From NCBI GenBank assembly GCA_016180435.1, contig JACPBG010000002.1:1-58341 (forward strand): DNA of 58,341 nt. The letters run 5' to 3'. The notes under the pieces were generated by a model. That model had not been told where the DNA came from, made no database searches, and was given only the letters and a program-made list of their open reading frames with translations. Source of the stretch: Candidatus Sungiibacteriota bacterium. GTDB lineage: Bacteria; Patescibacteriota; Minisyncoccia; Sungbacterales; HO2-52-23. Shown piece by piece: positions 1 through 58,341 of this stretch. Positions within the stretch are counted from its first letter, which is position 1. Each line of letters opens with the position of its first letter. The translations under genes were made by a program, and so were the position numbers.

Positions 1-1
1 G

Positions 2-118
2 CGGCACTTGACCAATGGATTCGTGCGATCGTCGCCAAAAGAAAAACTATACGTTGCAATGGAACAAATTGCCAACCAAATTTTTCCCACTAACCCATAT
101 ATAAATGTTATTAAATAA
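2..118 (+). CDS. 3' end of an unidentified upstream gene (partial)
   Basis: Frame open from window edge to TAA at 116-118, followed by hairpin plus T-run. Confidence 0.3.
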   Translation, partial: RHLTNGFVRSSPKEKLYVAMEQIANQIFPTNPYINVIK

Positions 119-120
119 AA

Positions 121-146
121 TACCCGTGATGTTACGGGATTTTTTG
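121..146 (+). terminator. Rho-independent terminator-like hairpin
   Basis: cccgt/acggg stem followed by TTTTTT. Confidence 0.5.
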
Positions 147-461
147 TTTGAAGTGTGCCAATTTATAGCCGATTCTTTTGTGGTATTCGAGTACCTCCGG
201 TCCGTATAAACACTTATAAGCTTCTTCGTAAAAATATTTAAATGGGGCTTGGCGCTTTAAATTATTCCTTTTCCACCAAGCCCGCACCTCTTTTCGCAAC
301 AGCCGTTTGCTGATAAAAATAAGGCGGCAATTCTTGCAGAGAAAATATGACATCACGAACGCTTCGTTGGCATATTCCCGCGAACCATTGGTGTAGTTGG
401 GGGTTGATGGCTTGTTACAGCGAGAACAGTAAAACAGATTCAGTTCGGCCATTTTATTCAT
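132..461 (-). CDS. Hypothetical small protein with two CxxC pairs (zinc-ribbon-like)
   Basis: 109-aa ORF with CSRC and CKNC motifs; no family recognised. Confidence 0.45.
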   Translation of the reverse strand: MNKMAELNLFYCSRCNKPSTPNYTNGSREYANEAFVMSYFLCKNCRLIFISKRLLRKEVRAWWKRNNLKRQAPFKYFYEEAYKCLYGPEVLEYHKRIGYKLAHFKQKIP

Positions 462-623
462 TTGCCCTCTTTTTTGTTTGGTTCGTTATGGGCGGGTTCT
501 TTACTCATATTCATGGATGTCTTCGTTAGTCGCCCTGCCTGTATAGGGACTTTTATTGCGGTGTTTTGACACAACAACTCTCTCGGTTGGCAAATAACTT
601 ATTATATTGTACCATGTGTGCGG

Positions 624-1700
624 TTATATTTTAAATTCAATTACATCTCCGTCTTTAACTACATATTCTTTTCCCTCGGTTTTCATCTGGCCGAGTTCCT
701 TGGCTTTGGTCCACGATCCGGATTCAAGCAGCTTTTCCCAATTTATGATATCGGCCCGGATGAATTTTTCTTCAAAATCCGAATGGATGGCGCGGCCGGC
801 GCGGGGCGCTTTGGATCCCTGCGGAATGGTCCAAGCGCGTGTTTCGTCCTCCCCGGTTGTAAAAAAAGTTATTAGGCCGAGGGTGCGGTAGCTGACGCGA
901 ATCAGCTGGTCAAGGCCGCTGGTTTCAACCCCCAGCGATTTTAAGTATTCCGCTCTTTCTTCGTCGGAAAGATCGGCAAGTTCGGATTCAACTTTAGCCG
1001 AAATAATTGCGTGCGGCGCCGGTTTTATTCTATTTTTTAATTTTTGATCCGGCTCCCATTTTTCTTGTACCTGCTTCTCGGATGCGTTGAGTACATAGAT
1101 AATGGTTTTTTCAGTCAACAACTGCAAGCTCTCCTCTATTCTAATGTTCTCAAGAACATTAGAATAGAGGAAATGGCCGGTTTTGAGCTCCTCGGCCTTC
1201 TTTCGTAGATGAACTAATTCTTCCTCTGCCCCCTTTTTTCCGGCCTTCGCTTCTTTAGATAAGGACTCCAGGCGCTTCTGGATTGTCTCCAAGTCCTTCA
1301 GAATCAGTTCGTATTCCAATACTTCAATATCAGCCATAGGATCGGATGCGCCGGAAACATGGATGATGTCGGAGTCCTCAAATACGCGCACCACTTCGGC
1401 GATAGCATTTACTTCTTTGATATGCGAAAGGAATTTATTGCCGAGCCCTTCGCCTTCAGCCGCTCCTTTGACGAGCCCGGCGATATCCACGAATTCAACC
1501 ACGGCCGGGACGGTTTTTTTTGAATGCGAAAACGCGGCAAGTTTTTGCAGCCGTTCATCCGGCACCTCCACGATTCCCACATTCGGCTCTATGGTGCAGA
1601 ACGGGTAATTAGAAATATCAACCTTTTTGCGGGTCAGGGCATTAAAAAGCGTGGATTTCCCGACGTTTGGGAGTCCAACTATGCCTATTTTGAGAGACAT
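624..1700 (-). CDS. ychF: Ribosome-binding ATPase YchF
   Basis: N-terminus MSLKIGIVGLPNVGKSTLFNALT (P-loop), full-length 358 aa with YchF-type C-terminal domain. Confidence 0.95.
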   Translation of the reverse strand: MSLKIGIVGLPNVGKSTLFNALTRKKVDISNYPFCTIEPNVGIVEVPDERLQKLAAFSHSKKTVPAVVEFVDIAGLVKGAAEGEGLGNKFLSHIKEVNAIAEVVRVFEDSDIIHVSGASDPMADIEVLEYELILKDLETIQKRLESLSKEAKAGKKGAEEELVHLRKKAEELKTGHFLYSNVLENIRIEESLQLLTEKTIIYVLNASEKQVQEKWEPDQKLKNRIKPAPHAIISAKVESELADLSDEERAEYLKSLGVETSGLDQLIRVSYRTLGLITFFTTGEDETRAWTIPQGSKAPRAGRAIHSDFEEKFIRADIINWEKLLESGSWTKAKELGQMKTEGKEYVVKDGDVIEFKI

Positions 1701-1726
1701 ATTTAAATAGAGTATAATGTTTTTAT

Positions 1727-3124
1727 ATGCGAATCAATCCTAACATTTTTAGAGAATATGATATACGGGGCAGGGTTGATCAAAAAGACGAATTAACTCC
1801 GGAGGCTATTGATGCAATTGGGCGCGGGTTTGCAACGTTTTTGAAGCGGCGCGGGATACATGCTGCGGTGGTGGGACATGATGCGCGTCCTTATTCTAAG
1901 TCGGTCAATGATATTACTGTAAAAGCGCTGCTTGAATCCGGAATCGATGTAATTGAAATTGGCACAGTATTGGCCCCGATTTTTTATTTCGCGCAATATC
2001 ATTTACAAAAAAAAGGGGGGGTTATGATAACCGCATCTCATAACCCCTGGGGATGGAGCGGATTCAAGCATGCCTATGATTATTCAACGACATTGGTGCC
2101 AAACGATATGCAAGAGCTTCAAAAAATTGTCGAGGAAAATGAATTTATAAAAGGGAAGGGCAAGTATGAAGTATATAAAGACATTATTGAAAAATATAAA
2201 GAAGATACCCTTAATAGAATTAGGATTGCACGGCCACTTAGAGTATTGATTGACACCGGCAATGGCACTGCCGGCCCTATTGTGCCGGATATTTTACGTA
2301 AAGCCGGCTGTATTGTTGTCGAACAGTATACGGAGGTTAGTGAAATCCGTCATCATGAAGCCAATCCAAGCACCTTAGGTATGCTGGATGCCATGAGTGT
2401 AGGAGTAAAAACGCATCATGCAGACATCGGGTTGGGGTTTGATGATGACGGCGATCGATTGGGCGCAGTAGACGAGAAAGGACAGATAATCTGGCCTGAC
2501 CAGATTCTGCTTTTACTTGCGCGTCCCATTATCGCCAAAAACCCCGGAGCTAAAGTGGTATTTGACATTAAATGTACCGAAGCGCTCGTAGAAGATATTA
2601 AGGCCCGTGGCGGAATTCCGATTATGTGGAAAACCGGACACTCATACATTAAGGCGAAAGCAAAAGAGGAGGGCGCGTTTCTTGCCGGAGAGAGGTCCGG
2701 GCATATGTATTTTCTTAAAGAACATTATGAGTTTGATGATGCGATTTTTGCTGGCTTGAAACTGCTGGAGTATATTAGTAATCAGCAGTTAAAATCGTTC
2801 TCGGAAATTATCGCTGAATTGCCTCATTATATCACTTCACCAGTATGGCATGCGCCATGTGATGATACTAAAAAATATCAGGTGACAGATAAACTCACAA
2901 CAAAATTTAAGCAAGAATATGGGCATGAGCATGTAATTGATATCAACGGCGCCCGGGTATATATGGAAGATGGCTGGGGATTAGTTCGCGCGTCTTCCAA
3001 TGTTCCGGCGCTCGTTTTAGTATTTGAAGCAAAAACCAAGGAGGGTTTAAAAAAAATAGAATCTATTTTTAGAGAGAAGCTTACTGCTTTTCCCGAAGTC
3101 GGAAAAGATTGGGTAAGCGGTTGA
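1727..3124 (+). CDS. Phosphomannomutase/phosphoglucomutase family protein
   Basis: TASHNP phosphoserine loop and GFDDDGDR metal-binding loop, 465 aa. Confidence 0.9.
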   Translation: MRINPNIFREYDIRGRVDQKDELTPEAIDAIGRGFATFLKRRGIHAAVVGHDARPYSKSVNDITVKALLESGIDVIEIGTVLAPIFYFAQYHLQKKGGVMITASHNPWGWSGFKHAYDYSTTLVPNDMQELQKIVEENEFIKGKGKYEVYKDIIEKYKEDTLNRIRIARPLRVLIDTGNGTAGPIVPDILRKAGCIVVEQYTEVSEIRHHEANPSTLGMLDAMSVGVKTHHADIGLGFDDDGDRLGAVDEKGQIIWPDQILLLLARPIIAKNPGAKVVFDIKCTEALVEDIKARGGIPIMWKTGHSYIKAKAKEEGAFLAGERSGHMYFLKEHYEFDDAIFAGLKLLEYISNQQLKSFSEIIAELPHYITSPVWHAPCDDTKKYQVTDKLTTKFKQEYGHEHVIDINGARVYMEDGWGLVRASSNVPALVLVFEAKTKEGLKKIESIFREKLTAFPEVGKDWVSG

Positions 3125-3137
3125 TTTTTATCTCCAT

Positions 3138-4502
3138 ATGATGAATTCTGACATTTTTCACGCATATGATATTCGCGGGAAATATCCAACGGAAATAAAT
3201 GAGGTTGTCGCCGAGCGAATTGGAAATGCCGTAGCCCGGTATCTTTCTATCAAGCTTAAAAAAAGGCAGCTGACGTTAATTGTGGTACGGGATGTGCGGA
3301 TGTCTTCTCCGCTTTTGCAGGAGGCATTGATACGAGGAATTACGGCGCAGGGCAGTGATGTAATAGATGCTGGTATTGGCACTACGCCGTTTTTTTACTT
3401 TCTGATTCAAAAGTTTAGAGTGGATGGGGGTTTAATGGTGACGGCATCTCATAACCCCCCTGAATATAATGGGTTTAAAATTCGGGAAAAAGGCGGTGGT
3501 CCGATCTTCATGGGAACCGGTCTGGAGCGGATTAAAACAATGGTACTTTCGCAACGTGCGGTTAGAAATAGGACCGGGGAGCGGATTTTTCCGAAAATGG
3601 ATTACAAAAAAAAGTATTTTGATTTTTTAAGTAAAGGGATTGCAATTGAAAATATACGAGCTGTTATTGACGCTGCCGGTGGGAGCGTTACGTACTTTTT
3701 ACCGGAGCTCCTTGCGCGTTTTCCATCGCTTACATATAAACCTTTGTTTTTTGAGTCGGACGGAAGTTTTTCGCGCCATTCTCCGAATCCGCTTTTACCA
3801 TCCGCACAGAAATTTGTGCAAAAAGAATTAGAAACCGGACAATTTCAGTTTGGGGCAGTGTTTGATGGTGACGGAGATCGCATAAGTTTTTTTGATGAGA
3901 AAGGAAATGCAATCCGTTCCGAGTTCATATCCGCGCTTTTTATGGATGAGGAATTGAAGAGGAGACGCGGGGGTACATATGCATTTGCCGTGAATACCTC
4001 GCGCGGTGCGCGTGAATATATTGAAACCAAGGGCGGCCGGATTGTTTTTATGCCAATCGGTCCTCCACGCGCAAAAATAGTAATGCAACGCACTCATGCA
4101 CTTTATGGAACAGAATTTGCTCCACATTTCTATTTTAAGAAATTTTTCTATAATGACTCTGCTTTAATGGCGCTTTTGCGCCTCGCGCAAATTATTTCCC
4201 GAACCCATCGGCCGTTATCGCAGCTTGTTGCTCCATTTGCGCGTTATATTTCATCCGATGAAATAAATCTTTCTATAAAAGATAAAAAAGCCGCTATGCG
4301 GCGCGTTTTAGAGTTTTATCGCGGGATTCCCGGAGTAAAAATAACTAAAATAGACGGCATTAGCGTTGATTTTTCGGATTGGTGGTTTAATCTTCGGCCC
4401 TCCAATACCGAGCCGTATATTCGTTTAGTAATGGAGGCGCGGACGCAGGAGTTATATGACGAGAAAATGAAAGAACTTGAGCGGATTATCGGAAAGCATT
4501 AA
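3138..4502 (+). CDS. Second phosphomannomutase/phosphoglucomutase family paralog
   Basis: TASHNPPEYNGFK and FDGDGDR loops, 454 aa, tandem to the first paralog. Confidence 0.85.
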   Translation: MMNSDIFHAYDIRGKYPTEINEVVAERIGNAVARYLSIKLKKRQLTLIVVRDVRMSSPLLQEALIRGITAQGSDVIDAGIGTTPFFYFLIQKFRVDGGLMVTASHNPPEYNGFKIREKGGGPIFMGTGLERIKTMVLSQRAVRNRTGERIFPKMDYKKKYFDFLSKGIAIENIRAVIDAAGGSVTYFLPELLARFPSLTYKPLFFESDGSFSRHSPNPLLPSAQKFVQKELETGQFQFGAVFDGDGDRISFFDEKGNAIRSEFISALFMDEELKRRRGGTYAFAVNTSRGAREYIETKGGRIVFMPIGPPRAKIVMQRTHALYGTEFAPHFYFKKFFYNDSALMALLRLAQIISRTHRPLSQLVAPFARYISSDEINLSIKDKKAAMRRVLEFYRGIPGVKITKIDGISVDFSDWWFNLRPSNTEPYIRLVMEARTQELYDEKMKELERIIGKH

Positions 4503-4546
4503 AATGAATAAGTAGCCCCTCGACAAGCTCAGGGATTATTGTTTGC

Positions 4547-5638
4547 ATGGATTATGAATTTTTTATTCTAATCGCCTTGATTATAGCCGGTTTTGCGGCT
4601 GTTTTTTGGTTTCTGGCGCGTTTTAGGGCGCCGCAGGATAGCGGGGAAAAAATCGGCGCCTTAATGGAACGTATGTCATCGCTAGCCGAGCAAAACAAAG
4701 AATTGCGCCAAACCCTGGATGCGAAATTAAGCGAAACCCATAGGGCCAATCAGGAACAATTCGGACAAGCCACGCGCTTAATACAGGGCATTTCCGGACA
4801 ATCCGCCAAACTTATTGCCGATGTTACGGAGCGTCTGACCAAGCTTGATGAAACCAATAAACAGGTGATTAATTTTTCCGGACAGCTGCAGAACCTTCAG
4901 GATATTTTAAAAAATCCCAAGCAGCGCGGAATTTTGGGTGAGTATTATCTTGAGACTGTCCTAAAAAACGTACTGCCTCCGGGATCATATCAGATGCAGT
5001 ATCCTTTTTCGGACAAAGTTATTGTGGATGCGGTGGTATTTGTGGATAAGCGCATCATTCCAATTGATTCTAAATTTTCGCTCGAAAATTATAATCGGAT
5101 ACTTGAAGCGCGCGATCCGGCGGAAAGAAAAAAATATGAATCGGCGCTGGTTGGCGATTTAAAAATACGAATTGATGAGACCTCAAAATACGTGAAGCCG
5201 GAGGAAAATACCATGGATTTTGCATTTATGTTCATTCCTTCGGAAGCGGTATATTACGACTTGCTTATCAATAAAGTGGGCGCCGTTGAGGATGAAACTC
5301 GGAATTTGATTCATTATGCCGGACAAAAGCGGGTGATTATCGTATCGCCGACCTCTTTTTTGGCCTATTTGCAGACGGTTTTGCAGGGTTTGAAAAATCA
5401 GAAAATTTCCGAACAAGCCAAAGAAATCATAAAACAGGTGGAAAATCTAAGGCGGCATTTAAGGGGCTATGATGATTATATGCAGCGGCTTGGAAAAAAT
5501 CTCGGTACAACAGTCAGTATGTATAATAACGCCTATAAAGAATTTGGAAAAATCGATAAAGATGTTTTGCGGATTACCGGAGAAAAAGTGGGAATTGAGG
5601 TGGGAGCAATTGAGCCGCCTAAAGAATCGGTGGATTGA
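4547..5638 (+). CDS. rmuC: DNA recombination protein RmuC
   Basis: N-terminal TM helix, coiled coil, C-terminal RmuC-type region (FAFMFIPSEAVY). Confidence 0.85.
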   Translation: MDYEFFILIALIIAGFAAVFWFLARFRAPQDSGEKIGALMERMSSLAEQNKELRQTLDAKLSETHRANQEQFGQATRLIQGISGQSAKLIADVTERLTKLDETNKQVINFSGQLQNLQDILKNPKQRGILGEYYLETVLKNVLPPGSYQMQYPFSDKVIVDAVVFVDKRIIPIDSKFSLENYNRILEARDPAERKKYESALVGDLKIRIDETSKYVKPEENTMDFAFMFIPSEAVYYDLLINKVGAVEDETRNLIHYAGQKRVIIVSPTSFLAYLQTVLQGLKNQKISEQAKEIIKQVENLRRHLRGYDDYMQRLGKNLGTTVSMYNNAYKEFGKIDKDVLRITGEKVGIEVGAIEPPKESVD

Positions 5639-5681
5639 CATTCGTTTGCATTTTTAAAGAGATTTGATATATTGGTTGAAT

Positions 5682-6032
5682 ATGCAATTTGCAGTTATTA
5701 AAACCGGCGGGAAACAATATCTGGTTGAACCCGGAAAAAAGCTAAAAATTGAGAAATTGGCCGCCCCCGCAGGGGGCGAGCCTCGCCATGGGCGGGACGC
5801 CCCGGATGGCGGAAAATTTGTATTTGATCAGGTTTTGCTGACGGCTGATGGAGATAACGTGGAAATCGGTAAACCGCTGGTTTCCGGCGCCAAAGTCGAG
5901 GGGAAAATATTAACGCAAGGCAGGGCGCGCAAAGTCATTGTCTTTAAATATCACCGTAAAACAAGATACCGCAAGAAAAAAGGGCATCGCCAGCATTTCA
6001 CGGAAGTGGAGATTACAAAAATACATAAATAA
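5682..6032 (+). CDS. rplU: 50S ribosomal protein L21, with in-frame GC-rich insertion
   Basis: MQFAVIKTGGKQYLVEPG start and VIVFKYHRKTRYRKKKGHRQ tail. Internal Met at 5682 chosen over ORF start 5664. Confidence 0.9.
   Translation: MQFAVIKTGGKQYLVEPGKKLKIEKLAAPAGGEPRHGRDAPDGGKFVFDQVLLTADGDNVEIGKPLVSGAKVEGKILTQGRARKVIVFKYHRKTRYRKKKGHRQHFTEVEITKIHK
5760..5812. repeat. GC-rich hairpin element (GGGCGAGCCTCGCC core) inside rplU
   Basis: Core 14-mer at 5774-5787, flanked by gccgccc / ggcggg; encodes AAPAGGEPRHGRDAPDG, absent from the L21 consensus. Confidence 0.8.
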
Positions 6033-6033
6033 A

Positions 6034-6058
6034 AGACGCGCTTCATTGCGCGTTTTTA
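6034..6058 (+). terminator. Terminator after rplU
   Basis: acgcgc-ttcatt-gcgcgt stem-loop plus TTTTT. Confidence 0.75.
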
Positions 6059-6235
6059 GTTATGGCCGGATAGCACGTGTTTTCTGGATTTTTTGCGGAT
6101 AACTATGACTCCGGATGATGATTCGGAGTAAACTGCCAGAGAATTTTTTTTAACCGGCACGGCGGGTCTAACTTTTGTAAGTTCTTTAAGAATCGCATGC
6201 CGTATATTCCGTTTCCACTTGAATGATTTTTTCAT
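6056..6235 (-). CDS. Possible small basic protein (59 aa)
   Basis: ATG at 6235 preceded by GGGGG; MKKSFKWKRNIRHAIL...; below ORF-track cutoff; no homology recognised. Confidence 0.25.
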   Translation of the reverse strand: MKKSFKWKRNIRHAILKELTKVRPAVPVKKNSLAVYSESSSGVIVIRKKSRKHVLSGHN

Positions 6236-6597
6236 GTCTACCCCCGTAAAAGTGCTGGAAAAATTTTACACCAAGATTTTATTTCAGTCAATGTGACGAT
6301 TTAGATACTAAAAAAGGTTACCGAAACTCCGCGGTTAGATCATAATTGGTGTTACTGTAGTCGTATATGACAATGAACACCAAATACGGGTTTTTTTGGG
6401 AGCGCCTCGGGGAATATCTTAAAGCTTCCCGAACCAGTAAAAGTTTATTATTATCTATGGCGTGGAGGACAAGGGAAAACTTGTGGAAAGAGGATAATTG
6501 TCTAATTATTACTTCTATAATATAATATAAAGGTATTTGTGCGATATTTCGCCCATTTATGGTCTAAAACCGCACGGATGCTTTAAATAAATTTATT

Positions 6598-9099
6598 ATG
6601 GATACCATTACCAATCGTTTTGAGTGGGGGTCGAGGATGTTGTTATACGTTTTGGCGGCTTTTTTGCCGTTGGCGGTTTTGCCGATTAGCGTGCGGATTG
6701 ATTTTGGGCGCGAAATTATATTCACGTCTCTCATAATCGCCGCGGCTATTTTGTGGCTTCTCTCCGTTTTAACCACGGGTGAAATAAAAATTCGCCACTC
6801 GCCGGTTTGTTGGGCGGTCTTGGCCCTGCTTTTAGTGTTCGGAGCCGCTACCATATTTTCTAAATCGCCATTCGTGTCGTTTTTGATTTCGGATGCATCC
6901 GCCGAAAGTTTAGTAACGCTTATTGCGGCATCGCTTCTTATGTTGCTTGCATCCAGCATTTTCCGTTCGCGGGAAGAAGCCGGAATTCTGGTTTTTATCC
7001 TGATTTTTGCCGGAGCCTTGTCGGCATTGTTAACTCTGATTCAAATTTGGACCGGCTTTACTCCTTATCGATGGCTGGTGTCTTCCGCCACCAATATAGA
7101 TTTTAACGTGGTCGGGACCATAAATGGGCTTTCGCTTTTTTACACCGCGCTTTTTATGGCAACGCTCGGAATTCTTTTTTCTTCCTCGGCCGAATACTGG
7201 AAAAAATGGCTTAAATACGGATTTTGGGCGGCACTGGTACTTTTTGCGCTAAATATAATATTTATTAATTTTCGCATTGGCTGGGGAGTGATGCTCACAT
7301 CCGCCATTGTGGCATTCGGGTTTGTGTTTATGAATGTGCGCTTGGGTGGAAGAAAATTGGATTGGCGCTATGCATCTGCTATTTTTTTGATCGTTGTCTC
7401 GGTGGTAATGCTTATTATGCAAACACCTTTGGTGCAGTTTGCGTTTCCGGCCGAGGTGTCCCCGGCGCTTCGCTCGACCTTTAATGTGGCGCGTTCGGTC
7501 TGGGGCGAGGGTGTAATGCCTATGCTGTTTGGATCCGGTCCGGGAACCTTTGGTTTAGATTGGAACATGTATAAAGATCCTTCCATTAACCAGACAATTT
7601 TTTGGGGACTGCGTTTTAACCAGGGGTTTTCATGGGTTTCTACGGTTTTGGCCACCGCCGGTATTTTGGGATTTTTGGCGATGCTTGTGTTTCTTTTGAG
7701 CGCGGTGGCGGTTTACCTCCGCGCGGAGCTGATTGCCACTAAAGATGAAAAGCCATTTTCTTTAGGCGTATTTTTGGGTTTGGTAGCGCTGATCGCGTCG
7801 GTTTTTGTTTATCCGGCAAACCTTACGCTGATTTTTGGGCTTTTTCTTCTGGCCGGGATTTCGGCGGTATTTTTGGGGCGCGAAAGCGCCGTGTCCGGGA
7901 TTTTGCAGATGGACGCGGGGTCCGGCGGAGATAGCGCCGCGGAGCGCCGCCCAGATGGGCGAGCCTCGCTAATGGCGGGCCGCAGTTTCTGGGATGTTAA
8001 AGAGTATCTGGTGCGGCTGGAAAGTCCGTGGTTGGTGTTTGCTTCTTCGCTGGTGGTGATTGTGTTTTTATCGCTCGGCATCGCGGCATTTTATGCGGAA
8101 ATGATCCGGGTGCGCTCGGCCCTAGCGCGCGAGCGTGGGGTTGCTGCGTTAAATTCGGGAAATACGGATAACTCAATTGCCGAATTTGAACAGGCGGTTT
8201 TGACCGATCAGAGGAATTTCCGTAATTACCAGGCACTTTTGCAGGCGCGAACCGAAAAAGTGAAAAGTTTGATACAGCGCGCAGCCGGAGGAGAAAATGT
8301 CCAGCAGGATTTTCAAACACAAGTTACACTTGCAAGGCAAAATGCCCTGCGTGCCACTGAATTAAACCCGAGGGAGCCGTTGGCGTGGCGGGCGCGTGCG
8401 GCGTTTTTTGAGGTTTTGATTCCTTTTATGTCGGGATCCGAAAGTTTGGCTTTTGAAGGATACCAGCGCGCCTCAGAACTTGATTTTATGAATCCTTCAA
8501 TTTATACGGATTGGGGAAGGGCAGGTTTGGTTTACGCGGATCGGTTGTTGCTTGTGGCCAATCAGTCCTCGGGCGAGGCGCGGGAAAATTTGTTCAAATC
8601 AAGAACATCCGTATTGCAGGAAATTGAAAAAGTTCTTGAAAAAGCGGTATCCGCCAAGCCGGATTTTGCTACGGCCCATTTTTTGGCGGCGCAGACCTCC
8701 ATCCGTTTAGGCAATCTGCAATCGGCGATTCGCGCCACGGAAAATGCTAAAGCCACCGCTCCGTTTGATATTGGCATTGCATTTCAACTCGGCCTTTTGT
8801 ACTATCAGGCCAACGATATTGATAAATCGCAGATCGAGTTTGAGCGCGCCGTATTGCTTGACCCGAATTATTCTAACGCCCGTTATTTCCTCGGTTTGAT
8901 TTATGATCGCAAAGGCGATAAGCCGCGCGCCATCGAACAATTTGAAAAGATCGGAGCGCTGAATCCGGATAATCAGGAAGTAAAGCGAATTTTGCAGAAT
9001 TTGCGCGGCGGGACCGGAGCTCTTTCCGGAATCGTTCCTCCGGCCGAACCGCCGGAGAAGAGGCGCGAGGCGCCGGTTGTGCCGTCGCGGGATAAATAA
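6598..9099 (+). CDS. Polytopic membrane protein (O-antigen ligase/Wzy-like core) with C-terminal TPR repeats
   Basis: Many hydrophobic helices in the first ~450 aa, TPR-like repeats in the last ~350 aa (NYSNARYFLGLIYDRKGD). Confidence 0.75.
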   Translation: MDTITNRFEWGSRMLLYVLAAFLPLAVLPISVRIDFGREIIFTSLIIAAAILWLLSVLTTGEIKIRHSPVCWAVLALLLVFGAATIFSKSPFVSFLISDASAESLVTLIAASLLMLLASSIFRSREEAGILVFILIFAGALSALLTLIQIWTGFTPYRWLVSSATNIDFNVVGTINGLSLFYTALFMATLGILFSSSAEYWKKWLKYGFWAALVLFALNIIFINFRIGWGVMLTSAIVAFGFVFMNVRLGGRKLDWRYASAIFLIVVSVVMLIMQTPLVQFAFPAEVSPALRSTFNVARSVWGEGVMPMLFGSGPGTFGLDWNMYKDPSINQTIFWGLRFNQGFSWVSTVLATAGILGFLAMLVFLLSAVAVYLRAELIATKDEKPFSLGVFLGLVALIASVFVYPANLTLIFGLFLLAGISAVFLGRESAVSGILQMDAGSGGDSAAERRPDGRASLMAGRSFWDVKEYLVRLESPWLVFASSLVVIVFLSLGIAAFYAEMIRVRSALARERGVAALNSGNTDNSIAEFEQAVLTDQRNFRNYQALLQARTEKVKSLIQRAAGGENVQQDFQTQVTLARQNALRATELNPREPLAWRARAAFFEVLIPFMSGSESLAFEGYQRASELDFMNPSIYTDWGRAGLVYADRLLLVANQSSGEARENLFKSRTSVLQEIEKVLEKAVSAKPDFATAHFLAAQTSIRLGNLQSAIRATENAKATAPFDIGIAFQLGLLYYQANDIDKSQIEFERAVLLDPNYSNARYFLGLIYDRKGDKPRAIEQFEKIGALNPDNQEVKRILQNLRGGTGALSGIVPPAEPPEKRREAPVVPSRDK
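7921..7982. repeat. GC-rich hairpin element copy inside the membrane/TPR gene
   Basis: Core GGGCGAGCCTCGCT at 7957-7970; read as GRASL (codon phase 0). Confidence 0.75.
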
Positions 9100-9130
9100 T
9101 GGTTTTTAGCGCCATCCGGATAGTTTTGGT

Positions 9131-10819
9131 GTGATGCGTATAGGAATACTTAATGCAGAAATAAACGGGGTACACTCCGCGGCTCTCATACTTGGAGCCG
9201 CGGGGCTTTGTAGCAGGGGACTCGGGGTTTTGCGGGACCGCCTGCTTGCTTCTCAATTCGGAGCGGGGCGGGAACTTGACATGTATTATGCGGCGTTCCA
9301 GATTCCGGATTTTCTGAATGTACTTTTTTTGTTGGGAGCGGCATCCGCCGCAATTTTGCCTGTTTTTCAGGAGGAGCTTGCCAAAAGCGACGAAGACGCG
9401 CGTAAATTTATCTCCGACCTGGTGAGTGTTTTTGCGCTTGTTGCCGGAGCGGCCGCCGTCGCCTCCTTTTTTATTATGCCGATACTGATATCTTTTTTTA
9501 CCCCGGGTTTTTCAGCAGCGGAGCGCACGACGACAGCATTGCTTTCCCGCATAATGCTTTTTTCCCCATTATTTTTGGGGATATCCGCCATTTTATCGGC
9601 AGTTACCCAGTCCTTTCAGCGGTTTTTCGCATATGCGCTTGCCCCGATTTTTTATAATTTGGGAATTATTGCGGGAATTATTTTTTTTGTGCCCGCCTTC
9701 GGGATTATGGGCCTGGCTTGGGGCGTGGTGTTTGGCGTATTCTTGCATTTTGCCGTACAGTTTTTATCCGCGGCGGATCTGGGTTTTTTGCCGAATTTTC
9801 AATTCTCCGGAATTAGCCGGGCAATGAGGCGCGTGGCAAAACTCTCTATTCCCCGGGTATTTTCTGTTTCGCTTTCGAACTTGACGATCTTGGTGATTAT
9901 AGGCATGGGCTCGCTTCTTACTGAAGGAAGCATTGCGGTATTTCAACTGGCGTTTAATCTTCAATTCCTGCCGATAGGGATTTTCGGCATTAGTTATGCC
10001 ACTGCTATTTTTCCGCGCATGTCGCGCGCATATATAGAGCGCCGCGGGGAGGATTTTTTCAACGAATTCGGGCTTGGTTTGCGGACCATTCTTTTTTGGC
10101 TGGCGCCCTCCGCCGTGCTTTTTATCGTATTGCGCGCGCATATAGTTCGGGTAGCGCTGGGCGCGGGCGTTTTTTCCTGGGAAGATACCCGGCTTTCTGC
10201 TGCGGCACTCGCCATTTTTGCGATAGCCATGGTTCCGGGGGGCCTGGCCGCTTTTTTTATCAAAAGTTTTTATGCGCTTGAAAATACCTGGGCCCCGCTC
10301 GTAATTAACTTGGCGGCATCGGCGGTCTCAATTGTTCTGGCTTATGGCGCGAGCCATGTCTTGGCAGGTTCGTCTGCCATCGCGGATTTTGTCAGGACGG
10401 TTTTAAGGATTTCGGACCTGCCGCACATTGAGGTGCTGGGCCTGGTATTTGGTTTTTCGGCCGGTATTTTACTGAATATCGCTGTTCTCGGGCGGGTTTT
10501 GACGGGTCTTGCCCGCCAAAAATTCGGGATAAAAAAAGTTTTGCCCTTGCGCCCGTTTTTGCAAATTGCGGTTGCCGTGCTGCTTGCCGGTTTTTTGGCA
10601 TATGCGGTGCGGGCTAGTTTTTCCGCGTCTCTGCCGCTTATTTCATTTTTTCAGGTACTGGTTCAGGGCGCGGTTTCGGGTGCTGCGGGGTTTGCGGCAT
10701 ATTTCGGGATTCTGTGGCTTATGGGCAATGAAGACGTGCGTGCCGTAATGGGCGCATTTCGCCGAAAGTTTTTCCGGCTTGCGGTTTTGCCCCAGAATTT
10801 GAATGGGGATCATTCTTGA
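9131..10819 (+). CDS. murJ: Lipid II flippase MurJ/MviN
   Basis: LGVLRDRLLASQFGAGRELDMYYAAFQIPDFL signature and polytopic profile, 562 aa. Confidence 0.9.
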   Translation: MMRIGILNAEINGVHSAALILGAAGLCSRGLGVLRDRLLASQFGAGRELDMYYAAFQIPDFLNVLFLLGAASAAILPVFQEELAKSDEDARKFISDLVSVFALVAGAAAVASFFIMPILISFFTPGFSAAERTTTALLSRIMLFSPLFLGISAILSAVTQSFQRFFAYALAPIFYNLGIIAGIIFFVPAFGIMGLAWGVVFGVFLHFAVQFLSAADLGFLPNFQFSGISRAMRRVAKLSIPRVFSVSLSNLTILVIIGMGSLLTEGSIAVFQLAFNLQFLPIGIFGISYATAIFPRMSRAYIERRGEDFFNEFGLGLRTILFWLAPSAVLFIVLRAHIVRVALGAGVFSWEDTRLSAAALAIFAIAMVPGGLAAFFIKSFYALENTWAPLVINLAASAVSIVLAYGASHVLAGSSAIADFVRTVLRISDLPHIEVLGLVFGFSAGILLNIAVLGRVLTGLARQKFGIKKVLPLRPFLQIAVAVLLAGFLAYAVRASFSASLPLISFFQVLVQGAVSGAAGFAAYFGILWLMGNEDVRAVMGAFRRKFFRLAVLPQNLNGDHS

Positions 10820-10859
10820 CTATAGAGGTTTACAGGGGTTCAATCCCTGTAGTTCAAGT

Positions 10860-12824
10860 ATGGAAATAAATGGAAATATCAGTATACGAAATTTTTGCAT
10901 ATTGGCGCATATTGATCATGGAAAATCCACTTTGGCGGACAGGTTCTTGGAAATTACCGGAACAATACCTTTGCGTGAAATGCACGAACAGTATTTGGAT
11001 ATGAATCCCCTTGAAAGAGAACGCGGCATCACTATTAAAATGACCCCGGTCCGCATGATTTGGCATACGCCAAATCATGCGGAGAACCGGTTACCAGTAA
11101 CCGGTAATTATCAATCAAGTTCAGAATATATTCTGAACCTGATTGATACTCCGGGGCATGTTGATTTCTCTTACGAAGTATCTAGGGCGCTGGCCGCGGT
11201 GGAGGGAGCGATACTTCTGGTTGATGCGACCCAGGGAGTTCAGGCCCAAACCATCGCGAATTTGCGTCTCGCTTTGGCCGAGGGGCTTTATATAATTCCG
11301 GCTATTAATAAAATCGATCTTCCAACTGCGCGCGCGGCTGAAACCAGGGAGGAAATTTTTGAGCTTTTCGCTTCAGAAGGGATCAAAGCCGGAGAAGTTC
11401 TTGAGGTCTCAGCCAAAACCGGGGAAGGGGTTTTGGAGCTGCTGGAGGCAGTGATAGAAAAAATCCCCCCTCCGGGAACCAATAAGCAGTTATCGGTAAC
11501 TAATAACCGGTTACCGGTTATCGGTGATTCAGTTCAACTGCGGGCGCTTATTTTCGATTCGCATTTTGATCCGTATAAAGGCGTTGTCGCGTATGTGAGG
11601 GTAAGGGATGGGATTTTGCGCAAAGGCGATAAAATTTTATTTTTGGCATCCGGCGCCGATGCCGATGCATTGGAGATTGGATATTTTATTCCGCGCCTTT
11701 TTTCCCAAGATAAAATTTTGGAAGGCGAGATCGGATATGTCGCGACCGGAATTAAAGAGCCGTCGAAAGTCAAGGTCGGAGACACCATAGTTAAGCGTTT
11801 AGAACTTAGAACTAAAAACTTAGAAAATAATTTGCTAAGTTCTAAGTTCTCAAATCTAAGTTCTACGGCCGTGGGGCCGTTGCCCGGATACCAAGAGCCG
11901 CAACCCATGGTTTGGGCAAGCATCTATCCGGAGGAAGCGGATGATTTTGACGAATTAAAAGACGCCATGGCGAAGCTTAAATTGAATGATGCCGCTTTCA
12001 TGTATGAGGTTGAATCCTCCGAATCGCTCGGCCGCGGTTTTCGCTGCGGATTTTTGGGGACGCTGCATTTGGAAATCGTATCCGAACGTATTCGGCGCGA
12101 GTATGATTTACAAGTCATGGTTACAACCCCTTCGGTCGCATATCGGATACGTTATGCCCGCGGCCGAGAGGAGATGATTTTTCGCGCGTCCAGCGCGCCT
12201 TCCGGAAGGGAAAAATACGTCATAGATGAGCCGTGGGCCGAGCTTAAAATTGTGACTCCGCCCGAATATATAGGCAAAATTACCGAGGTTTTGCACGAGC
12301 ATCGCGCTATCTCGGGTGATGCTAAAAATTTAGGTTCGCGGCGCATGATTTTATCCTTTTTGGCGCCGCTTAGCGAGATAATCGTGAATTTGCATGATGA
12401 GTTAAAAAGCATAACCCATGGTTATGCCTCAATGGAATATGAGGTAAGCGGCTGGAAGGAGGGAAATCTTTTGCGCTTGAATATTTTGGTCGCGGGCAAA
12501 GATATCGCGGCTTTTTCACGGATCATCCCGCGTTTGAATGCGGAACATGCAGGACGCGCTATACTTATTCGCCTGAAAGAACTTATACCCAAGACGCTTT
12601 TTCCTGTGGCGCTACAGGCGGAAACCGAAGGAAAAATAATTGCGCGTGAAACTATCCCGGCGCTTAAAAAAGACGTGACCGGATATTTATACGGCGGAGA
12701 TCGCACCCGCAAAATGAAGCTCTGGAAAAAGCAGCAAAAGGGCAAGAAGAAACTGAAAGAGCGCGGGGAGGGGGCGGTTGAGATCCCGCCGGAAGTATTT
12801 TTAAAAATTTTAAAATCCAGTTAG
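10860..12824 (+). CDS. lepA: Elongation factor 4 (LepA) with three in-frame repeat insertions
   Basis: AHIDHGKSTLADR, DTPGHVDF, NKIDL G-motifs; LepA C-terminal GYASMEYE. Start at internal Met (MEINGNISIRNF). Confidence 0.95.
   Translation: MEINGNISIRNFCILAHIDHGKSTLADRFLEITGTIPLREMHEQYLDMNPLERERGITIKMTPVRMIWHTPNHAENRLPVTGNYQSSSEYILNLIDTPGHVDFSYEVSRALAAVEGAILLVDATQGVQAQTIANLRLALAEGLYIIPAINKIDLPTARAAETREEIFELFASEGIKAGEVLEVSAKTGEGVLELLEAVIEKIPPPGTNKQLSVTNNRLPVIGDSVQLRALIFDSHFDPYKGVVAYVRVRDGILRKGDKILFLASGADADALEIGYFIPRLFSQDKILEGEIGYVATGIKEPSKVKVGDTIVKRLELRTKNLENNLLSSKFSNLSSTAVGPLPGYQEPQPMVWASIYPEEADDFDELKDAMAKLKLNDAAFMYEVESSESLGRGFRCGFLGTLHLEIVSERIRREYDLQVMVTTPSVAYRIRYARGREEMIFRASSAPSGREKYVIDEPWAELKIVTPPEYIGKITEVLHEHRAISGDAKNLGSRRMILSFLAPLSEIIVNLHDELKSITHGYASMEYEVSGWKEGNLLRLNILVAGKDIAAFSRIIPRLNAEHAGRAILIRLKELIPKTLFPVALQAETEGKIIARETIPALKKDVTGYLYGGDRTRKMKLWKKQQKGKKKLKERGEGAVEIPPEVFLKILKSS
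11085..11110. repeat. CCGGTTA-type repeat module in lepA (copy 1)
   Basis: aaccggttaccagtaaccggtaatta, encodes NRLPVTGN. Confidence 0.7.
11491..11529. repeat. CCGGTTA-type repeat module in lepA (copy 2)
   Basis: tatcggtaactaataaccggttaccggttatcggtgatt, encodes NNRLPVIGD; direct repeat of copy 1. Confidence 0.7.
11799..11866. repeat. TAGAACT heptamer-repeat hairpin in lepA
   Basis: Left arm agaacttagaactaaaaacttag, right arm ctaagttctaagttctcaaatctaagttct; outer 10 bp perfect; translated KRLELRTKNLENNLLSSKFSNLSS. Confidence 0.8.
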
Positions 12825-12843
12825 AAATATAGACCTGAATTTT

Positions 12844-12868
12844 TAAAACCACCTTTTATGAGGTGGTT
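12844..12868 (-). terminator. Terminator between lepA and gdhA
   Basis: aaccacct/aggtggtt 8-bp stem; T-run on minus strand. Confidence 0.6.
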
Positions 12869-12870
12869 CG

Positions 12871-14229
12871 TTATACGATTCCCTGATCAATCATCGCATT
12901 GGCTACCCGGACAAATCCGGCGATATTGGCGCCATTTACATAATGGGTAAAATTGCCTTCCTTGCCGTATTTCACGCATTGATTGTGTATCTTCTGCATA
13001 ATTTGATGCAAGCGCCTGTCCACCTCTGCGCGTTCCCAAGAAAGTCGTTGGCTGTTTTGAGACATTTCAAGTCCAGATACGGCAACTCCGCCGGCATTGG
13101 CCGCTTTGCCCGGTCCGTATAATATCTTAGCGGCAAGAAATTGATGAACACCTTCCGGGGTAGTTGGCATGTTAGCTCCCTCTGACACCAAATACACGCC
13201 GTTTTGCAGTAAATTTAAGGCATCTTTTTTGTTTATTTCGTTTTGGGTTGCGCATGGAAATGCACAATCGGCTTTGTGGTTCCATAAAGGATTATGGTCA
13301 AGTGTTTTATCAACTGGAGTGTAGATGGCGTCTCGGAATTTTTCCGTATATTCCTTGATTCGACCGCGGCACACATTTTTCAGATGCATTACAAAATCAA
13401 GTTTCTCTTTGTTGATTCCGGACTCGTCATATATGTAGCCGTCCGAATCGGAAAAAGTGACCGGTTTTGCCCCCAGTTGGATAAGTTTTTCAACTGTGTA
13501 TTGGGCAACATTGCCGCTGGCCGAGACGAGGCAGATTTTTTTATCGAGATTTTCTGATCGGGTTTTTAACATCTCTTGCGCGAAATAGACCGAGCCGTAT
13601 CCGGTGGCTTCGGGACGGATGAACGAGCCGCCCCAATCAGTACTCTTCCCTGTGAATACTCCGGTGAATTCATTCATAATTTTTTTATACATTCCAAAGC
13701 AGTAGCCGACTTCGCGGGCGCCAAAACCTATGTCGCCTGCAGGTATGTCCGTGTTGGGGCCGATGTATCGGAAAAGTTCAAGCATGAAGGATTGACAGAA
13801 GCGCATTACTTCGTTATCACTTTTTCCTTTGGGGTCGAAATCCGATCCCCCCTTGCCTCCGCCCATAGGGAGTCCGGTGAGCGCGTTTTTGTACACCTGC
13901 TCAAATCCAAGAAATTTTAAAACACTCAAGTTAACCGATGGATGTAAGCGTAATCCTCCTTTGAACGGGCCGATGGCGCTATTCACTTCTACTCTAAAAC
14001 CCCGATTGACTTGAATTTCGCCTTGATCGTCAACCCAGGGTATGCGGAAAATAATCACGCGTTCCGGTTCCACCATTCTTTCAAGAATTTTATATTTGCG
14101 ATATTGAGGATTTTTTTCAATAAACGGCATAACCGAGCTAATAAACTCATAAACCGCCTGATGAAACTCGGGTTCGTTGGGGTTATGCGCTTTCAGTGTG
14201 TTCATGAAATTCATGACCTCGCTGTTCAT
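12871..14229 (-). CDS. gdhA: NADP-specific glutamate dehydrogenase
   Basis: Glu/Leu/Phe/Val dehydrogenase motif LPMGGGKGGSDFDPKGKS, 452 aa. Confidence 0.95.
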   Translation of the reverse strand: MNSEVMNFMNTLKAHNPNEPEFHQAVYEFISSVMPFIEKNPQYRKYKILERMVEPERVIIFRIPWVDDQGEIQVNRGFRVEVNSAIGPFKGGLRLHPSVNLSVLKFLGFEQVYKNALTGLPMGGGKGGSDFDPKGKSDNEVMRFCQSFMLELFRYIGPNTDIPAGDIGFGAREVGYCFGMYKKIMNEFTGVFTGKSTDWGGSFIRPEATGYGSVYFAQEMLKTRSENLDKKICLVSASGNVAQYTVEKLIQLGAKPVTFSDSDGYIYDESGINKEKLDFVMHLKNVCRGRIKEYTEKFRDAIYTPVDKTLDHNPLWNHKADCAFPCATQNEINKKDALNLLQNGVYLVSEGANMPTTPEGVHQFLAAKILYGPGKAANAGGVAVSGLEMSQNSQRLSWERAEVDRRLHQIMQKIHNQCVKYGKEGNFTHYVNGANIAGFVRVANAMIDQGIV

Positions 14230-14360
14230 AACATGCGCCCCTTTCTTTTTGTGATTTTATTTATCAATGAGCCACGCTCCTAATTTATTGTTAATCCCGC
14301 CAAATGTCAAATTCAACAAGGCATACGTAAAAGTATGCCCTGTTAAACCAAAATCCCGTA

Positions 14361-14468
14361 TTATCTATATATAATCAGCGGCAAGAGAGTAAAGGCAACC
14401 ATGGAGAGGATGCCGATGATGGAGATAACGAGCCAGATGAGGTTGAGTTTTTTGCGGTTTCGGAACAT
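14361..14468 (-). CDS. Possible 35-aa membrane peptide
   Basis: MFRNRKKLNLIWLVISIIGILSMVAFTLLPLIIYR; no clear SD. Confidence 0.2.
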   Translation of the reverse strand: MFRNRKKLNLIWLVISIIGILSMVAFTLLPLIIYR

Positions 14469-14490
14469 AATGGTGGGTGTGGGAGTTGCT

Positions 14491-14757
14491 ATTGTTACTT
14501 ATTCTTTTTTGACATGCTCACTTGCTCCTGCGGCGCGTTCGCTAAGGGTCGGGCGCGAAATTCCGCTTTGCGGAAACCAAGCCCCGTCACCAAAATTTTG
14601 ACCGTTTCTTTGCTGCCCTCGAGTCAGCTGGCGAGATAGAACCCAAGTAACGATATGGTGTTCTTCTCTCCTTGGATGGAAACGAAAGCAGCAGTCGAAA
14701 TTTGGTGCGGGGCAAGCTTTCGCGCCCTCCCATTGTCAAAAAAGAATAAGCAACAAT
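14491..14757. repeat. Long imperfect palindrome, family A (267 nt)
   Basis: Outer arms attgttacttattcttttttgaca / tgtcaaaaaagaataagcaacaat. Inner arms caccaaaattttgac / gtcgaaatttggtg. Homologous to 33090-33384. Confidence 0.8.
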
Positions 14758-14802
14758 TTAACTCTTTATTGTATAGTATATATGACTTAGGAATTAAATC
14801 AA

Positions 14803-15150
14803 ATGATCCGATTTTTCATTAATTTATTTCTTATTGTTTTGCTGGTTGCGGCCGGATACGCGGCATACAATTTGGGATATGGCGCCTGGCAATCGTGGCT
14901 GGAGTCGCGCTCCATAAAACAGCAGATTGAGGAGCTGACTGAGAAAAAAAATAATCTCGAGGCGTATTTGGCGGAATTAAAAACCGTGGAAGCGGTAAAA
15001 CGAGAGGCCAAAGAGCGTTTTAATTTGAAGCTTCCCGGGGAGGAGGTGGCGGTCGTGGTAAGTAGCGGAAGTTCCACCTTTATGGTGACTACCTCTCCGG
15101 CATCATGGCCAGCTAAGTTTTGGGGATTCGTTTCATCCTGGTTTAAATAA
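14803..15150 (+). CDS. Septum formation initiator (FtsB/DivIC-like)
   Basis: N-terminal TM helix then coiled coil (IKQQIEELTEKKNNLEAYLAELK). Confidence 0.65.
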   Translation: MIRFFINLFLIVLLVAAGYAAYNLGYGAWQSWLESRSIKQQIEELTEKKNNLEAYLAELKTVEAVKREAKERFNLKLPGEEVAVVVSSGSSTFMVTTSPASWPAKFWGFVSSWFK

Positions 15151-15166
15151 TTGTTTGCGGAAGCCG

Positions 15167-15201
15167 TTGAGGCTGAACCTCCCGCGGGAGGTTCAGCCTC
15201 A
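15167..15201. repeat. Perfect GC-rich palindrome (CCTCC/GGAGG family), possible terminator
   Basis: gaggctgaacctcc-cgcg-ggaggttcagcctc; no T-run after it. Confidence 0.6.
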
Positions 15202-15226
15202 AAATATCTCTATCAGTGGTTTTTAT

Positions 15227-15790
15227 ATGAGGCGAGTATTGATTTTATTTTTATCCCTTTTCGGTACATTCGCCTTTTTAGCGATCACCGGTTTTTATCC
15301 GGTGGCTATAGTGGACGGCTCTCCGATTTTTTTCAAAACGTGGGCAAAAGCGGAGCAAGCCGCAATTCGTTTTGCTCAGGCCAGCGCGCGTTCATCCGGC
15401 GCCCCGGCCCTTGATTTCTCGCGCCAGGAAAATGCGGAACTTTTGCTGTCGGTCAAGCGCGATACCCTCACCTTCCTCATAGAGGATAAAATAATTTTAT
15501 CAGCCGGAGAAAGAGTTATTGATGACTTTGCGGCGCGCGCAAAACAGGAGGTCAATGGCGCGCTTAAAAAAAGCCCGGGAGTGATTGCGGGCGGGAAAGC
15601 GGTGTATGACCTTGATAATGATGATTTTCTGGCACTGGTATTTATGCCGCAGGCGCGCAAAGACGTGCTGGCGGAAATATTTCGCGCACGCGGGCAAAGC
15701 TATGAGGAATGGCTGGCTTTGGCTAAAAAATCAGCCAGCGTGAAATTATATTTTGTGCCGTTTACCTGGAGCGGGGAAAAAATTGAATAG
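15227..15790 (+). CDS. Membrane-anchored hypothetical protein (SurA N-terminal-like?)
   Basis: Internal Met after the palindrome; signal-anchor MRRVLILFLSLFGTFAFLAI; weak resemblance only. Confidence 0.5.
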   Translation: MRRVLILFLSLFGTFAFLAITGFYPVAIVDGSPIFFKTWAKAEQAAIRFAQASARSSGAPALDFSRQENAELLLSVKRDTLTFLIEDKIILSAGERVIDDFAARAKQEVNGALKKSPGVIAGGKAVYDLDNDDFLALVFMPQARKDVLAEIFRARGQSYEEWLALAKKSASVKLYFVPFTWSGEKIE

Positions 15791-16720
15791 AAATAATGTC
15801 ACCATCTTTTGGGCCTCAGCCGGATTTATCCATTGAATGTTTTTATTTCTTTTAAACCATCTCATTTGGCGTTTAGCATAGTGCAGGGTATTGCGGACTA
15901 TTCGTTCGTATAGCTCATCTTTAGTAATTTTTCTATCAAGATAGTCAAGGGTAGCGCGGTATTCAAAGCCGAATTCCTTAATACGGGATTTTGGCACTCC
16001 TTGGGCGAGGAGTTTTTTTGTTTCTTTTGTAATGCCGTTTCTTATCATGGCGCGGGTTCGGTTTTTAATTATTTTTTCCAACACTGCTGGCGGGGGATTC
16101 AGGCCAAGCCAAAGCGCGCGGTAGGGTGATTGTTTTTTGATGGCCGGCACTTTTCCCAGGGCGCGCGCTATTTCAATCGCGCGAATAAGGCGGCGCGGAT
16201 TTTGGTGGTCAACGGTTCGGGCGCGCGCGGAATCAAGTTTTTTTAACATGCGGTAAAGTTCTCGCGCGTTTTTTTTCTCCAAGTTATTTCGTAATTTTTG
16301 ATTTGGTGGAACTTCAGGCAGATCCAGATCATAAACGAGCGTATCCACCCAAAATCCGGTTCCGCCGACTATTATTGGAATCTTTCCGCGATCCGCAATT
16401 TTTCGGATCGCATTTTCGGCGCATTTTTTAAATTCGGCAACGGTGTAAGTTCTTTCGGGATCTACAAAATCAATGCAGTGGTGGGGAATAGTTTTATATA
16501 CAAAGCGTAGTAGGGTCTGACCCTCCTTTGGAGGGTCAGACCCTACTCGTTGCCATTTTCCGGGGACTCGGGCGGATCCGATATCAAGTCCGCGGTAAAT
16601 TTGCCTTGAATCCGCGGAAATTATTTCGCCGTTGAATTTTCTGGCGATTTTTACGGCAAGTTCGGATTTGCCGGAGGCGGTAGGGCCCACGATAATAATG
16701 AGTTTGACTTTTTGTTGCAT
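15746..16720 (-). CDS. miaA: tRNA dimethylallyltransferase MiaA with in-frame palindrome
   Basis: IIIVGPTASGKS P-loop, IPPT family layout, 324 aa. Confidence 0.93.
   Translation of the reverse strand: MQQKVKLIIIVGPTASGKSELAVKIARKFNGEIISADSRQIYRGLDIGSARVPGKWQRVGSDPPKEGQTLLRFVYKTIPHHCIDFVDPERTYTVAEFKKCAENAIRKIADRGKIPIIVGGTGFWVDTLVYDLDLPEVPPNQKLRNNLEKKNARELYRMLKKLDSARARTVDHQNPRRLIRAIEIARALGKVPAIKKQSPYRALWLGLNPPPAVLEKIIKNRTRAMIRNGITKETKKLLAQGVPKSRIKEFGFEYRATLDYLDRKITKDELYERIVRNTLHYAKRQMRWFKRNKNIQWINPAEAQKMVTLFLFNFFPAPGKRHKI
16510..16546. repeat. Perfect 17-bp-arm palindrome inside miaA
   Basis: gtagggtctgaccctcc-ttt-ggagggtcagaccctac; encodes part of RVGSDPPKEGQTLLR. Confidence 0.85.
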
Positions 16721-16792
16721 GAATTTATAATAAAATTAGCTCAAATACGGATTCGTGCACGAATCCGGGAAATACTAGTTGAAGGAGGATAT

Positions 16793-17080
16793 ATGGAAGG
16801 CCCGTTGAATGTTGTTGTTTGGGGTTGGGATATGGAGCGTGTAAAGAGGGTATTAGCAGAACTCCTTCCTGAATGTTCCGGTTCGGTGGGAGAAACAACA
16901 GTTTATCCGGTTACGGGAGGCGAGGAAGTTAAACCATATTCGAATGCGTTTGGTCGACCTGAACTTGGTCGATATGTGGTAGTCGGATCTCCTGTTGGGT
17001 CGGGAGTCACGGTGTATGGTAGTGAAGAGTTCAAAAAAATCATTATCAGCGCACTTACTGCGACAGTCCCCAAATATTAG
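16793..17080 (+). CDS. Hypothetical protein
   Basis: ATG preceded by GAAGGAGGA; 95 aa; terminator follows. Confidence 0.45.
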   Translation: MEGPLNVVVWGWDMERVKRVLAELLPECSGSVGETTVYPVTGGEEVKPYSNAFGRPELGRYVVVGSPVGSGVTVYGSEEFKKIIISALTATVPKY

Positions 17081-17112
17081 TAATATCCCATAATTCCATT
17101 TTTAAGTTTTTT

Positions 17113-17139
17113 ACCGCTCCTCTCGGAGCGGCCTTTTTA
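17113..17139 (+). terminator. Terminator
   Basis: ccgctcc-tctc-ggagcgg plus TTTTT. Confidence 0.7.
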
Positions 17140-18891
17140 TAGGGGATTTTTTTGTGTTCGGATGAGTTCGATAAATTTCTCCAGAGGCATTTGGCCCGTA
17201 TCTCCTTTGCTGCGTTCTCTGACCGCGATTTTACCCGATTCCATTTCGCGGTTTCCCACCACCAAAATATACGGTATTTTTTGCAATTCCGCCTCGCGTA
17301 TTTTTTTGCCGATGGTTTCGCCGCGGTAATCCGGCGCTATGCGGTAATCGTGTCTGCGTAATTCCTGCGCAATTTTCTCGGCATACGCGCGGACCGAATC
17401 ATTTACGGTTAATACCGTGATTTGTACCGGCGCAAGCCAAAATGGGAATGATCCCGCATAGTGCTCGATTAAAAAGGCGATGAATCTTTCATGTGATCCT
17501 AACGGCGCCCGATGGATTACATAGACCGGTTTTTCTTTCCCGTCTTTATCCGTGTAATTCAGGTTAAACCTTTCGGCAGCCAAAAAGTCCAACTGATTGG
17601 TTGAGGCAGTTTCTTCTCTTCCGATTACGCTTTTGATTTGAAAATCAACCTTTGGCCCGTAAAAAGCCGCTTCTCCCTCGGCTTCGACAAAATTTAAACC
17701 CGATTCTTTCATGGCTTGGCGCAAGAGCTCCACCGATTTTTTCCATCCCGCAGGCATACCGGCATATTTTTTTTCATCTTTCACGGGGAGGGATAGCCGC
17801 ATGTAGAAGTTCCGGATTCCAAAAACTTCTTTATACCAAAATTCGTGGAGTTTCATTACTTTTAAGAATTCTTCCACAACCTGATCTTCCTTGCAGTATA
17901 TATGGGCATCGTTTTGGGTAAAACCCCGCGTTCGGAGAAGTCCGGCGAGTGTTCCAGACAGTTCGTAGCGATATACTGTGCCATACTCTGAATATTTAAT
18001 GGGCAGTTCGCGGTAGCTGTGCGGCTCTGATTTATAAATCATGTGTGTATGCGGGCAGTTCATGGCTTTTAAATAATAATTTCCGTCATCCAGCTTCATC
18101 GGAGGATACATGCTTTCGGCGTAATAAGGAATGTGGCCGGACATGCGGTATAAATCTTCTTTGGCAATATGCGGCGTTACGACACGCTGATAACCCCACT
18201 TGTTCTCTATTTTCTTGGCATATTTTTCAATTTCTTCCCGGAGTACCGTTCCATTCGGAAGCCATAGGGGAAGGCCCGGGCCTATTTCTTTGGCAAACGT
18301 GAAGAGTTTAAGCCGTTCACCTAAAATTCGGTGATCGCGCTTTTCCGCCTCTTCCTGCATTTTGAAATATTCAGCAAGCTCATTTTTGGTTTCAAACGCA
18401 ACTCCGTAAATCCGGGTGAGCATCGGATTTTTTTCCGAGCCGCGCCAATAGGCGCCGGCAATATGGGTCAGGCGAAAAGCATCGGAATTTATTTCCGAGG
18501 TGTTTTTTATATGTCCCCCTCGGCAAAGATCTATAAATTCTTCCCCGGTTTTATACACCGTGAGTTCGCGGCCTTCTTGGGCGTATTCTTTGATGAGCTC
18601 GAGTTTAAACGGCTGATCTCTGAATATTTTTTTGGTTTGGGCTGGAGTTACTGTTTTTCCGGAAAATTCAAGTTTTTGGGCAATCAGTCCGCGTATGGTT
18701 TTTTCGATTTCCGGCAAATCAGCGTCTGTAATCGGTTCGGGCAGTTTAAAATCATAATAAAATCCGTTTTCAATTACGGGCCCGATGCCCAATTTGGCTG
18801 TGGGAAATTTTTTGAGAACAGCCATTGCCAAAAGATGGGCAAGCGAGTGGCGTGCGGATTCAATTTTTGACTCTTGACTTTTATTCATCAA
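17137..18891 (-). CDS. thrS: Threonine--tRNA ligase (short form without TGS domain)
   Basis: SARHSLAHLLA editing-domain start, class II core, anticodon-binding C-terminus, 584 aa. Confidence 0.95.
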   Translation of the reverse strand: MMNKSQESKIESARHSLAHLLAMAVLKKFPTAKLGIGPVIENGFYYDFKLPEPITDADLPEIEKTIRGLIAQKLEFSGKTVTPAQTKKIFRDQPFKLELIKEYAQEGRELTVYKTGEEFIDLCRGGHIKNTSEINSDAFRLTHIAGAYWRGSEKNPMLTRIYGVAFETKNELAEYFKMQEEAEKRDHRILGERLKLFTFAKEIGPGLPLWLPNGTVLREEIEKYAKKIENKWGYQRVVTPHIAKEDLYRMSGHIPYYAESMYPPMKLDDGNYYLKAMNCPHTHMIYKSEPHSYRELPIKYSEYGTVYRYELSGTLAGLLRTRGFTQNDAHIYCKEDQVVEEFLKVMKLHEFWYKEVFGIRNFYMRLSLPVKDEKKYAGMPAGWKKSVELLRQAMKESGLNFVEAEGEAAFYGPKVDFQIKSVIGREETASTNQLDFLAAERFNLNYTDKDGKEKPVYVIHRAPLGSHERFIAFLIEHYAGSFPFWLAPVQITVLTVNDSVRAYAEKIAQELRRHDYRIAPDYRGETIGKKIREAELQKIPYILVVGNREMESGKIAVRERSKGDTGQMPLEKFIELIRTQKNPL

Positions 18892-18943
18892 ATGCTAAAC
18901 TATTATCGGTACTTTAAATCTAAACTTAACGGAGGAAAATACT

Positions 18944-19039
18944 ATGATTCATAGATGGCTGAATAGAAATTGGTTTGAGGTCTCGATGTGGGCGATTTTC
19001 GCGGCTATGGTTTTTGTTGCCGCATCGTCTCTGCTGTGA
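18944..19039 (+). CDS. Possible 31-aa membrane peptide
   Basis: GGAGGA 8 nt upstream of ATG; MIHRWLNRNWFEVSMWAIFAAMVFVAASSLL; plus-strand terminator downstream. Confidence 0.3.
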   Translation: MIHRWLNRNWFEVSMWAIFAAMVFVAASSLL

Positions 19040-19130
19040 ACTTCTTCTAAGTAATGGGGAAAAGTGATTAATTTTTTGTCGTAATCTTCGGAATTATCAT
19101 AATGACGCTTTTGTCAGTTGGTAGCGTTAT

Positions 19131-19167
19131 ATCCGGGTGAGAAGCTCTCACCCGATTTTTTATTTTT
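19131..19167 (+). terminator. Terminator
   Basis: cgggtgaga-agc-tctcacccg plus TTTTTTATTTTT. Confidence 0.65.
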
Positions 19168-19414
19168 GATAATGTTTGGTAATGTGAACAATCTCAGCTT
19201 GCCCTTTGCGGATTCTGAAGATCGCGCGGTATTTTTTGTCGATGCGAAAAGAATAGAGCCCAACGTGTTTGGGCTCAAGCTTCTCGGTATGCAAACTCGG
19301 ATGAAGTGGATTTACGGAAAAAAGCATTAACTGTTTATCAAACTTTTTGTTAAGTTGAAATTTATTGAGCTGCGTGTTGACGCGATCATTAAGGGGTTGT
19401 ATCAGCATATTCAA
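19160..19414 (-). CDS. Type II toxin, RelE/ParE superfamily
   Basis: 84 aa; HPSLHTEKL...YSFRIDKKYRAIFRI...EIVHITKHY pattern typical of RelE/ParE-fold toxins. Confidence 0.7.
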   Translation of the reverse strand: MNMLIQPLNDRVNTQLNKFQLNKKFDKQLMLFSVNPLHPSLHTEKLEPKHVGLYSFRIDKKYRAIFRIRKGQAEIVHITKHYQK

Positions 19415-19637
19415 GTGACTGTTTCAGCTCCCTTAGAAAGATGGAGTTATAAAGTCCGGTTTTTTTCATTTCGGATATGATGCGGGTTGGAGCAAGGTGG
19501 GATGATTCTTCAAGTTCTATGTTGCGTGCCACTAAAAAATGCGCCCAATCGGCAGGGTTTTTAAATCCTTCTCGATGTGCCTGTTTCTGGGCTTTTTTAA
19601 AGTATTTTACGGGTAAATCTATGGTCAGTGTCGGCAT
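19389..19637 (-). CDS. Putative cognate antitoxin
   Basis: 82-aa ORF overlapping the toxin start; internal Met chosen because the longer ORF overlaps the dnaE stop. Confidence 0.55.
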   Translation of the reverse strand: MPTLTIDLPVKYFKKAQKQAHREGFKNPADWAHFLVARNIELEESSHLAPTRIISEMKKTGLYNSIFLRELKQSLEYADTTP

Positions 19638-19659
19638 ATCGATAATAATACCAAATGTA

Positions 19660-22600
19660 TTAAGTAATTTCAACAGCATCTTCGCACAGAATTTTCGGCA
19701 CGCCGTCTTTATCGGAAAGCCGTCCCCGCACCATGAGAATTTTTTCCTCCTGCCATACCTCCGGATTTTTGGCGAGAAGCTTGGGAAAAACCAAAACCTC
19801 GGTGCGTGCGGTTAAGTCCTCCATTTGTACGAATAGCATGGGTTCGCCGTTTTTGGTCAAAACTTTTTGGATGCCATTTACAATTCCTCCGATTGAAATA
19901 ATCTGGTTGCGCAATCGTTTTAAGTCCGTTCCAAGGCCATTTAAGGGCAGGATGTGGTTTTGTTTGAGGCGTTCGGCATATTCCTGGAGAGGATGCTCGG
20001 ATACATAAAGACCCAAAAGATCTTTTTCCCAGGAGAGTTTTACGCGCTTGGTGGCGGGCTCGGCATCTTTTAGTTTCAGGGAAGAGACCTTTATTTCCGG
20101 GATAGAGCTGAAAAGATTGGATTGTCCGCTGGACTGCACGCGCTGTGATTCGTGGTTATACTGCAGCAAGATGTCAAGATTCAAAAGCAACTGGCTGCGT
20201 TCTCCCAGGGCGTCAAACGCCCCGCATTTTATCAGGGATTCAAGCGATTTTTTATTAAGATCACGATGATGGACTCGTTCCAGTAGATTGGTAATGGAAT
20301 TGAATTTTCCCCCGTGTCCCCGTGTTTCAAGGATGGAACGCACCACGTTTTCTCCGACGTTTTTTACGGATTTAAGCCCGAAACGGATTTTTTTCTCCGA
20401 AACCAGGGTGAAGTTTTCAAAACTTTCATTTAAATCCGGCGGTAAAACTTCTATCCCCATGGTGCGCGCTTCGGAAACGAAAAAAGCGATACGCTCCACT
20501 TCAAACCCTTCGGCATCCAGGAGCGCGGTCATGAATTCCGTAGGATAGTGCGCCTTCAGATATCCGGTCTGGTAGGCGATCAAAGCGTAGCAGGCGGCAT
20601 GCGAGCGGTTAAAGCCATAGCGCGCAAAAGGCGGAAAAAGCTCCCAGATGGCATTGGCTGTTTGCGGACTAATTCCGTTTTTTTTCATGCCCGAAAGAAG
20701 TTTTTCGCGCTGTTGGGCGAGCAGGGTTTTTATTTTCTTGCCTATGGCTTTACGCAGGGTGTCGGCTTCCGGCAGGGTAAATCCAGCGAGGTCCCGGGCA
20801 ATTTGCATCATCTGCTCCTGATAAATACCGATGCCGTAAGTATTTCTGAAAACCGGCTCAAGCCGCGGATGCAGGTAAGAAACCCGCTCCAGTCCGTTTT
20901 TGCGGCGGATGTAGGATGGAATAAGTTCGATTGGGCCGGGACGGTAAAGGGCAACCAGCGCGATCAGGTCTTCAAGTTCCGTGGGTTTTAATTCTTTAAG
21001 GTAGCGCTTCATTCCGGATGACTCGAACTGGAAAAGGCCGGTTGTCTCTCCGCGCTGAAACAGGGCAAATGTCCCGGAATCATTAAGCGGTATATTTTCC
21101 GTGTTGACCGAGACGTCTTTTGATTTTTTGATAAGAGACAAAGTATTTTCAATAATTGTCAGGTTGCGAAGTCCCAAAAAATCCATTTTAAGAAGTCCGA
21201 GATCTTCTATGGCGTGCATTTCGTATTGAGTGATTACCTGTCGATTGTCTTCGGTATTTGTTCCGCCTCCGGATTTTCGTTCTCCTTGGCGTACGGCATA
21301 TTGTAAAGGCACGAAATCGGTTAAGGGGCCCGGGGAAATTACAACTCCGCAGGCGTGGGTGGAGGCATGGCGCGCCACTCCCTCCAATTTCATGGACGAG
21401 TCAATAAGCCGTTTGACGTCCGGATCGTTGGCGTAAAGTTCTTTCAGTTCCTGCACCCGCTCCAGACTTTTTTTAAGCCACCCGGCCTTTTCTCCTTGCG
21501 GAGAAAACGGCACGAGTTTGGCCAGCCGGTCACAGAAAGAATATGGCATGCCGAGCGCCCGGCCGGTATCGCGGATCGCCGCGCGCGCGGCCATGGTTCC
21601 GAAGGTTATGATTTGCGCCACATGGTCGTGTCCATATTTTTGCGCTACATAGTTTATGACCTCATCCCGTCTGGTGTCGGCAAAATCAAGATCAATATCC
21701 GGCATGGAAATGCGCTCCGGATTCAGAAAGCGCTCAAAAAGAAGATTATAGTGCAGGGGGTCTATGTTGGTAATTCCCAAAAGATAAGACACTATGGATC
21801 CCGCAGCTGATCCGCGGCCCGGTCCAACTACAATTCCGCGGTTTTTAGCCCAAGCTACGAAATCCTGCACAATCAGAAAATAGCTGGCAAATCCGGTCTG
21901 AACAATGACAGCGAGTTCGTATTCAAGGCGCTCTTTAACTTGGAGTTCCAGCGCTGCATTTTGCGCTATGGCGCCTGCATAGCGCTCCTGGATTTTATTT
22001 CGGCAGAGTTCCCCCAGGTATGAATCCGCCGTATAAGGCGAGGGAACCGCAAAAAGCGGCAGTTTGGATTTGCCGAGTTCAATATCGATTTTTACGCGGG
22101 AGGCAATGTCTTGGGTGGCGGCAATGGCCTCCGGATATTCCGGGAAAAGAGAAGCCATTTCCTCCGCCGATCGAAGTGAAAGATTGGCCTGCTTCATAGT
22201 GAGGCGGTCCTCATCTTCAAAGCGGTTGCCGGTTTGCACCGATACCAAAATGTCCTGGGCTTCCGCATCCTCCGGTTTTACATAATGAATGTCATTGGTT
22301 GCTACCAGCGGCGCCCCGGCCTTCCGGGAAAGTTCAACCAGACCCTCGTTTATGGCGCGCTGATCCGGATAGTTAAAATGAGGCGCAATTTCCAAGTAGA
22401 AATTTTCTTTGCCGAAAATTTCCTGATAATCATGTAAAAGCGTTTCAGCGTGTTCCATTTTTTTATTGCGGATAGCGCGCGGAATCTCCCCCGCAAAACA
22501 TCCGGAGAGCGCAATTAAACCCCGGCTATATTGCCGGAGTACGGATTTGTCCACACGGGGCTTATAATAAAATCCTTTGAGATGCGCTTCACTCGCCAGG

Positions 22601-22908
22601 CGCACGAGGTTATGGTAACCCTCGGAATTTTGGGCAAGAACCGTCAAGTGATAGCGGGTGTCATCCACTCCGGGCGTGCGATCCTGCATATGGCCGCGCG
22701 CAACATACATTTCCGCGCCCAGGATGGGATTTATCCCCGCCTTTTTCGCTTTTTGATAGAATTCAATCGCGCCATAAAGGTTTCCGTGATCGGTAAGCGC
22801 TATAGAGTCCATCTTAAGTTCCGCGGCCCGGGCCACAAGTTCGTCAATTTTAGCGAGTCCGTCAAGCAGGCTGTAGTGGCTATGTACATGTAAATGAGTG
22901 AATTTCAT
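19660..22908 (-). CDS. dnaE: DNA polymerase III alpha subunit
   Basis: PHP domain start MKFTHLHVHSHYSLLDG, 1082 aa. Confidence 0.97.
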   Translation of the reverse strand: MKFTHLHVHSHYSLLDGLAKIDELVARAAELKMDSIALTDHGNLYGAIEFYQKAKKAGINPILGAEMYVARGHMQDRTPGVDDTRYHLTVLAQNSEGYHNLVRLASEAHLKGFYYKPRVDKSVLRQYSRGLIALSGCFAGEIPRAIRNKKMEHAETLLHDYQEIFGKENFYLEIAPHFNYPDQRAINEGLVELSRKAGAPLVATNDIHYVKPEDAEAQDILVSVQTGNRFEDEDRLTMKQANLSLRSAEEMASLFPEYPEAIAATQDIASRVKIDIELGKSKLPLFAVPSPYTADSYLGELCRNKIQERYAGAIAQNAALELQVKERLEYELAVIVQTGFASYFLIVQDFVAWAKNRGIVVGPGRGSAAGSIVSYLLGITNIDPLHYNLLFERFLNPERISMPDIDLDFADTRRDEVINYVAQKYGHDHVAQIITFGTMAARAAIRDTGRALGMPYSFCDRLAKLVPFSPQGEKAGWLKKSLERVQELKELYANDPDVKRLIDSSMKLEGVARHASTHACGVVISPGPLTDFVPLQYAVRQGERKSGGGTNTEDNRQVITQYEMHAIEDLGLLKMDFLGLRNLTIIENTLSLIKKSKDVSVNTENIPLNDSGTFALFQRGETTGLFQFESSGMKRYLKELKPTELEDLIALVALYRPGPIELIPSYIRRKNGLERVSYLHPRLEPVFRNTYGIGIYQEQMMQIARDLAGFTLPEADTLRKAIGKKIKTLLAQQREKLLSGMKKNGISPQTANAIWELFPPFARYGFNRSHAACYALIAYQTGYLKAHYPTEFMTALLDAEGFEVERIAFFVSEARTMGIEVLPPDLNESFENFTLVSEKKIRFGLKSVKNVGENVVRSILETRGHGGKFNSITNLLERVHHRDLNKKSLESLIKCGAFDALGERSQLLLNLDILLQYNHESQRVQSSGQSNLFSSIPEIKVSSLKLKDAEPATKRVKLSWEKDLLGLYVSEHPLQEYAERLKQNHILPLNGLGTDLKRLRNQIISIGGIVNGIQKVLTKNGEPMLFVQMEDLTARTEVLVFPKLLAKNPEVWQEEKILMVRGRLSDKDGVPKILCEDAVEIT

Positions 22909-22911
22909 GGA

Positions 22912-22977
22912 TTTACGAAATACGAATCACTACGAATGTACGAATTTGTATATTCGTAAAAATTCGTATTTCGTAAA
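22912..22977 (-). repeat. 66-nt ACGAAT-repeat hairpin immediately upstream of the dnaE start
   Basis: Reverse complement is 65/66 identical to 27195-27260; outer 16 bp tttacgaaatacgaat/attcgtatttcgtaaa. Confidence 0.9.
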
Positions 22978-23097
22978 GAACGCCTCTATATTCATTATAC
23001 AAATCATTTTTCACTTCAGCAATTTTTTTAAAAACCTCAATAGATTCAAGCCGATTTTGAGATATCCACAGGTATCGACAAAATAAAATTCCCCTAA

Positions 23098-23808
23098 TCA
23101 GGGGATAAATGATTTATCAAATTTTCGCAGGCGATTCTCCATGATGATTTGCCAGTTTTCATCATCATAATACATCAATTTATCTTCCAGATAATTCGTT
23201 TCGTTCATCAGTGATTTTTCGTCCGTATGGCCGGCATAGAAAAGATGGCTAAGTTCATGGGTTAAAACATGTTCGGAGTCTTCATCCCACACGACAATCG
23301 CCGCATTTTTATCCGCATTGGCGTATCCGATATACGGCTCCTCGGTTTCTATTAGGAATTTACTGCCGTCCAGAGTTTCGATTTCGAGTTCTTTGTGAAT
23401 ATACATCGTGCGATGGATAATTCCTATTGTTATATCCGAGGAATTGTTTTTGCCAATATAGGCAATTTCGGAAAGCACTAAATGGGGATTCCATTCATAA
23501 TATAACGATGGGTCGAAAAAGTCATACGTGTCTAAGTACGCCGGAGCATACCAGAGAGCAAATGCGTCAATGGAGAAAGTTATAGAGAAATTTTTTTTAA
23601 AAACATGCGATGCGGTTTCAAAAATTTTACGGATTTTCGATTCAAACTCGCTACGATCTTTCTGTCCGTACATAAGAATTTGATCCAGTAGCACCGTAAC
23701 GCTTACGTTTCGAATTTGTACGGAAGGTTTATCTTCTTGCGGAAGGGCATGGCTGGGCATGGAAAAAAATAGCGCCAGCGCGGCCAAGAGTATATGGAGC
23801 ATACGCAT
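23098..23808 (-). CDS. Secreted HExxH zinc metalloprotease-like protein
   Basis: Signal peptide MRMLHILLAALALFFSMPSHA; HELSHLFYAGH motif. Confidence 0.6.
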   Translation of the reverse strand: MRMLHILLAALALFFSMPSHALPQEDKPSVQIRNVSVTVLLDQILMYGQKDRSEFESKIRKIFETASHVFKKNFSITFSIDAFALWYAPAYLDTYDFFDPSLYYEWNPHLVLSEIAYIGKNNSSDITIGIIHRTMYIHKELEIETLDGSKFLIETEEPYIGYANADKNAAIVVWDEDSEHVLTHELSHLFYAGHTDEKSLMNETNYLEDKLMYYDDENWQIIMENRLRKFDKSFIP

Positions 23809-23988
23809 AGCACATTTCCATATTTTGTAAGAGAAGCTATGCTAAAAGTAACTCCATATAAAATTTTCGTCAACCCCGTTAGAGAGAAACAAAGATTCTC
23901 ATTTATCTTCAAGTATATCTGCGTTTATAAAAACCCTGTATGTATAAATCACCGTGTTTGTTTCTTTTTAACGGGGTCAACAACTAAT

Positions 23989-24705
23989 ATGAATTATATT
24001 ATAGGAATTGATGAAGCGGGACGAGCCGCCCGCAAGCGGGCGAGCTTCGCCCATCACCAATTTATTATTGGTATAGATGAAGCGGGACGAGGGCCTTTGG
24101 CGGGACCGGTAGTTGTTGCGGGAATTAAAATAGAACTTAGAACTAAGAATTTAGAACTTAGAAATATACGGGATTCAAAAAAACTGACGGCGCGGCAGAG
24201 AGAAGAATGGTTTAGAATTTTAACCAATCATCCGAAAATAGAATATGCGGTGGCAAAGATTTATCCTAAGGTAATTGACCGGATAAATATCTCGCAGGCG
24301 GCGAATCTCGGGGTTTTACGGGTATGCCGTAAATTATCAACGAATAACGGTAAAACATCATCGAATAACGAATCTCGTACGAATATACGAATTACGAATT
24401 CCAGTATTCGTAAATTCGTAAAGGATTCGTTATTCGCTGATGCCATATTTTTGGACGGCGGTTTGAAACTTCCCCGGCGCATTTCTCATGAGGTGATTAT
24501 AAAAGGCGATGAAAAAATTCCGGCGATTTCCGCCGCATCTATTATTGCCAAAGTAACGCGGGATCGTTTAATGTTCCGTCTCCACAAAAAATATCCCAAG
24601 TACCGGTTTGATCTGCACAAAGGATACGGAACGAAACTTCATTATGTGCTGATACGGAGATTCGGGCATTCTGTCATCCACCGGAAGTCGTTTCGGCTCT
24701 CTTGA
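23989..24705 (+). CDS. rnhB: Ribonuclease HII with three in-frame insertions
   Basis: IIGIDEAGRGPLAGPVV catalytic N-terminus; C-terminal KGYGT motif; start at MNYIIG. Confidence 0.9.
   Translation: MNYIIGIDEAGRAARKRASFAHHQFIIGIDEAGRGPLAGPVVVAGIKIELRTKNLELRNIRDSKKLTARQREEWFRILTNHPKIEYAVAKIYPKVIDRINISQAANLGVLRVCRKLSTNNGKTSSNNESRTNIRITNSSIRKFVKDSLFADAIFLDGGLKLPRRISHEVIIKGDEKIPAISAASIIAKVTRDRLMFRLHKKYPKYRFDLHKGYGTKLHYVLIRRFGHSVIHRKSFRLS
24025..24063. repeat. GC-rich element (variant core GGGCGAGCTTCGCC) inside rnhB, flanked by 27-bp duplication
   Basis: Flanks 23998-24024 and 24064-24090 differ at 3 of 27 nt. Confidence 0.85.
24131..24165. repeat. TAGAACT heptamer repeats inside rnhB
   Basis: tagaacttagaactaagaatttagaacttagaaat, encodes IELRTKNLELRN. 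Confidence 0.8.
24362..24436. repeat. ACGAAT heptamer hairpin (75 nt) inside rnhB
   Basis: Outer 13 bp perfect: cgaataacgaatc / gattcgttattcg. Length is a multiple of 3; encodes NNESRTNIRITNSSIRKFVKDSLF. Confidence 0.85.
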
Positions 24706-24769
24706 TTTTTTGGCGGCTTTTAGCTATTATCTTAGACAGGTGTTTGCCAATTCAAGAAGGAATATATTT

Positions 24770-25108
24770 ATGAGTTTAAGTAAAAACGCATTGAGGGCTC
24801 TTCAATATATGATGGGCGAGGAGGGATCATTTTTTCTGCGCGACCTTCCCCTTAATTATTATCCGTATAAACCGGAGGTGGAGCGCTGCAAAATAAGCTT
24901 TGATAAGTTCGCATCTGAAAAAGTGTTTCGCGAGCTCAAGCGGCATCAATGTATCGAATGCCGGGTTGAGGGTTCGAGTTGGGAACAGTGGTCTATGACC
25001 CAGATTGGCAGACAGGCATTGAAGGATGCGGGGATGGAAACAAAGCCCGGGGAACTCACTCCTGACGATCTTCATTGGCTTACCGGCACGGGACATTACG
25101 CGCAGTAA
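24770..25108 (+). CDS. Hypothetical protein
   Basis: 112-aa ORF from internal Met with AAGGA upstream. Confidence 0.4.
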   Translation: MSLSKNALRALQYMMGEEGSFFLRDLPLNYYPYKPEVERCKISFDKFASEKVFRELKRHQCIECRVEGSSWEQWSMTQIGRQALKDAGMETKPGELTPDDLHWLTGTGHYAQ

Positions 25109-25276
25109 TTAGTTCAAATTTAAATATACAGAGAATATCTGTATGTTTTTTTAACCGCAGTTTGGACAATTTTTGCATATCGGAAGTGAATTATGAATAT
25201 AATCATGTTCTTGCAATAGCCATTATTGTATCGTATGGTGTATAAGGTTCTGTTGTGTTGATCAGGAGAATTCAGA

Positions 25277-25888
25277 ATGAAGTCCTTTAAAAAAACCATT
25301 TATGTGGCGCTATTCATTTTTTCGGTTTTTGCGTTTTTCGCGGAACAGGCGGCGGCGATAGTTCCCACCGAGCGAATTCGGGAAACTACGGATATAATCC
25401 GCGATATCGTGACTGATTCTAAATTAAAAAGCGGAGCCAAAACCACCGAACGGCGCCAAAAAATTCGCGACGCTCTTGATAAACGGTTTGATTTTGCCGA
25501 GATGGCTAAACGCTCTTTGGGGCATCACTGGAGGCGTTATCCCGACCGGCAAAAGGAATTTACCAAGCTTTTTGTTGAACTTTTGGAACGCACTTACATC
25601 GCTGAAATAGAATCATTTGAGGACGAGATAATTGACTATAAAAAAGAGGTTGTTGAACAGGAATTTGCCGAAGTGGCAACCAGTGTTACGCTTCCCAAAA
25701 CCGGACGTGATTTTTCCGTTGTTTACAAGCTTCATTTGAAGGACGGCGATTGGAAAGTATATGACGTGGTGTTTGAGGGCATAAGCGCCGTGAATAACTA
25801 CCGGTCGCAATTTAACCGTGTTATCACCCAAAAAGGCGGTTTTGAGGAATTAATGAAACGTTTGCGTGAAAAAGGGGAGATGAAATGA
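25277..25888 (+). CDS. MlaC/Ttg2D-like lipid-binding periplasmic protein
   Basis: Signal peptide; RFDFAEMAKRSLGHHW...YKLHLKDGDWKVYDVVFEGISAVNNYRSQF pattern of the toluene-tolerance Ttg2D/MlaC family. Confidence 0.7.
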   Translation: MKSFKKTIYVALFIFSVFAFFAEQAAAIVPTERIRETTDIIRDIVTDSKLKSGAKTTERRQKIRDALDKRFDFAEMAKRSLGHHWRRYPDRQKEFTKLFVELLERTYIAEIESFEDEIIDYKKEVVEQEFAEVATSVTLPKTGRDFSVVYKLHLKDGDWKVYDVVFEGISAVNNYRSQFNRVITQKGGFEELMKRLREKGEMK

Positions 25889-26151
25889 ATTATCAGAAAA
25901 TTGATGCGCCGCTTGCCGTAGTATTACACGGAGCTTCTAATGACGACGAGTTCGATGTTTTTATCCATGTTGCCGAGGATTTCCGAAAAAAGGAAAAGGA
26001 GCGTAAATTTTTGGAAGATTGCGGCGTATGCGTGGAATTAGACGGTCGGCGTATTTTTACGGCGAAACTTTCTCGTGTTTCTATCGACAAGATATCCAGG
26101 CAGTTATGGGTTAGAATGATTTGCGCTTCATCAAAACTTAAATATAAATAA
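25885..26151 (+). CDS. Hypothetical protein
   Basis: 88-aa ORF, ATGA overlap with the preceding gene; terminator follows. Confidence 0.4.
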   Translation: MNYQKIDAPLAVVLHGASNDDEFDVFIHVAEDFRKKEKERKFLEDCGVCVELDGRRIFTAKLSRVSIDKISRQLWVRMICASSKLKYK

Positions 26152-26173
26152 AGGCCGATTAGTCGGCCTTTTT
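26150..26173 (+). terminator. Terminator
   Basis: aggccga-tta-gtcggcct plus TTTT. Confidence 0.8.
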
Positions 26174-26216
26174 ACATTTGCTTGTCAGACTAAGTGATAT
26201 TTAGTATTATTGAATC

Positions 26217-26501
26217 ATGGTAGTTCGAATGAGACATACCAAGGGCAAGCGTAATCGGGTGCGTTCGCATCACGCGTTAAAATCCGTGCATTTTGCGGCA
26301 TGCGGCCACTGTGGCAAGCCGCTTCGCCCCCACATTATGTGCCAAAACTGCGGCTATTATGGAGGCCGACAGGTCGTTGATGTTCTCGCGAAATTGGACA
26401 AAAAAGAGCGCAAAAAACGGGAAAAAGAATTGCATGCGCATGAAGAAAAATCCGCTGAAGAAGGGAAGACGCTGAATGCGGAAGAATTGTCACATCGATA
26501 A
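26217..26501 (+). CDS. rpmF: 50S ribosomal protein L32 with long K/E-rich C-terminal extension
   Basis: RHTKGKRNRVRSHHAL...CGHCGKPLRPHIMCQNCGYY. Confidence 0.9.
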   Translation: MVVRMRHTKGKRNRVRSHHALKSVHFAACGHCGKPLRPHIMCQNCGYYGGRQVVDVLAKLDKKERKKREKELHAHEEKSAEEGKTLNAEELSHR

Positions 26502-26502
26502 A

Positions 26503-26637
26503 TATCTAAATCCTAAACCCTAATCTCTAAACAAATCCAAAACCCAAATCTCAAAATTTATAGTGAGCTTATCGAATCTACGTTTTAGAATTTTGAAATT
26601 TGAGATTGTTTAGAATTTAGAGATTAGAATTTAGAGA
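26503..26637. repeat. 135-nt imperfect hairpin of TCTAAA/TTTAGA-type repeats between rpmF and nusB
   Basis: Left arm atctaaatcctaaaccctaatctctaaac..., right arm ...gtttagaatttagagattagaatttagagat. Confidence 0.8.
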
Positions 26638-26647
26638 TTAAAATTTT

Positions 26648-27193
26648 ATGGCCAGCAGGCACCTTGCAAGATCAATCGCCATGCAGTCGCTCTTTGAGTG
26701 GGATTTTCAAGGTAAGGATACCAAATCCCTGCCGGAAATCGTGGAGCGGAATAAAAAAGAATTCGGCCCGGGACTTGATGAGGAGTACGGTTTTATTGAC
26801 CGCATGATTAGCGGCGTTGTGGAAAATCTGGATAAGATAAATGCGATTATCGAAAAAGCCGCGCCCGAATGGCCGATTGAACAAATTACTTCGATTGACC
26901 GCGCTGTCCTGCGTCTTGGGCTTTACGAGTTGTTATTCGGCAATCATGATGAGGTTCCTCCTAAGGTTGCGATTAATGAGGCGATTGAACTTGCCAAATC
27001 ATTTGGCGGCGAGTCATCCGGCAGATTTATCAACGGGGTTTTAGGCACTGTGTATAGAGAAATAGGGGAGCCGGGTAAAGATTATCCGAATCGGGCCGAA
27101 CTTGCCAAGAAAAGGGAAGAGGAGAAAGAGAAGGAAGAAGCGGAGAAAAAAGAGGAAACAGGAAAAGAAGAAGAGGAGAAGAAAGAAAAATAA
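26648..27193 (+). CDS. nusB: Transcription antitermination factor NusB with E/K-rich tail
   Basis: [17 protein letters not shown] start, NusB fold length, then a 40-aa EEKEKEE low-complexity tail. Confidence 0.9.
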
Positions 27194-27194
27194 C

Positions 27195-27260
27195 TTTACG
27201 AAATACGAATTTTTACGAATATACGAATTCGTACATTCGTAGTGATTCGTATTTCGTAAA
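27195..27260 (+). repeat. 66-nt ACGAAT-repeat hairpin immediately upstream of the rnc start
   Basis: Ends 5 nt before the GTG start at 27266; 65/66 identical to the reverse complement of 22912-22977. Confidence 0.9.
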
Positions 27261-27265
27261 ATTTC

Positions 27266-27958
27266 GTGAAGGATCTTTCTCATTTCGAGGAAAAAATTTC
27301 TATAAAATTTAAAAACCCCGATTTATTGCTACAGGCCTTAACTCACCGTTCATACATAAACGAAAATCCTTCGTTTCGGTTAGGGCATAATGAGCGGTTT
27401 GAATTTTTAGGGGATGCGGTACTGGAACTCATCGTAACCGAGGCGCTTTTTGCAAAATTTCCGGACAAGTCGGAAGGAGAACTTACAAGTTTCCGCGCGG
27501 CGCTGGTTAATGCCAATATGCTATCAGACATCGCGGTGGAGCTTGAAATGAACCAATATTTGATGCTTTCCCGCGGGGAGGCCAAAGACATGGGGCGCGC
27601 GCGCCAATACATTTTGGCAAACGCCTTTGAGGCGCTGGTTGGCGCAATTTATCTTGACCAAGGATATGATGTGACGCGCGGTTTTATCAGCCGCGCGGTT
27701 TTGGCGCATTTGGACGAGATTATTTCCAAGAAACTTTATAAAGACCCCAAGTCCCTTTTTCAGGAGGAGGCGCAGGAAAGGGTCGGGATTACGCCGAATT
27801 ACGAGGTGCTCCGCGAATGGGGGCCGGATCATGACAAGCATTTCGTGGTAGGGGTATTTTTGGAAAAAGAATTAGTGGCCGAGGGCGAAGGGCCGTCCAA
27901 GCAGTTGGCGCAGGAAGAAGCCGCTCGGAATGGGTTGCATGTGCGGGGTTGGGTTTAG
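27266..27958 (+). CDS. rnc: Ribonuclease III
   Basis: NERFEFLGDAVLEL signature and C-terminal dsRBD, 230 aa, GTG start. Confidence 0.95.
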   Translation: MKDLSHFEEKISIKFKNPDLLLQALTHRSYINENPSFRLGHNERFEFLGDAVLELIVTEALFAKFPDKSEGELTSFRAALVNANMLSDIAVELEMNQYLMLSRGEAKDMGRARQYILANAFEALVGAIYLDQGYDVTRGFISRAVLAHLDEIISKKLYKDPKSLFQEEAQERVGITPNYEVLREWGPDHDKHFVVGVFLEKELVAEGEGPSKQLAQEEAARNGLHVRGWV

Positions 27959-28200
27959 TCTCGCCGATTTGTCCTCCGCTCAAGAGTTCCGGCGCGGAAA
28001 AATGGAGCCAAAAATGCAATAGGATACCTCCGCGTTCCGAGCATACTTAAAAAAATAGTTCCCGAGCTTAGTCGAGGGACTACCCAAAAAAGAATTAGGG
28101 GAATAGTTTTTGTGCTCGGCCGCGGCTTCCTTTATTGCATTTTTTCACCATTTTTTATCCGTGCCTCCACTAATTTCGCGGAAGAACATATCGGCTCGCC
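27958..28200. repeat. Long imperfect palindrome, family B (243 nt)
   Basis: Arms ...ctcaagagttccggcgcggaaaaatggagccaaaaatgcaatagg... / ...cctttattgcattttttcaccattttttatccgtgcc...; related to 52406-52558. Confidence 0.75.
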
Positions 28201-28293
28201 AAATGATTTTTGAAAAAAATATCAATTCTCGCTTAAAAGAAGATTTTATTAAGGTGGCCGCATCATGCGGCCTTGTATAATATAGAAAAATAA

Positions 28294-28317
28294 TAAAAAA
28301 ATAGCCGCAGGGCGGCT
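28294..28317 (-). terminator. Terminator of the 28323-28982 gene
   Basis: agccgc-agg-gcggct; T-run on minus strand. Confidence 0.7.
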
Positions 28318-28322
28318 GAAAC

Positions 28323-28982
28323 TTATTTAATGTGATTTAACTCATGCTCCGTAATATCTGTTAAAGTGCGGATGTCATGGAACCAGGCGCAGGGTAAACA
28401 TTTGAGATTTATCGTTGACCGGAACGCATCGCGGATTAGTTCATGCTCAAAGATTGATCTTCGGAGAAACCGTTGCTGGTTGAGTGCATGATGTGTTATA
28501 TAGAAGATTGCGCTTTTTGATATCGGTAACGCCCGGAGATCCATTGTATCCACTACTCGAATCTCCTTTGGAATGAAGTCGGTGGCAATCACGTATCGTG
28601 GAACGATAAGCAGGTCTCGAATGGGGACATCTGGTGCGATAAGTTCATCCAGTTTTTTCCGCAAAGTTTTTTCCGGCTCGTTTAAGCGTTTAGCCATTGT
28701 TTTGATGGTCTCATCCACAATCTTATTATGTTCTGCCATAATTTTTTTGGATGCCCACTCAATGTCCAGTAGAAACTCCTGGAGCCGTTCTTCTCGGATT
28801 GGAATCGTGGTACAGTTTAATATGACAAGGCGCGAGGACGGCGTTTTGTCCCAAGTGCTGTGCAGACGGGTGATTCGGCTTTGGCATGTTGACGGTGCGG
28901 ATGGGTTTTCTGCGCCGTTGGCGTGAATTACCAAGAAGGTTATAATACCCATAAAAAATGCGGTGTAAATGATTTTTTTCAC
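28323..28982 (-). CDS. Secreted hypothetical protein (C-terminal HELNH)
   Basis: Signal peptide MKKIIYTAFFMGIITFLVIHANG; 219 aa. Confidence 0.5.
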   Translation of the reverse strand: MKKIIYTAFFMGIITFLVIHANGAENPSAPSTCQSRITRLHSTWDKTPSSRLVILNCTTIPIREERLQEFLLDIEWASKKIMAEHNKIVDETIKTMAKRLNEPEKTLRKKLDELIAPDVPIRDLLIVPRYVIATDFIPKEIRVVDTMDLRALPISKSAIFYITHHALNQQRFLRRSIFEHELIRDAFRSTINLKCLPCAWFHDIRTLTDITEHELNHIK

Positions 28983-29048
28983 TTTAATGTTCCTTTCGGC
29001 GTTTGGATTTTTAAAAGATCAAACCTATCATAATTCATAATATCAATT

Positions 29049-29417
29049 ATGTCAAGGGCTGGGGTTATTTTGACTACATGTAAAAGTAAGTTAGAAGCCG
29101 AGCGGATCGGACGCGCGCTTTTGCAAAAACGGCTGGCAGCCTGTTGTATAACTATTCCGGAGGCGAGTTCTTTGTATCGGTGGCCGCCCCGATTTGAATC
29201 GGGGCGAGCCTCGCCTCGTTTACAACGAGGCGGGAAAGGGAAAATCAAAAGCGCCAAAGAAGTTATACTGTTGGTGAAAACTATGCGCGCTAAAGTCGGC
29301 GCGGCTGAACGAGAAATCAAAAAACTCCACTCCTATAAAATTCCGGCAATTATAACTTGGTCGGCAAGAAATGTTAATAAAATATACCTGCAATGGATGA
29401 AAAAGATGATAAAATAA
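29049..29417 (+). CDS. cutA: Divalent-cation tolerance protein CutA with in-frame GC-rich insertion
   Basis: ILTTCKS...LAACCITIP...SLYRW ... EVILLVKT ... HSYKIPAI CutA1 pattern. Confidence 0.8.
   Translation: MSRAGVILTTCKSKLEAERIGRALLQKRLAACCITIPEASSLYRWPPRFESGRASPRLQRGGKGKIKSAKEVILLVKTMRAKVGAAEREIKKLHSYKIPAIITWSARNVNKIYLQWMKKMIK
29184..29234. repeat. GC-rich element inside cutA
   Basis: ccccgatttgaatcgggg + GGGCGAGCCTCGCC (29202-29215) + cctcgtttacaacgagg; encodes PPRFESGRASPRLQRGG. Confidence 0.85.
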
Positions 29418-29806
29418 AGAAGCAGTTTTATACTTGGCAGGAATTTGACGAAGACATGGTAAAAATCGCGGAATGGGCTCGCGCTAAAAAATTCCAAAGC
29501 GTTTACGGAATTCCGCGCGGGGGATTGGTTTTGGCAGTATCTCTTTCGCATCGTCTTGGAATTCCGCAGATATTAAGCGCCGAAGATATTACGAAAACTA
29601 CGCTGGTGGTGGATGATATTTCTGATTCCGGAAAAACGCTTACATCACTGGAGGCGCGAATCGGGTTTCGGCCCCATGTCGCCACGATTTTTTGGCATGC
29701 CGATACGTCGCACCGGCCGGATTTTTCGCTGCGTGAGAAAAAAAGCTGGATTGTATTTCCGTGGGAAACCGAGGTAAGCTCAAAATATGATGCTACTGCT
29801 TATTAA
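29393..29806 (+). CDS. Phosphoribosyltransferase (purine PRT-like)
   Basis: IPRGGLVLAVSLSHRLG and PRPP-binding loop TLVVDDISDSGKT. Confidence 0.8.
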   Translation: MDEKDDKIKKQFYTWQEFDEDMVKIAEWARAKKFQSVYGIPRGGLVLAVSLSHRLGIPQILSAEDITKTTLVVDDISDSGKTLTSLEARIGFRPHVATIFWHADTSHRPDFSLREKKSWIVFPWETEVSSKYDATAY

Positions 29807-29948
29807 AAGTTTGGCCACCGGTTTTATAACCGGTCTGGTGTTTGCTTTTTTCCGGCTTCCGATTCCTGCTCCGGGAGTGCTTGCTGGAGTTGTGGGAATT
29901 GTCGGGATATATCTTGGATATGTTTTGATTTCATGGTGGAGGCTTTAA
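29787..29948 (+). CDS. XapX-like small membrane protein (DUF1427-like), 53 aa
   Basis: MMLLLIKSLATGFITGLVFAFFRLPIPAPGVLAGVVGIVGIYLGYVL, recalled XapX-domain pattern; below ORF-track cutoff. Confidence 0.5.
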   Translation: MMLLLIKSLATGFITGLVFAFFRLPIPAPGVLAGVVGIVGIYLGYVLISWWRL

Positions 29949-30007
29949 TCCCCACGAATTACGAATTTTGACGAATTGCGAAAGAGCGTCATTTTATCCA
30001 TGCACCA

Positions 30008-30065
30008 GCCGCCAGGGGCGAGCCTCGCCAAAGGCGAAAAGACCACGGGCTTGCCCGCGGAGCTT
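30008..30065. repeat. Intergenic copy of the GC-rich element
   Basis: Core GGGCGAGCCTCGCC at 30016-30029. Confidence 0.8.
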
Positions 30066-30068
30066 TAT

Positions 30069-30107
30069 CTGCAAATATATAGCGGTCGCTTTACGTTTGC
30101 GGATAGA
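30069..30107. promoter_or_regulatory. Palindromic motif upstream of the PaaX-like gene (candidate operator)
   Basis: tatctgcaaatata-tagcggtcgct-ttacgtttgcggata; about 80% identical to 30729-30769. Confidence 0.4.
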
Positions 30108-30123
30108 TTTAAAAGTGTTATAG

Positions 30124-30690
30124 TTGATGCCTATGGCTGCGGAAGGGAAAGGAGAAATTCAAAAAAAGGTTTTATTGTGCTTATGGGGCGGATTGGCGTT
30201 GGGTCTTTCCGGTACGCCTAAGCGTTATTTCCGCATCCTAAAATCGATAGGCAAGGAATGGGAGGCAATTGAACGGGAATCGCTCTATAGAACGATTCGT
30301 TCGTTATATCAATCCCGCCTTATTACTTGTAAAGAAAATAAGGATGGCACTACTACCTTGATTTTAAGCCAAGCGGGAAAGGAAAAAGTAATGACGTATG
30401 AACTTGACTCTATGAAAATTAAAAAACCGGACCATTGGGATAGTAAATGGCGGCTTGTTTTTTTTGATATTCCCGAGTATATCAAGGGCGCCAGGGATGC
30501 GTTACGAACGCGACTTAAACAAATTGGCATGAAAGAATTGCAAAAGAGCGTGTTTGTTCATCCCTTTCCATGTGATGACGAGATAAACTTTCTAATTGAA
30601 CATTATCAGATTCGACCCCATGTACGTACGGCAGTAGTTGAATCTATTGATAACGAACTTCATCTTAAAGTAAAATTTAGGTTATTATAA
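30124..30690 (+). CDS. PaaX-like transcriptional regulator family protein
   Basis: N-terminal wHTH-like region, C-terminal WRLVFFDIPE...R..L...G...LQKSVFVHP pattern (PaaX/Cas2-like fold). Confidence 0.6.
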   Translation: MMPMAAEGKGEIQKKVLLCLWGGLALGLSGTPKRYFRILKSIGKEWEAIERESLYRTIRSLYQSRLITCKENKDGTTTLILSQAGKEKVMTYELDSMKIKKPDHWDSKWRLVFFDIPEYIKGARDALRTRLKQIGMKELQKSVFVHPFPCDDEINFLIEHYQIRPHVRTAVVESIDNELHLKVKFRLL

Positions 30691-30728
30691 CGCAGCATCG
30701 GTTTGATGATTTTTTGTGATAATTTTAT

Positions 30729-30769
30729 CCACAAATACATAGCGGTCGCTGTGTATTTGCGGATAAGGA
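30729..30769. promoter_or_regulatory. Second copy of the palindromic motif, upstream of smc
   Basis: tatccacaaataca-tagcggtcgctg-tgtatttgcggata, 14-bp arms with 1 mismatch. Confidence 0.4.
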
Positions 30770-30822
30770 TGTGTATCGGCCCACTTTTCTTTTAACTTGG
30801 TTTTTATTATGATTACCTTTGT

Positions 30823-33087
30823 ATGTATTTAAAGAGATTAGAATTAAGCGGATTTAAATCCTTTGCTAAATTGACTACGCTTGAGTTCCCGTCACGCATA
30901 ACGGCAATTGTCGGTCCGAACGGTTCAGGTAAATCAAATATCGCAGAATCTCTGCGCTGGGTTTTGGGGGAGCAGTCCATGAAGTCGCTTCGCGGCAAGC
31001 GCGGCGAGGATTTGATTTGGAACGGATCGCCTGCCTCGCCGGCGGGCGGGCCGCAGGTTCCACGCCTGGGCAAGGCGTCGGCGGCGCTGCTTTTTGATAA
31101 TAAGGATGGATCCGGCAAATTCATGACCGGCGGGAATACGCCTTTTGATTTTGAAGAAATCGCGATCATGCGTAAAATTTTTCGCGACGGCATGAACGAA
31201 TATTATTTGAACGATTCACAGGTGCGCCTAAAGGATATCGTGGAGTTGATTGCCCGCATGGGATTGGGGGAGACCAAGCATAATATCATAGGGCAGGGCG
31301 AGGTTGATAAGATTTTATTATCTTCCCCGCGTGATCGGCGGGAGATGCTGGAGGAGGCCCTGGGACTTAGGGTGTATCAATTGAAAAAACACGAGGCCGA
31401 ACGCAAATTGGAAGCGACCGAAGTTAATATGAAGCAAGCCGAAACTCTCGTCCGGGAAATCGCGCCGCATTTGAAATTTTTAAAATCGCAGGCCCAAAAG
31501 GCCGAAGCGCGCGAAAGCGTGCATGGCGAGTTGCGGCAGCTCGAAAAAATTTATTTTGTGCGCGAGCGCGCTTCCATTGCCGAAGAAAGGAAGGGCATTG
31601 AAAAAAGGCGCGAGCCGTTTTTGAAAAAACGGGAAGAGATCCGCGCCGATATCATGGTGTGTGCAGCCAAGGTTGGGGAGCTTGAAAAAAAGTTTTCGGT
31701 TGAGGCCTCGGAAGGCGAGGATAAAAAATTTGCGGCGCTGGAGCGAAGGCGCCGGGAAATTGAACGCGAGCTTGGACGTCTGGAGGGCCGGGTTGAAATG
31801 GAGCGGGAGCGTGCGGCGTCGGCGGGCAGGCGCGAGGTGGACATAGGGTATGTGCAGGAAGAAATCCGCGAATTTATCGCGGAGATCAGAAATGTGCTGG
31901 ATGTGGAGGATCGGATTGAAGCAGTGCGCATGCGGTTTGAAGTTCTAATAGAGGACCTGGAACGGCTTTTGGACACTTTGGCGCGCGGGGGAGCAATTCC
32001 TGCTAAGAGCCAAGAAGAAACCTCTCCATTATTAGCCGAACTTGCGGGTACTATCAAAAAATTGGGAGACGAGCTGGCCGTGATTTCCAAGGAGATTGAG
32101 GAACGTGAGGCGGGAAGAATGCATGAACGCAAAGAATTGCAGAAACTGCAGGCATCCCTCCGGGAAGAAGAAGGCGCGCTTCGCGTTAAGCAGGATGAGG
32201 AGAGGGATTTGATATTGGAGATCGAAAGATTCCGGTTTGAAGAAGAACGATTGCGGGTCCGTGAAGACGAGTGGAAGCGAGGAATGGCGGGCGCAACGCT
32301 TAACGACAGGGATTTGACGGATGTGCAATTGGGGGATTATGAGTCCGCGGCCATTTCGGATATCTCCAGAAAAATTGAGCGTTTGCGCGCGCGCCTGGAA
32401 GAAATCGGCGGAATTGATCAGTCGGTGGTGCAGGAATTCAAGGAGACCGAAGCGCGCCATTCGTTTCTTGCCAAAGAAATTGATGATTTGAAGCAAGCGG
32501 CATCTTCCCTGAAAAGTTTAATTATTGAACTCGATGAACATATTAAAAAGGATTTTCATGCCGGATTTTTAAAGATCAAAGAAGAATTTCATAACTATTT
32601 CCGCATTATTTTTGGCGGGGGCAAGGCGTCGTTGCAGTTAGTTGAGATTATACAGCGCGTGGCCGATGAAGATGGAGAGAACGGAGGGGGTGGAGAAATA
32701 GCGGAAGACGATGGAGAAAAGAAAGTTATGGAAGGAATAGATATTTCCGTTGATTTGCCGCGAAAACGCATTAAGGGTCTTGCTATGTTATCGGGCGGGG
32801 AGCGGGCGTTAACATCTATTGCGCTTTTGTTTGCGATTACCTCGGTAAATCCCCCGCCTTTTTTGGTTTTGGATGAGACGGATGCGGCCTTGGATGAGGC
32901 CAATTCCCAGAGATACGCCGCAATTTTAAAAGAGCTTGCCAAACAAACTCAATTATTGCTGGTTACGCATAACCGCGAAACCATGAAATGCGCCGGGGTT
33001 TTGTACGGAGTTACCATGGGAGATGACGGGGTGTCGAAGTTGCTGTCGCTGAAGTTGGAGGAGGCGGAAGTGTATACGAATAGGTAA
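30823..33087 (+). CDS. smc: SMC-family ATPase, short (754 aa), no recognisable hinge
   Basis: MYLKRLELSGFKSF + GPNGSGKSN head; LSGGERALTSIALLFAI...LVLDETDAALD C-head; continuous coiled coil between. Confidence 0.85.
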   Translation: MYLKRLELSGFKSFAKLTTLEFPSRITAIVGPNGSGKSNIAESLRWVLGEQSMKSLRGKRGEDLIWNGSPASPAGGPQVPRLGKASAALLFDNKDGSGKFMTGGNTPFDFEEIAIMRKIFRDGMNEYYLNDSQVRLKDIVELIARMGLGETKHNIIGQGEVDKILLSSPRDRREMLEEALGLRVYQLKKHEAERKLEATEVNMKQAETLVREIAPHLKFLKSQAQKAEARESVHGELRQLEKIYFVRERASIAEERKGIEKRREPFLKKREEIRADIMVCAAKVGELEKKFSVEASEGEDKKFAALERRRREIERELGRLEGRVEMERERAASAGRREVDIGYVQEEIREFIAEIRNVLDVEDRIEAVRMRFEVLIEDLERLLDTLARGGAIPAKSQEETSPLLAELAGTIKKLGDELAVISKEIEEREAGRMHERKELQKLQASLREEEGALRVKQDEERDLILEIERFRFEEERLRVREDEWKRGMAGATLNDRDLTDVQLGDYESAAISDISRKIERLRARLEEIGGIDQSVVQEFKETEARHSFLAKEIDDLKQAASSLKSLIIELDEHIKKDFHAGFLKIKEEFHNYFRIIFGGGKASLQLVEIIQRVADEDGENGGGGEIAEDDGEKKVMEGIDISVDLPRKRIKGLAMLSGGERALTSIALLFAITSVNPPPFLVLDETDAALDEANSQRYAAILKELAKQTQLLLVTHNRETMKCAGVLYGVTMGDDGVSKLLSLKLEEAEVYTNR

Positions 33088-33089
33088 AA

Positions 33090-33384
33090 ATGTGGTTTTT
33101 CAACCACTCCGATTTCAGACACGACTCACGCACTCCTGCGGTGCGTTCGCTAAGGGTCGGGCGAAGTTTTTCCGTCCGCCAGTTGGCGGACGGAAAACCA
33201 AACCACGTCACCAAAATTTTGACCGTTTCCGTGCCGCCTCGAATAAGCTGGCGGGACATGCTTTGTATTTCTTAACAGATGTTCATCTCTGCTCGGATGG
33301 AAACGAAAGCGGCAGTAAAAATTTGGTGCGGGGCAAGCAACTTCGCCCTCCCATTATCTGAAATCGAAATGGTTGAAACCACAT
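33090..33384. repeat. Long imperfect palindrome, family A (295 nt)
   Basis: Outer arms atgtggtttttcaaccactccgatttcaga / tctgaaatcgaaatggttgaaaccacat; internal blocks shared with 14491-14757. Confidence 0.8.
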
Positions 33385-33636
33385 ATGGGGTGGAAAAAAA
33401 TGATGAAATTAAGAAACTTCATCCTCCCATTGTCTAAAATTACCATAGCCGAGACCACACATTGAGGGAGACAAGTAATTTTTAAGCCGACCCTAAAAGA
33501 AATAAGTAAGGAGGAGATAGTGTAAGGGATAACGCCTATTTTTAAGATGAGTTTGAGTTAAGGTAAGCGGCATGCGCAGCTTGTAATTTTTATATAAAAC
33601 CGTATTATATGCTAAGTACCTTATTGTGGAGATTTT

Positions 33637-33984
33637 ATGGATCAGACCGAACGCGAGCGGTTGGCAAAAAAGATTCATAAAGAAATTGATGAAGACGGAA
33701 GCGAAATTAATGTAGCGTATATTGAGAAGATACTCGAAAAAGATACGGTCGGACTTCTTTTGTGGATACAGGATAAACTTGGGAATTTATCCAGACCTTA
33801 TGTTGAAACGGTTCACCTTGCTCAATGTTATGAGCAGTCAGCTAATGCCAACACTATAGGTACGCTTGATCTCGGTACGCGGATTTTAGTAAGTAATTTC
33901 AAGACCATCGTATTTATTCTGCACGAAATCCAAGCTCGAATTCGCGCCATTGATTCTCCGTCCGATAAGCAACAATTGCGATAA
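33637..33984 (+). CDS. Hypothetical protein
   Basis: 115-aa ORF with GGAG upstream. Confidence 0.4.
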   Translation: MDQTERERLAKKIHKEIDEDGSEINVAYIEKILEKDTVGLLLWIQDKLGNLSRPYVETVHLAQCYEQSANANTIGTLDLGTRILVSNFKTIVFILHEIQARIRAIDSPSDKQQLR

Positions 33985-34012
33985 GGGATTGTCGCCATTT
34001 TTTACGCATCAT

Positions 34013-34034
34013 AAAACCACGGGTTCGCCCGTGG
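34013..34034. terminator. Bidirectional terminator
   Basis: ccacggg-ttcg-cccgtgg flanked by A-run and T-run. Confidence 0.7.
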
Positions 34035-34038
34035 CATT

Positions 34039-35208
34039 TCATTTTACAAGAGGAAGCGTAATCAAAAATATCGTTCCTTTGCCCGGTTCGGAAACGAAAT
34101 TCACGGATCCGCCGTGGCGTTCCACTATGGTTTTGGCGGCGTAAAGCCCGATGCCCGAGCCATCCGGCTGTAGAAGCAGCGCGTTTTTGGCGCGGAAGAA
34201 TTTGGTGAAAATCATGTTTTGCTCCGTTGGCGGTATGCCGATTCCGGAATCCTCCACGCGCGCGATTGCATTTTTTGCTTCGGCGCGGAGCGTTATTCGC
34301 ACCCTGCCTTTAGGAGAATATCGAATTGCATTATCAATCACGTTTTCAAGCGCAATCCTAATTTTAGCGCGATCGGCATCAAATGTAACAGCTGTTTCGG
34401 GCGGCTCGAACAAAACATCGGTTTCTTTCTGGTGCGATAAAAGCTCCAGCCCTTCCAAGATTTCGCGTATTAAAGATGTGGCATCCACCGGAACCTTTTT
34501 AAGTTGGCTGTCAGTAAGTTCAAAGGCCCGCGCGCGGAACATGTCATCCACTATTCCGGCTAGCCGCGCAACGCTTTGTTTGCATTTTTGCAGGATGAAG
34601 CGCGAGTTTTCGGGCAGCGCTTTATCCATCAGCGCCGAATCCAGGGCCCAGCGCACTTCGGTCAAGGGGGTGCGTAATTGGTGGGATGTTACGGTTATAA
34701 AATCAGATTTTTCTTTATCAAACTGCAGAAGTTCTCCGTATTTTTGGCGCAAGGTCTCATTGGCCTGTCGTCCGCGGTTTGTTTCATGCAGCAGGCGATA
34801 TACATAGATCGTATAAATCGCCATTAGAATCAAACCAAAAATAGTGACCGGGGAGGATGATTCGGCAAATAGAGTTATGATAAAGAGCGCCACGAGTGAT
34901 AGCATTCCCAGTACTACGACCGCGATTGATTCAATGTCCAGGGAAGATGATATAGCGGAATTTCCCGGAGCCATTATTAAAAATGCTACTCCGCCCAATA
35001 CCATGATCGTTATTAAAAAACCCCCGATTAAAAATGGCGCGCTTAGGGAGTTTATCAATTCTCCTATGGGCAGCAGCGTGGCGGCGCTTATTATAATTAT
35101 GCCGCCGAATATGATTAACCGCAGAAGCGCCCAAAACCGTTTGGATGATGTTGGTTTTGCTATGACTGGAATTTCCGGTTCGGGTTTAATGCCTTGGGAT
35201 TGTTCCAT
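34039..35208 (-). CDS. Sensor histidine kinase (orphan)
   Basis: TM-rich N-terminus, H-box SHQLRTPLTEV, HATPase_c G-boxes GSGIGLYAAK. Confidence 0.85.
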   Translation of the reverse strand: MEQSQGIKPEPEIPVIAKPTSSKRFWALLRLIIFGGIIIISAATLLPIGELINSLSAPFLIGGFLITIMVLGGVAFLIMAPGNSAISSSLDIESIAVVVLGMLSLVALFIITLFAESSSPVTIFGLILMAIYTIYVYRLLHETNRGRQANETLRQKYGELLQFDKEKSDFITVTSHQLRTPLTEVRWALDSALMDKALPENSRFILQKCKQSVARLAGIVDDMFRARAFELTDSQLKKVPVDATSLIREILEGLELLSHQKETDVLFEPPETAVTFDADRAKIRIALENVIDNAIRYSPKGRVRITLRAEAKNAIARVEDSGIGIPPTEQNMIFTKFFRAKNALLLQPDGSGIGLYAAKTIVERHGGSVNFVSEPGKGTIFLITLPLVK

Positions 35209-35282
35209 ATATACATTATAGAGTATTGATGAATCATCTTAAAGTCATTGACATCCACAGTATAGGTAGTATACTTTTTGTT

Positions 35283-35618
35283 ATGTTAATGATTCGTTTT
35301 CAGCGTGTCGGCAGGCGCAATGATCCCGCGTTTCGGGTTGTGCTTGCGGAAAAGCGCTCCAAGCCAAAATCCGGCGAAATCGAGATTTTGGGCTCGTATC
35401 ATCCCAAGACCAAAGAAGCGGCTCTAAAATCCGAGCGGATTTTATATTGGATCGGAAAAGGAGCGCAATGTTCCCCGACTGTTTATAATCTTTTAATTAC
35501 CAAAGGGGTCATTCAGGGGAAAAAAATAAATGTCGTTCAGAAAATAGCTGTAACGGCAGAAACTGCGAAGATGGAAACAGTGGTTGCGCCGGAAACGGAT
35601 GTTGCAACCGCAACTTGA
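35283..35618 (+). CDS. rpsP: 30S ribosomal protein S16
   Basis: MLMIRFQRVGRRNDPAFRVVLAE...; internal Met chosen. Confidence 0.9.
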   Translation: MLMIRFQRVGRRNDPAFRVVLAEKRSKPKSGEIEILGSYHPKTKEAALKSERILYWIGKGAQCSPTVYNLLITKGVIQGKKINVVQKIAVTAETAKMETVVAPETDVATAT

Positions 35619-35797
35619 CGCAGGAGCCGTAAAAGAGTATAATGGAAATACTTTAAAGGAGGTACCGAAACGCAGAATTGCTGCGTGTAAGTAATGCAAA
35701 GGTCGAGGCTGAAATCAGCTTACAGCAATCAGCATTCAGCTATCAGCTATGATAAAAGCCGAAAGCAGAAAGCCGAGAGCTTCAAGCTGCGATAGTA

Positions 35798-36133
35798 ATG
35801 GCTAAAATGCCACAAGATCAGGAGTTCCTTGAGTATATGGTAAAGGCCCTTGTGGATAATCCGTCTGCGGTAAAAACTGACCGCAAAGTGGATGAAATGG
35901 GGGTCTTGATCATGCTTAAGGTTGATCCGGCTGACATGGGAAAGATCATCGGCCGCAACGGCAATACCGCCAAGGCGATCAGATCGCTTCTTCGCGTGGT
36001 AGGCGTGAAAAATAACGCCCGCGTGAATTTGAAGATCGAGGAGCCGGAAGGAGGCCGTGGTCCCAGAATGCCCCGCGAGGGAGGATCCCGCATGCGGGAC
36101 GTGGATGATGTGGTGGATGATTTGAAGCTCTAA
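35798..36133 (+). CDS. KH-domain RNA-binding protein (KhpA/YlqC-like) with R/G-rich tail
   Basis: GKIIGRNGNTAKAIRSLL KH motif; position between rpsP and trmD. Confidence 0.8.
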   Translation: MAKMPQDQEFLEYMVKALVDNPSAVKTDRKVDEMGVLIMLKVDPADMGKIIGRNGNTAKAIRSLLRVVGVKNNARVNLKIEEPEGGRGPRMPREGGSRMRDVDDVVDDLKL

Positions 36134-36263
36134 TGAGCTTCGCGGACCGACGCGAATTTAACGCGGACAGTCGCGGAAATCAAAAGCGAAATTCAATTTT
36201 ATTTTGCCGAAAACCGTGCTACAATTGTGGTGCGGTTTTTGGTTGTATAATATTTTCAAATCA

Positions 36264-37022
36264 ATGCGTTTTGATATCATAACTATATTCCCCGAAGTAT
36301 TTGAATCATATTTAAATGCCTCAATGATCAAGCGCGCACGAGCTAAAAAACTCGTGGATATTCGGATACACGATTTACGCAATTATGTAAAAGTAGCCCC
36401 TCGACCCGCTTCGCTCTCGCTTCAGCGAGGCGAGCAGGCTCGGGGCAACTTGCCGCTTCGGCGGCAAGTTGATGACCGGCCGTACGGAGGAGGACCCGGC
36501 ATGGTTTTAAAAGTTGAGCCGATTATAAAAGCAATTGAAAAACTTTTAAAACCAATTTCCAATTCCCAATTCCCAATTTCCAAACGAAAGAAGGTAAAAA
36601 TCATTTTATTTTCCGCGGCCGGGAAGCAGTTTGACGCCAAAATAGCTGCGGATTTTGCCAAAAAATACGACCGCATTGTAATGATTGCCGGCCATTATGA
36701 AGGAATAGACGAACGGATTGGTAAAATTATTTTTGAAAATTGGAAATTGGAAATTGAAAATTTGTCGGTAGGTCCTTATGTGCTGACAGGCGGCGAATTG
36801 CCCGCCCTCGTTGTCGTGGATGCCGTATCACGCCACATTCCCGGATTTTTGGGAAAAGCGGAATCATTGGAAGAGAAACGATACGGCGTAGGGCTTCCTG
36901 TTTATACCCGCCCCGAAGTATTTTCGTACAAGGGTAAAAAATATCACGCGCCTAAGATTCTTCTTTCTGGCGACCATAAAAAAATAGAAATTTGGAGGCG
37001 CAAACAAAAAAGAGATATTTAA
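36264..37022 (+). CDS. trmD: tRNA (guanine37-N1)-methyltransferase TrmD with three in-frame insertions
   Basis: MRFDIITIFPEVF start, VDDRPYGGGPGMV, GHYEGIDERI motifs. Confidence 0.92.
   Translation: MRFDIITIFPEVFESYLNASMIKRARAKKLVDIRIHDLRNYVKVAPRPASLSLQRGEQARGNLPLRRQVDDRPYGGGPGMVLKVEPIIKAIEKLLKPISNSQFPISKRKKVKIILFSAAGKQFDAKIAADFAKKYDRIVMIAGHYEGIDERIGKIIFENWKLEIENLSVGPYVLTGGELPALVVVDAVSRHIPGFLGKAESLEEKRYGVGLPVYTRPEVFSYKGKKYHAPKILLSGDHKKIEIWRRKQKRDI
36393..36470. repeat. GC-rich multi-hairpin insertion in trmD
   Basis: Starts with the 15-mer aagtagcccctcgac shared with 4510-4524; contains gcaacttgccgcttcggcggcaagttg hairpin. Confidence 0.75.
36551..36584. repeat. CCAATTT heptamer repeats in trmD (left arm)
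   Basis: accaatttccaattcccaattcccaatttccaaa, encodes ISNSQFPIS. Confidence 0.8.
36731..36763. repeat. AAATTGG heptamer repeats in trmD (right arm)
   Basis: ttttgaaaattggaaattggaaattgaaaattt, complementary to 36551-36584; encodes ENWKLEIENL. Confidence 0.8.
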
Positions 37023-37711
37023 TCTCTTTGTTTTTCAAACATTTGGGCAGTCGCGCGCACGGCATCGCGGAATGATTTTTCAATAATGAGCGGCTGGGTT
37101 AAAGGTGCGTGGTTGCACATGAGGAAGTGGATGGTGAAACATGTTTGTTTGTCCCAGTGTTTAAGACCAAGCATATGTCCCCATTCGTGCCACAAGATTT
37201 CAGTGAAGTACTCACGTCCTCGATTTTTAAAATCTTTCAAGATCGCATGTTTGCCGGGATTTCTGTGATTTCGCGTTAATCCGTCAAGTTGTTTGAATCT
37301 TAATGTATTTTCTTCCGTAAGGTCTTGATACCATAAAACCTCGGATGTAACAGTGAAAATATAATCTGCATTTTGTATATTTACGAGTTGCGCGTCAAGC
37401 ATGGAAAGGAAAGGGTACGATTCAATGCCACTCTTTTTTTCACTTGCAGGAAAGATGTCTTTACTCTCGGGAGTAATAAGCGGCGGCAGAAACGGAAGCG
37501 GTTTGATGAATGAAATGGAGATTGCGATATCAAATTCTTTTGCAGTTCTCCATACCGCGTCATGTACCCGTATTTCTATACCGCCTTGATTTCCAAATTC
37601 TTTGAGAGCACCGGTGGTATAAAAAAATCCGAATTTGACTGGCCGGGCATTGGCCAATGGCGGTGCAACGAGAAGCAACGCAAAAATCAGCAGTATTTTT
37701 CGCATAAGCAT
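37019..37711 (-). CDS. Secreted metzincin-like zinc metalloprotease
   Basis: Signal peptide; exact HEWGHMLGLKH (HExxHxxGxxH) motif. Confidence 0.65.
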   Translation of the reverse strand: MLMRKILLIFALLLVAPPLANARPVKFGFFYTTGALKEFGNQGGIEIRVHDAVWRTAKEFDIAISISFIKPLPFLPPLITPESKDIFPASEKKSGIESYPFLSMLDAQLVNIQNADYIFTVTSEVLWYQDLTEENTLRFKQLDGLTRNHRNPGKHAILKDFKNRGREYFTEILWHEWGHMLGLKHWDKQTCFTIHFLMCNHAPLTQPLIIEKSFRDAVRATAQMFEKQRD

Positions 37712-37757
37712 GCTGTTTTGGTTTTGATTGAGCTTGTTATATGGTACTATAAATTAT

Positions 37758-39161
37758 ATGGAAAATCAAGGGTTTCAATTTCCAAAAGGGTTTTTTGGGG
37801 CCGAAGCTAAAGGCTTCGGCGGGAAATTTAGTGAGCCGGGTGAAGCCCGTGCGAGCGTTAAAAATTTCCCCGGGGTTCGCCTAGGGGGCGAACGGCAGCC
37901 GAAGGCCGGGCACTTCCCCAAAGGTTTCCTTTGGGGAAGTGCTACGAGCGCGCATCAGGTAGAAGGGAACAATCGTAACGACTGGACCGAGTGGGAACAT
38001 TTTAACGCTAAACGCCTAACGCTAAACGCTAAATCAAAGAATTGGCCGGATTATATTCTAAAAAATTATCCCAGTCCCTTGCAGGAGGAAAATTATATTT
38101 CTGGCCGCGCGTGTGACCACTACAACCGCTTTCGCGAGGATTTTGATATTGCTAAATCCCTTGGCCACAACGCGCACCGTTTTTCCATTGAGTGGTCACG
38201 GATTGAGCCGGAGGAAGGGAGGTGGGATGAAAAAGAAATCAAGCATTACCGCGAAGTGCTTTGCTCTTTGCGCGAGCGGGGAATGGAGCCGTTTGTGACC
38301 CTTTGGCATTGGACTAATCCGGTTTGGTTTGCGGAGCGCGGGGGATGGTTATGTAAAAATGCGCCTTTTATTTTTGCGCGGTTTTGTAAAAAAGCTGTCG
38401 AGTGTTTTCCGGATGTTAAATACTGGATAACGATGAATGAGCCGGAGGCATTTCCGCGTCACGGCTATTTGCTTAAAGATCGTCCGCCGGCCCGGGGCGA
38501 AATAATTTCTATGTTCCGCGCCTTAAGGAATCTGGCGCGCGCGCATAAGGCGGCGTATCTTGCGATGAAAGAATTTAACTCCGCTCTTTTTATTGGATAT
38601 TCCGAGAGTTCTGTTTTTTTTGAGCCATTCAACCGCATGCCGCATAATATTTTAGCATTTAAGTTATTGCGCTGGTGGCGAAATAACCCATTTTTCTGTC
38701 GCATGTCGCATGATTCTGATTTTATAGGATTGCAGTTCTATTTTCATAGCCGAGTGCGTATTCATCCAAAATCGCAATGGTGGTTTCAATATAACGAAAA
38801 TAAAAAAGTAAGCGATTTTGGCTGGGAAATTTATCCGGAAGGCATTTATCGTGTTTTAAAGGATCTAAAAAAACATAATAAGCCGATATTTATTACAGAG
38901 AACGGCTTGGCGGATGCGCGTGATATTTATCGCGAAAAATTTATAAAGGAGCATTTGCGCTGGATGCATAAAGCGATTTCTGAAGGCGTTGATGTGCGCG
39001 GCTATTTTCACTGGTCGCTTTTGGATAATTTTGAATGGCAGCAGGGCTTTTGGCCCAGGTTCGGACTGGTGGAGATTGATTATAAAACTCAGGAACGTAG
39101 AATTAGACAAAGTGCGTATGAATATGCTAAAATCGTAAAAGCAAATGCAATAGATCTTTGA
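37758..39161 (+). CDS. Glycoside hydrolase family 1 beta-glucosidase with N-terminal insertion
   Basis: FPKGFLWGSATSAHQVEG, TMNEP and ITENG catalytic motifs. Confidence 0.9.
   Translation: MENQGFQFPKGFFGAEAKGFGGKFSEPGEARASVKNFPGVRLGGERQPKAGHFPKGFLWGSATSAHQVEGNNRNDWTEWEHFNAKRLTLNAKSKNWPDYILKNYPSPLQEENYISGRACDHYNRFREDFDIAKSLGHNAHRFSIEWSRIEPEEGRWDEKEIKHYREVLCSLRERGMEPFVTLWHWTNPVWFAERGGWLCKNAPFIFARFCKKAVECFPDVKYWITMNEPEAFPRHGYLLKDRPPARGEIISMFRALRNLARAHKAAYLAMKEFNSALFIGYSESSVFFEPFNRMPHNILAFKLLRWWRNNPFFCRMSHDSDFIGLQFYFHSRVRIHPKSQWWFQYNENKKVSDFGWEIYPEGIYRVLKDLKKHNKPIFITENGLADARDIYREKFIKEHLRWMHKAISEGVDVRGYFHWSLLDNFEWQQGFWPRFGLVEIDYKTQERRIRQSAYEYAKIVKANAIDL
37801..37910. repeat. 110-nt GC-rich multi-hairpin insertion near the GH1 N-terminus
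   Basis: gccgaagctaaaggcttcggc, gggaaattt...aaatttccc, ttcgcc...ggcgaa hairpins; flanked by degenerate duplication of the FPKGF codons. Confidence 0.8.
38003..38034. repeat. CTAAACG heptamer repeats inside GH1
   Basis: taacgctaaacgcctaacgctaaacgctaaat, encodes NAKRLTLNAKS. Confidence 0.75.
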
Positions 39162-39172
39162 GGTTTTACATT

Positions 39173-39496
39173 ATGTGTATAAAGCGGTGGTATGAATTTC
39201 CGGTTTTAAATCCAGATGGCACTAAAGATGGTCCGGTGTTGGTGCTCGGCGAGGGTGAAACCGAAGCGGAGGCATATTTGAATGCGGATTCTAAAGCGCG
39301 TATAGCGGCTGCGGTACGCGATGAAATAGATAATTTTCCTCCAGGTGTATCCCGTACTCTGGGTCAGGGAAAGAAATGCCACTGGCCCTATGGGATTTTG
39401 ATTGTCACATACGAAGATGGAATTGAGGTAATAACGAATATGGAAACCGGCGAGACAAAAACCTGGTTTCCGGATTCTGCCGCGTCGTTGCAGTGA
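39173..39496 (+). CDS. Hypothetical protein
   Basis: ATG 9 nt after GAGG; 107 aa. Confidence 0.4.
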   Translation: MCIKRWYEFPVLNPDGTKDGPVLVLGEGETEAEAYLNADSKARIAAAVRDEIDNFPPGVSRTLGQGKKCHWPYGILIVTYEDGIEVITNMETGETKTWFPDSAASLQ

Positions 39497-39559
39497 TTTT
39501 ATTCTATTTTTGACAGGCGTTTTGCGCCTTCAGTGAAAGACCGCGCATCAATAATTTTT

Positions 39560-39585
39560 AAGCGCCATTTCGGCGCTTGTTTTAT
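39560..39585 (+). terminator. Terminator hairpin
   Basis: agcgcc-atttc-ggcgct plus T-rich tail; identical stem-loop at 39884-39910. Confidence 0.6.
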
Positions 39586-39634
39586 ATTCTTACATAATAT
39601 ACACTATAAAAAGGTCTTTTCGGGAGACAGTAAA

Positions 39635-39886
39635 ATGCGAAAACAAAAATGTTATTCTTTTCTCGATCAGTTCCGGAATTATCTTCGTGGGCAAATGGTG
39701 CAAGAGGGACTGTCAAAAAGGGAAATCAATGCCGTGATTAGAGACGCCGATTCCGGTAAAGCAACTATTTTATCGGGTTTGAAAAAACACGGATTGTCTG
39801 AGCGAAAAGCCGTCGCACTCGTTACGCGCGCAGATAATTATATTATGGAGTGGATTCGTACGCATAAGTTTGTTTCGTTAAATTAG
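39635..39886 (+). CDS. Hypothetical protein (83 aa)
   Basis: Internal Met after GGGAGA; upstream part of the ORF spans a terminator hairpin. Confidence 0.4.
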   Translation: MRKQKCYSFLDQFRNYLRGQMVQEGLSKREINAVIRDADSGKATILSGLKKHGLSERKAVALVTRADNYIMEWIRTHKFVSLN

Positions 39887-39910
39887 CGCCATTTCGGCGC
39901 TTATTTTATT
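39884..39910 (+). terminator. Terminator hairpin
   Basis: agcgcc-atttc-ggcgct plus TTATTTTATTT. Confidence 0.65.
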
Positions 39911-39920
39911 TACTTTTTGC

Positions 39921-39960
39921 TATCTTATGCTTATCCGCGACCGCGGATAAGCATAAGATA
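39921..39960. repeat. Perfect 19-bp-arm palindrome
   Basis: tatcttatgcttatccgcg-ac-cgcggataagcataagata. Confidence 0.85.
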
Positions 39961-40003
39961 CGGATTGTTTCTCGAAAAATAGTCACTGGAGTATTATGGA
40001 TAT

Positions 40004-41824
40004 ATGTCCTGGCTTCTTATTTCAATACTTTCCAATACTATCCTTGCGTTCTCGGCGGTTTTCGATAAATTACTTCTTGGACGGAGCATTAAAGATCCGT
40101 TGATTTATGCTTTTTGGACTGCTATCTCTTCTCTGGCGGCAGTAGTATTGATTCCATTCGGCTCAATTTCGGTTTCGTGGGATATTTTTTGGCTTGCATT
40201 GGCAACTGGGGCAATTTGGTTTTGGGGAGCGCTTTTTTTCATGATTGCCATTTCGCGCGGAGAGGCATCCACCGCTTTGCCGCTTATCGGCGCACTTGCT
40301 CCGATTGCCACGTTTTTTACTTCAGCCGCATTTTTGGATGGCGGTCTCGGGGTCACGGAATATTTTGGTTTTTTCTTCCTGGTTTTCGGAGGATTTATTT
40401 TTTTGATTGCCGAGGAGCCGAAACTGCGCATGCCGGTATTTATCGCGGCCGGTTTGTCCGCTGTTTTTTTCGGGATTTCAAACGCCCTGTTGAATCCGGT
40501 ATTTTTACATAGTTCTTTCGTAGCCGGTATTTTCTGGACAAGGATAGGCGCGGTCATTGCAGCCGCAACACTGCTTTTTTCTTCCAAGGTGCGCGAGCGT
40601 CTTTTTGCGGTCGCGCACGCGGGAAATATCCGCGATTGGATAATGTATTGGGGAAACCGCATACTGGCTGCCGGAGGAGTAATTCTTAATTTTTACCCGT
40701 TTGTTTTGGCGCACCCGGCCTTGGTGGATGCGGCCAACGGTTTTAAATATGCGGTTATCGTGTTTTTGGGATGGATTATTCTCGGGGAGCGATTTCGCGG
40801 CAAAATATTGATGCTAAAAGTTTTGGCAACTGCTTTGATCATCGGCGGACTTTTATGGTTCGGGCTTGGCGAATATGCCTCAAGCATTCCGGTTGACGGG
40901 AGCCGGGAAATTCAATGGGGGATTACGTTTTCCCATAAATTTTCCCGTGATTTGGGTCTGAATTGGCGGGAGAATTTCAATGCGATACTTTATGAGGTCA
41001 AACCTCATAAGATTAGATTGGTGGCGTATTGGGATGAGATTGAGCGCGAGCGCGGCAAATATGATTTTTCTGATCTTGACTGGATGATGGACCGGGCTCG
41101 CGAATCGGGAACAGAGATTATATTGGCAGTTGGACTTCGGGTGCCGAGATGGCCGGAATGCCATGTGCCCGAATGGGCACAGAACTTAGAACTTAGAACT
41201 CAGAATTTAGCAGTACACGAATATATGCGGGCGGTGGTGGAAAGATATAAAAATAATCCGGCGATTAAAATGTGGCAGGTGGAAAATGAGCCGTATCTGC
41301 GGTTCGGGGAGTGTCCGGAACGCGAGAGTGGATTTTTAGAAAGAGAAATTGCGCTGGTAAAATCAGTTGATCCATCCCGGCCAATACTTGTAACCGACGG
41401 CGGAGAATTCGGGGATTGGTATCGCGCGTCCAAGGCCGGAGATGTCTTTGGAACAACCATGTATCGCCGTGCATATCCGCGCTTTATAGGGCCGATATTC
41501 GGCGTGATTGAATATCCTTTGTCGCCTGCTTATTTCAGATTTAAGGAAAAGTTGATTCGCTGGATTGTGGGTAATTATGATAAAAAATTTATAGTAATTG
41601 AATTGCAGGGCGAGCCGTGGAGTTCGGTCCAGTTGCGCGATGTTTCACTGGAAGAGCAGTTTCGCATATTTGATCTTGAATATTTCCGTGATACTATCCG
41701 TTACGCTCGCGATACCGGATTTGATGAATATTATTTATGGGGCGCGGAGTGGTGGTATTGGCTGGGTAAAAAACATAATGACTGGAGATTTTGGGATGAA
41801 GCCAAGGGCTTGCTACGCAATTAA
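40004..41824 (+). CDS. Fusion protein: EamA/DMT-like 10-TM domain + glycoside-hydrolase-like TIM-barrel domain
   Basis: About 290 aa of TM helices, then a WDEIERERGKYDFSDLD...QVENEPY (GH5/GH42-like NEP) region. Confidence 0.7.
   Translation: MSWLLISILSNTILAFSAVFDKLLLGRSIKDPLIYAFWTAISSLAAVVLIPFGSISVSWDIFWLALATGAIWFWGALFFMIAISRGEASTALPLIGALAPIATFFTSAAFLDGGLGVTEYFGFFFLVFGGFIFLIAEEPKLRMPVFIAAGLSAVFFGISNALLNPVFLHSSFVAGIFWTRIGAVIAAATLLFSSKVRERLFAVAHAGNIRDWIMYWGNRILAAGGVILNFYPFVLAHPALVDAANGFKYAVIVFLGWIILGERFRGKILMLKVLATALIIGGLLWFGLGEYASSIPVDGSREIQWGITFSHKFSRDLGLNWRENFNAILYEVKPHKIRLVAYWDEIERERGKYDFSDLDWMMDRARESGTEIILAVGLRVPRWPECHVPEWAQNLELRTQNLAVHEYMRAVVERYKNNPAIKMWQVENEPYLRFGECPERESGFLEREIALVKSVDPSRPILVTDGGEFGDWYRASKAGDVFGTTMYRRAYPRFIGPIFGVIEYPLSPAYFRFKEKLIRWIVGNYDKKFIVIELQGEPWSSVQLRDVSLEEQFRIFDLEYFRDTIRYARDTGFDEYYLWGAEWWYWLGKKHNDWRFWDEAKGLLRN
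41180..41213. repeat. TAGAACT heptamer repeats inside the EamA-GH gene
   Basis: cagaacttagaacttagaactcagaatttagcag, encodes QNLELRTQNLA. Confidence 0.8.
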
Positions 41825-41847
41825 AAAAAGCGCAAATTCTTTGCGCT
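41823..41847. terminator. Bidirectional terminator
   Basis: agcgcaaa-ttc-tttgcgct preceded by A-run. Confidence 0.65.
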
Positions 41848-42298
41848 ATCTGTGAAGTTGTACCGTATATTCACGGTGATCTTGAATAAGCACTTGCGGT
41901 TTTCTGAATGTATTTATGGAAAGAAGTACTTTTGTTGCCGCTCTTAGGATATCCTCGGCGTCGTTCTCGTCAATTCCTGGCGATACTAAACCCATAGACA
42001 CCAAATCTCTAAGACTGAATCCCAGATCCTTAGACGGACTATTTTTTTGTGAAAGATCTTTGGAAAGGACGATTTGTTTGGTCGCGACGTTTTTTTGAAA
42101 TAGCCGATCAAGTATCGCCTCAATGGCTGTTTGGGCAAGCGGCATGAGGATGTTCATACGAAAGTATCCACGTGACACCTTTTCTGATCTATGACCCAAC
42201 TTCAGATAGAATTCTTTTTCAAGTTCTTGGGCGACCTTGTCGTAAACCTCGTTCAGAATCAGTTGCGAATTCACGTCAAATATCTTTCTCATTTTCAC
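41846..42298 (-). CDS. Hypothetical protein
   Basis: 150-aa ORF. Confidence 0.45.
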   Translation of the reverse strand: MKMRKIFDVNSQLILNEVYDKVAQELEKEFYLKLGHRSEKVSRGYFRMNILMPLAQTAIEAILDRLFQKNVATKQIVLSKDLSQKNSPSKDLGFSLRDLVSMGLVSPGIDENDAEDILRAATKVLLSINTFRKPQVLIQDHREYTVQLHR

Positions 42299-42390
42299 TC
42301 CGTAAATATAATCTTTTTATAATATACCCCGCGTAAAATTTTGTCAAATTAAAAATCCCGCAGCGTTGCCGCGGGGGGTGTGGATTGATC

Positions 42391-42801
42391 TTATCGGGGT
42401 GGTGTGTGTTTTATCTCGTGCGTAGGAATTTGTGCCTTAAAAATATTGATATATTTTTTTAGGCGCAGTTTCTCGGTCTCGGCCAGGCACCTATACAGTT
42501 TGCGCTCAGTATTAAGTACAATCTTTTCAGGCATGGAAGGAAATGCTTCATGGATAAGTTCGTGGATAAGCGTCATAACCAAGGGGGTTTTTGTTTTTTG
42601 GTGTTTGCGTTTCCCAAGATAAATTTTATTATCAACGAGAAGTCCATATAGATCTTTATGCGGTTTGTCGGGATCGCGCAGGATTTTTTTAACATAGATC
42701 GCATCAATTTTTTTCTTGAGCGTGCGTGTGAGCCGTTTAGCCAGCCGTTTTACGCCCTCTTCGTTTGAGAGCAGTGGTCTCCGTTTATATATACGAGGCA
42801 T
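42391..42801 (-). CDS. Hypothetical protein with HExxH motif
   Basis: TLIHELIHEAF; 136 aa, basic N-terminus. Confidence 0.45.
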   Translation of the reverse strand: MPRIYKRRPLLSNEEGVKRLAKRLTRTLKKKIDAIYVKKILRDPDKPHKDLYGLLVDNKIYLGKRKHQKTKTPLVMTLIHELIHEAFPSMPEKIVLNTERKLYRCLAETEKLRLKKYINIFKAQIPTHEIKHTPPR

Positions 42802-42937
42802 AAACCACCCCTTGGAAAAGAACGATTTTCTATTTTGCTTATAGCATAAGGCTGTATTATATGCAAAGTTATGATTTGCCTTTCTTTTTGTCTTTATGAT
42901 ATGTTAGCGGTAATAGTTTCTTTGAAAGGCAAATATC

Positions 42938-44548
42938 ATGCAGGACTTCCGGTGTTTTTGCGAGGACTTTTTCAAACGGTATTTCAAATTTAATCCAAGC
43001 GAGGCAATCGCCTATGGGGTTATGGGACACGAGGCCGAATGGGAGGACTATTCGGATGATCGGTACGCGGAGGAGCGGGCGTTTTATAGCAATTCGCTTA
43101 CTGCGCTTTTGAAATTCTCTCCCAAAAAACTTACTCGGGATGAGAAGATTGATAAGGAATTGATGCGCGGGATGTGTACAGTCAAGGCCGCTGAATTTGC
43201 GCGAGGGGATTACCGTATCGAAAAACCTAATTTATATATCCCGTTTGACGCGATTTATTATCTTACGAAATATCCCAATTCCGATCCGGCTGGTTTTATT
43301 TTGGAGCGGCTTGAAGGCGTTTCGTATTTTATGATGCAGGGCGTTGAGGAATTCCATATACGCGAGGCGCATCCGCCGCGGCTCTGGGTTAAAATGGCGA
43401 TTAGCGAGCTTGGAGAAGGGATCGGTTTTTTGGATTCGCTGGCAGAAATGCCCGGCGTTGCCGAGGGGATCAAGGATCCGGAACGTTTTGGGCGCGCTGT
43501 GGAGCAGGCCAAATCCGCAGTCAGGCACTTCCGGCATTTTTTGGAGCATAAAGTTCTGGCGCAAGTCCGCGATTCATATGCCGTGGGCGAGGAACATTTT
43601 AATCTTCTTTTACGCCATAAGCATTTTTTACCAATGAATGCGCGGCAGTTGCTGGCTTTAGGCGAGCGGTTATTCGCCGAAACCAAAAAAGAGCTTCTGG
43701 CCTTAACCGAAAAAATCGCGCCGGGGAAAAGCATTGACGAAGCAGCTCGGATGATTCAAGAATGCCATCCTGCGGCTAAAGAACTTATTCCCGCATATCA
43801 GGATGCGGTGCAACGGGCTCGGGATTTTGTCCAGGTCAAAGGCCTGGTCACATTTCCACCGCAAGAGCGGTTGGAGGTAATAGAAACGCCTGTTTTCAAG
43901 CGTAACCAGATTCCGTTTGCCGCATATTTATCGCCGTCGCCGAATGATCCAAATCAGGTGGGTTATTACTATGTAACTCCGGCGAAAAATGAAGACGAAT
44001 TACGTGAACATAATTATAGAGGTCTTGAGAATACTTCGGCGCACGAAGCGTATCCCGGACATCATCTACAATTAACACTCGCAAATTATTATCCGGCTGC
44101 GCATACACTGGCGCGTCTCATTAATGGTTCGTCGGTCATGTTCGAGGGCTGGGCGCTTTACTGCGAGCAGATGATGCATGATCAGGGGTTTCTCGGCTCT
44201 CCCGAGCATGAATTTCTCATGTTAAAAGACCGGCTGTGGCGGACCATGCGGATAATTATTGATGTCAAAACCCAATGCGGCCTGATGTCGTATGATGAGG
44301 CCGCGAATTGGATGATGCAGGAATTGGCATTCCCGCGTTCGCAGGCCGAAGCGGATTTGAACTGGTATAGTCAGGCCCCGGCAACTCCCATGGGTTATGC
44401 CCTGGGCTGGTCGATGATCACCAATCTCCGCAAACGGGAAGAAGTGCGTTTGGGCAAACGTTTTAGCTTGCGCAAATTCCATGATAAGTTTTTGCAGGCC
44501 GGGTCAATTGCCCCGCCGCTTATCATAAAAAGGTATTTTAGAAAATAA
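42938..44548 (+). CDS. DUF885 family protein
   Basis: SAHEAYPGHHLQ motif characteristic of DUF885, 536 aa. Confidence 0.8.
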   Translation: MQDFRCFCEDFFKRYFKFNPSEAIAYGVMGHEAEWEDYSDDRYAEERAFYSNSLTALLKFSPKKLTRDEKIDKELMRGMCTVKAAEFARGDYRIEKPNLYIPFDAIYYLTKYPNSDPAGFILERLEGVSYFMMQGVEEFHIREAHPPRLWVKMAISELGEGIGFLDSLAEMPGVAEGIKDPERFGRAVEQAKSAVRHFRHFLEHKVLAQVRDSYAVGEEHFNLLLRHKHFLPMNARQLLALGERLFAETKKELLALTEKIAPGKSIDEAARMIQECHPAAKELIPAYQDAVQRARDFVQVKGLVTFPPQERLEVIETPVFKRNQIPFAAYLSPSPNDPNQVGYYYVTPAKNEDELREHNYRGLENTSAHEAYPGHHLQLTLANYYPAAHTLARLINGSSVMFEGWALYCEQMMHDQGFLGSPEHEFLMLKDRLWRTMRIIIDVKTQCGLMSYDEAANWMMQELAFPRSQAEADLNWYSQAPATPMGYALGWSMITNLRKREEVRLGKRFSLRKFHDKFLQAGSIAPPLIIKRYFRK

Positions 44549-44578
44549 AAACCGCTCCGGGTTAACCGAGCGGTATTT
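44547..44578 (+). terminator. Terminator
   Basis: accgctc...gagcggt stem plus ATTT. Confidence 0.55.
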
Positions 44579-44598
44579 AATTTGGTAGTTCGGGTATT

Positions 44599-45084
44599 TT
44601 ACTCGAGAGCGGGTATCAGAAGTCGACGTTGTCTCCGGCGATCGGCTTCTTTAAATCGTTTTTTTTCGTCATCGGTTTCCGGAAGAACTTCCGGCACGCG
44701 GGTTGATTTTCCACGGCGGTCAAGCGCTACGAAAGTAAAATAAATAGGAGAGGTTACGCGGCGGAGCACTTTACCAAGTTTTTCGGCATAAACCTCCATT
44801 TCAATTTCCATGGAACTTGTCCAGGAGCGGTTGATCCAGGCGCGAAACACCAGTGTTTCGCCCTGATACGCCGGCGCCAGAAAATCGGTGGAATCAACCC
44901 GGCATGTTACGCATTCGCGCCCGCTATGTTTTTTGGCAACATCTCCGCCAACCTCATCTGCTTTGGCCAGAATAAACGCTCCCTGTACGGTGTTTCGATA
45001 ATTCATATTTTGCGGAGAAAGCGATATGGCGTGGCGGTCCACCCGTGATTCGGAAACTCGTTTCGGGGCAAGTTTCTTGGGCAT
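44599..45084 (-). CDS. Acyl-CoA thioesterase (hotdog fold)
   Basis: Single hotdog domain (MNYRNTVQGAFILAKADEVGG...VDSTDFLAPAYQGETLVF). Confidence 0.75.
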   Translation of the reverse strand: MPKKLAPKRVSESRVDRHAISLSPQNMNYRNTVQGAFILAKADEVGGDVAKKHSGRECVTCRVDSTDFLAPAYQGETLVFRAWINRSWTSSMEIEMEVYAEKLGKVLRRVTSPIYFTFVALDRRGKSTRVPEVLPETDDEKKRFKEADRRRQRRLLIPALE

Positions 45085-45167
45085 AATTTACCTTTGATGA
45101 TCTGTATTTTATTTAGCATATTTTTGCGGTATTGTGTAGATAGATTCTTTGATACAGAGTTTTTTAT

Positions 45168-45563
45168 ATGACCAAGGTTGAAGTAACGAATCGCATACGG
45201 AACATGCGCATCATATGGGATTTGCATAAGGACGGCGGATTTTACTCCGAAGTAAATGGAATTAAGCTTCATATTTATGGCGCTGAACTTTCGCCCATCA
45301 CCCTTGTTTTAACACGTATGCGCGATGGCGGCACCCGGACTATTATTGAGCCGTCCATACCGCGTTTGAATTTTCTTCTCAAAAAAGGCGATGGCGAGAA
45401 GCAGGATCTGCGGAAAAATCTTGAAGCGATTTTAAGGGATGCGCACGATCAGCTTCGGGAGCGTTTTAGCACTCCGGAAAAACATGCCGAGTATCAGGAA
45501 AAAATTGAGCAAGAATTTTTCAATCAGCTGGTATTTGGGGATCCCCATCCTTTCGGAAAATGA
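45168..45563 (+). CDS. Hypothetical protein
   Basis: 131-aa ORF; terminator follows. Confidence 0.45.
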   Translation: MTKVEVTNRIRNMRIIWDLHKDGGFYSEVNGIKLHIYGAELSPITLVLTRMRDGGTRTIIEPSIPRLNFLLKKGDGEKQDLRKNLEAILRDAHDQLRERFSTPEKHAEYQEKIEQEFFNQLVFGDPHPFGK

Positions 45564-45574
45564 AAAAATATAAG

Positions 45575-45606
45575 AGTGCGCCCCCCCTGAAGGCGCTTAT
45601 TTTTTA
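45575..45606 (+). terminator. Terminator
   Basis: gcgcc...ggcgc stem plus TTATTTTT. Confidence 0.6.
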
Positions 45607-45677
45607 CTCGCCTTGCATAAAATCGCATTAGTAGCTACTGTGTTAATTAGAACTTTCACTGTCAAAGGATAAAGAAA

Positions 45678-45950
45678 ATGGGTCTTTCATTTCAGGAAGT
45701 TGAACGAATCAAGAAACAGTTTGAACGGGTGTATTTCTTTGCTGCTCCCTACTCGGAATACGTGAATATGTGCGGCATCTCTAAGGTGAGTATTAAGGAT
45801 AAAGATAAGATTGCCCCGATTGATGAACAAGGCGATTTCTGTATTTCGGTTGGTCTTTGCAAACCTCTACCGCAAGGACTCTCTCTGCCTATGAAATATT
45901 GCGGAGTGAGAGTGTTCCCCCAAGTCATCGGGAAAATCAAAGTTTTATAG
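45678..45950 (+). CDS. Hypothetical protein
   Basis: 90-aa ORF; terminator overlaps stop. Confidence 0.4.
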   Translation: MGLSFQEVERIKKQFERVYFFAAPYSEYVNMCGISKVSIKDKDKIAPIDEQGDFCISVGLCKPLPQGLSLPMKYCGVRVFPQVIGKIKVL

Positions 45951-45974
45951 CTGGCGCAAGTCAGCTATTTTTTT
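45948..45974 (+). terminator. Terminator
   Basis: tagctg-gcgcaagt-cagcta plus TTTTTTT. Confidence 0.7.
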
Positions 45975-46058
45975 AGTGGATTTAACCTTATACGATACAC
46001 TTGCTTTTAAAAATCCGTATGTTAATATGGCGTAAGAACTTTTATTTAAGGGCTGCCG

Positions 46059-46367
46059 ATGAAAAGAATCAAGAGGGCCAAGGGGTTGTTTTTGCTCGTG
46101 ATCGCGGAGCATCAAAAGAAAGTTCTGGAATTCTGGTTTGGTCCAGATGCCTCAAATTTCAAAGGCAAGGATATTGAACGGTATGACACCATGATATTGG
46201 GGAAATTTGACGAGTTGCGAAAGAAATATCCTGAATCGCGGCACGATGTTGTTTTAGGGGTGGCGGAGGATGCGCACGCGGTTAGAAAAGCATTTCCCGG
46301 AGTGTCGGGTTGGGAAAATGTTCCTGTTTCCGATCTAAAGCTGGCAACAAAAAGGCATCATGATTAA
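46059..46367 (+). CDS. Hypothetical protein
   Basis: 102-aa ORF. Confidence 0.4.
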   Translation: MKRIKRAKGLFLLVIAEHQKKVLEFWFGPDASNFKGKDIERYDTMILGKFDELRKKYPESRHDVVLGVAEDAHAVRKAFPGVSGWENVPVSDLKLATKRHHD

Positions 46368-46479
46368 AGGAAAATCGCGCCTTGGAAGGCGTTTATTTTT
46401 TTGATGCGATTTGTGCGCGCTTGTTTTGTTGCATGAGACGTGCTACCATGCTTTCAGAACTTTTCATGAAAGAAGAATC

Positions 46480-46839
46480 ATGGGTAAAGCAATTCTTTGG
46501 CTTGTGCTTCATATCGCACTGCTTTTGGGTTATAACCTCTTTTATTTTGAAGATAAACTTCTCATTACCGTTACAGCGGAACGTGAGAAGAATCATACTC
46601 GAGAATTAATTTTGAATGTGGATATTTCTCGCGATGGGCAGCCGCTGCGCAACACGTCAATGCTTTTATATATCGGAAAGGAAGAGAATCGAACAGTGCA
46701 TCAGGTATTAGAGCGCGATGGAACGACCAGGGATATTAAGCGGGATTATCAACTTTTTGAATCTAGGGGCGCGTCAACCAGTTATTTTTTGCCTCTCGCA
46801 AAAAAAATCCTGGTCAGGGCGGGAGATACGGAGCAGTAA
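46480..46839 (+). CDS. Membrane-anchored hypothetical protein
   Basis: Internal Met MGKAILWLVLHIALLLGYNLFYF (TM anchor). Confidence 0.45.
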   Translation: MGKAILWLVLHIALLLGYNLFYFEDKLLITVTAEREKNHTRELILNVDISRDGQPLRNTSMLLYIGKEENRTVHQVLERDGTTRDIKRDYQLFESRGASTSYFLPLAKKILVRAGDTEQ

Positions 46840-46847
46840 AATCTCTT

Positions 46848-46875
46848 GAGCGACTATACAGTCGCTCACTTTTTG
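46848..46875 (+). terminator. Terminator
   Basis: gagcgact-atac-agtcgctc plus CTTTTT. Confidence 0.75.
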
Positions 46876-46911
46876 TATGTGGGTATACTGCACAAGGATA
46901 GAAACATACAC

Positions 46912-46939
46912 TTGACACGTTTTGACCGGGGTATATACT
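46912..46939 (+). promoter_or_regulatory. Candidate sigma-70-type rRNA promoter
   Basis: TTGACA (46912-46917), 16-nt spacer, TATACT (46934-46939), about 400 nt upstream of 16S. Confidence 0.45.
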
Positions 46940-47240
46940 GATAATACTTGTGAGGAAGGCGGGATTTGGCTAAACAATCCCAAGCCCACAATTTACAATC
47001 GAGTTGCGATAACACCCACGTAAGATCCTTTATGGGATTTTGCGTGGTTGTTATTTTGTCCGAAAAATCAGCAAGGAAAGTAATTTGAAAATTGAGCCGT
47101 TTATCTGATCCAATGCCGTTTTTTTAATCCTCAAACGGTTTACGCCGGATTTGATAGGCGGGAATTAAAATAGCTGGATACATCTCAATTTATGAATTGA
47201 GGCCTTCCAGCTGTTCCGACATAATCTGCCATGATTGGCA

Positions 47241-47339
47241 GATCGCGGATAGACGCGGATTTTTACTTACGCGGATAAACGCGGATAATTAAATTTATCT
47301 GCGTGAATCAGCGTATTGATCCGCGTAGATCAGCGTTTC
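47241..47339 (+). repeat. GCGGATA heptamer-repeat hairpin abutting the 16S 5' end
   Basis: Left arm has cgcggat(a) x4, right arm has atcNgcg x4-5. Confidence 0.8.
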
Positions 47340-47408
47340 TAAATGAGGATTTGATCCTGGTCCAGGATGAACGCTGGCGGCGTGGATAAGGCATGCAAGT
47401 CAAACGGG

Positions 47409-47508
47409 CACGTGCTTCGCACGGAGAACTTAGAACTAAGAACTTAGAACCAAGCAGTTTCTAAGATCTAAGTTCTAAACGCTAAGTTCTGCGCGCGGAG
47501 TGCGCGCC
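47409..47508 (+). other. 16S insertion 1 (V1/helix 6): clamp hairpins + TAGAACT heptamer hairpin
   Basis: cgtgcttcgcacgga + heptamer hairpin 47425-47490 + gcgcgcggagtgcgcgc. Confidence 0.8.
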
Positions 47509-47591
47509 AGTGGCGAACGAGTTAGTAATACCCTGGTACGTACCCCAGAGACGGGAATAACTCCGCGAAAGCGGAGCTAATACCCGATAGT

Positions 47592-47862
47592 CCCAGCACA
47601 TATTTTTGGAAATAAATAAGCGCAGTGCGCCTGCGCTCTCATCAAGAAATACTTAGTTTAAGAGAAGGGTAATGATGACGGAAGTAATTAGTACACTTAT
47701 TAATGCACTGAAAAAAGCAGTTCTCTTTTCGCTTGTATTGAGAAACTCTCGAATGAACTTCATGGTATACCCTATGTAAACGTGAAATATCTATAACTAA
47801 TTATATATAATTATAAAAATCTGTCAAGTGTTGTTAATTTGATTCCAAAAATATGTGCTGGG
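47592..47862 (+). other. 16S insertion 2 (V2 region): 271-nt AT-rich intervening sequence
   Basis: Closed by a perfect 19-bp stem: cccagcacatatttttgga / tccaaaaatatgtgctggg. Confidence 0.8.
47653..47763 (-). CDS. Speculative 36-aa hydrophobic peptide ORF antisense to 16S insertion 2
   Basis: MKFIREFLNTSEKRTAFFSALISVLITSVIITLLLN; weak SD; may be chance. Confidence 0.15.
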   Translation of the reverse strand: MKFIREFLNTSEKRTAFFSALISVLITSVIITLLLN

Positions 47863-48111
47863 TAAATCACTTAGATTGGCTCTGGGAGCGGCCTAGGTCC
47901 TATCAGCTAGTTGGCGGGGTAATGGCCCACCAAGGCAATGACGGGTAGGGGGCGTGAGAGCGCGACCCCCAACGGCGACAATGAGATACGAGTCGCACAC
48001 CTACGGGTGGCAGCAGTCAAGAACATTCGACAATGGGCGAAAGCCTGATCGAGCGACGCCGCGTGCAGGATGAAGGCCTTCGGGTCGTAAACTGCTTTTT
48101 AAGGGGAGGAA

Positions 48112-48281
48112 GCCGTGCTTCGCACGGAATGTCTAATTCCTAATTCACCTAATTCCTAATAAAATGCCCAATAAAAAAATGTCTAATGTCCAAAAACAGC
48201 TTTTGGGCTTTGGCAATTTGATATTTTGAATTTTATTAGAAATTAGAAATTAGATGTTGGAAATTTCGCGCGGAGCGCGGA
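48112..48281 (+). other. 16S insertion 3 (V3 region): same clamps as insertion 1 + TAATTCC/TTAGAAA hairpin
   Basis: 15-mer cgtgcttcgcacgga at 48114-48128, identical to 47411-47425; 3' clamp cgcgcggagcgcgg. Confidence 0.8.
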
Positions 48282-48593
48282 TTGACTGTACCCTTAGAAT
48301 AAGGCGCTGCAAACCTCGTGCCAGCAGCCGCGGTAATACGAGGGCGCCAAGCGTTATCCGGATTTATTGGGCGTAAAGGGTCTCCAGGCGGTTTGATTAG
48401 TCGGGCGTTAAATCCCGCTGCCTAACGGCGGGGCTGCGTTCGAAACGGTCAAACTAGAGGGATGGAGAGGGGATGGGAACTCACGGTGTAGGGGTGAAAT
48501 CCGTTGATATCGTGGGGAACACCAAAGGCGAAGGCACATCCCTGGCCATTTCCTGACGCTCATGAGACGAAAGCGTGGGGAGAGAATAGGATT

Positions 48594-49390
48594 GATCGCT
48601 CGTTTGCATATTGTCCGCTCAAAAACTACGGGCTGGACAAATGGAGCCGAAAACAGAACGGGAGCCCTCCGGCAGAGCCGGTTTCCCTTGTTCTGTTTTC
48701 TCACCATTTGTTAACCAGCCCTCCGTTAATTTCGCGGAGCAATACGCAAACTCGCTTATTAGAGGGATAATAAGATGTTAAAAGTATTGTTTTTTTCGGC
48801 ACTGTTTATTGTATTCGTGGCAAAAACTAACACTAGCGAAAACAGTGTTGATATTATATTCTACAGTTTTATGTCAGGAGTTTCGTTTGTCTTAGTTTTT
48901 GTTAACATTTATTTGAAACTTAAAGCGAACCGGAAGGGTATCCGGTGAGAACAACTAGTCCCTCCGATGAAAATCGGAGATAAAATTCCACTGTATCGGT
49001 GAAAGGCCTACTGCGGAAACGCAGGGTTAACGCCGAGGCAACGCTTACACAATTTTCGAACGTTAATTACTAATTTTTAATTCGTAATTAGGAATTGGCA
49101 ATTGCGTAAGCAGAGTCCGTAGAGACTGAACGTGGAACCCAGCTCTTTGTTGAAGCAGGGCAACTTGTTTGCCCCTTTAGCAAAGAACTGGTGATGTCAC
49201 AGTCCGAACTATGCAGTAATGCATAGAGCTAATCAGAAATGCGTTAGCCGGCAGCAAGTTTTGGAATTCTGGATTTTTAAATTTCTGATTTGCTTGCCCC
49301 GTAGTGAACGTGCAACGTTCTACCATCGGGGTTTAGAAATTAGAAATTCGGATTTAGAAATTCCAAATTTGTTGCGAGCAACAAATTTGT
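48594..49390 (+). mobile_element. 16S insertion 4: about 0.8-kb putative intron in the 790 loop, no homing-endonuclease ORF
   Basis: Splits the universal AGGATT|AGATACCC. Boundaries can be drawn with U before the 5' splice site and G as the last inserted nt. Confidence 0.6.
48775..48948 (+). CDS. Speculative 57-aa two-TM peptide ORF inside insertion 4
   Basis: GAGGGA 8 nt upstream of ATG; MLKVLFFSALFIVFVAKT...VSFVLVFVNIYLKLKANRKGIR. Confidence 0.2.
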   Translation: MLKVLFFSALFIVFVAKTNTSENSVDIIFYSFMSGVSFVLVFVNIYLKLKANRKGIR

Positions 49391-49751
49391 AGATACCCTA
49401 GTATTCCACGCCCTAAACGTTGCGCGCTCGCTGTTCCGAGTATCGACCCTCGGAGTGGCTAAGCTTACGCGTTAAGCGCGCCGCCTGGGAAGTACGAGCG
49501 CAAGCTTAAAACTCAAAGGAATAGACGGGAGCTCGCACAAGCGGTGGACCATGTGGTTCAATTCGACGACAACCGAGGAACCTCACCAGGGTTTGAAATT
49601 CTAATGAAGTTCCGAAGAAATTCGGAATGTCTCACAAGGACATTAGAACAGGTGATGCACGGTCCTCGTCAGTTCGTGATGTGAATTGTTCCCTTAAGTG
49701 GGGTAACGAACGCAACCCCCGTGGTATGTTATATGTGTCATACCAGACTGC

Positions 49752-49936
49752 CCCCCTCCAAGCCCGAAGGGCTTGGAGGCACAGATGTTCACAGATTTCT
49801 AACGGATTTTCACAGATCACAGATTCACACGGAAACCTTAACAGGCTACATCCGTAATTATCCGTGATCTGTGGTAATCTGTGGAATAATCTGTGTTAAT
49901 CCGTGGAAAACTCGTCATTGCGGGTTTGGAGGGGGG
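49752..49936 (+). other. 16S insertion 5 (helix 40 region): GC hairpin + CACAGAT heptamer hairpin
   Basis: ctccaagccc-gaa-gggcttggag, then cacagat repeats paired with atctgtg repeats. Confidence 0.8.
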
Positions 49937-50067
49937 AGGAAGGCGGGGATGACGTGAGATCAGCGTGTCCCTTTGATATCCTGGGCTACACACGTGGTAC
50001 AATGGCGCGTACAATGGGTTGCAAAGCCGCGAGGCGAAGCTAATCCCATAAAACGCGCCCCAGTTCA

Positions 50068-50098
<31 letters not shown>

Positions 50099-50159
50099 AG
50101 GAATCGCTAGTAAACGCGGATCAGCTACGCCGCGTTGAATACGTTCTCGAGCTTTGTAC

Positions 50160-51087
50160 TCGGGTCGCTATGCGGTTCAATAAGCGAGCAGGTTTAAATC
50201 CTGCCAAGAAAATGCAGTTTTTTGAAGCGAAATCGCAGTCCTTCGAGGGGCGACCCTCAGGATGAAGGGCGAAAGTAGCAGCTGCCAGCTTGAATATTCA
50301 TCGAGGCGCGATACAGGCGGTGACCCTGCGAGTACATGGGGAAACCACTGCATAAAATGCCTTATCGCGTATACCGAATATCGAGACGGCAGAGAACCGT
50401 TTATTGGGTTACCATAGGAGATCTTGCATAATTCTCGTAGTATATCTATACTCGAGATAGGAACGTGGATAACTTCGTTCCAATGTTATGCAAGAAGTCA
50501 GCAGAGTTCGTAGTAGCAAGAGTGATTCTAGATGCCGCAATCCGCGGCTTCGAGCGCCTCTTGCGAAGGAACAAATTCAGGCAAAAAAACTTCATCCGCA
50601 GTATATTGCGGGATTCATTGATGGCGAGGGTTCGTTCGTCGTGAGTTTCGGGCGCCATAAAACGCTCAAGCGCGGCATTGAAATCCGCGTTGAATTCACC
50701 ATCGAACTTCGCGCCGACGACAGAGAAATTCTTTATCGGATATTAAAAACCATCGGATGCGGAAAAATTTATGACGCATCATATGAACGATACGGATGGT
50801 ATCCGCATGTCAAATATAAAATCACAAGTACCAAGGATATGGAAAAATATCTGATTCCGTTTCTGGATAAAACGCCGTTACAGGCCAAGAAGCGAAAAGT
50901 ATATAGGGTATTTCGTGAAATTGTTTTGATGGTGCGGAGAAAAGAGCATTTGACCGATAAAGGATTTAAAAAGATCTTCAGATTGCGCAACGAATATCGT
51001 AAATACGGAAAGAAGCGCCTGAAAACCGCCAGGGTACGGGAAAACCGTTCGCCCGGTGGTGTGAGACAATAAGTAAAATTGATCTTA
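50160..51087 (+). mobile_element. 16S insertion 6a: putative intron with LAGLIDADG ORF
   Basis: Begins right after conserved CTTTGTAC; ORF stop is 15 nt before ATACCGCC (51088-51095). Confidence 0.65.
50488..51072 (+). CDS. LAGLIDADG homing endonuclease (single-motif type)
   Basis: YIAGFIDGEGSF motif, 194 aa, inside 16S. Confidence 0.9.
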   Translation: MQEVSRVRSSKSDSRCRNPRLRAPLAKEQIQAKKLHPQYIAGFIDGEGSFVVSFGRHKTLKRGIEIRVEFTIELRADDREILYRILKTIGCGKIYDASYERYGWYPHVKYKITSTKDMEKYLIPFLDKTPLQAKKRKVYRVFREIVLMVRRKEHLTDKGFKKIFRLRNEYRKYGKKRLKTARVRENRSPGGVRQ

Positions 51088-51095
51088 ATACCGCC

Positions 51096-52008
51096 AATTA
51101 ATAAAGTGCCCGGCAGCTTAATTGACTAGTTGGTTAAAGTCCAACCTCCCATTGCATATGGGACGTAGCCAAAAAAATAGCAGTCCACTATCCGTAAGGT
51201 TGTGGATAAAGGGCTTGAGGCAAATGGCAGCCTATGATACGATTAGAATATTGAACGATCGCCGCGGGCGGTCAGCGGGAAGTTCAATTATTTCCATCAT
51301 AGGATGCCGGGAATAGTTAATTAAGTGACCCGGGGAGATCCTAAACAGTCGAGTCATAATACTCGTTTAGGAAGTCAGCTGGCGTCATAGTACCGAGCAC
51401 TCAACCTGCACTACGCTCGTTCTGCGTTATGCGCAGTGCAAGTTGAGTGCTCGGGAAGGAGCCAACCAAAATTATGCTATCTCCTGATTATATTGTTGGA
51501 TTGACTGACGGTGAAGGTAGCTTTACCGCATATATACGGCCACCCAAGAAAGAGCATGGTTCTAAAAATTATCGGATTGAATGTCATTATTACATAAAAC
51601 TGCGTGAAGACGACCGATCACTTTTAGAAAATGTCAAAAATTTCTTTAGAACAGGACGGGTGGTATTTCAGCGGGAAAACCGGACGAATCATCATCATAT
51701 GTATCGATTTGAGGTTACGAACTTGCATGATCTGCAAAATTTAATAATTCCTTTTTTTGAAAAACATAAACTTCAAAGCAAGCGAATTAAAGATTTTGAA
51801 TTATTCAAGAAGATCGTTAAAGCGGTACTGAATAAAGAACATCAAACCGAAAATGGATTGCGAAAGATTCAACAATGGAAAAAGAAGATGCATCAATATA
51901 TGGGCTCGCCGAATACGGGAAACCCGTACGTTCGGTCTCGATATAGAAAGTCGAGGGTTCGATTAAAGAATCGGACTGGAAACGGGAAATAGACTCAATT
52001 ATCCCAAT
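51096..52008 (+). mobile_element. 16S insertion 6b: second putative intron with LAGLIDADG ORF
   Basis: ORF stop is 17 nt before conserved CCGTCACG resumes at 52009. Confidence 0.65.
51447..51992 (+). CDS. LAGLIDADG homing endonuclease (single-motif type)
   Basis: YIVGLTDGEGSF motif, 181 aa, inside 16S. Confidence 0.9.
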   Translation: MLGKEPTKIMLSPDYIVGLTDGEGSFTAYIRPPKKEHGSKNYRIECHYYIKLREDDRSLLENVKNFFRTGRVVFQRENRTNHHHMYRFEVTNLHDLQNLIIPFFEKHKLQSKRIKDFELFKKIVKAVLNKEHQTENGLRKIQQWKKKMHQYMGSPNTGNPYVRSRYRKSRVRLKNRTGNGK

Positions 52009-52330
52009 CCGTCACGTCAAGGAAGCCGGGAGTAGGTGAAGGCTGTCGCAAGACAGTTCAATCTAAACTCGGTGACAGGGACGAAGTCGTAACAAGGCAT
52101 CCCTAGCGGAAGCTGGGGATGGAACAATCTTTTTAGGGTTATATTCGAGCAAAGCATCAAGAAATCCGGATAAAACCGGATACGCTTGGAGAAGGCCCTC
52201 CGTTCTAACAAGAATGCGGTTTTCTCTCGCATTTGCTCACTACCTTAGGTTGATACCGCAATTTTTTGCGGGAATAAGTGTTGATCTCTAACTTTCAAAT
52301 GGAGATCGTGCGGATCCGTCGCTAACGGAT

Positions 52331-52385
52331 CATGTCGGCCGCCCAGTTTTATTGGGCGAGCCTCGCCCCGCAAGGGGCGGGAACA
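52331..52385. repeat. Intergenic copy of the GC-rich element downstream of 16S
   Basis: Core GGGCGAGCCTCGCC at 52354-52367, flanked by gccgccc / ggggcggg. Confidence 0.8.
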
Positions 52386-52405
52386 GCTGGAAGGTTTATT
52401 TATTC

Positions 52406-52558
52406 GGTAATACGCGCTCTGCTCAAGAGTTACGGCGCGGACAAATAATATTCGCTCGGCAATGGGAGCCCTCCGCTACGTGCGCTCGCGGTTTCCCTTA
52501 TTGCCTCGCTCATTTATTTGTTGCCGTGCCTACACCATTTCGCAGAATCGCGTATTAC
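52406..52558. repeat. Long imperfect palindrome, family B (153 nt)
   Basis: ggtaatacgcgctctgc... / ...gcagaatcgcgtattacc; shares ctcaagagttNcggcgcgga with 27958-28200. Confidence 0.75.
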
Positions 52559-52749
52559 CTCGTTTTGAGGTTTCCTTATTGTAGCCGCATTCGCGGCCTA
52601 ATTTTGTCTTTCCATTGTCTGAAATTACAATAGCCGAAACCGTTTTGGACTCGTTTAGGATTTTTCTCAAGGAAGCGCATCCCGCGCTTTTTTGTTTTTC
52701 CAATATTATCGCAGAGTTCCACGGGCTTGCCCGTGGGTATCTATCAAGA

Positions 52750-52781
52750 AAATAAAAAAAATCCGGATGAGAAACCCGGAT
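52750..52781 (-). terminator. Terminator of the small membrane-protein gene
   Basis: tccgg/ccgga stem with T-run on minus strand. Confidence 0.55.
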
Positions 52782-52804
52782 ACTGACTTAAATGAATTAA
52801 ATCA

Positions 52805-53008
52805 TCACTCGTTTTGGTTAGATCCGTGCAGAGAGTTCTTATCTGCATATTTCAAAACAGCCGTTATGCCGAATGTTAGCATGCCTATGAAACCGTATAG
52901 TATTGCCGCTTGGGAAGGCCCAGTAGGTCCTCCGGCTGCCATGCTGTGACCGATTCCCCAGGAAAACGTGAGAGAGCTGATCCACGCCAAGCCAACCAAA
53001 AGTTTCAT
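52805..53008 (-). CDS. Small membrane protein (67 aa)
   Basis: AAAGGGG upstream, two hydrophobic helices, terminator downstream. Confidence 0.5.
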   Translation of the reverse strand: MKLLVGLAWISSLTFSWGIGHSMAAGGPTGPSQAAILYGFIGMLTFGITAVLKYADKNSLHGSNQNE

Positions 53009-53140
53009 TTGATCCCCTTTTTCGTTGGTACTGTTAAGAGTATAGCGTAATTAAGAAAATGATCAAGTTGGTTAGTTGTTTGCTTTTTAGATTCTGCGGG
53101 CGTATAGTGATTCTGTTCTTTCCCAATCTGGTTTTGCGTT

Positions 53141-53866
53141 ATGATTAAGTGTTTGATTTGGGACGTGGCCGAAACAATTCTGGCTTATGATTTTCAAGAA
53201 GTTATGGCTAAACTTGCCCGTATTTCAGGAAAAAGTCCGGAAGAGGTTTTACATATTTTCGGCGGGGATTATTCTAATAAGTGTTCGCTCATATACAGTT
53301 TTGATGCCGGCGAGATCGAAACCGAGGAATTTATTGTTGCGGTGCGGGATTTACTTGGGATTGATCACACGGTTCCTTCGGGACTTATTATGGATATGTT
53401 TTATCATTGCCACCGGATGCCGAAAGGAACCGAATCGCTCCTCCGTTTTTTAAGAAAATCATACATTCAGGGAATTGTCTCCAATATGAATCTTTTGCAG
53501 TGGTCATATATAGAGCATGTATTTCCCATTATTTCCGATAAACGCGGCATTATGGATTTTCATCTGCTTTCATTTCGTGAAAAATTAATGAAGCCGGACC
53601 TAAAAATTTATGAGCATGCATTTCGGCGCGCCTATGACGCATACGAGACACGGAAAAACGGTTCGCTTCATTGCGAACTTAAACGCTCCAATTGTCTTTT
53701 TTTGGATGATCGGGAAGAAAATATTACGGGAGCGTTGGATTTCGGATTTCGGGCGGTTTGCGTTCAACCGGCAAGTAAAGTCGGATACTGCGGAATTTTT
53801 GAGGCATTGCGGCGGGAGGGAATAGCTGTTCCGCTATCGCGGAGCGGACATCGCAAAAGACATTAA
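53141..53866 (+). CDS. HAD-superfamily hydrolase-like protein
   Basis: N-terminal IWDVAETIL and C-terminal LFLDDREENI motifs resemble HAD motifs I and IV. Confidence 0.6.
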   Translation: MIKCLIWDVAETILAYDFQEVMAKLARISGKSPEEVLHIFGGDYSNKCSLIYSFDAGEIETEEFIVAVRDLLGIDHTVPSGLIMDMFYHCHRMPKGTESLLRFLRKSYIQGIVSNMNLLQWSYIEHVFPIISDKRGIMDFHLLSFREKLMKPDLKIYEHAFRRAYDAYETRKNGSLHCELKRSNCLFLDDREENITGALDFGFRAVCVQPASKVGYCGIFEALRREGIAVPLSRSGHRKRH

Positions 53867-53925
53867 CGCCCCGCTTTACAACGGGGATTTTTTTTCATTT
53901 TAAAAAACACCGATGGAAGTCGGTG

Positions 53926-54108
53926 CTATTGTTTTTTGCGATAAGCGCTTAAAAGATTCCTAAGCTGCTTGACGCGTTTACGTTCTTGGCGCAATTCGCC
54001 ATCGAATCTTCTGGAGATTAAACGACGCCACCAATCTGTTTCTTTGATGCACAAAATAATGATGGCGGCGAGGACAACTAAAGGTATCAGCGAAATCACG
54101 GTCTGCAT
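53926..54108 (-). CDS. Small membrane protein (60 aa)
   Basis: N-terminal TM helix, basic tail; hairpin + T-run downstream on minus strand. Confidence 0.4.
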   Translation of the reverse strand: MQTVISLIPLVVLAAIIILCIKETDWWRRLISRRFDGELRQERKRVKQLRNLLSAYRKKQ

Positions 54109-54195
54109 TTTTTAGTTCCTTTTAAGGACTTAAATTATTGTAGCATGTGAACATAAATTATGCTATAACATCCGTATGTTCTTTGAAAAATAGCG

Positions 54196-54855
54196 GTGTG
54201 TGTTATGCAAGAAAAAAAGCGGGTGTTTTGGGATATGGGAGGGGTGCTGAATAGGTTTGTTGCCGATGAATTCCTTGCCAATTTGGCGGATTTATTTCGG
54301 ATTGATGCGCTGGCAGTTGCTAAGTTCTTTTTGGATGGAGATCCAGCGTTATGGCATCGGATGGAGGGCGAGCCGGATTTTGACGGCCGAAAAATTTATG
54401 AATGTTTTATCAAACAGTTTGGACTTTCGCCGCCGCTCCGTGCTTTTTACCGGAATTTCAATACCGGGATTGTTCCCATGGAACATGAAGCAGAACTTCT
54501 GGTTTTGATGGCGGACTTGGCGCAATCCGGGGTATGTCAGGGCATAATTTCGAATATCAATTCAATCCATGCGCGTTATGTCATTAGAAATTATCAGCAA
54601 TTTTTCCGGCACATCAAGCCCCGTATGAGATTTTTCTCATATCGGATCGGGGTTCGTAAGAGCAGGTCGCCGGACGCATTTAAGAAGGTATTCGAATTTT
54701 CCAAATCAGGCCCCGTGTCTTCTTTTTTGATTGATGACAGGGATTCAAACGTTGAGGGATTCTGCAAAGCTGGCGGGACGGGAATTTTTTTCCATAGTGT
54801 TAATGAAACCCGGTATTGGCTGGAACATTACGGAGTACTGGGAGATCATAAATAA
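54196..54855 (+). CDS. HAD-superfamily hydrolase-like protein
   Basis: VFWDMGGVL motif I-like and FLIDDRDSNVEG motif IV-like. Confidence 0.6.
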   Translation: MCVMQEKKRVFWDMGGVLNRFVADEFLANLADLFRIDALAVAKFFLDGDPALWHRMEGEPDFDGRKIYECFIKQFGLSPPLRAFYRNFNTGIVPMEHEAELLVLMADLAQSGVCQGIISNINSIHARYVIRNYQQFFRHIKPRMRFFSYRIGVRKSRSPDAFKKVFEFSKSGPVSSFLIDDRDSNVEGFCKAGGTGIFFHSVNETRYWLEHYGVLGDHK

Positions 54856-54953
54856 GTATTTGCGCAGTAATTGATTACTGCGTATTTATTTTATACGATG
54901 TAAGAGTTGAAAGGTCGAAGGCCCTTTATTAGTTTAAATTGATAAATGTACCT

Positions 54954-55553
54954 ATGAATAAAAAATTAGCAATTATTGCGGCGATATCTTGCCTATTTAT
55001 TATAGGCGGAGTTTTTATGGCGAGTGCAAAAGACGACGGAGATGATGATAATGGTATAGGCCACAAAATAGAAAAAGCGGTGGAAAGCGTTGAAAAGCAT
55101 CTGAATCGCCTGCTTGAAGTAAAAGACAAGGTTTCGGATCATGATTTGAAAGAGGGTCGTTCCGGTACAAGTGTTTTAATCAACCCTGCGGGACAGGCGC
55201 GCATCACCCACGGCGAAATTGTATCAATCGCATCTTCCGGCGCTACCTTTACGGTTAAGCTTTGGGGCAAAGAGTGGCTGGTTATGACAAATTCCGATAC
55301 TAAATTTGTCGGAGCCGGAAAAGAGGTTTCATTCGGATCACTCGCGGTTGGCCATAAAGTCGATGTGTCGGGATCCATGATGACCGAATCCGGACATGAG
55401 GGACATATTATGTCGCGTCTCGTGCGCGATCGCTCGTTGGTCTCGGAAGCTAACACCGCACGGATTGAGGAGTTGAAAAAGAAAATTCAGGAACTTATGG
55501 ATCGTTTGAATAAACTTTTACAGAGCGTGGGCGCCACTTCTACAAGTCCGTAA
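54954..55553 (+). CDS. Secreted/anchored hypothetical protein with C-terminal coiled coil
   Basis: Signal anchor MNKKLAIIAAISCLFIIGGVFMASA. Confidence 0.55.
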   Translation: MNKKLAIIAAISCLFIIGGVFMASAKDDGDDDNGIGHKIEKAVESVEKHLNRLLEVKDKVSDHDLKEGRSGTSVLINPAGQARITHGEIVSIASSGATFTVKLWGKEWLVMTNSDTKFVGAGKEVSFGSLAVGHKVDVSGSMMTESGHEGHIMSRLVRDRSLVSEANTARIEELKKKIQELMDRLNKLLQSVGATSTSP

Positions 55554-55571
55554 ATTCTGAAAAATATATGT

Positions 55572-55600
55572 AAAACACCCCGCATAATGCGGGGTGTTTT
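55572..55600. terminator. Bidirectional terminator
   Basis: aacaccccgc-ataat-gcggggtgtt flanked by AAAA and TTTT. Confidence 0.8.
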
Positions 55601-55610
55601 ATTATATTAA

Positions 55611-55640
55611 TGGGTGTGCCAGGGATTGAACCCCGCACTA
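55611..55640 (-). pseudogene. tRNA 3'-end-like fragment (T arm + acceptor strand CACACCC-A)
   Basis: Minus strand reads CGGGG-TTCAATC-CCTGG-CACACCC-A; no matching 5' half within normal tRNA distance. Confidence 0.4.
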
Positions 55641-55808
55641 CAATTTCGACTGTTGCTACTTCATCATTCGGCAAAAGGAAATTATACTTTTCGTTTTGGT
55701 GTTGATCTCGCCCGCTCATTCGGGGCAACACGATAAAGTTGAAATTGAGTGACGGGGCAGGCCTATGACCTCGTCATTATCAGCTTGTCCCCCACTAACT
55801 GAATTATA

Positions 55809-55879
55809 TGGGCACGGATGGAATTAAACCATCGGCCTAGTAATTATCAGTTACGCGCTCTATTCACCCTCCCACCTTT
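55809..55879 (-). pseudogene. tRNA-Ile(GAU)-like 3' piece preceded by a GC-rich 13-mer tag
   Basis: Minus strand: AAAGGTGGGAGGG-TGAATA-GAGC-G-CGTAA-CTGATAA-TTACT-AGGCC-GATGG-TTTAATT-CCATC-CGTGCCC-A. Confidence 0.45.
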
Positions 55880-55886
55880 CATGATT

Positions 55887-55924
55887 TGGGTGTACTAGGG
55901 ATTGAACCTAGGACCTCGTCATTA
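55887..55924 (-). pseudogene. tRNA-Ile-like 3' piece (from the anticodon loop to acceptor TACACCC-A)
   Basis: Minus strand: TAATGACG-AGGTC-CTAGG-TTCAATC-CCTAG-TACACCC-A. Matching 5' strand GGGTGTA lies inside 55950-56051. Confidence 0.45.
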
Positions 55925-55949
55925 CTTGCCCCGTACCAAAATATGCGAT

Positions 55950-56051
55950 TGCGCGCACTAGGGATCGAACCTAGGACCTCGTCATTATCAGTGACGCGCT
56001 CTGAGCTATACACCCGTAAAAAGGTGGGAGGGCCAGCTGAGCTATGCGCGC
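55950..56051 (-). tRNA. tRNA-Ile(GAU)-like gene with a 37-nt D loop (about 28-nt insertion)
   Basis: GCGCGCA/TGCGCGC acceptor, GCTC/GAGC D stem, CGTCA-CTGATAA-TGACG anticodon arm, CTAGG-TTCGATC-CCTAG T arm; function uncertain. Confidence 0.5.
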
Positions 56052-56205
56052 TTGAAAGCCACAATAAATAGTGTAGATGAAAATTAGTAATATTGCAACT
56101 TAAAAAACGCGGTTCGGTTAAAATTGGATCAAGGTGGAAGGATATACTGGGTGTGCATAACCTGTTGGTTGATTTTTATTAATTTTTAAGCTAATTTAGT
56201 TGAAT

Positions 56206-56364
56206 ATGGCAGATACAGCTTATTGCGTTAAGTGCCGCGAAAAGCGCGACATGAAAGACGGCAAAGAGGTTTCAATGCCGGGCAAGGGCGGCGAGCGCCG
56301 CGCCCTGACCGGTACCTGCGCTGTCTGCGGCACGAAAATGTTTAAAATATTAGGAAAGAAATAA
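56206..56364 (+). CDS. Small zinc-ribbon protein (DUF5679-like), 52 aa
   Basis: MADTAYCVKCREKRDMKDGKEV...GTCAVCGTKMFKILGKK, two CxxC pairs; below ORF-track cutoff. Confidence 0.5.
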   Translation: MADTAYCVKCREKRDMKDGKEVSMPGKGGERRALTGTCAVCGTKMFKILGKK

Positions 56365-56567
56365 GCCACGGAGCTTTTTCTTTTCATTACCCCGGCGGTC
56401 GATCGGCGGGTTAAAAATTTAATAATTTTTATGGTGTAAGAGTATCATTCTGCGCAAGTTTTGCGTAAGGTTTTGCGTCTGTTTCGCGATGGGAAAATGT
56501 ACCGTCAAACCGGCTCAAAACAAAACGCTAAACATACGCAAGATACTGGATAAACCAATTTAAATAT

Positions 56568-56849
56568 ATGGCAAAAATGTCGAAGTCCGAGGTCCTGAAT
56601 GCCCTTGCGGAAAAAACAGGACTTAAGAGAAAAGAGGTCGCATCCGTTATAGAAAATATGATTGAACTGGCTTACAAGCAGGTAAAGTCCAGCGGCGAAT
56701 TTCCGATCCATGGATTAGGAAAGTTTGTTAAGGTCCATCGGAAAGAGCGGATGGGCCGCAATCCGGCAACCGGCGCATCTATTAAGATTCCGGCCAAGAC
56801 CGTAGTAAAATTCCGGGTGGCAAAGGCGGCCAAGGAAGCCGTGCTTTAA
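56568..56849 (+). CDS. hup: DNA-binding protein HU
   Basis: HU/IHF pattern ...GFGKF-like GLGKFVKVHRKERMGRNPATG...VKFRVAK. Confidence 0.9.
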   Translation: MAKMSKSEVLNALAEKTGLKRKEVASVIENMIELAYKQVKSSGEFPIHGLGKFVKVHRKERMGRNPATGASIKIPAKTVVKFRVAKAAKEAVL

Positions 56850-56870
56850 TCCAAAAGAAATATTTCAAAT

Positions 56871-56900
56871 CAAAATCTCCGGCATATGCCGGAGATTTTG
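56871..56900. terminator. Bidirectional terminator
   Basis: Perfect palindrome aaaatctccggcat/atgccggagatttt. Confidence 0.8.
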
Positions 56901-56908
56901 ATTGCCAT

Positions 56909-57190
56909 CTATGGAGCAATTTCAACTCCGCGCCAGAATGCGAATCGTCCTTTGATTTGTTTGGCCGCTTCCGTCGGTTCCGGATAGACCCAGGCGGCAT
57001 CCTCGTTAATCTCACCATCAACCACGACGTTATAATAATCCGCCACTCCTTTCCAATGGCACTTGTAGGTTCTGCCGCTTTTTTGCAGATATTCCATCTT
57101 AACCGACTCCGGGGGAAAATAGTGATTATTTTCCACTATTATCGTATTATTACTCTCGGCAATTGTTTTATTTCTCCATGTGGTTCGCAT
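56909..57190 (-). CDS. DUF427 domain protein
   Basis: WRNKTIAES...VENNHYFPPESV...CHWKGVADYYNV...AAWVYPEP pattern. Confidence 0.75.
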   Translation of the reverse strand: MRTTWRNKTIAESNNTIIVENNHYFPPESVKMEYLQKSGRTYKCHWKGVADYYNVVVDGEINEDAAWVYPEPTEAAKQIKGRFAFWRGVEIAP

Positions 57191-57285
57191 GCCTAATATT
57201 ATACTCTTGGTTGGTTGTATTTACAAAAAAATGTATCCATGCTAAGCTCCAAACGGTACTTTTATTTGGAAGTAAGGAGCATAAA

Positions 57286-58176
57286 ATGAGCCTATTGGAA
57301 AAATTAGTGCAAGAGCATCCGCTTTCCGCGGATATGGAAAGTGCCGAAACAATTGAAGCTAAACAGGCGGTTTTGGATACCATCACGCCTGACGTTATGC
57401 GGCAACTTGAATCGCAGCCGCATGAAATATGCCATCATATGGCCGCGGTTTACACCAAGACCGTTGATGAATACCTGAAAACCAAGCACAATCGGGATAT
57501 CATTGACGAATTGGCGCCTTTCATGGATATGCTGCCCAACGGCGCGGGCGTGTTGGATGTGGGATGCGGACCCGGCCGGGATACACTTTTTATGTCGGTA
57601 GCCGATCAAAATTTCCGCCTGGATTGGATGGGCCGGGAGCGTGATGGAAAAACCACGCGCGAAAAGTATGCTGTTCCGAAAAAGGTCTTTAAGGTTGTCG
57701 GAATTGATGTGTCCGAAGGCATGCTGGAACGGGCAAATAAGAGGCGGTTGGCGCTTGAAGATTTACTCCTTTTAGATCCTTTTGAAGTATATCCGTTTTT
57801 TCTTTACGCGGATATGCATGCCTTTGTGGGCGGAATGTTACAAGGTTTTGACGGCATCTGGTCATGTACTTCTTTGTTCACACATACGCCGTATGGTTTG
57901 CTGGAGACCGCAATGAATTCGGTATCCCAGGCTTTGAAATCCGGAGGAATCTTCTTTGCCAGCTACACCAACGGGCGCGGTGGAAAGTACGATAACTTAA
58001 GAGTTTCCAGAACCGGCGAGATAAAATATTTCTCCCAGCCGGATCCGGATGAAATAAAAGCGCTTGCCGGAAAATTCGGCTTAATTCTGACCCAGGAGTC
58101 ATTTAGTGACTTTGAGTTGAATGGCAAGGTGATCAAAAAGGATCTTTTTGCCTCGCAATTTTTCCGCAAAGAATAG
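57286..58176 (+). CDS. Class I SAM-dependent methyltransferase
   Basis: VLDVGCGPGRD motif I; AAGGAG upstream of the internal Met. Confidence 0.8.
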   Translation: MSLLEKLVQEHPLSADMESAETIEAKQAVLDTITPDVMRQLESQPHEICHHMAAVYTKTVDEYLKTKHNRDIIDELAPFMDMLPNGAGVLDVGCGPGRDTLFMSVADQNFRLDWMGRERDGKTTREKYAVPKKVFKVVGIDVSEGMLERANKRRLALEDLLLLDPFEVYPFFLYADMHAFVGGMLQGFDGIWSCTSLFTHTPYGLLETAMNSVSQALKSGGIFFASYTNGRGGKYDNLRVSRTGEIKYFSQPDPDEIKALAGKFGLILTQESFSDFELNGKVIKKDLFASQFFRKE

Positions 58177-58182
58177 CGTTTA

Positions 58183-58208
58183 AGTTCCATTTAATGTGGA
58201 ACTTTTTT
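58183..58208 (+). terminator. Terminator
   Basis: gttcca-tttaatg-tggaac plus TTTTTT. Confidence 0.7.
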
Positions 58209-58221
58209 AATCCAGCAAATT

Positions 58222-58247
58222 AAAAAAGGATGTCAAGCATCCTTTTA
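58222..58247. terminator. Bidirectional terminator
   Basis: aggatg-tcaag-catcct flanked by A-run and T-run. Confidence 0.65.
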
Positions 58248-58269
58248 TTCAAGTTTGGTAAGGAAAACC

Positions 58270-58341
58270 TTATGTATTACTTTGTTTTTGTCCCCGAAAT
58301 TTTCTAGCGGCTCGCAAGTAATTTGTATTTCCACGGTCACG
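58270..58341 (-). CDS. 3' end of an unidentified gene (partial)
   Basis: Minus-strand frame open from window edge to TAA (58270-58272), terminator downstream. Confidence 0.3.
   Translation of the reverse strand, partial: RDRGNTNYLRAARKFRGQKQSNT

Follow-up and report, generated by a model that had tools for sequence, protein, structure and literature searches.

A probable pair of LAGLIDADG-encoding group II introns around a six-nucleotide 16S rRNA exon in a Candidatus Sungiibacteriota bacterium

LAGLIDADG-carrying group II introns are rare outside mitochondria. Li et al. reportedly described members of this class with a 5' terminal linker in the journal RNA in 2011, and the rns-1396 intron family of Thiotrichaceae is said to have been the subject of work by Salman et al. 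in 2012. The group IIC intron of Oceanobacillus iheyensis begins with GUGUG, which is followed by a helix I(i) of the form CCCGG...CCGGG; it possesses a CGC triad, reads AGAAGUCAGCAGAAGUCAUAGUACC in J2/3 and domain III, and closes domain V with ...GGUGGUGUG. Its protein is of a reverse transcriptase lineage, and its insertion sites follow terminator hairpins. Its features presumably resemble those of both introns described here, which differ from it by their LAGLIDADG proteins, their rRNA target, and an IBS1 of 6-7 nt.

The rns-1396 group IIC-LHE family of Thiotrichaceae has been characterized by Liu et al. (2026, PMC13190283), whose survey contains one bacterial group II-LHE family only, found in four genera. 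The first of our two introns (intron 1) shares with rns-1396 a bacterial 16S host gene, putative IIC-type features, and a single-motif LHE; in rns-1396, the LHE is located in domain IV and no EBS2 is reported. Moreover, the rns-1396 LHE is related to a fungal clade of I-OnuI type, and the solved structures nearest to the protein of intron 1 are of the I-OnuI, I-SmaMI, and I-LtrI type. By numbering alone, intron 1 (~1397/1398) and rns-1396 are inserted no more than one base apart, whereas the host phylum of rns-1396 differs from CPR. The CPR families, notably the site of the second intron (intron 2), lie outside the 2026 survey (PMC13190283). In fungal and algal mitochondria, group II-LHE introns of type IIB1 carry a 5' terminal linker, which in fungal introns is associated with hydrolytic and not with branching splicing (PMC13190283). 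Intron 2 resembles these introns in residing in an rRNA gene, in encoding a LAGLIDADG protein instead of a reverse transcriptase, and in having additional nucleotides that separate the 5' splice site from the conserved 5' end. However, IIB1 introns with a linker often lose the branch-point A, whereas domain VI of intron 2 covaries and has retained its bulged A.

Closest to our case are the group II-like, LAGLIDADG-encoding insertions which Tsurumaki et al. (2024, PMC11270868) found at a site named 16IS9 (~1400) of CPR 16S genes. These insertions agree with ours in host clade, gene region, Rfam group II signal, and single-domain LAGLIDADG_1 proteins without a reverse transcriptase. Introns 1 and 2 are both members of the 16IS9 population, and their homologues are from Patescibacteria/CPR. 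Their survey handles 16IS9 as one position derived from the E. coli alignment. In our case, it separates into two intron families, one inserted at ~1397/1398 and the other 6 nt further on at ~1403/1404, and a single gene has both sites filled. The parts of PMC11270868 that were searched mention neither a tandem case nor a micro-exon. Very short exons between self-splicing introns are known from other systems: Two group I introns surround a 34-bp exon in the 23S gene of Coxiella burnetii (Raghavan et al. 2007, as cited in PMC11270868), mitochondrial genes contain mini-exons, for which MFannot applies a limit of less than ~4 codons (PMC10352661), and placozoan cox1 has an exon of 1 bp (PMC5436844). 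In these cases, as in ours, the introns are close to each other and a very short exon has to be ligated on both sides. Note that the Coxiella introns are of group I with an exon of 34 bp and that the 1-bp exons are organellar, whereas our locus combines 5-6 nt with a group II pair in a bacterial rRNA gene.

The window, i.e. the whole stretch of DNA that was analyzed, comprises 58,341 nt of Candidatus Sungiibacteriota bacterium (GCA_016180435.1, contig JACPBG010000002.1, positions 1 to 58,341, forward strand). The 16S exon sequence stops at 50161 and resumes at 52009; in between are two complete, homologous, and diverged elements. We regard it as very probable that this 1.85-kb interruption consists of two autonomous, small, IIC-like group II introns encoding LAGLIDADG proteins, and that these introns flank a genuine exon ACCGCC. 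Table 1 lists the features.

Table 1. Features of the interrupted 16S rRNA gene, in coordinates of the window.
Feature	Position	Strand	Evidence or remark
16S exon 1, last 7 nt UGUACUC = IBS1 of intron 1	50155..50161	+	E. coli ~1391-1397, U at 1396
Intron 1, group II (IIC-like), 928 nt	50162..51089	+	RF01998 score; 41 homologous introns at same site
Intron 1, 5' terminus GGGUCG, then CUAUG = 5' strand of helix I(i)	50162..50172	+	covarying pairing
Intron 1, EBS1 GAGUACA	50330..50336	+	hairpin loop, stem covaries; position kept in almost the whole family of 42
Intron 1, distal domain II, J2/3 linker (AGAAGUCAGCAGAG), and domain III	50458..50571	+	Rfam RF01998 match
ORF1, predicted single-motif LAGLIDADG_1 homing endonuclease, 194 aa	50488..51072	+	E=7.6e-20
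Intron 1, domain V, ACCGCC-A-GGGU-ACGG-GAAAA-CCGU-UC-GCCC-GGUGGU	51025..51060	+	CGC triad, invariant G·U wobble, 2-nt bulge
Intron 1, domain VI, GAGACAAU...AUUG-A-UCUU, 3' end AAU	51063..51089	+	bulged putative branch-site A at 51082
Micro-exon ACCGCC	51090..51095	+	16S ~1398-1403; ACCGC if shared C goes to exon 3
Intron 2, group II (IIC-like), 913 nt	51096..52008	+	same-site homologues in six other lineages
Intron 2, 5' linker (AAUUAAUAAA), GUG, then CCCGG = 5' strand of helix I(i)	51096..51113	+	covarying pairing
Intron 2, EBS1 GGGCGGU	51266..51272	+	complementary to ACCGCC and first C of exon 3
ORF2, predicted single-motif LAGLIDADG_1 homing endonuclease, 172 aa	51474..51992	+	E=3.9e-18
Intron 2, domain V, CGCCGAAU-ACGGG-AAA-CCCGU-AC-GUUCGGU	51907..51936	+	CGC triad, G·U wobble, AC bulge; aligns to Rfam Intron_gpII
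Intron 2, extra pair of hairpins located between domain V and domain VI	51937..51977	+	minimum-free-energy fold
Intron 2, domain VI, GGGAAAU...AUU-A-UCCC, 3' end AAU	51984..52008	+	bulged putative branch-site A at 52001
16S exon 3, (C)CGUCACG... to gene 3' end	52009..52134	+	Rfam SSU_rRNA_bacteria alignment, CCGUCACG to model position 1533

A preliminary description of this DNA had recognized two equally built halves of about 0.92 kb, each with one single-motif LAGLIDADG ORF, and had interpreted them as independent elements separated by a micro-exon. This picture holds: The halves are alignable and 928 nt and 913-914 nt long, each contains one LAGLIDADG_1 protein, and each element exists alone in relatives. 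The exact boundaries had to be revised. Exon 1 had been terminated at 50159, where CTTTGTAC ends, which is two bases too early: The dinucleotide TC at 50160-50161 is invariant in the 41 relatives possessing only intron 1, and TTGTACTCACCGCC is unbroken in the relatives possessing only intron 2. At 51088-51095, the sequence ATACCGCC was correctly located and had been taken for an exon of 8 nt; across the 41 relatives, however, its first two bases read AT, AA, GA, GT, CT, CA, or TT, and they constitute the 3' end of intron 1, so that ACCGCC is left as the exon. As TC belongs to exon 1 and AT to intron 1, the introns are 6 nt apart. A C common to both junctions of intron 2 allows limits of 51095-52008 or 51096-52009 (site 16S ~1402/1403/1404), and due to this ambiguity the micro-exon consists of 5 or 6 nt. 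A search for covariation linking J2/3 to the final base of the intron, which might have decided the boundary, found none; J2/3 stays constant irrespective of that base. With the corrected boundaries, the single mismatch formerly seen in the joined sequence disappears if the lineage's own 16S serves as reference: The product UUGUACUC-ACCGCC-CGUCAC, joined in silico, is identical to the contiguous sequence of relatives. The ORF1 stop codon (51070-51072) indeed precedes ATACCGCC by 15 nt; for the ORF2 stop codon (51990-51992), the distance to 52009, where CCGTCACG starts, is 16 nt and not 17.

The preliminary description had also proposed a comparison with relatives carrying a single intron. Intron 1 alone was found in 41 distinct CPR relatives, in which it is placed between TTGTACTC and ACCGCCCGTCA. 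Intron 2 alone was found in six lineages, in which it follows an uninterrupted TTGTACTCACCGCC and precedes (C)CGTCA. The two families are separate lineages whose members normally occur singly, and this organism holds both. Among the relatives compared, the tandem state exists in this organism only: The closest relatives of intron 1 (L182-L188, with an LHE identity of 84-88%) and those of intron 2 (L054-L061 and L189-L196) were searched for it and are all single-intron cases. A metagenome-wide search with the pattern ACCGCCN{6,12}GTGCCCGGCAGC, which represents the 5' junction of intron 2, returned chance matches only, from GC-rich genomes. Double occupancy around such a tiny exon appears to be rare. 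The arrangement had been called unusual beforehand; this is true for the tandem co-occupancy and not for the kind of element, since insertions at ~1400 of CPR 16S have been published (PMC11270868). What appears to be new is the co-occupation of adjacent sites around a micro-exon.

Intron 1, inserted between 16S ~1397 and 1398, scores 46.8 bits with the Rfam model group-II-D1D4-1 (RF01998), whose gathering score is 35. Nine out of 12 scanned intron-1-type relatives reached this score as well; for both intron families combined, the window and 11 relatives are above it. IIC-like features are the short domain I of ~250 nt and a domain V with CGC triad. The 5' end GGGUCG deviates from the consensus GUGYG, with which the GGGUG of relatives agrees at 4/5 positions; the 3' end is AU. 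Helix I(i) is formed by CUAUG (50168-50172) and CAUAG (50413-50417), occurs in more than 12 covarying versions in relatives, and starts at intron nucleotide 6-7, as in canonical group II introns. In a discarded reading, the 5' ends formed local hairpins (UGC-NNN-GCA), and AUGCG in intron 1 was a GUGYG shifted inward by a linker; the long-range helix I(i), which covaries in both families, overturned this assignment. It follows from this covariation that the 5' end of intron 1 is near-canonical and that a linker exists in intron 2 only. EBS1 is complementary to the IBS1 sequence UGUACUC, which is invariant in all relatives but two. In L016, the IBS1 variant UGCACUC is matched by a compensating EBS1 GAGUGCA; in L182, the variant UGUGCUC results in a G·U pair with EBS1. 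For domain V, a set of 25 distinct sequences and 14 base pairs gave 350 cells, which are 100% paired. Compensatory changes occur at 7 of these pairs, and the observed value was reached by none of 500 shuffles. The bulged A of domain VI is at position -8, with 7 nt between it and the 3' splice site; the window shares this arrangement with at least 24 relatives, in which the surrounding stem covaries (GAGA/UCUC, AGGA/UCCU, UGG/CCA, and others).

In the window, intron 2 stays below the thresholds of the same models: group-II-D1D4-1 scores 23.5 versus 35 bits, and domains V-VI of Intron_gpII score 25.3 versus 40. Two of its relatives, L196 (40.0) and L055 (36.0), pass the gathering score of group-II-D1D4-1. 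Helix I(i) consists of CCCGG (51109-51113) and CCGGG (51330-51334) and covaries to CUCGG/CCGAG in L189 and CCUGG/CCAGG in L191. It starts 11-14 nt into the intron, compared to 5-6 nt in intron 1, and this later start signals ~7-9 extra, variable 5' nucleotides. Correspondingly, GUG is found ~10 nt inside, behind the variable linker; the 3' end is AU or UC, depending on the assignment of the ambiguous C. The EBS1 loop is invariant, whereas its closing stem takes the forms CGCC/GCGG, CUGC/GCAG, CUCU/AGAG, and UUCU/AGAA in the window and four relatives. A further GGCGGU in intron 1 (50316-50321) had been regarded as a candidate binding site for the micro-exon and was rejected, because it is not conserved in relatives (GGGCGAU, UUGACGA). 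Within domain V, a compensatory change from C-G to U-A was observed among the seven family members. The two extra hairpins are present in six of these seven and are absent in L191. In domain VI, the bulged A is conserved 7 nt before the splice site, and the stem covaries (GGGA/UCCC, GAGA/UCUC, GAGC/GCUC).

Both ORFs are intact and have hundreds of homologues in CPR. With PF00961, they reach scores of 72.2 and 66.7 bits (cut-off 23.1), with one domain per protein, and the motifs FIDGEGSF and LTDGEGSF retain the acidic residue. The reading frame of ORF1 opens with a conserved AUG in J2/3, covers domains III to V, and terminates in the loop of domain VI. Its homologues number 666, nearly all from CPR; the best one is 88% identical. 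ORF2 has an ATG at 51474, which is kept in relatives, and a GTG upstream at 51447; it passes through domain V and the two extra hairpins and, like ORF1, terminates within the loop of domain VI. A Sungbacteria protein from loci with intron 2 only shares 83% identity with it, whereas the identity between ORF1 and ORF2 is 31%.

Could the interruption be a single composite intron of 1.85 kb, i.e. a twintron or an intron with a duplicated endonuclease module, in which ACCGCC is a chance match? Matches to ACACCGCC with one mismatch are indeed expected by chance in 1.85 kb. In the window, there are 45 of them versus 33.7±6.4 expected, which by itself is chance level, and a second one (AAACCGCC at 51023) belongs to the same region; the ACACCGCC-like match at the micro-exon is meaningful through its context only. 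This context makes a composite intron highly improbable: Each half possesses the full set of helix I(i), EBS1, and domains II, III, V, and VI; each half exists alone in many relatives at exactly these two sites, with ACCGCC contiguous with the neighboring exon; and an rRNA devoid of ACCGCC would miss positions 1398-1403. Two group I introns, as expected in the preliminary description, might seem a natural assumption, as such introns are the usual home of LAGLIDADG genes and the majority of CPR rRNA introns are of group I (PMC11270868). However, the search with Intron_gpI (RF00028) gave no match in 50100-52150 even at E<=10, whereas group II models match, and the structure is that of group II. 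Furthermore, the 5' exons end in C and not in U, the introns end in U (or C) and not in G, and domains V and VI as well as the EBS1-IBS1 pairings are backed by covariation. For these reasons, we give a group I origin practically no weight.

A different objection concerns the fate of the transcript. The elements might be excised without religation, leaving a fragmented 16S rRNA, or the gene might be a decaying pseudogene with relic ribozyme features. In support, CPR rRNA genes include insertions that fit no intron model and whose fate is unknown (PMC11270868), and this 16S gene contains at least five further insertions without a match. On the other hand, the exons are undamaged and have the same sequence as in relatives, both ORFs are uninterrupted, and the CGC triad, the G·U wobble, the bulged A, and EBS1 have been kept with compensatory changes in dozens of lineages. 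In addition, excision without ligation would set six nucleotides of the decoding center free, and these would be lost. We consider this scenario improbable. Finally, the assembly might have fused an intron-1-only with an intron-2-only population; both forms occur in nature, and metagenome assemblies tend to break in this region (contigs of ~1 kb). Yet at the join the two forms have only 6 nt in common, which is far less than the k-mer length of any assembler. Moreover, seven contigs from other sequencing runs (L047-L053) are 100% identical to the window. One of these (L047) spans both introns, and five more (L048-L051 and L053) cross the junction of intron 1, micro-exon, and intron 2, where the part from intron 1 amounts to 53 nt or more; L052 lies wholly inside intron 2 and exon 3. 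A chimera is therefore hardly conceivable, and two introns flanking a genuine exon remain the preferred interpretation.

Given two introns of this type, each ribozyme would find its own 5' exon by means of EBS1: GAGUACA would pair with UGUACUC, and (G)GGCGGU with the micro-exon. Based on the catalytic hairpin of domain V and the bulged A of domain VI at a distance of 7 nt from the 3' splice site, splicing of the lariat type is expected for both introns; it is less certain for intron 2 with its ~7-9 extra 5' nucleotides. Note that neither intron begins with a perfect GUGYG. Removal of both introns would yield UUGUACUCACCGCCCGUCACG, which is the normal decoding-center strand of this lineage. ACCGCC has a double role as 3' exon of intron 1 and as IBS1 of intron 2, and it represents the entire 5'-exon guide target of the latter ribozyme. 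At the DNA level, each intron would spread by its own homodimeric, single-motif LAGLIDADG endonuclease. Ordinary homing poorly explains the double state, as each intron removes about half of the ~20-bp site expected for the endonuclease of the other one. It is from sequence that we infer the splicing of both introns, their ligation and the mature product, the splicing order, the endonuclease activity, and the route by which the second intron arrived. A more far-reaching and rather doubtful proposal is that we are dealing with the first bacterial micro-exon, that its double role requires ordered splicing, that the second intron could not come in by ordinary LAGLIDADG homing and arrived instead via reverse splicing guided by an IBS1 of 6-7 nt or via an endonuclease recognizing the intron-containing site, and that the pair moves as a unit.

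These data indicate that CPR hold at least two families of group II introns with LAGLIDADG genes, inserted 6 nt apart into that strand of the small-subunit rRNA which is conserved best. Both sites can apparently be occupied together, leaving an exon of 5-6 nt which, unlike the Coxiella and organellar exons, constitutes the complete IBS1 by which the downstream ribozyme would be guided. The locus offers a natural test case for two ribozymes sharing one tiny exon, for a second homing element that invades after the first has destroyed its endonuclease site, and for a possible cooperation of ribozyme-based and protein-based mobility.

The same 16S gene contains at least five further insertions without an Rfam match; for one ORF-less insertion of ~790 nt (~48597-49388), the Rfam scan gave nothing above noise. 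If rRNA is annotated by alignment to E. coli, introns 1 and 2 are fused to a single insertion and the exon bases are assigned wrong positions, and the primer region 1390-1400 is split in these organisms.

According to an Rfam scan, the 16S rRNA gene of the window starts at 47339, ends near 52134, and is interrupted by many insertions, as is typical of CPR/Patescibacteria. The conserved strand ...GAATACGTTCTCGAGCTTTGTAC ends at 50159 and CCGTCACG restarts at 52009; between them lie two alignable halves. The preliminary description had located ATACCGCC at 51088-51095, between two similarly built halves each containing a single-motif LAGLIDADG ORF, and we found the same arrangement: one ORF is present per half, ORF1 in the first and ORF2 in the second, each with a single match to Pfam LAGLIDADG_1 (E = 7.6e-20 and 3.9e-18, respectively). 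Their products share 31% identity. Taken alone, similarity to ACACCGCC with one mismatch has no significance, as 45 such matches occur in the window versus 33.7 expected, another one lying inside the region at 51023; consequently, the claim of a micro-exon depends on context.

This context is provided by relatives possessing a single intron. A genome scan with ORF1 yielded 46 CPR loci, and in 41 distinct sequences a single homologous intron is located between TTGTACTC and ACCGCCCGTCA. TTGTAC is always followed by TC, whereas the dinucleotide preceding ACCGCC varies (AT, AA, GA, GT, CT, CA, TT) and is therefore intronic. Close ORF2 homologues were found on contigs of Sungbacteria (L054 and others) and Nealsonbacteria (L190) as well as on the contigs L189, L191/L192, L195, and L196; all contain GAATACGTTC...TTGTACTCACCGCC, then an intron of the second type, then the junction AAT|CCGTCA. 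Thus, both kinds of single-intron relatives suggested for comparison do exist. Judged from these sequences, ACCGCC is continuous with exon 1 where intron 1 is absent, and with exon 3 where intron 2 is absent, which fixes the exon/intron limits of the window (see table). The original observation was essentially right, although two of its boundaries have to be shifted by two bases each: a micro-exon exists between two introns, but it consists of ACCGCC and not of 8 nt, as the two preceding bases vary in relatives. After in silico removal of the introns, the joined strand UUGUACUCACCGCCCGUCACG has the universal length and a U for A at E. coli position 1396. The numbering is based on the usual E. 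coli landmarks C1400, G1401, C1402, and A1408.

Features of the interrupted 16S rRNA gene (positions in the window)
Feature	Position	Remarks
Exon 1 end	50161	From relatives with single introns
Intron 1	50162-51089	From relatives with single introns
Helix I(i), intron 1	CUAUG 50168-50172 with CAUAG 50413-50417	Covariation
EBS1, intron 1	GAGUACA 50330-50336	Hairpin loop; complementary to UGUACUC, last 7 nt of exon 1
Domain V, intron 1	51025-51060	14 pairs, seven of them with changes on both sides
Domain VI, intron 1	51063-51086	Bulged A 51082, 7 nt from splice site
Micro-exon ACCGCC	51090-51095	From relatives with single introns
Intron 2	51096-52009 or 51095-52008	C common to both junctions; from relatives with single introns
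Helix I(i), intron 2	CCCGG 51109-51113 with CCGGG 51330-51334	Covaries: CUCGG/CCGAG, CCUGG/CCAGG
EBS1, intron 2	GGGCGGU 51266-51272	Complementary to ACCGCC and next C; stem of loop covaries
Domain V, intron 2	51907-51936	C-G to U-A change within family
Two additional hairpins, intron 2	51937-51977	
Domain VI, intron 2	51984-52005	Bulged A52001; stems GGGA/UCCC, GAGA/UCUC, GAGC/GCUC
Exon 3	Directly after intron 2	
Further 16S insertion	~47420-47500	81 nt
Further 16S insertion	~47603-47852	250 nt
Further 16S insertion	~48121-48279	159 nt
Further 16S insertion	~48597-49388	~790 nt; splits GGATT|AGATACCC, ~position 788-790
Further 16S insertion	~49755-49920	~165 nt; built of CACAGAT/ATCTGTG inverted repeats

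The tandem state is also present in other runs: a 2031-nt contig (L047) matches 50069-52099 at 100% identity and thus covers both introns, and five more contigs (L048-L051 and L053) show 100% identity across the junction of intron 1, ACCGCC, and intron 2; L052 lies entirely inside intron 2 and exon 3. An assembly chimera of two single-intron forms is not credible, because these have just 6 nt in common at the join. Of the lineages inspected, 41 distinct ones with intron 1 and six others with intron 2, none has both introns, closest relatives included.

The class implied by the preliminary description, group I, proved wrong. A permissive scan of the interrupted region gave no Rfam group I match at E≤10; group-II-D1D4-1 (RF01998) matched at 50458-50571 with 46.8 bits (gathering score 35). 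In the second half, the permissive scan gave 23.5 bits for RF01998 at 51322-51461 (gathering score 35) and 25.3 bits for Intron_gpII (domains V-VI) at 51904-51976. Among the relatives scanned, 9 of 12 with intron 1 and 2 of 6 with intron 2 reached the gathering score of RF01998. Both elements are group II introns with LAGLIDADG genes.

The ribozyme parts of intron 1 are corroborated by compensating exchanges. For helix I(i), which begins at intron nucleotide 6-7 after GGGU(C)G as in canonical group II introns, more than 12 compensating versions occur among relatives (CCAUG/CAUGG, CCGUG/CACGG, CCUGG/CCAGG, CUUGG/CCAAG, CUGCG/CGCAG, and others). In locus L016, the exon reads UGCACUC and the EBS1 loop GAGUGCA; this compensatory change positions the 5' splice site after TC. 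All 14 pairs of domain V form in 100% of 350 cells (25 distinct sequences), both sides being changed in seven pairs; none of 500 shuffles equaled this value and every slid control collapsed. No variation was seen in the CGC triad with its G·U wobble or in the 2-nt bulge, and the geometry of domain VI recurs with different stems in at least 24 relatives. Intron 2 has the same set of parts; compared to intron 1, the GUG preceding helix I(i) is set off from the splice site by about 7-9 extra variable nucleotides, corresponding to the "5' terminal linker" of mitochondrial LHE group II introns (PMC13190283).

ORF1 has its conserved AUG in J2/3 and extends across domains III and V; ORF2 reads through domain V and the two additional hairpins. 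Both stop in the domain VI loop. Due to this overlap of the ORFs (50488-51072 and 51474-51992) with ribozyme elements, much of each intron is under dual RNA/protein constraint. The motif (...DGEG...) has kept its acidic residue in both proteins, whose nearest solved structures belong to the group of I-OnuI, I-SmaMI, and I-LtrI.

We propose that the pre-rRNA contains two ribozymes. EBS1 of intron 1 would bind exon 1, which would then be joined to A1398; intron 2 would bind the micro-exon via its own EBS1 and ligate it to exon 3 at the C run, and either order would give the same product. As A1398-C1403 is needed both as the 3' exon of intron 1 and as IBS1 of intron 2, the two introns are unlikely to react at the same time, and one would naturally expect splicing to be ordered. 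Because neither intron encodes a reverse transcriptase, they presumably spread as DNA, through homing by their LAGLIDADG enzymes. Recognition by a homodimeric enzyme of this kind normally extends about 10 bp to either side of the cut; each intron would thus reduce one half-site of the other to just 6 bp, and the double state may therefore need a route other than ordinary homing. Candidates are an enzyme that tolerates the altered site, recombination as a rare event, or reverse splicing guided by the ribozyme, for which the short IBS1 alone would suffice.

The combination of a group II intron with a LAGLIDADG gene is known but uncommon (PMC13190283; PMC11270868). For CPR 16S genes, 53 insertions near position 1400 are reported, 39 of them with LAGLIDADG ORFs, which are elements of the same kind as those in the window (PMC11270868), and a 34-bp exon separates two group I introns in the 23S gene of Coxiella (cited in PMC11270868). 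The window introns also resemble the rns-1396 group II-LAGLIDADG family (IIC) of Thiotrichaceae (PMC13190283), and mitochondria commonly have self-splicing introns separated by very short exons (PMC10352661; PMC5436844). Within the literature searched, three aspects appear new: that the CPR "position 1400" site comprises two distinct sites with one intron family each, the co-occupancy of both sites, and a bacterial exon of 5-6 nt being the complete guide target of a downstream group II intron.

At position 1396 (window 50160), where A is near-universal, the partner of the U is an A within EBS1 of intron 1. TTGTAC-T-CACCGCC is found in every CPR locus (L001-L046, L054-L061, L182-L196), including those lacking intron 1; the U may be either common to CPR in general or a trace left by co-conversion with intron 1. 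At its 3' end (52115-52134), the 16S gene reads GGATGGAACAATCTTTTT and lacks the anti-Shine-Dalgarno CCUCC; likewise, the Sungbacteria relatives L054 and L189 have GGAACATTTCTTTTT or GGAACATATTCTTTTT, whereas an Uhrbacteria locus (L007) keeps GGATCACCTCCTT.

None of the five further 16S insertions contains an ORF of at least 80 aa or matches an Rfam family. The site of the ~790-nt insertion is occupied by group II-LHE introns in fungal mitochondria; Rfam gave no group II signal for this insertion. In other CPR 16S genes, additional introns are stacked just downstream: L190 has, besides its intron-2-type element, a group I intron near the 3' end (3604-4046; Rfam Intron_gpI, 74.6 bits), and the loci L183 (1264-1836) and L184 (1200-1772) contain another LAGLIDADG_1 ORF about 110 nt past the intron-1-type element, in the helix 44 region. 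A contig labeled as uncultured Thermoplasmatales archaeon MAG (L027, CAZKQS010000118.1) is probably mis-binned, as its 16S 3' region is bacterial, of CPR type, and contains an intron-1-type element. Within the window, no 23S gene follows the 16S gene; the sole tRNA, tRNA-Ile(GAT) at 55950-56015, is encoded on the other strand (-), some 3.8 kb downstream of the 16S gene.

Follow-up and report, generated by a model that had tools for sequence, protein, structure and literature searches.

Interrupted tRNA-Ile(GAU) copies at 55611-56051

The window, by which we mean the whole 58,341-nt stretch of Candidatus Sungiibacteriota DNA that was analyzed, contains an array on its minus strand (56051 to 55611) that parses fully as four nested or adjacent copies of tRNA-Ile(GAU) with matched arms. 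Each older copy is interrupted by an insert with inverted-repeat ends. Every piece lies within 441 nt, on one strand and upstream of a single strong terminator, and displaced copies of the tRNA 3' part (repeat families D1-D3) follow downstream in direct orientation. When the sequence was re-read, all of the tRNA-Ile pieces and both of the complementary tag pairs in the original prediction were found at the coordinates it gave. Its insight that complementary tags tie specific 5' pieces to specific 3' pieces was right and is what made the locus parsable; the inserts end in inverted repeats, and the tags are these ends.

The outer copy C begins with a 5' piece at 56033-56051 (tRNA positions 1-19, GCGCGCATAGCTCAGCTGG; long D-loop type), followed at 56020-56032 by CCCTCCCACCTTT, the first of the earlier tags and the left arm of a D-loop insert. 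Relative L150 has the same layout, with a 5' piece up to G19 and the left arm next. The arm forms a perfect 13-nt inverted repeat with 55867-55879 (complementarity 100%; duplex energy -27 kcal/mol), and when the 1.1-kb region was shuffled 500 times under a Markov model, 5 shuffles contained a perfect inverted repeat of at least 13 nt (p ~0.01). The leader TTAC (56016-56019) separates this arm from the 5' piece of copy B (56001-56015), which here comprises positions 1-15 only and extends to position 35 in a second allele, L006. The innermost copy A (55950-56000) retains positions 22-76; its own positions 1-21 are absent here and present in L006. Next come the trailer and right arm of the innermost cassette (55925-55949; ATCGCATATTTTGGTACGGGG plus the tail CAAG; duplex -18.9 kcal/mol), the left-arm partner of which, CCCCGATACCAAAAATAT, survives in L006 only. 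The same arm family was found in L129, L139, L137 and L152.

Copy B resumes at 55887-55924 with positions 36-76 (TAATGACG...TACACCCA), a 35/36 breakpoint that recurs in relatives, and its acceptor strands GGGTGTA and TACACCC pair at 7/7 positions. The stretch 55863-55886 consists of the trailer AATCATG, the right arm AAAGGTGGGAGGG (the earlier second tag) and the tail TGAA; comparable tails occur on the D-loop inserts of relatives (TAAA in L150, TGAAG in L142 and L155). The 3' piece of copy C follows at 55809-55862 (positions 20-76) and is decayed, with a C27-T43 mismatch, the T loop TTTAATT and the acceptor strand CGTGCCC. At 55784-55808 lie the right arm and tail of a further cassette (...TAGTGGGGGACAAG), adjoining copy D at 31/32; the left arm of this cassette is gone, as is the 5' piece of copy D. 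L153 and L142 have the same junction (...GGTGAGGGACAAG/CTGA). The 3' piece of copy D is in two parts, 55762-55783 (positions 32-53, CTGATAATGACGAGGTCATAGG) and 55611-55630 (positions 54-76, TTCAATCCCTGGCACACCCA), split at 53/54, the border of T stem and T loop, by a 131-nt hairpin-ended insert of opposite polarity (55631-55761; CCTG plus CCCCGTCACTCAATTTCAAC ... GTCGAAATTGTAGTGCGGGG; -24.5 kcal/mol). Inserts of this type occupy the same site in L138, L141 and L148. An intrinsic-terminator-like hairpin (55571-55601; 15-nt perfect arms, 14 pairs and then a T-rich tail) closes the array, and a relic lies upstream of it (56126-56156), composed of GCACACCCA, which resembles the 3' end of copy D, and the left-arm-like CCTTCCACCTT.

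The original prediction described the minus strand of 56051-55950 as a cloverleaf with an enlarged D loop, and the sequence indeed reads GCGCGCA TA GCTC (37-nt D loop) GAGC G CGTCA CTGATAA TGACG AGGTC CTAGG TTCGATC CCTAG TGCGCGC A, with both acceptor strands (GCGCGCA/TGCGCGC) present and CTGATAA between CGTCA and TGACG. The start of a second tRNA that it placed in the 37-nt D loop is GGGTGTATAGCTC, and the partner strand TACACCC lies in 55924-55887. Its third piece (55860-55809) carries both the A30:T40 change and the T loop TTTAATT, its fourth (55783-55767) extends to 55762, and its fifth (55640-55611) is present as claimed. The 8-nt tag pair 55752-55759/55927-55934 was also found; by itself this pair is weak, and each member is the end motif CGGGGCARG that is conserved in the insert family. 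The statement that the acceptor strands of the tag-linked pieces do not match was correct as to the presence of mismatches and overstated their extent: GCGCGCA and CGTGCCC form four Watson-Crick pairs, one G-T pair and two mismatches.

ARAGORN and Rfam called only 55950-56015, as a 66-nt tRNA-Ile(GAU) with the anticodon at position 27 (47.1 bits). The call is a chimera of the 5' start of copy B (56001-56015) and the body of copy A (55950-56000), with a truncated D arm. Neither program found a canonical uninterrupted tRNA-Ile in the window allele, and the intron mode of ARAGORN did not recover the interrupted copies. Contig L006, from a public read assembly of the same organism, represents a more complete allele, in which the innermost tRNA is intact. 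It is identical to the window from 56016 onward and supplies the 5' part of copy A as well as positions 16-35 of the copy B 5' piece and the innermost cassette's left arm. The window allele is 58 nt shorter, the junction being GCGCTCT/GAGCTATACACCC in the window and GCGCTCT/ACCACTGAGCTAT in L006, and ARAGORN identified a normal 74-nt tRNA-Ile in the composite of L006 and the window. With L006, the arms of copy B pair at ~13 bp over 15-18 nt and its joined exons make a perfect cloverleaf; copy C has the perfect 13-nt arm pair and, once joined, retains the two acceptor mismatches, C27-T43 and TTTAATT.

In the Logan read assemblies, five samples (SRR4343430 and four SRR121134xx runs) yielded five independent contigs, and these agreed exactly with the window at all 40-nt probes. 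The array of 3' fragments is covered in full by the two longest, which extend to 56002; independent coverage ends at that position. Two spurious ORFs across 56002/56003 gave no record on look-up, and the exact combination of window tag and 5' piece had no match in JGI metagenome contigs. Among the GTDB matches listed there was no close relative; rRNA alone matched, at 70-80%.

Recurrence of the nested design in other Patescibacteria

Searches of GTDB and metagenomes recovered ~35 further Patescibacteria loci of the same design, in which an outer 5' piece ending at position 35 is followed by a left arm, an intact inner tRNA-Ile, a right arm and an outer 3' piece starting at position 36. Pieces of tRNA-Ile broken at 35/36 were present in 10 of 120 sampled GTDB tRNA-Ile loci, and nested loci accounted for 28 of the 30 matches in a metagenome search with the right-arm junction. 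An intact inner tRNA-Ile lay between paired arms in all of the ~26 relatives with enough sequence. The design recurs with other tRNA species: the same nesting was seen with tRNA-Phe in four loci, and interrupted copies of tRNA-Val and tRNA-Pro stand next to an intact one. Two tandem units of ~300 nt, each terminated by a copy of positions 36-76, were present in L008. The right-arm junction pattern had no match in viral contigs, giving no sign of a phage vector.

The inner and outer tRNAs are often different yet internally consistent versions (L130, L146, L139, L132 and L137). One tRNA sequence serves as outer copy in L130 and as inner and outer copy alike in L106, which fits successive replacement by incoming copies. 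The outer copies decay: nine are perfect, six carry defects and ~10 are truncated, the defects including A14G, U33C, acceptor mismatches and stem deletions, and some copies are without one exon. Up to five inserts were counted per outer copy (five in L138, three in L042). Several outer copies are flawless despite two to five inserts, with exons identical to the inner tRNA in L042 and L138, and in two close pairs (L042/L097 and L142/L153) the outer exons are more conserved than the adjoining hairpins. Flawless copies with several inserts would need either very fast insertion or some constraint, a point against reading the outer copies as relics.

Insert arms, landing sites and associated genes

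The inserts belong to two arm families that are common to the loci, and the hairpins were found in both polarities. We compared the arm duplexes as sense and antisense RNA and found no strand bias in energy (-22.70 versus -22.78 kcal/mol, p = 0.65) or in G-U pairs (19 sense, 24 antisense), a weak test in that family-conserved mismatches are common to many copies. The insertion sites correspond to loops of the folded tRNA (D loop, anticodon loop and T loop). Inserts at 35/36 and 28/29 adjoin the near-palindromic heptamer TCACTGA, on opposite strands, and interrupt or replace it. The D-loop sites resemble this heptamer (TCAGTGG or CAGCTGG). A single target consensus for all sites was considered and rejected, as TCACTGA holds at 35/36 and 28/29 only and the T-loop and other sites do not fit. 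The same hairpin ends were found at the D-loop, 28/29 and T-loop positions.

The end motif CGGGGCARG is present eight times in the window, compared to 0.85 expected, among other places in the 16S rRNA gene and in a twice-repeated hairpin element; an Rfam search of that element (14350-14850) returned nothing significant. The window thus displays imperfect palindromes with conserved termini in many copies, a feature of REP- or MITE-like elements.

A small nuclease gene is associated with the array in several relatives. In L008 and L101, an 86-aa ORF directly 3' of the intact tRNA matches the Pfam GIY-YIG domain (E ~6e-15), and its stop codon is the TAA of the displaced 36-76 piece. L117 carries related 94-aa GIY-YIG-like ORFs upstream of the intact tRNA, the second copy having 65% identity to the L117 query by tblastn, and L134 has an ORF inside a tRNA-Phe nest that is GIY-YIG-like by eye. 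Most of the relatives' cassettes are without any ORF, and tblastn gave no GIY-YIG match in the window. A Pfam scan of the seven neighboring ORFs (53141-58176) did not identify a nuclease, integrase, recombinase or transposase.

Cassette insertion, its alternatives and known systems

We propose that the locus is probably a stack of tRNA-Ile(GAU) copies generated by repeated insertion of a small selfish cassette into the resident gene. The cassette would be a long imperfect palindrome whose left arm is rich in C and whose right arm is rich in G, often followed by a tail of four nucleotides (CAAG or CAGG), and its arms would flank a complete tRNA-Ile gene and, in some relatives, also the gene for the 86-aa GIY-YIG nuclease. 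Its insertion would take place within the target tRNA gene and would not duplicate the target; the usual site would lie between anticodon positions 35 and 36, and another in the D loop after G19. The old gene would be broken into separate 5' and 3' pieces, with its function passing to the tRNA of the cassette, which in turn would become the next target, such that repeated rounds would yield the Russian-doll order C5' (B5' (A) B3') C3'. Smaller hairpins of the same family, lacking cargo, could then accumulate in the dispensable outer pieces. The outer pieces in the window would be pseudogene relics, and the loss of 58 nt would have left only a tRNA that is chimeric and truncated in its D arm. 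Insertion presumably takes place at the DNA level, and judging from the relatives only, the GIY-YIG nuclease may drive it; the precision of insertion at tRNA loops without target duplication would also fit an RNA-level or single-strand route.

The intact inner copies, the decay of the outer copies, the absence of a predicted bulge-helix-bulge and the lack of RNA-strand bias in the arms all favor DNA relics over split genes, and we infer that the outer copies are non-functional. The window allele, having no canonical tRNA-Ile, is awkward for the relic reading unless another copy exists elsewhere or the allele is minor or defective.

An unlikely alternative is that the tRNA is functional and either intron-containing or split, with a single transcript of the whole array in which the arms would bring the outer exon ends together and a bacterial splicing reaction would remove the inserts, along with the inner tRNA, and ligate the exons. 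The outer copies would then work like archaeal multi-intron or Nanoarchaeum split tRNAs. Several observations are in keeping with such a pathway. The arms lie exactly at the exon ends, and the joined exons are perfect for copy B (with L006) and in nine relatives. The outer exons of L042 and L138 equal the inner tRNA in spite of three to five inserts. The inserts occupy loops of the folded tRNA, a single upstream region and a single strong terminator bracket the entire array, and the window allele has no canonical uninterrupted tRNA-Ile. In addition, the 16S rRNA gene, presumably a functional one, contains a hairpin of the same type. However, a bulge-helix-bulge was predicted in none of five minimum-free-energy folds of outer pre-tRNAs; these placed the arm helix on the anticodon stem with irregular loops, with the predicted 5' site falling at the foot of the arm helix and the 3' site just after the 4-nt tail. 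Splicing would be unnecessary in every nested relative with enough sequence, since each has an intact inner copy. Many outer copies are without an exon or are altered at invariant positions or in their stems, and the tag-linked copy C combines two acceptor mismatches with an aberrant T loop. The unbiased arms and the two hairpin polarities also argue against an RNA function. We know of no bacterial splicing endonuclease for such introns, and none was found in the literature searched, nor was an EndA or RtcB-type ligase in bacteria of the candidate phyla radiation (CPR). The broader proposition, that some Patescibacteria splice hairpin-ended inserts (up to five per gene, one of them with a whole tRNA inside) and keep the interrupted outer genes functional via a protein-dependent or other tRNA splicing pathway new in Bacteria, seems quite improbable to us.

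The original prediction rated two readings of the locus as equally good, namely split genes of the Nanoarchaeum type with trans-splicing and scars of repeated site-specific recombination at a tRNA-Ile gene. The former was not borne out, the pieces being contiguous, co-oriented and nested, with no predicted bulge-helix-bulge and with intact inner copies in relatives. The latter survives in spirit, as repeated site-specific events at a tRNA-Ile gene, and fails as classical integrase att recombination, given that 5' pieces are also displaced, the inserts measure ~30-130 nt and the nearest ORFs scanned include no integrase. Classical att scars would have arisen as integrase prophages or islands repeatedly hit the anticodon loop of tRNA-Ile, each bringing a replacement 3' half, and were later deleted; we regard this history as improbable. 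The 3' fragments do start in the anticodon loop, in direct orientation and downstream of the gene, and the tandem units of L008 each end in a 36-76 copy. Anticodon-loop breakpoints are a known integrase sublocation in tRNA genes. Att recombination does not, however, produce 5' pieces displaced upstream in mirror order, and the spacers of 25-131 nt with paired inverted-repeat ends are not remnants of islands. The ORF of the relatives encodes a GIY-YIG nuclease and not a recombinase, none of the seven neighboring ORFs scanned is an integrase, and the same hairpin ends recur at positions other than the anticodon loop.

Least credible is an assembly artefact or chance, in which mis-joined reads from the tRNA-Ile genes of several strains would carry coincidental tags: independent contig coverage does stop at the 56002/56003 junction, a second allele exists and all read-assembly contigs break within the array, but contigs from five samples match every probe and two of them reach 56002, L006 reproduces the window from 56016 onward, the architecture recurs in ~35 unrelated assemblies, and the 13-nt perfect inverted repeat is itself improbable by chance.

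The halves of the Nanoarchaeum equitans split tRNAs are separate, distant genes with their own promoters and GC-rich complementary sequences. Tri-split tRNAs are described for Caldivirga maquilingensis (Fujishima et al. 2009, as cited in PMC10714607). Like these genes, the pieces in the window adjoin mutually complementary GC-rich sequences, and joining them can complete a cloverleaf; unlike them, the pieces form one continuous array of uniform orientation, nested about an intact tRNA of the same kind, a bulge-helix-bulge is not predicted, the outer copies decay and the host is bacterial, as judged from a 16S model match, HU and DUF5679. Archaea also have multi-intron tRNAs, and mobile tRNA introns occur in Thermoproteales (Fujishima et al. 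2010, as cited in PMC10714607). Here too, up to five short inserts occupy non-canonical positions of one gene (D, anticodon and T loops), and related insert families have apparently spread between sites and tRNA species. The archaeal introns differ in forming a bulge-helix-bulge (two 3-nt bulges, 4 bp apart) that is cut by EndA, a geometry absent here, and in the present loci both hairpin polarities occur and an intact copy is always nested inside. To our knowledge, inserts carrying a whole tRNA gene are not known from archaea.

Phage T4 SegB is a free-standing GIY-YIG homing endonuclease encoded beside tRNA genes. In the relatives a small GIY-YIG gene likewise adjoins tRNA genes, and in both cases the element keeps tRNA function via the tRNA sequence that it carries; spread by cleavage and repair is plausible. 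In contrast to SegB, the cassette lies inside the target tRNA gene with a complete replacement tRNA between inverted-repeat arms, and the ORF is absent from most copies, the window included. Homing by its product would entail cleavage of the uninterrupted tRNA gene at a site that insertion destroys.

Williams is said to have described, in 2002, how integrative elements target tRNA genes and leave displaced 3' fragments; the islands of Prochlorococcus are an example of such elements. The array shares with them the direct repeats of the tRNA 3' part downstream of a working gene and the anticodon-loop breakpoint, and differs in having 5' fragments as well, a nested mirror order, tiny spacers with paired ends and no recombinase among the seven neighboring ORFs scanned. 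The inserts also resemble REP/REPIN and MITE-like elements as GC-rich imperfect palindromes with conserved termini and many copies, one of them in the 16S rRNA gene of the window. We know of no REP or MITE with a whole tRNA as cargo and a strong preference for the homologous tRNA gene. The rRNA genes of CPR bacteria are riddled with insertions and homing-endonuclease genes (PMC10714607, PMC8172020), but those described are group I or group II introns that carry LAGLIDADG genes, which sets them apart from hairpin cassettes located in tRNA genes. In the full-text literature searched, we found no account of CPR bacteria with nested or interrupted tRNA genes.

If the inserts were really spliced, the view that bacteria lack tRNA introns other than self-splicing ones would be overturned, and tRNA genes would be nested inside tRNA introns. 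If the cassette reading is true, the element enters an essential tRNA gene that is present in one copy and avoids killing its host by bringing a complete substitute tRNA, resulting in Russian-doll stacks of tRNA genes in bacteria with small genomes. Precise, scarless, loop-directed insertion of this kind could be of practical interest. With inner and outer copies that are often different versions, such cassettes would provide a route for the exchange of tRNA genes between lineages, would account for unusual tRNA predictions and for contigs that break at tRNA loci in CPR assemblies, and would add tRNA genes to the CPR rRNA genes already known to be invaded by mobile inserts.

Nested tRNA-Ile copies in the array

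The array occupies 55611-56051 on the minus strand, and its pieces were recovered as originally predicted. The acceptor, anticodon and T arms of the tRNA-Ile(GAU) at 56051-55950 are perfect. Its D loop is 37 nt long and encloses the 5' end of a second tRNA (GGGTGTATAGCTC), whose complementary 3' acceptor strand is found in the piece at 55924-55887. The remaining pieces (55860-55809, 55783-55762 and 55640-55611) were also confirmed, together with the perfect complementarity of the 13-nt tag pair, and of 500 Markov-shuffled versions of the region, only 5 contained a perfect inverted repeat of at least 13 nt. ARAGORN and Rfam make a single call, a 66-nt tRNA at 55950-56015 (47.1 bits; anticodon at position 27). 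This tRNA is chimeric: the second 5' start is joined to the body of the first tRNA, and the D arm is truncated. Independent read-assembly (Logan) contigs, one from each of five samples, agree exactly with the window at all 40-nt probes; two of them, the longest, extend to 56002 and span the entire 3' fragment array, so the array is not an assembly invention. A single strong, terminator-like hairpin (55601-55571) closes the array. Upstream of it, at 56126-56156 on the minus strand, GCACACCCA matches the 3' end of the fourth tRNA copy (D) and is followed by the left-arm-like CCTTCCACCTT; this stretch is probably a further relic.

The Logan contig SRR12113432_925589 (L006), from another sample, is the same as the window from 56016 onward and carries 58 additional nt. 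Its positions 1-100, compared with 55974-56015 of the window, restore an intact inner tRNA-Ile (copy A) and make the 5' half of copy B complete. The minus strand then reads C 5' (1-19), left arm CCCTCCCACCTTT and TTAC; B 5' (1-35, ending in CACTGA) and left arm CCCCGATACCAAAAATAT; the complete tRNA A; ATCGC ATATTTTGGTACGGGG CAAG and B 3' (36-76); AATCATG, right arm AAAGGTGGGAGGG and TGAA; and finally C 3' (20-76). From this order, tRNA B is interrupted exactly at anticodon positions 35/36 by a hairpin-ended insert that contains tRNA A. The interrupted B is in turn carried by another hairpin-ended insert, which breaks tRNA C in its D loop. When L006 and the window were combined, ARAGORN called a normal tRNA-Ile of 74 nt. 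The cloverleaf of B is perfect; that of C is decayed: it is mismatched at two acceptor positions and at C27-T43, and its T loop reads TTTAATT. Only the 3' part (32-76) of copy D, downstream, survives. A further right arm (...GTGGGGGACAAG) stands before it, and a hairpin-ended insert of 131 nt, opposite in polarity, interrupts it at 53/54.

Relative to L006, the window allele lacks the 58 nt from the D loop of B to the D loop of A and contains no canonical tRNA-Ile. The gap is flanked by 2-nt microhomology only, and simple repeat collapse was rejected as its origin, since TGGTAG would have been kept. The Logan contigs end at or beside the divergence point of the two alleles, suggesting coexistence of both in the sampled populations.

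Insert structure and recurrence in relatives

Two families of insert arms were distinguished, CCCGCCTGCC... / ...GGCGGGCAGG and CCCCGYACYAAAATTT... / ...AAATTTAGTRCGGGG followed by CARG, the second including the inner cassette of the window (a small hairpin-ended insert with its own tRNA gene). The leader of the inner tRNA is complementary to the discriminator, CCA and trailer of the same tRNA; the insert as a whole is therefore a long, imperfect palindrome that bears the tRNA at the tip. Hairpins without cargo were found in both polarities. The heptamer TCACTGA, which is nearly palindromic, adjoins inserts at 35/36 on one strand and those at 28/29 on the other. A second type of broken copy was observed in L008, L101, L117 and L046, where tRNA positions 1-28 (or 15-28) are followed by a 14-nt GC palindrome (CCCGCCGCGGCGGG or CTCGCCTAGGCGAG) replacing 29-35, and then by 36 onward.

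Scanning GTDB species genomes for the anticodon arm yielded at least 120 loci, for the most part Patescibacteria among the matches listed, and 10 of the 120 loci listed had tRNA-Ile pieces broken at 35/36 beside an intact gene. When metagenomes were scanned for GGGCARG|TAATGACGAGGTC, the junction at the right arm, 30 loci matched, 28 of them with nested tRNA-Ile. We reconstructed complete outer tRNAs by a spliced-alignment parse, with one insert (L136, L130 and L146), two (L106, L139, L132, L150, L137 and L134), three (L042) or, parsed by hand, five (L138). A tRNA-Phe(GAA) is similarly nested downstream of the tRNA-Ile nests of L134, L136, L143 and L149, with inserts after D-loop G19; in L149 an intact tRNA-Val also has an interrupted tRNA-Val-like copy next to it, and in L136 an intact tRNA-Pro gene is followed by a degenerate, interrupted copy. 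The phenomenon is thus not specific to tRNA-Ile.

Related hairpins and nuclease genes

The end motif CGGGGCARG occurs eight times in the whole window against 0.85 expected, a count reached in 0 of 100 shuffles. Five sites are in recognisable hairpin-ended elements and three (1766, 9638 and 45064) have no obvious partner arm. A multi-level hairpin element of ~270 nt is present in two intergenic plus-strand copies (14491-14757 and 33098-33378). Its inner stem belongs to the tRNA-cassette arm family (CCCCGTCACCAAAATTT / AAATTTGGTGCGGGG followed by CAAG), its ~90-nt cargo is conserved with compensatory changes, and its outer stems keep their pairing though the sequence differs between copies; it had no significant match in Rfam. 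The 16S rRNA gene (47339-50204, plus strand) spans 2866 nt against a 1533-position model, with insertions, among them one of about 175 nt close to model position 1157. A hairpin of the tRNA-cassette family at about 49281-49340 (CTTG followed by CCCCGTAGTGAACG...CGTTCTACCATCGGGG, rRNA sense) directly precedes the region aligned to model position ~760. Just downstream of the gene, on the plus strand, are LAGLIDADG endonuclease ORFs at 50488-51072 (Pfam E 8e-20) and 51447-51992 (Pfam E 4e-18), accompanied by a group II intron D1-D4 match (50458-50571). No 23S rRNA match reached the Rfam gathering score in the whole window. A T-arm-like hairpin (TACAGGG GTTCAAT CCCTGTA) was seen at 10820-10850 on the plus strand; the motif count is within chance (4 against 2.2 expected).

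In L008 and L101, an 86-aa ORF lies immediately 3' of the intact tRNA-Ile, and both proteins match Pfam GIY-YIG (E about 6e-15). The stop codon is the TAA of a displaced 36-76 piece, right after a GC hairpin; the 3' end of the ORF runs through a D-arm-like segment and the GC palindrome. L117 has two related ORFs upstream of its intact tRNA-Ile, with a broken tRNA copy ahead of each; the translated one is 94 aa, and the second is 65% identical over the 86-aa query (tblastn). A putative GIY-YIG-like ORF, recognised by eye, lies inside the tRNA-Phe nest of L134. We found no GIY-YIG gene in the window, and none of the seven neighbouring ORFs scanned (53141-58176) was an integrase or transposase.

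Probable insertion relics and possible splicing

The outer copies are probably relics of cassette insertion at the DNA level. Every nested locus with enough sequence has an intact inner copy, and the outer copies form a decay series (9 flawless, 6 defective and about 10 truncated). Invariant positions are among those changed in the six: A14G occurs twice, and there are stem deletions and acceptor mismatches. The inner tRNA is often a different version from the outer one, each internally consistent, and one tRNA sequence serves as outer copy of L130 and as inner and outer copy alike of L106, which looks like successive replacement by incoming copies. Mean arm duplex energy was -22.70 (sense) and -22.78 kcal/mol (antisense; p = 0.65; G-U pairs 19 and 24), and this lack of strand bias counts for relics.

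Functional splicing of the interrupted outer tRNAs would fit the flawless state of certain outer copies despite three to five inserts, the location of inserts at tRNA loops, the lack of a canonical gene in the window allele, and direct comparison of the close pairs L042/L097 and L142/L153, in which outer exons are identical while adjacent spacers or hairpins differ at 3-5 positions. We nevertheless consider it very unlikely given the intact inner copies, the decayed and truncated outer ones, the distinct inner and outer versions, the unbiased arms, the cargo-less hairpins of both polarities and predicted folds of outer precursors from which bulge-helix-bulge geometry was absent. Likeness to Nanoarchaeum split tRNAs and Thermoproteales multi-intron tRNAs is in form only (GC-rich complementary flanks, several non-canonical insert positions); their defining features (dispersed genes, a bulge-helix-bulge motif, no intact copy) are missing, and the original reading as a trans-spliced split tRNA was not supported.

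The alternative prediction of recombination scars was right in spirit, but the agent is different and apparently undescribed. Integrative elements that target tRNA genes likewise leave 3' fragments, whereas here 5' pieces are displaced too, the inserts are tiny and none of the seven neighbouring ORFs scanned is a recombinase. The inserts resemble REP or MITE palindromes, and the locus is similar to free-standing homing genes of the GIY-YIG type in the vicinity of tRNA genes (T4 SegB, for example). To our knowledge, no cassette with a whole tRNA between inverted-repeat arms is known to insert in the anticodon loop of a homologue, and a full-text literature search returned no description of one. 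The window holds a decayed, partly deleted example, and the interest lies in the family that it revealed.
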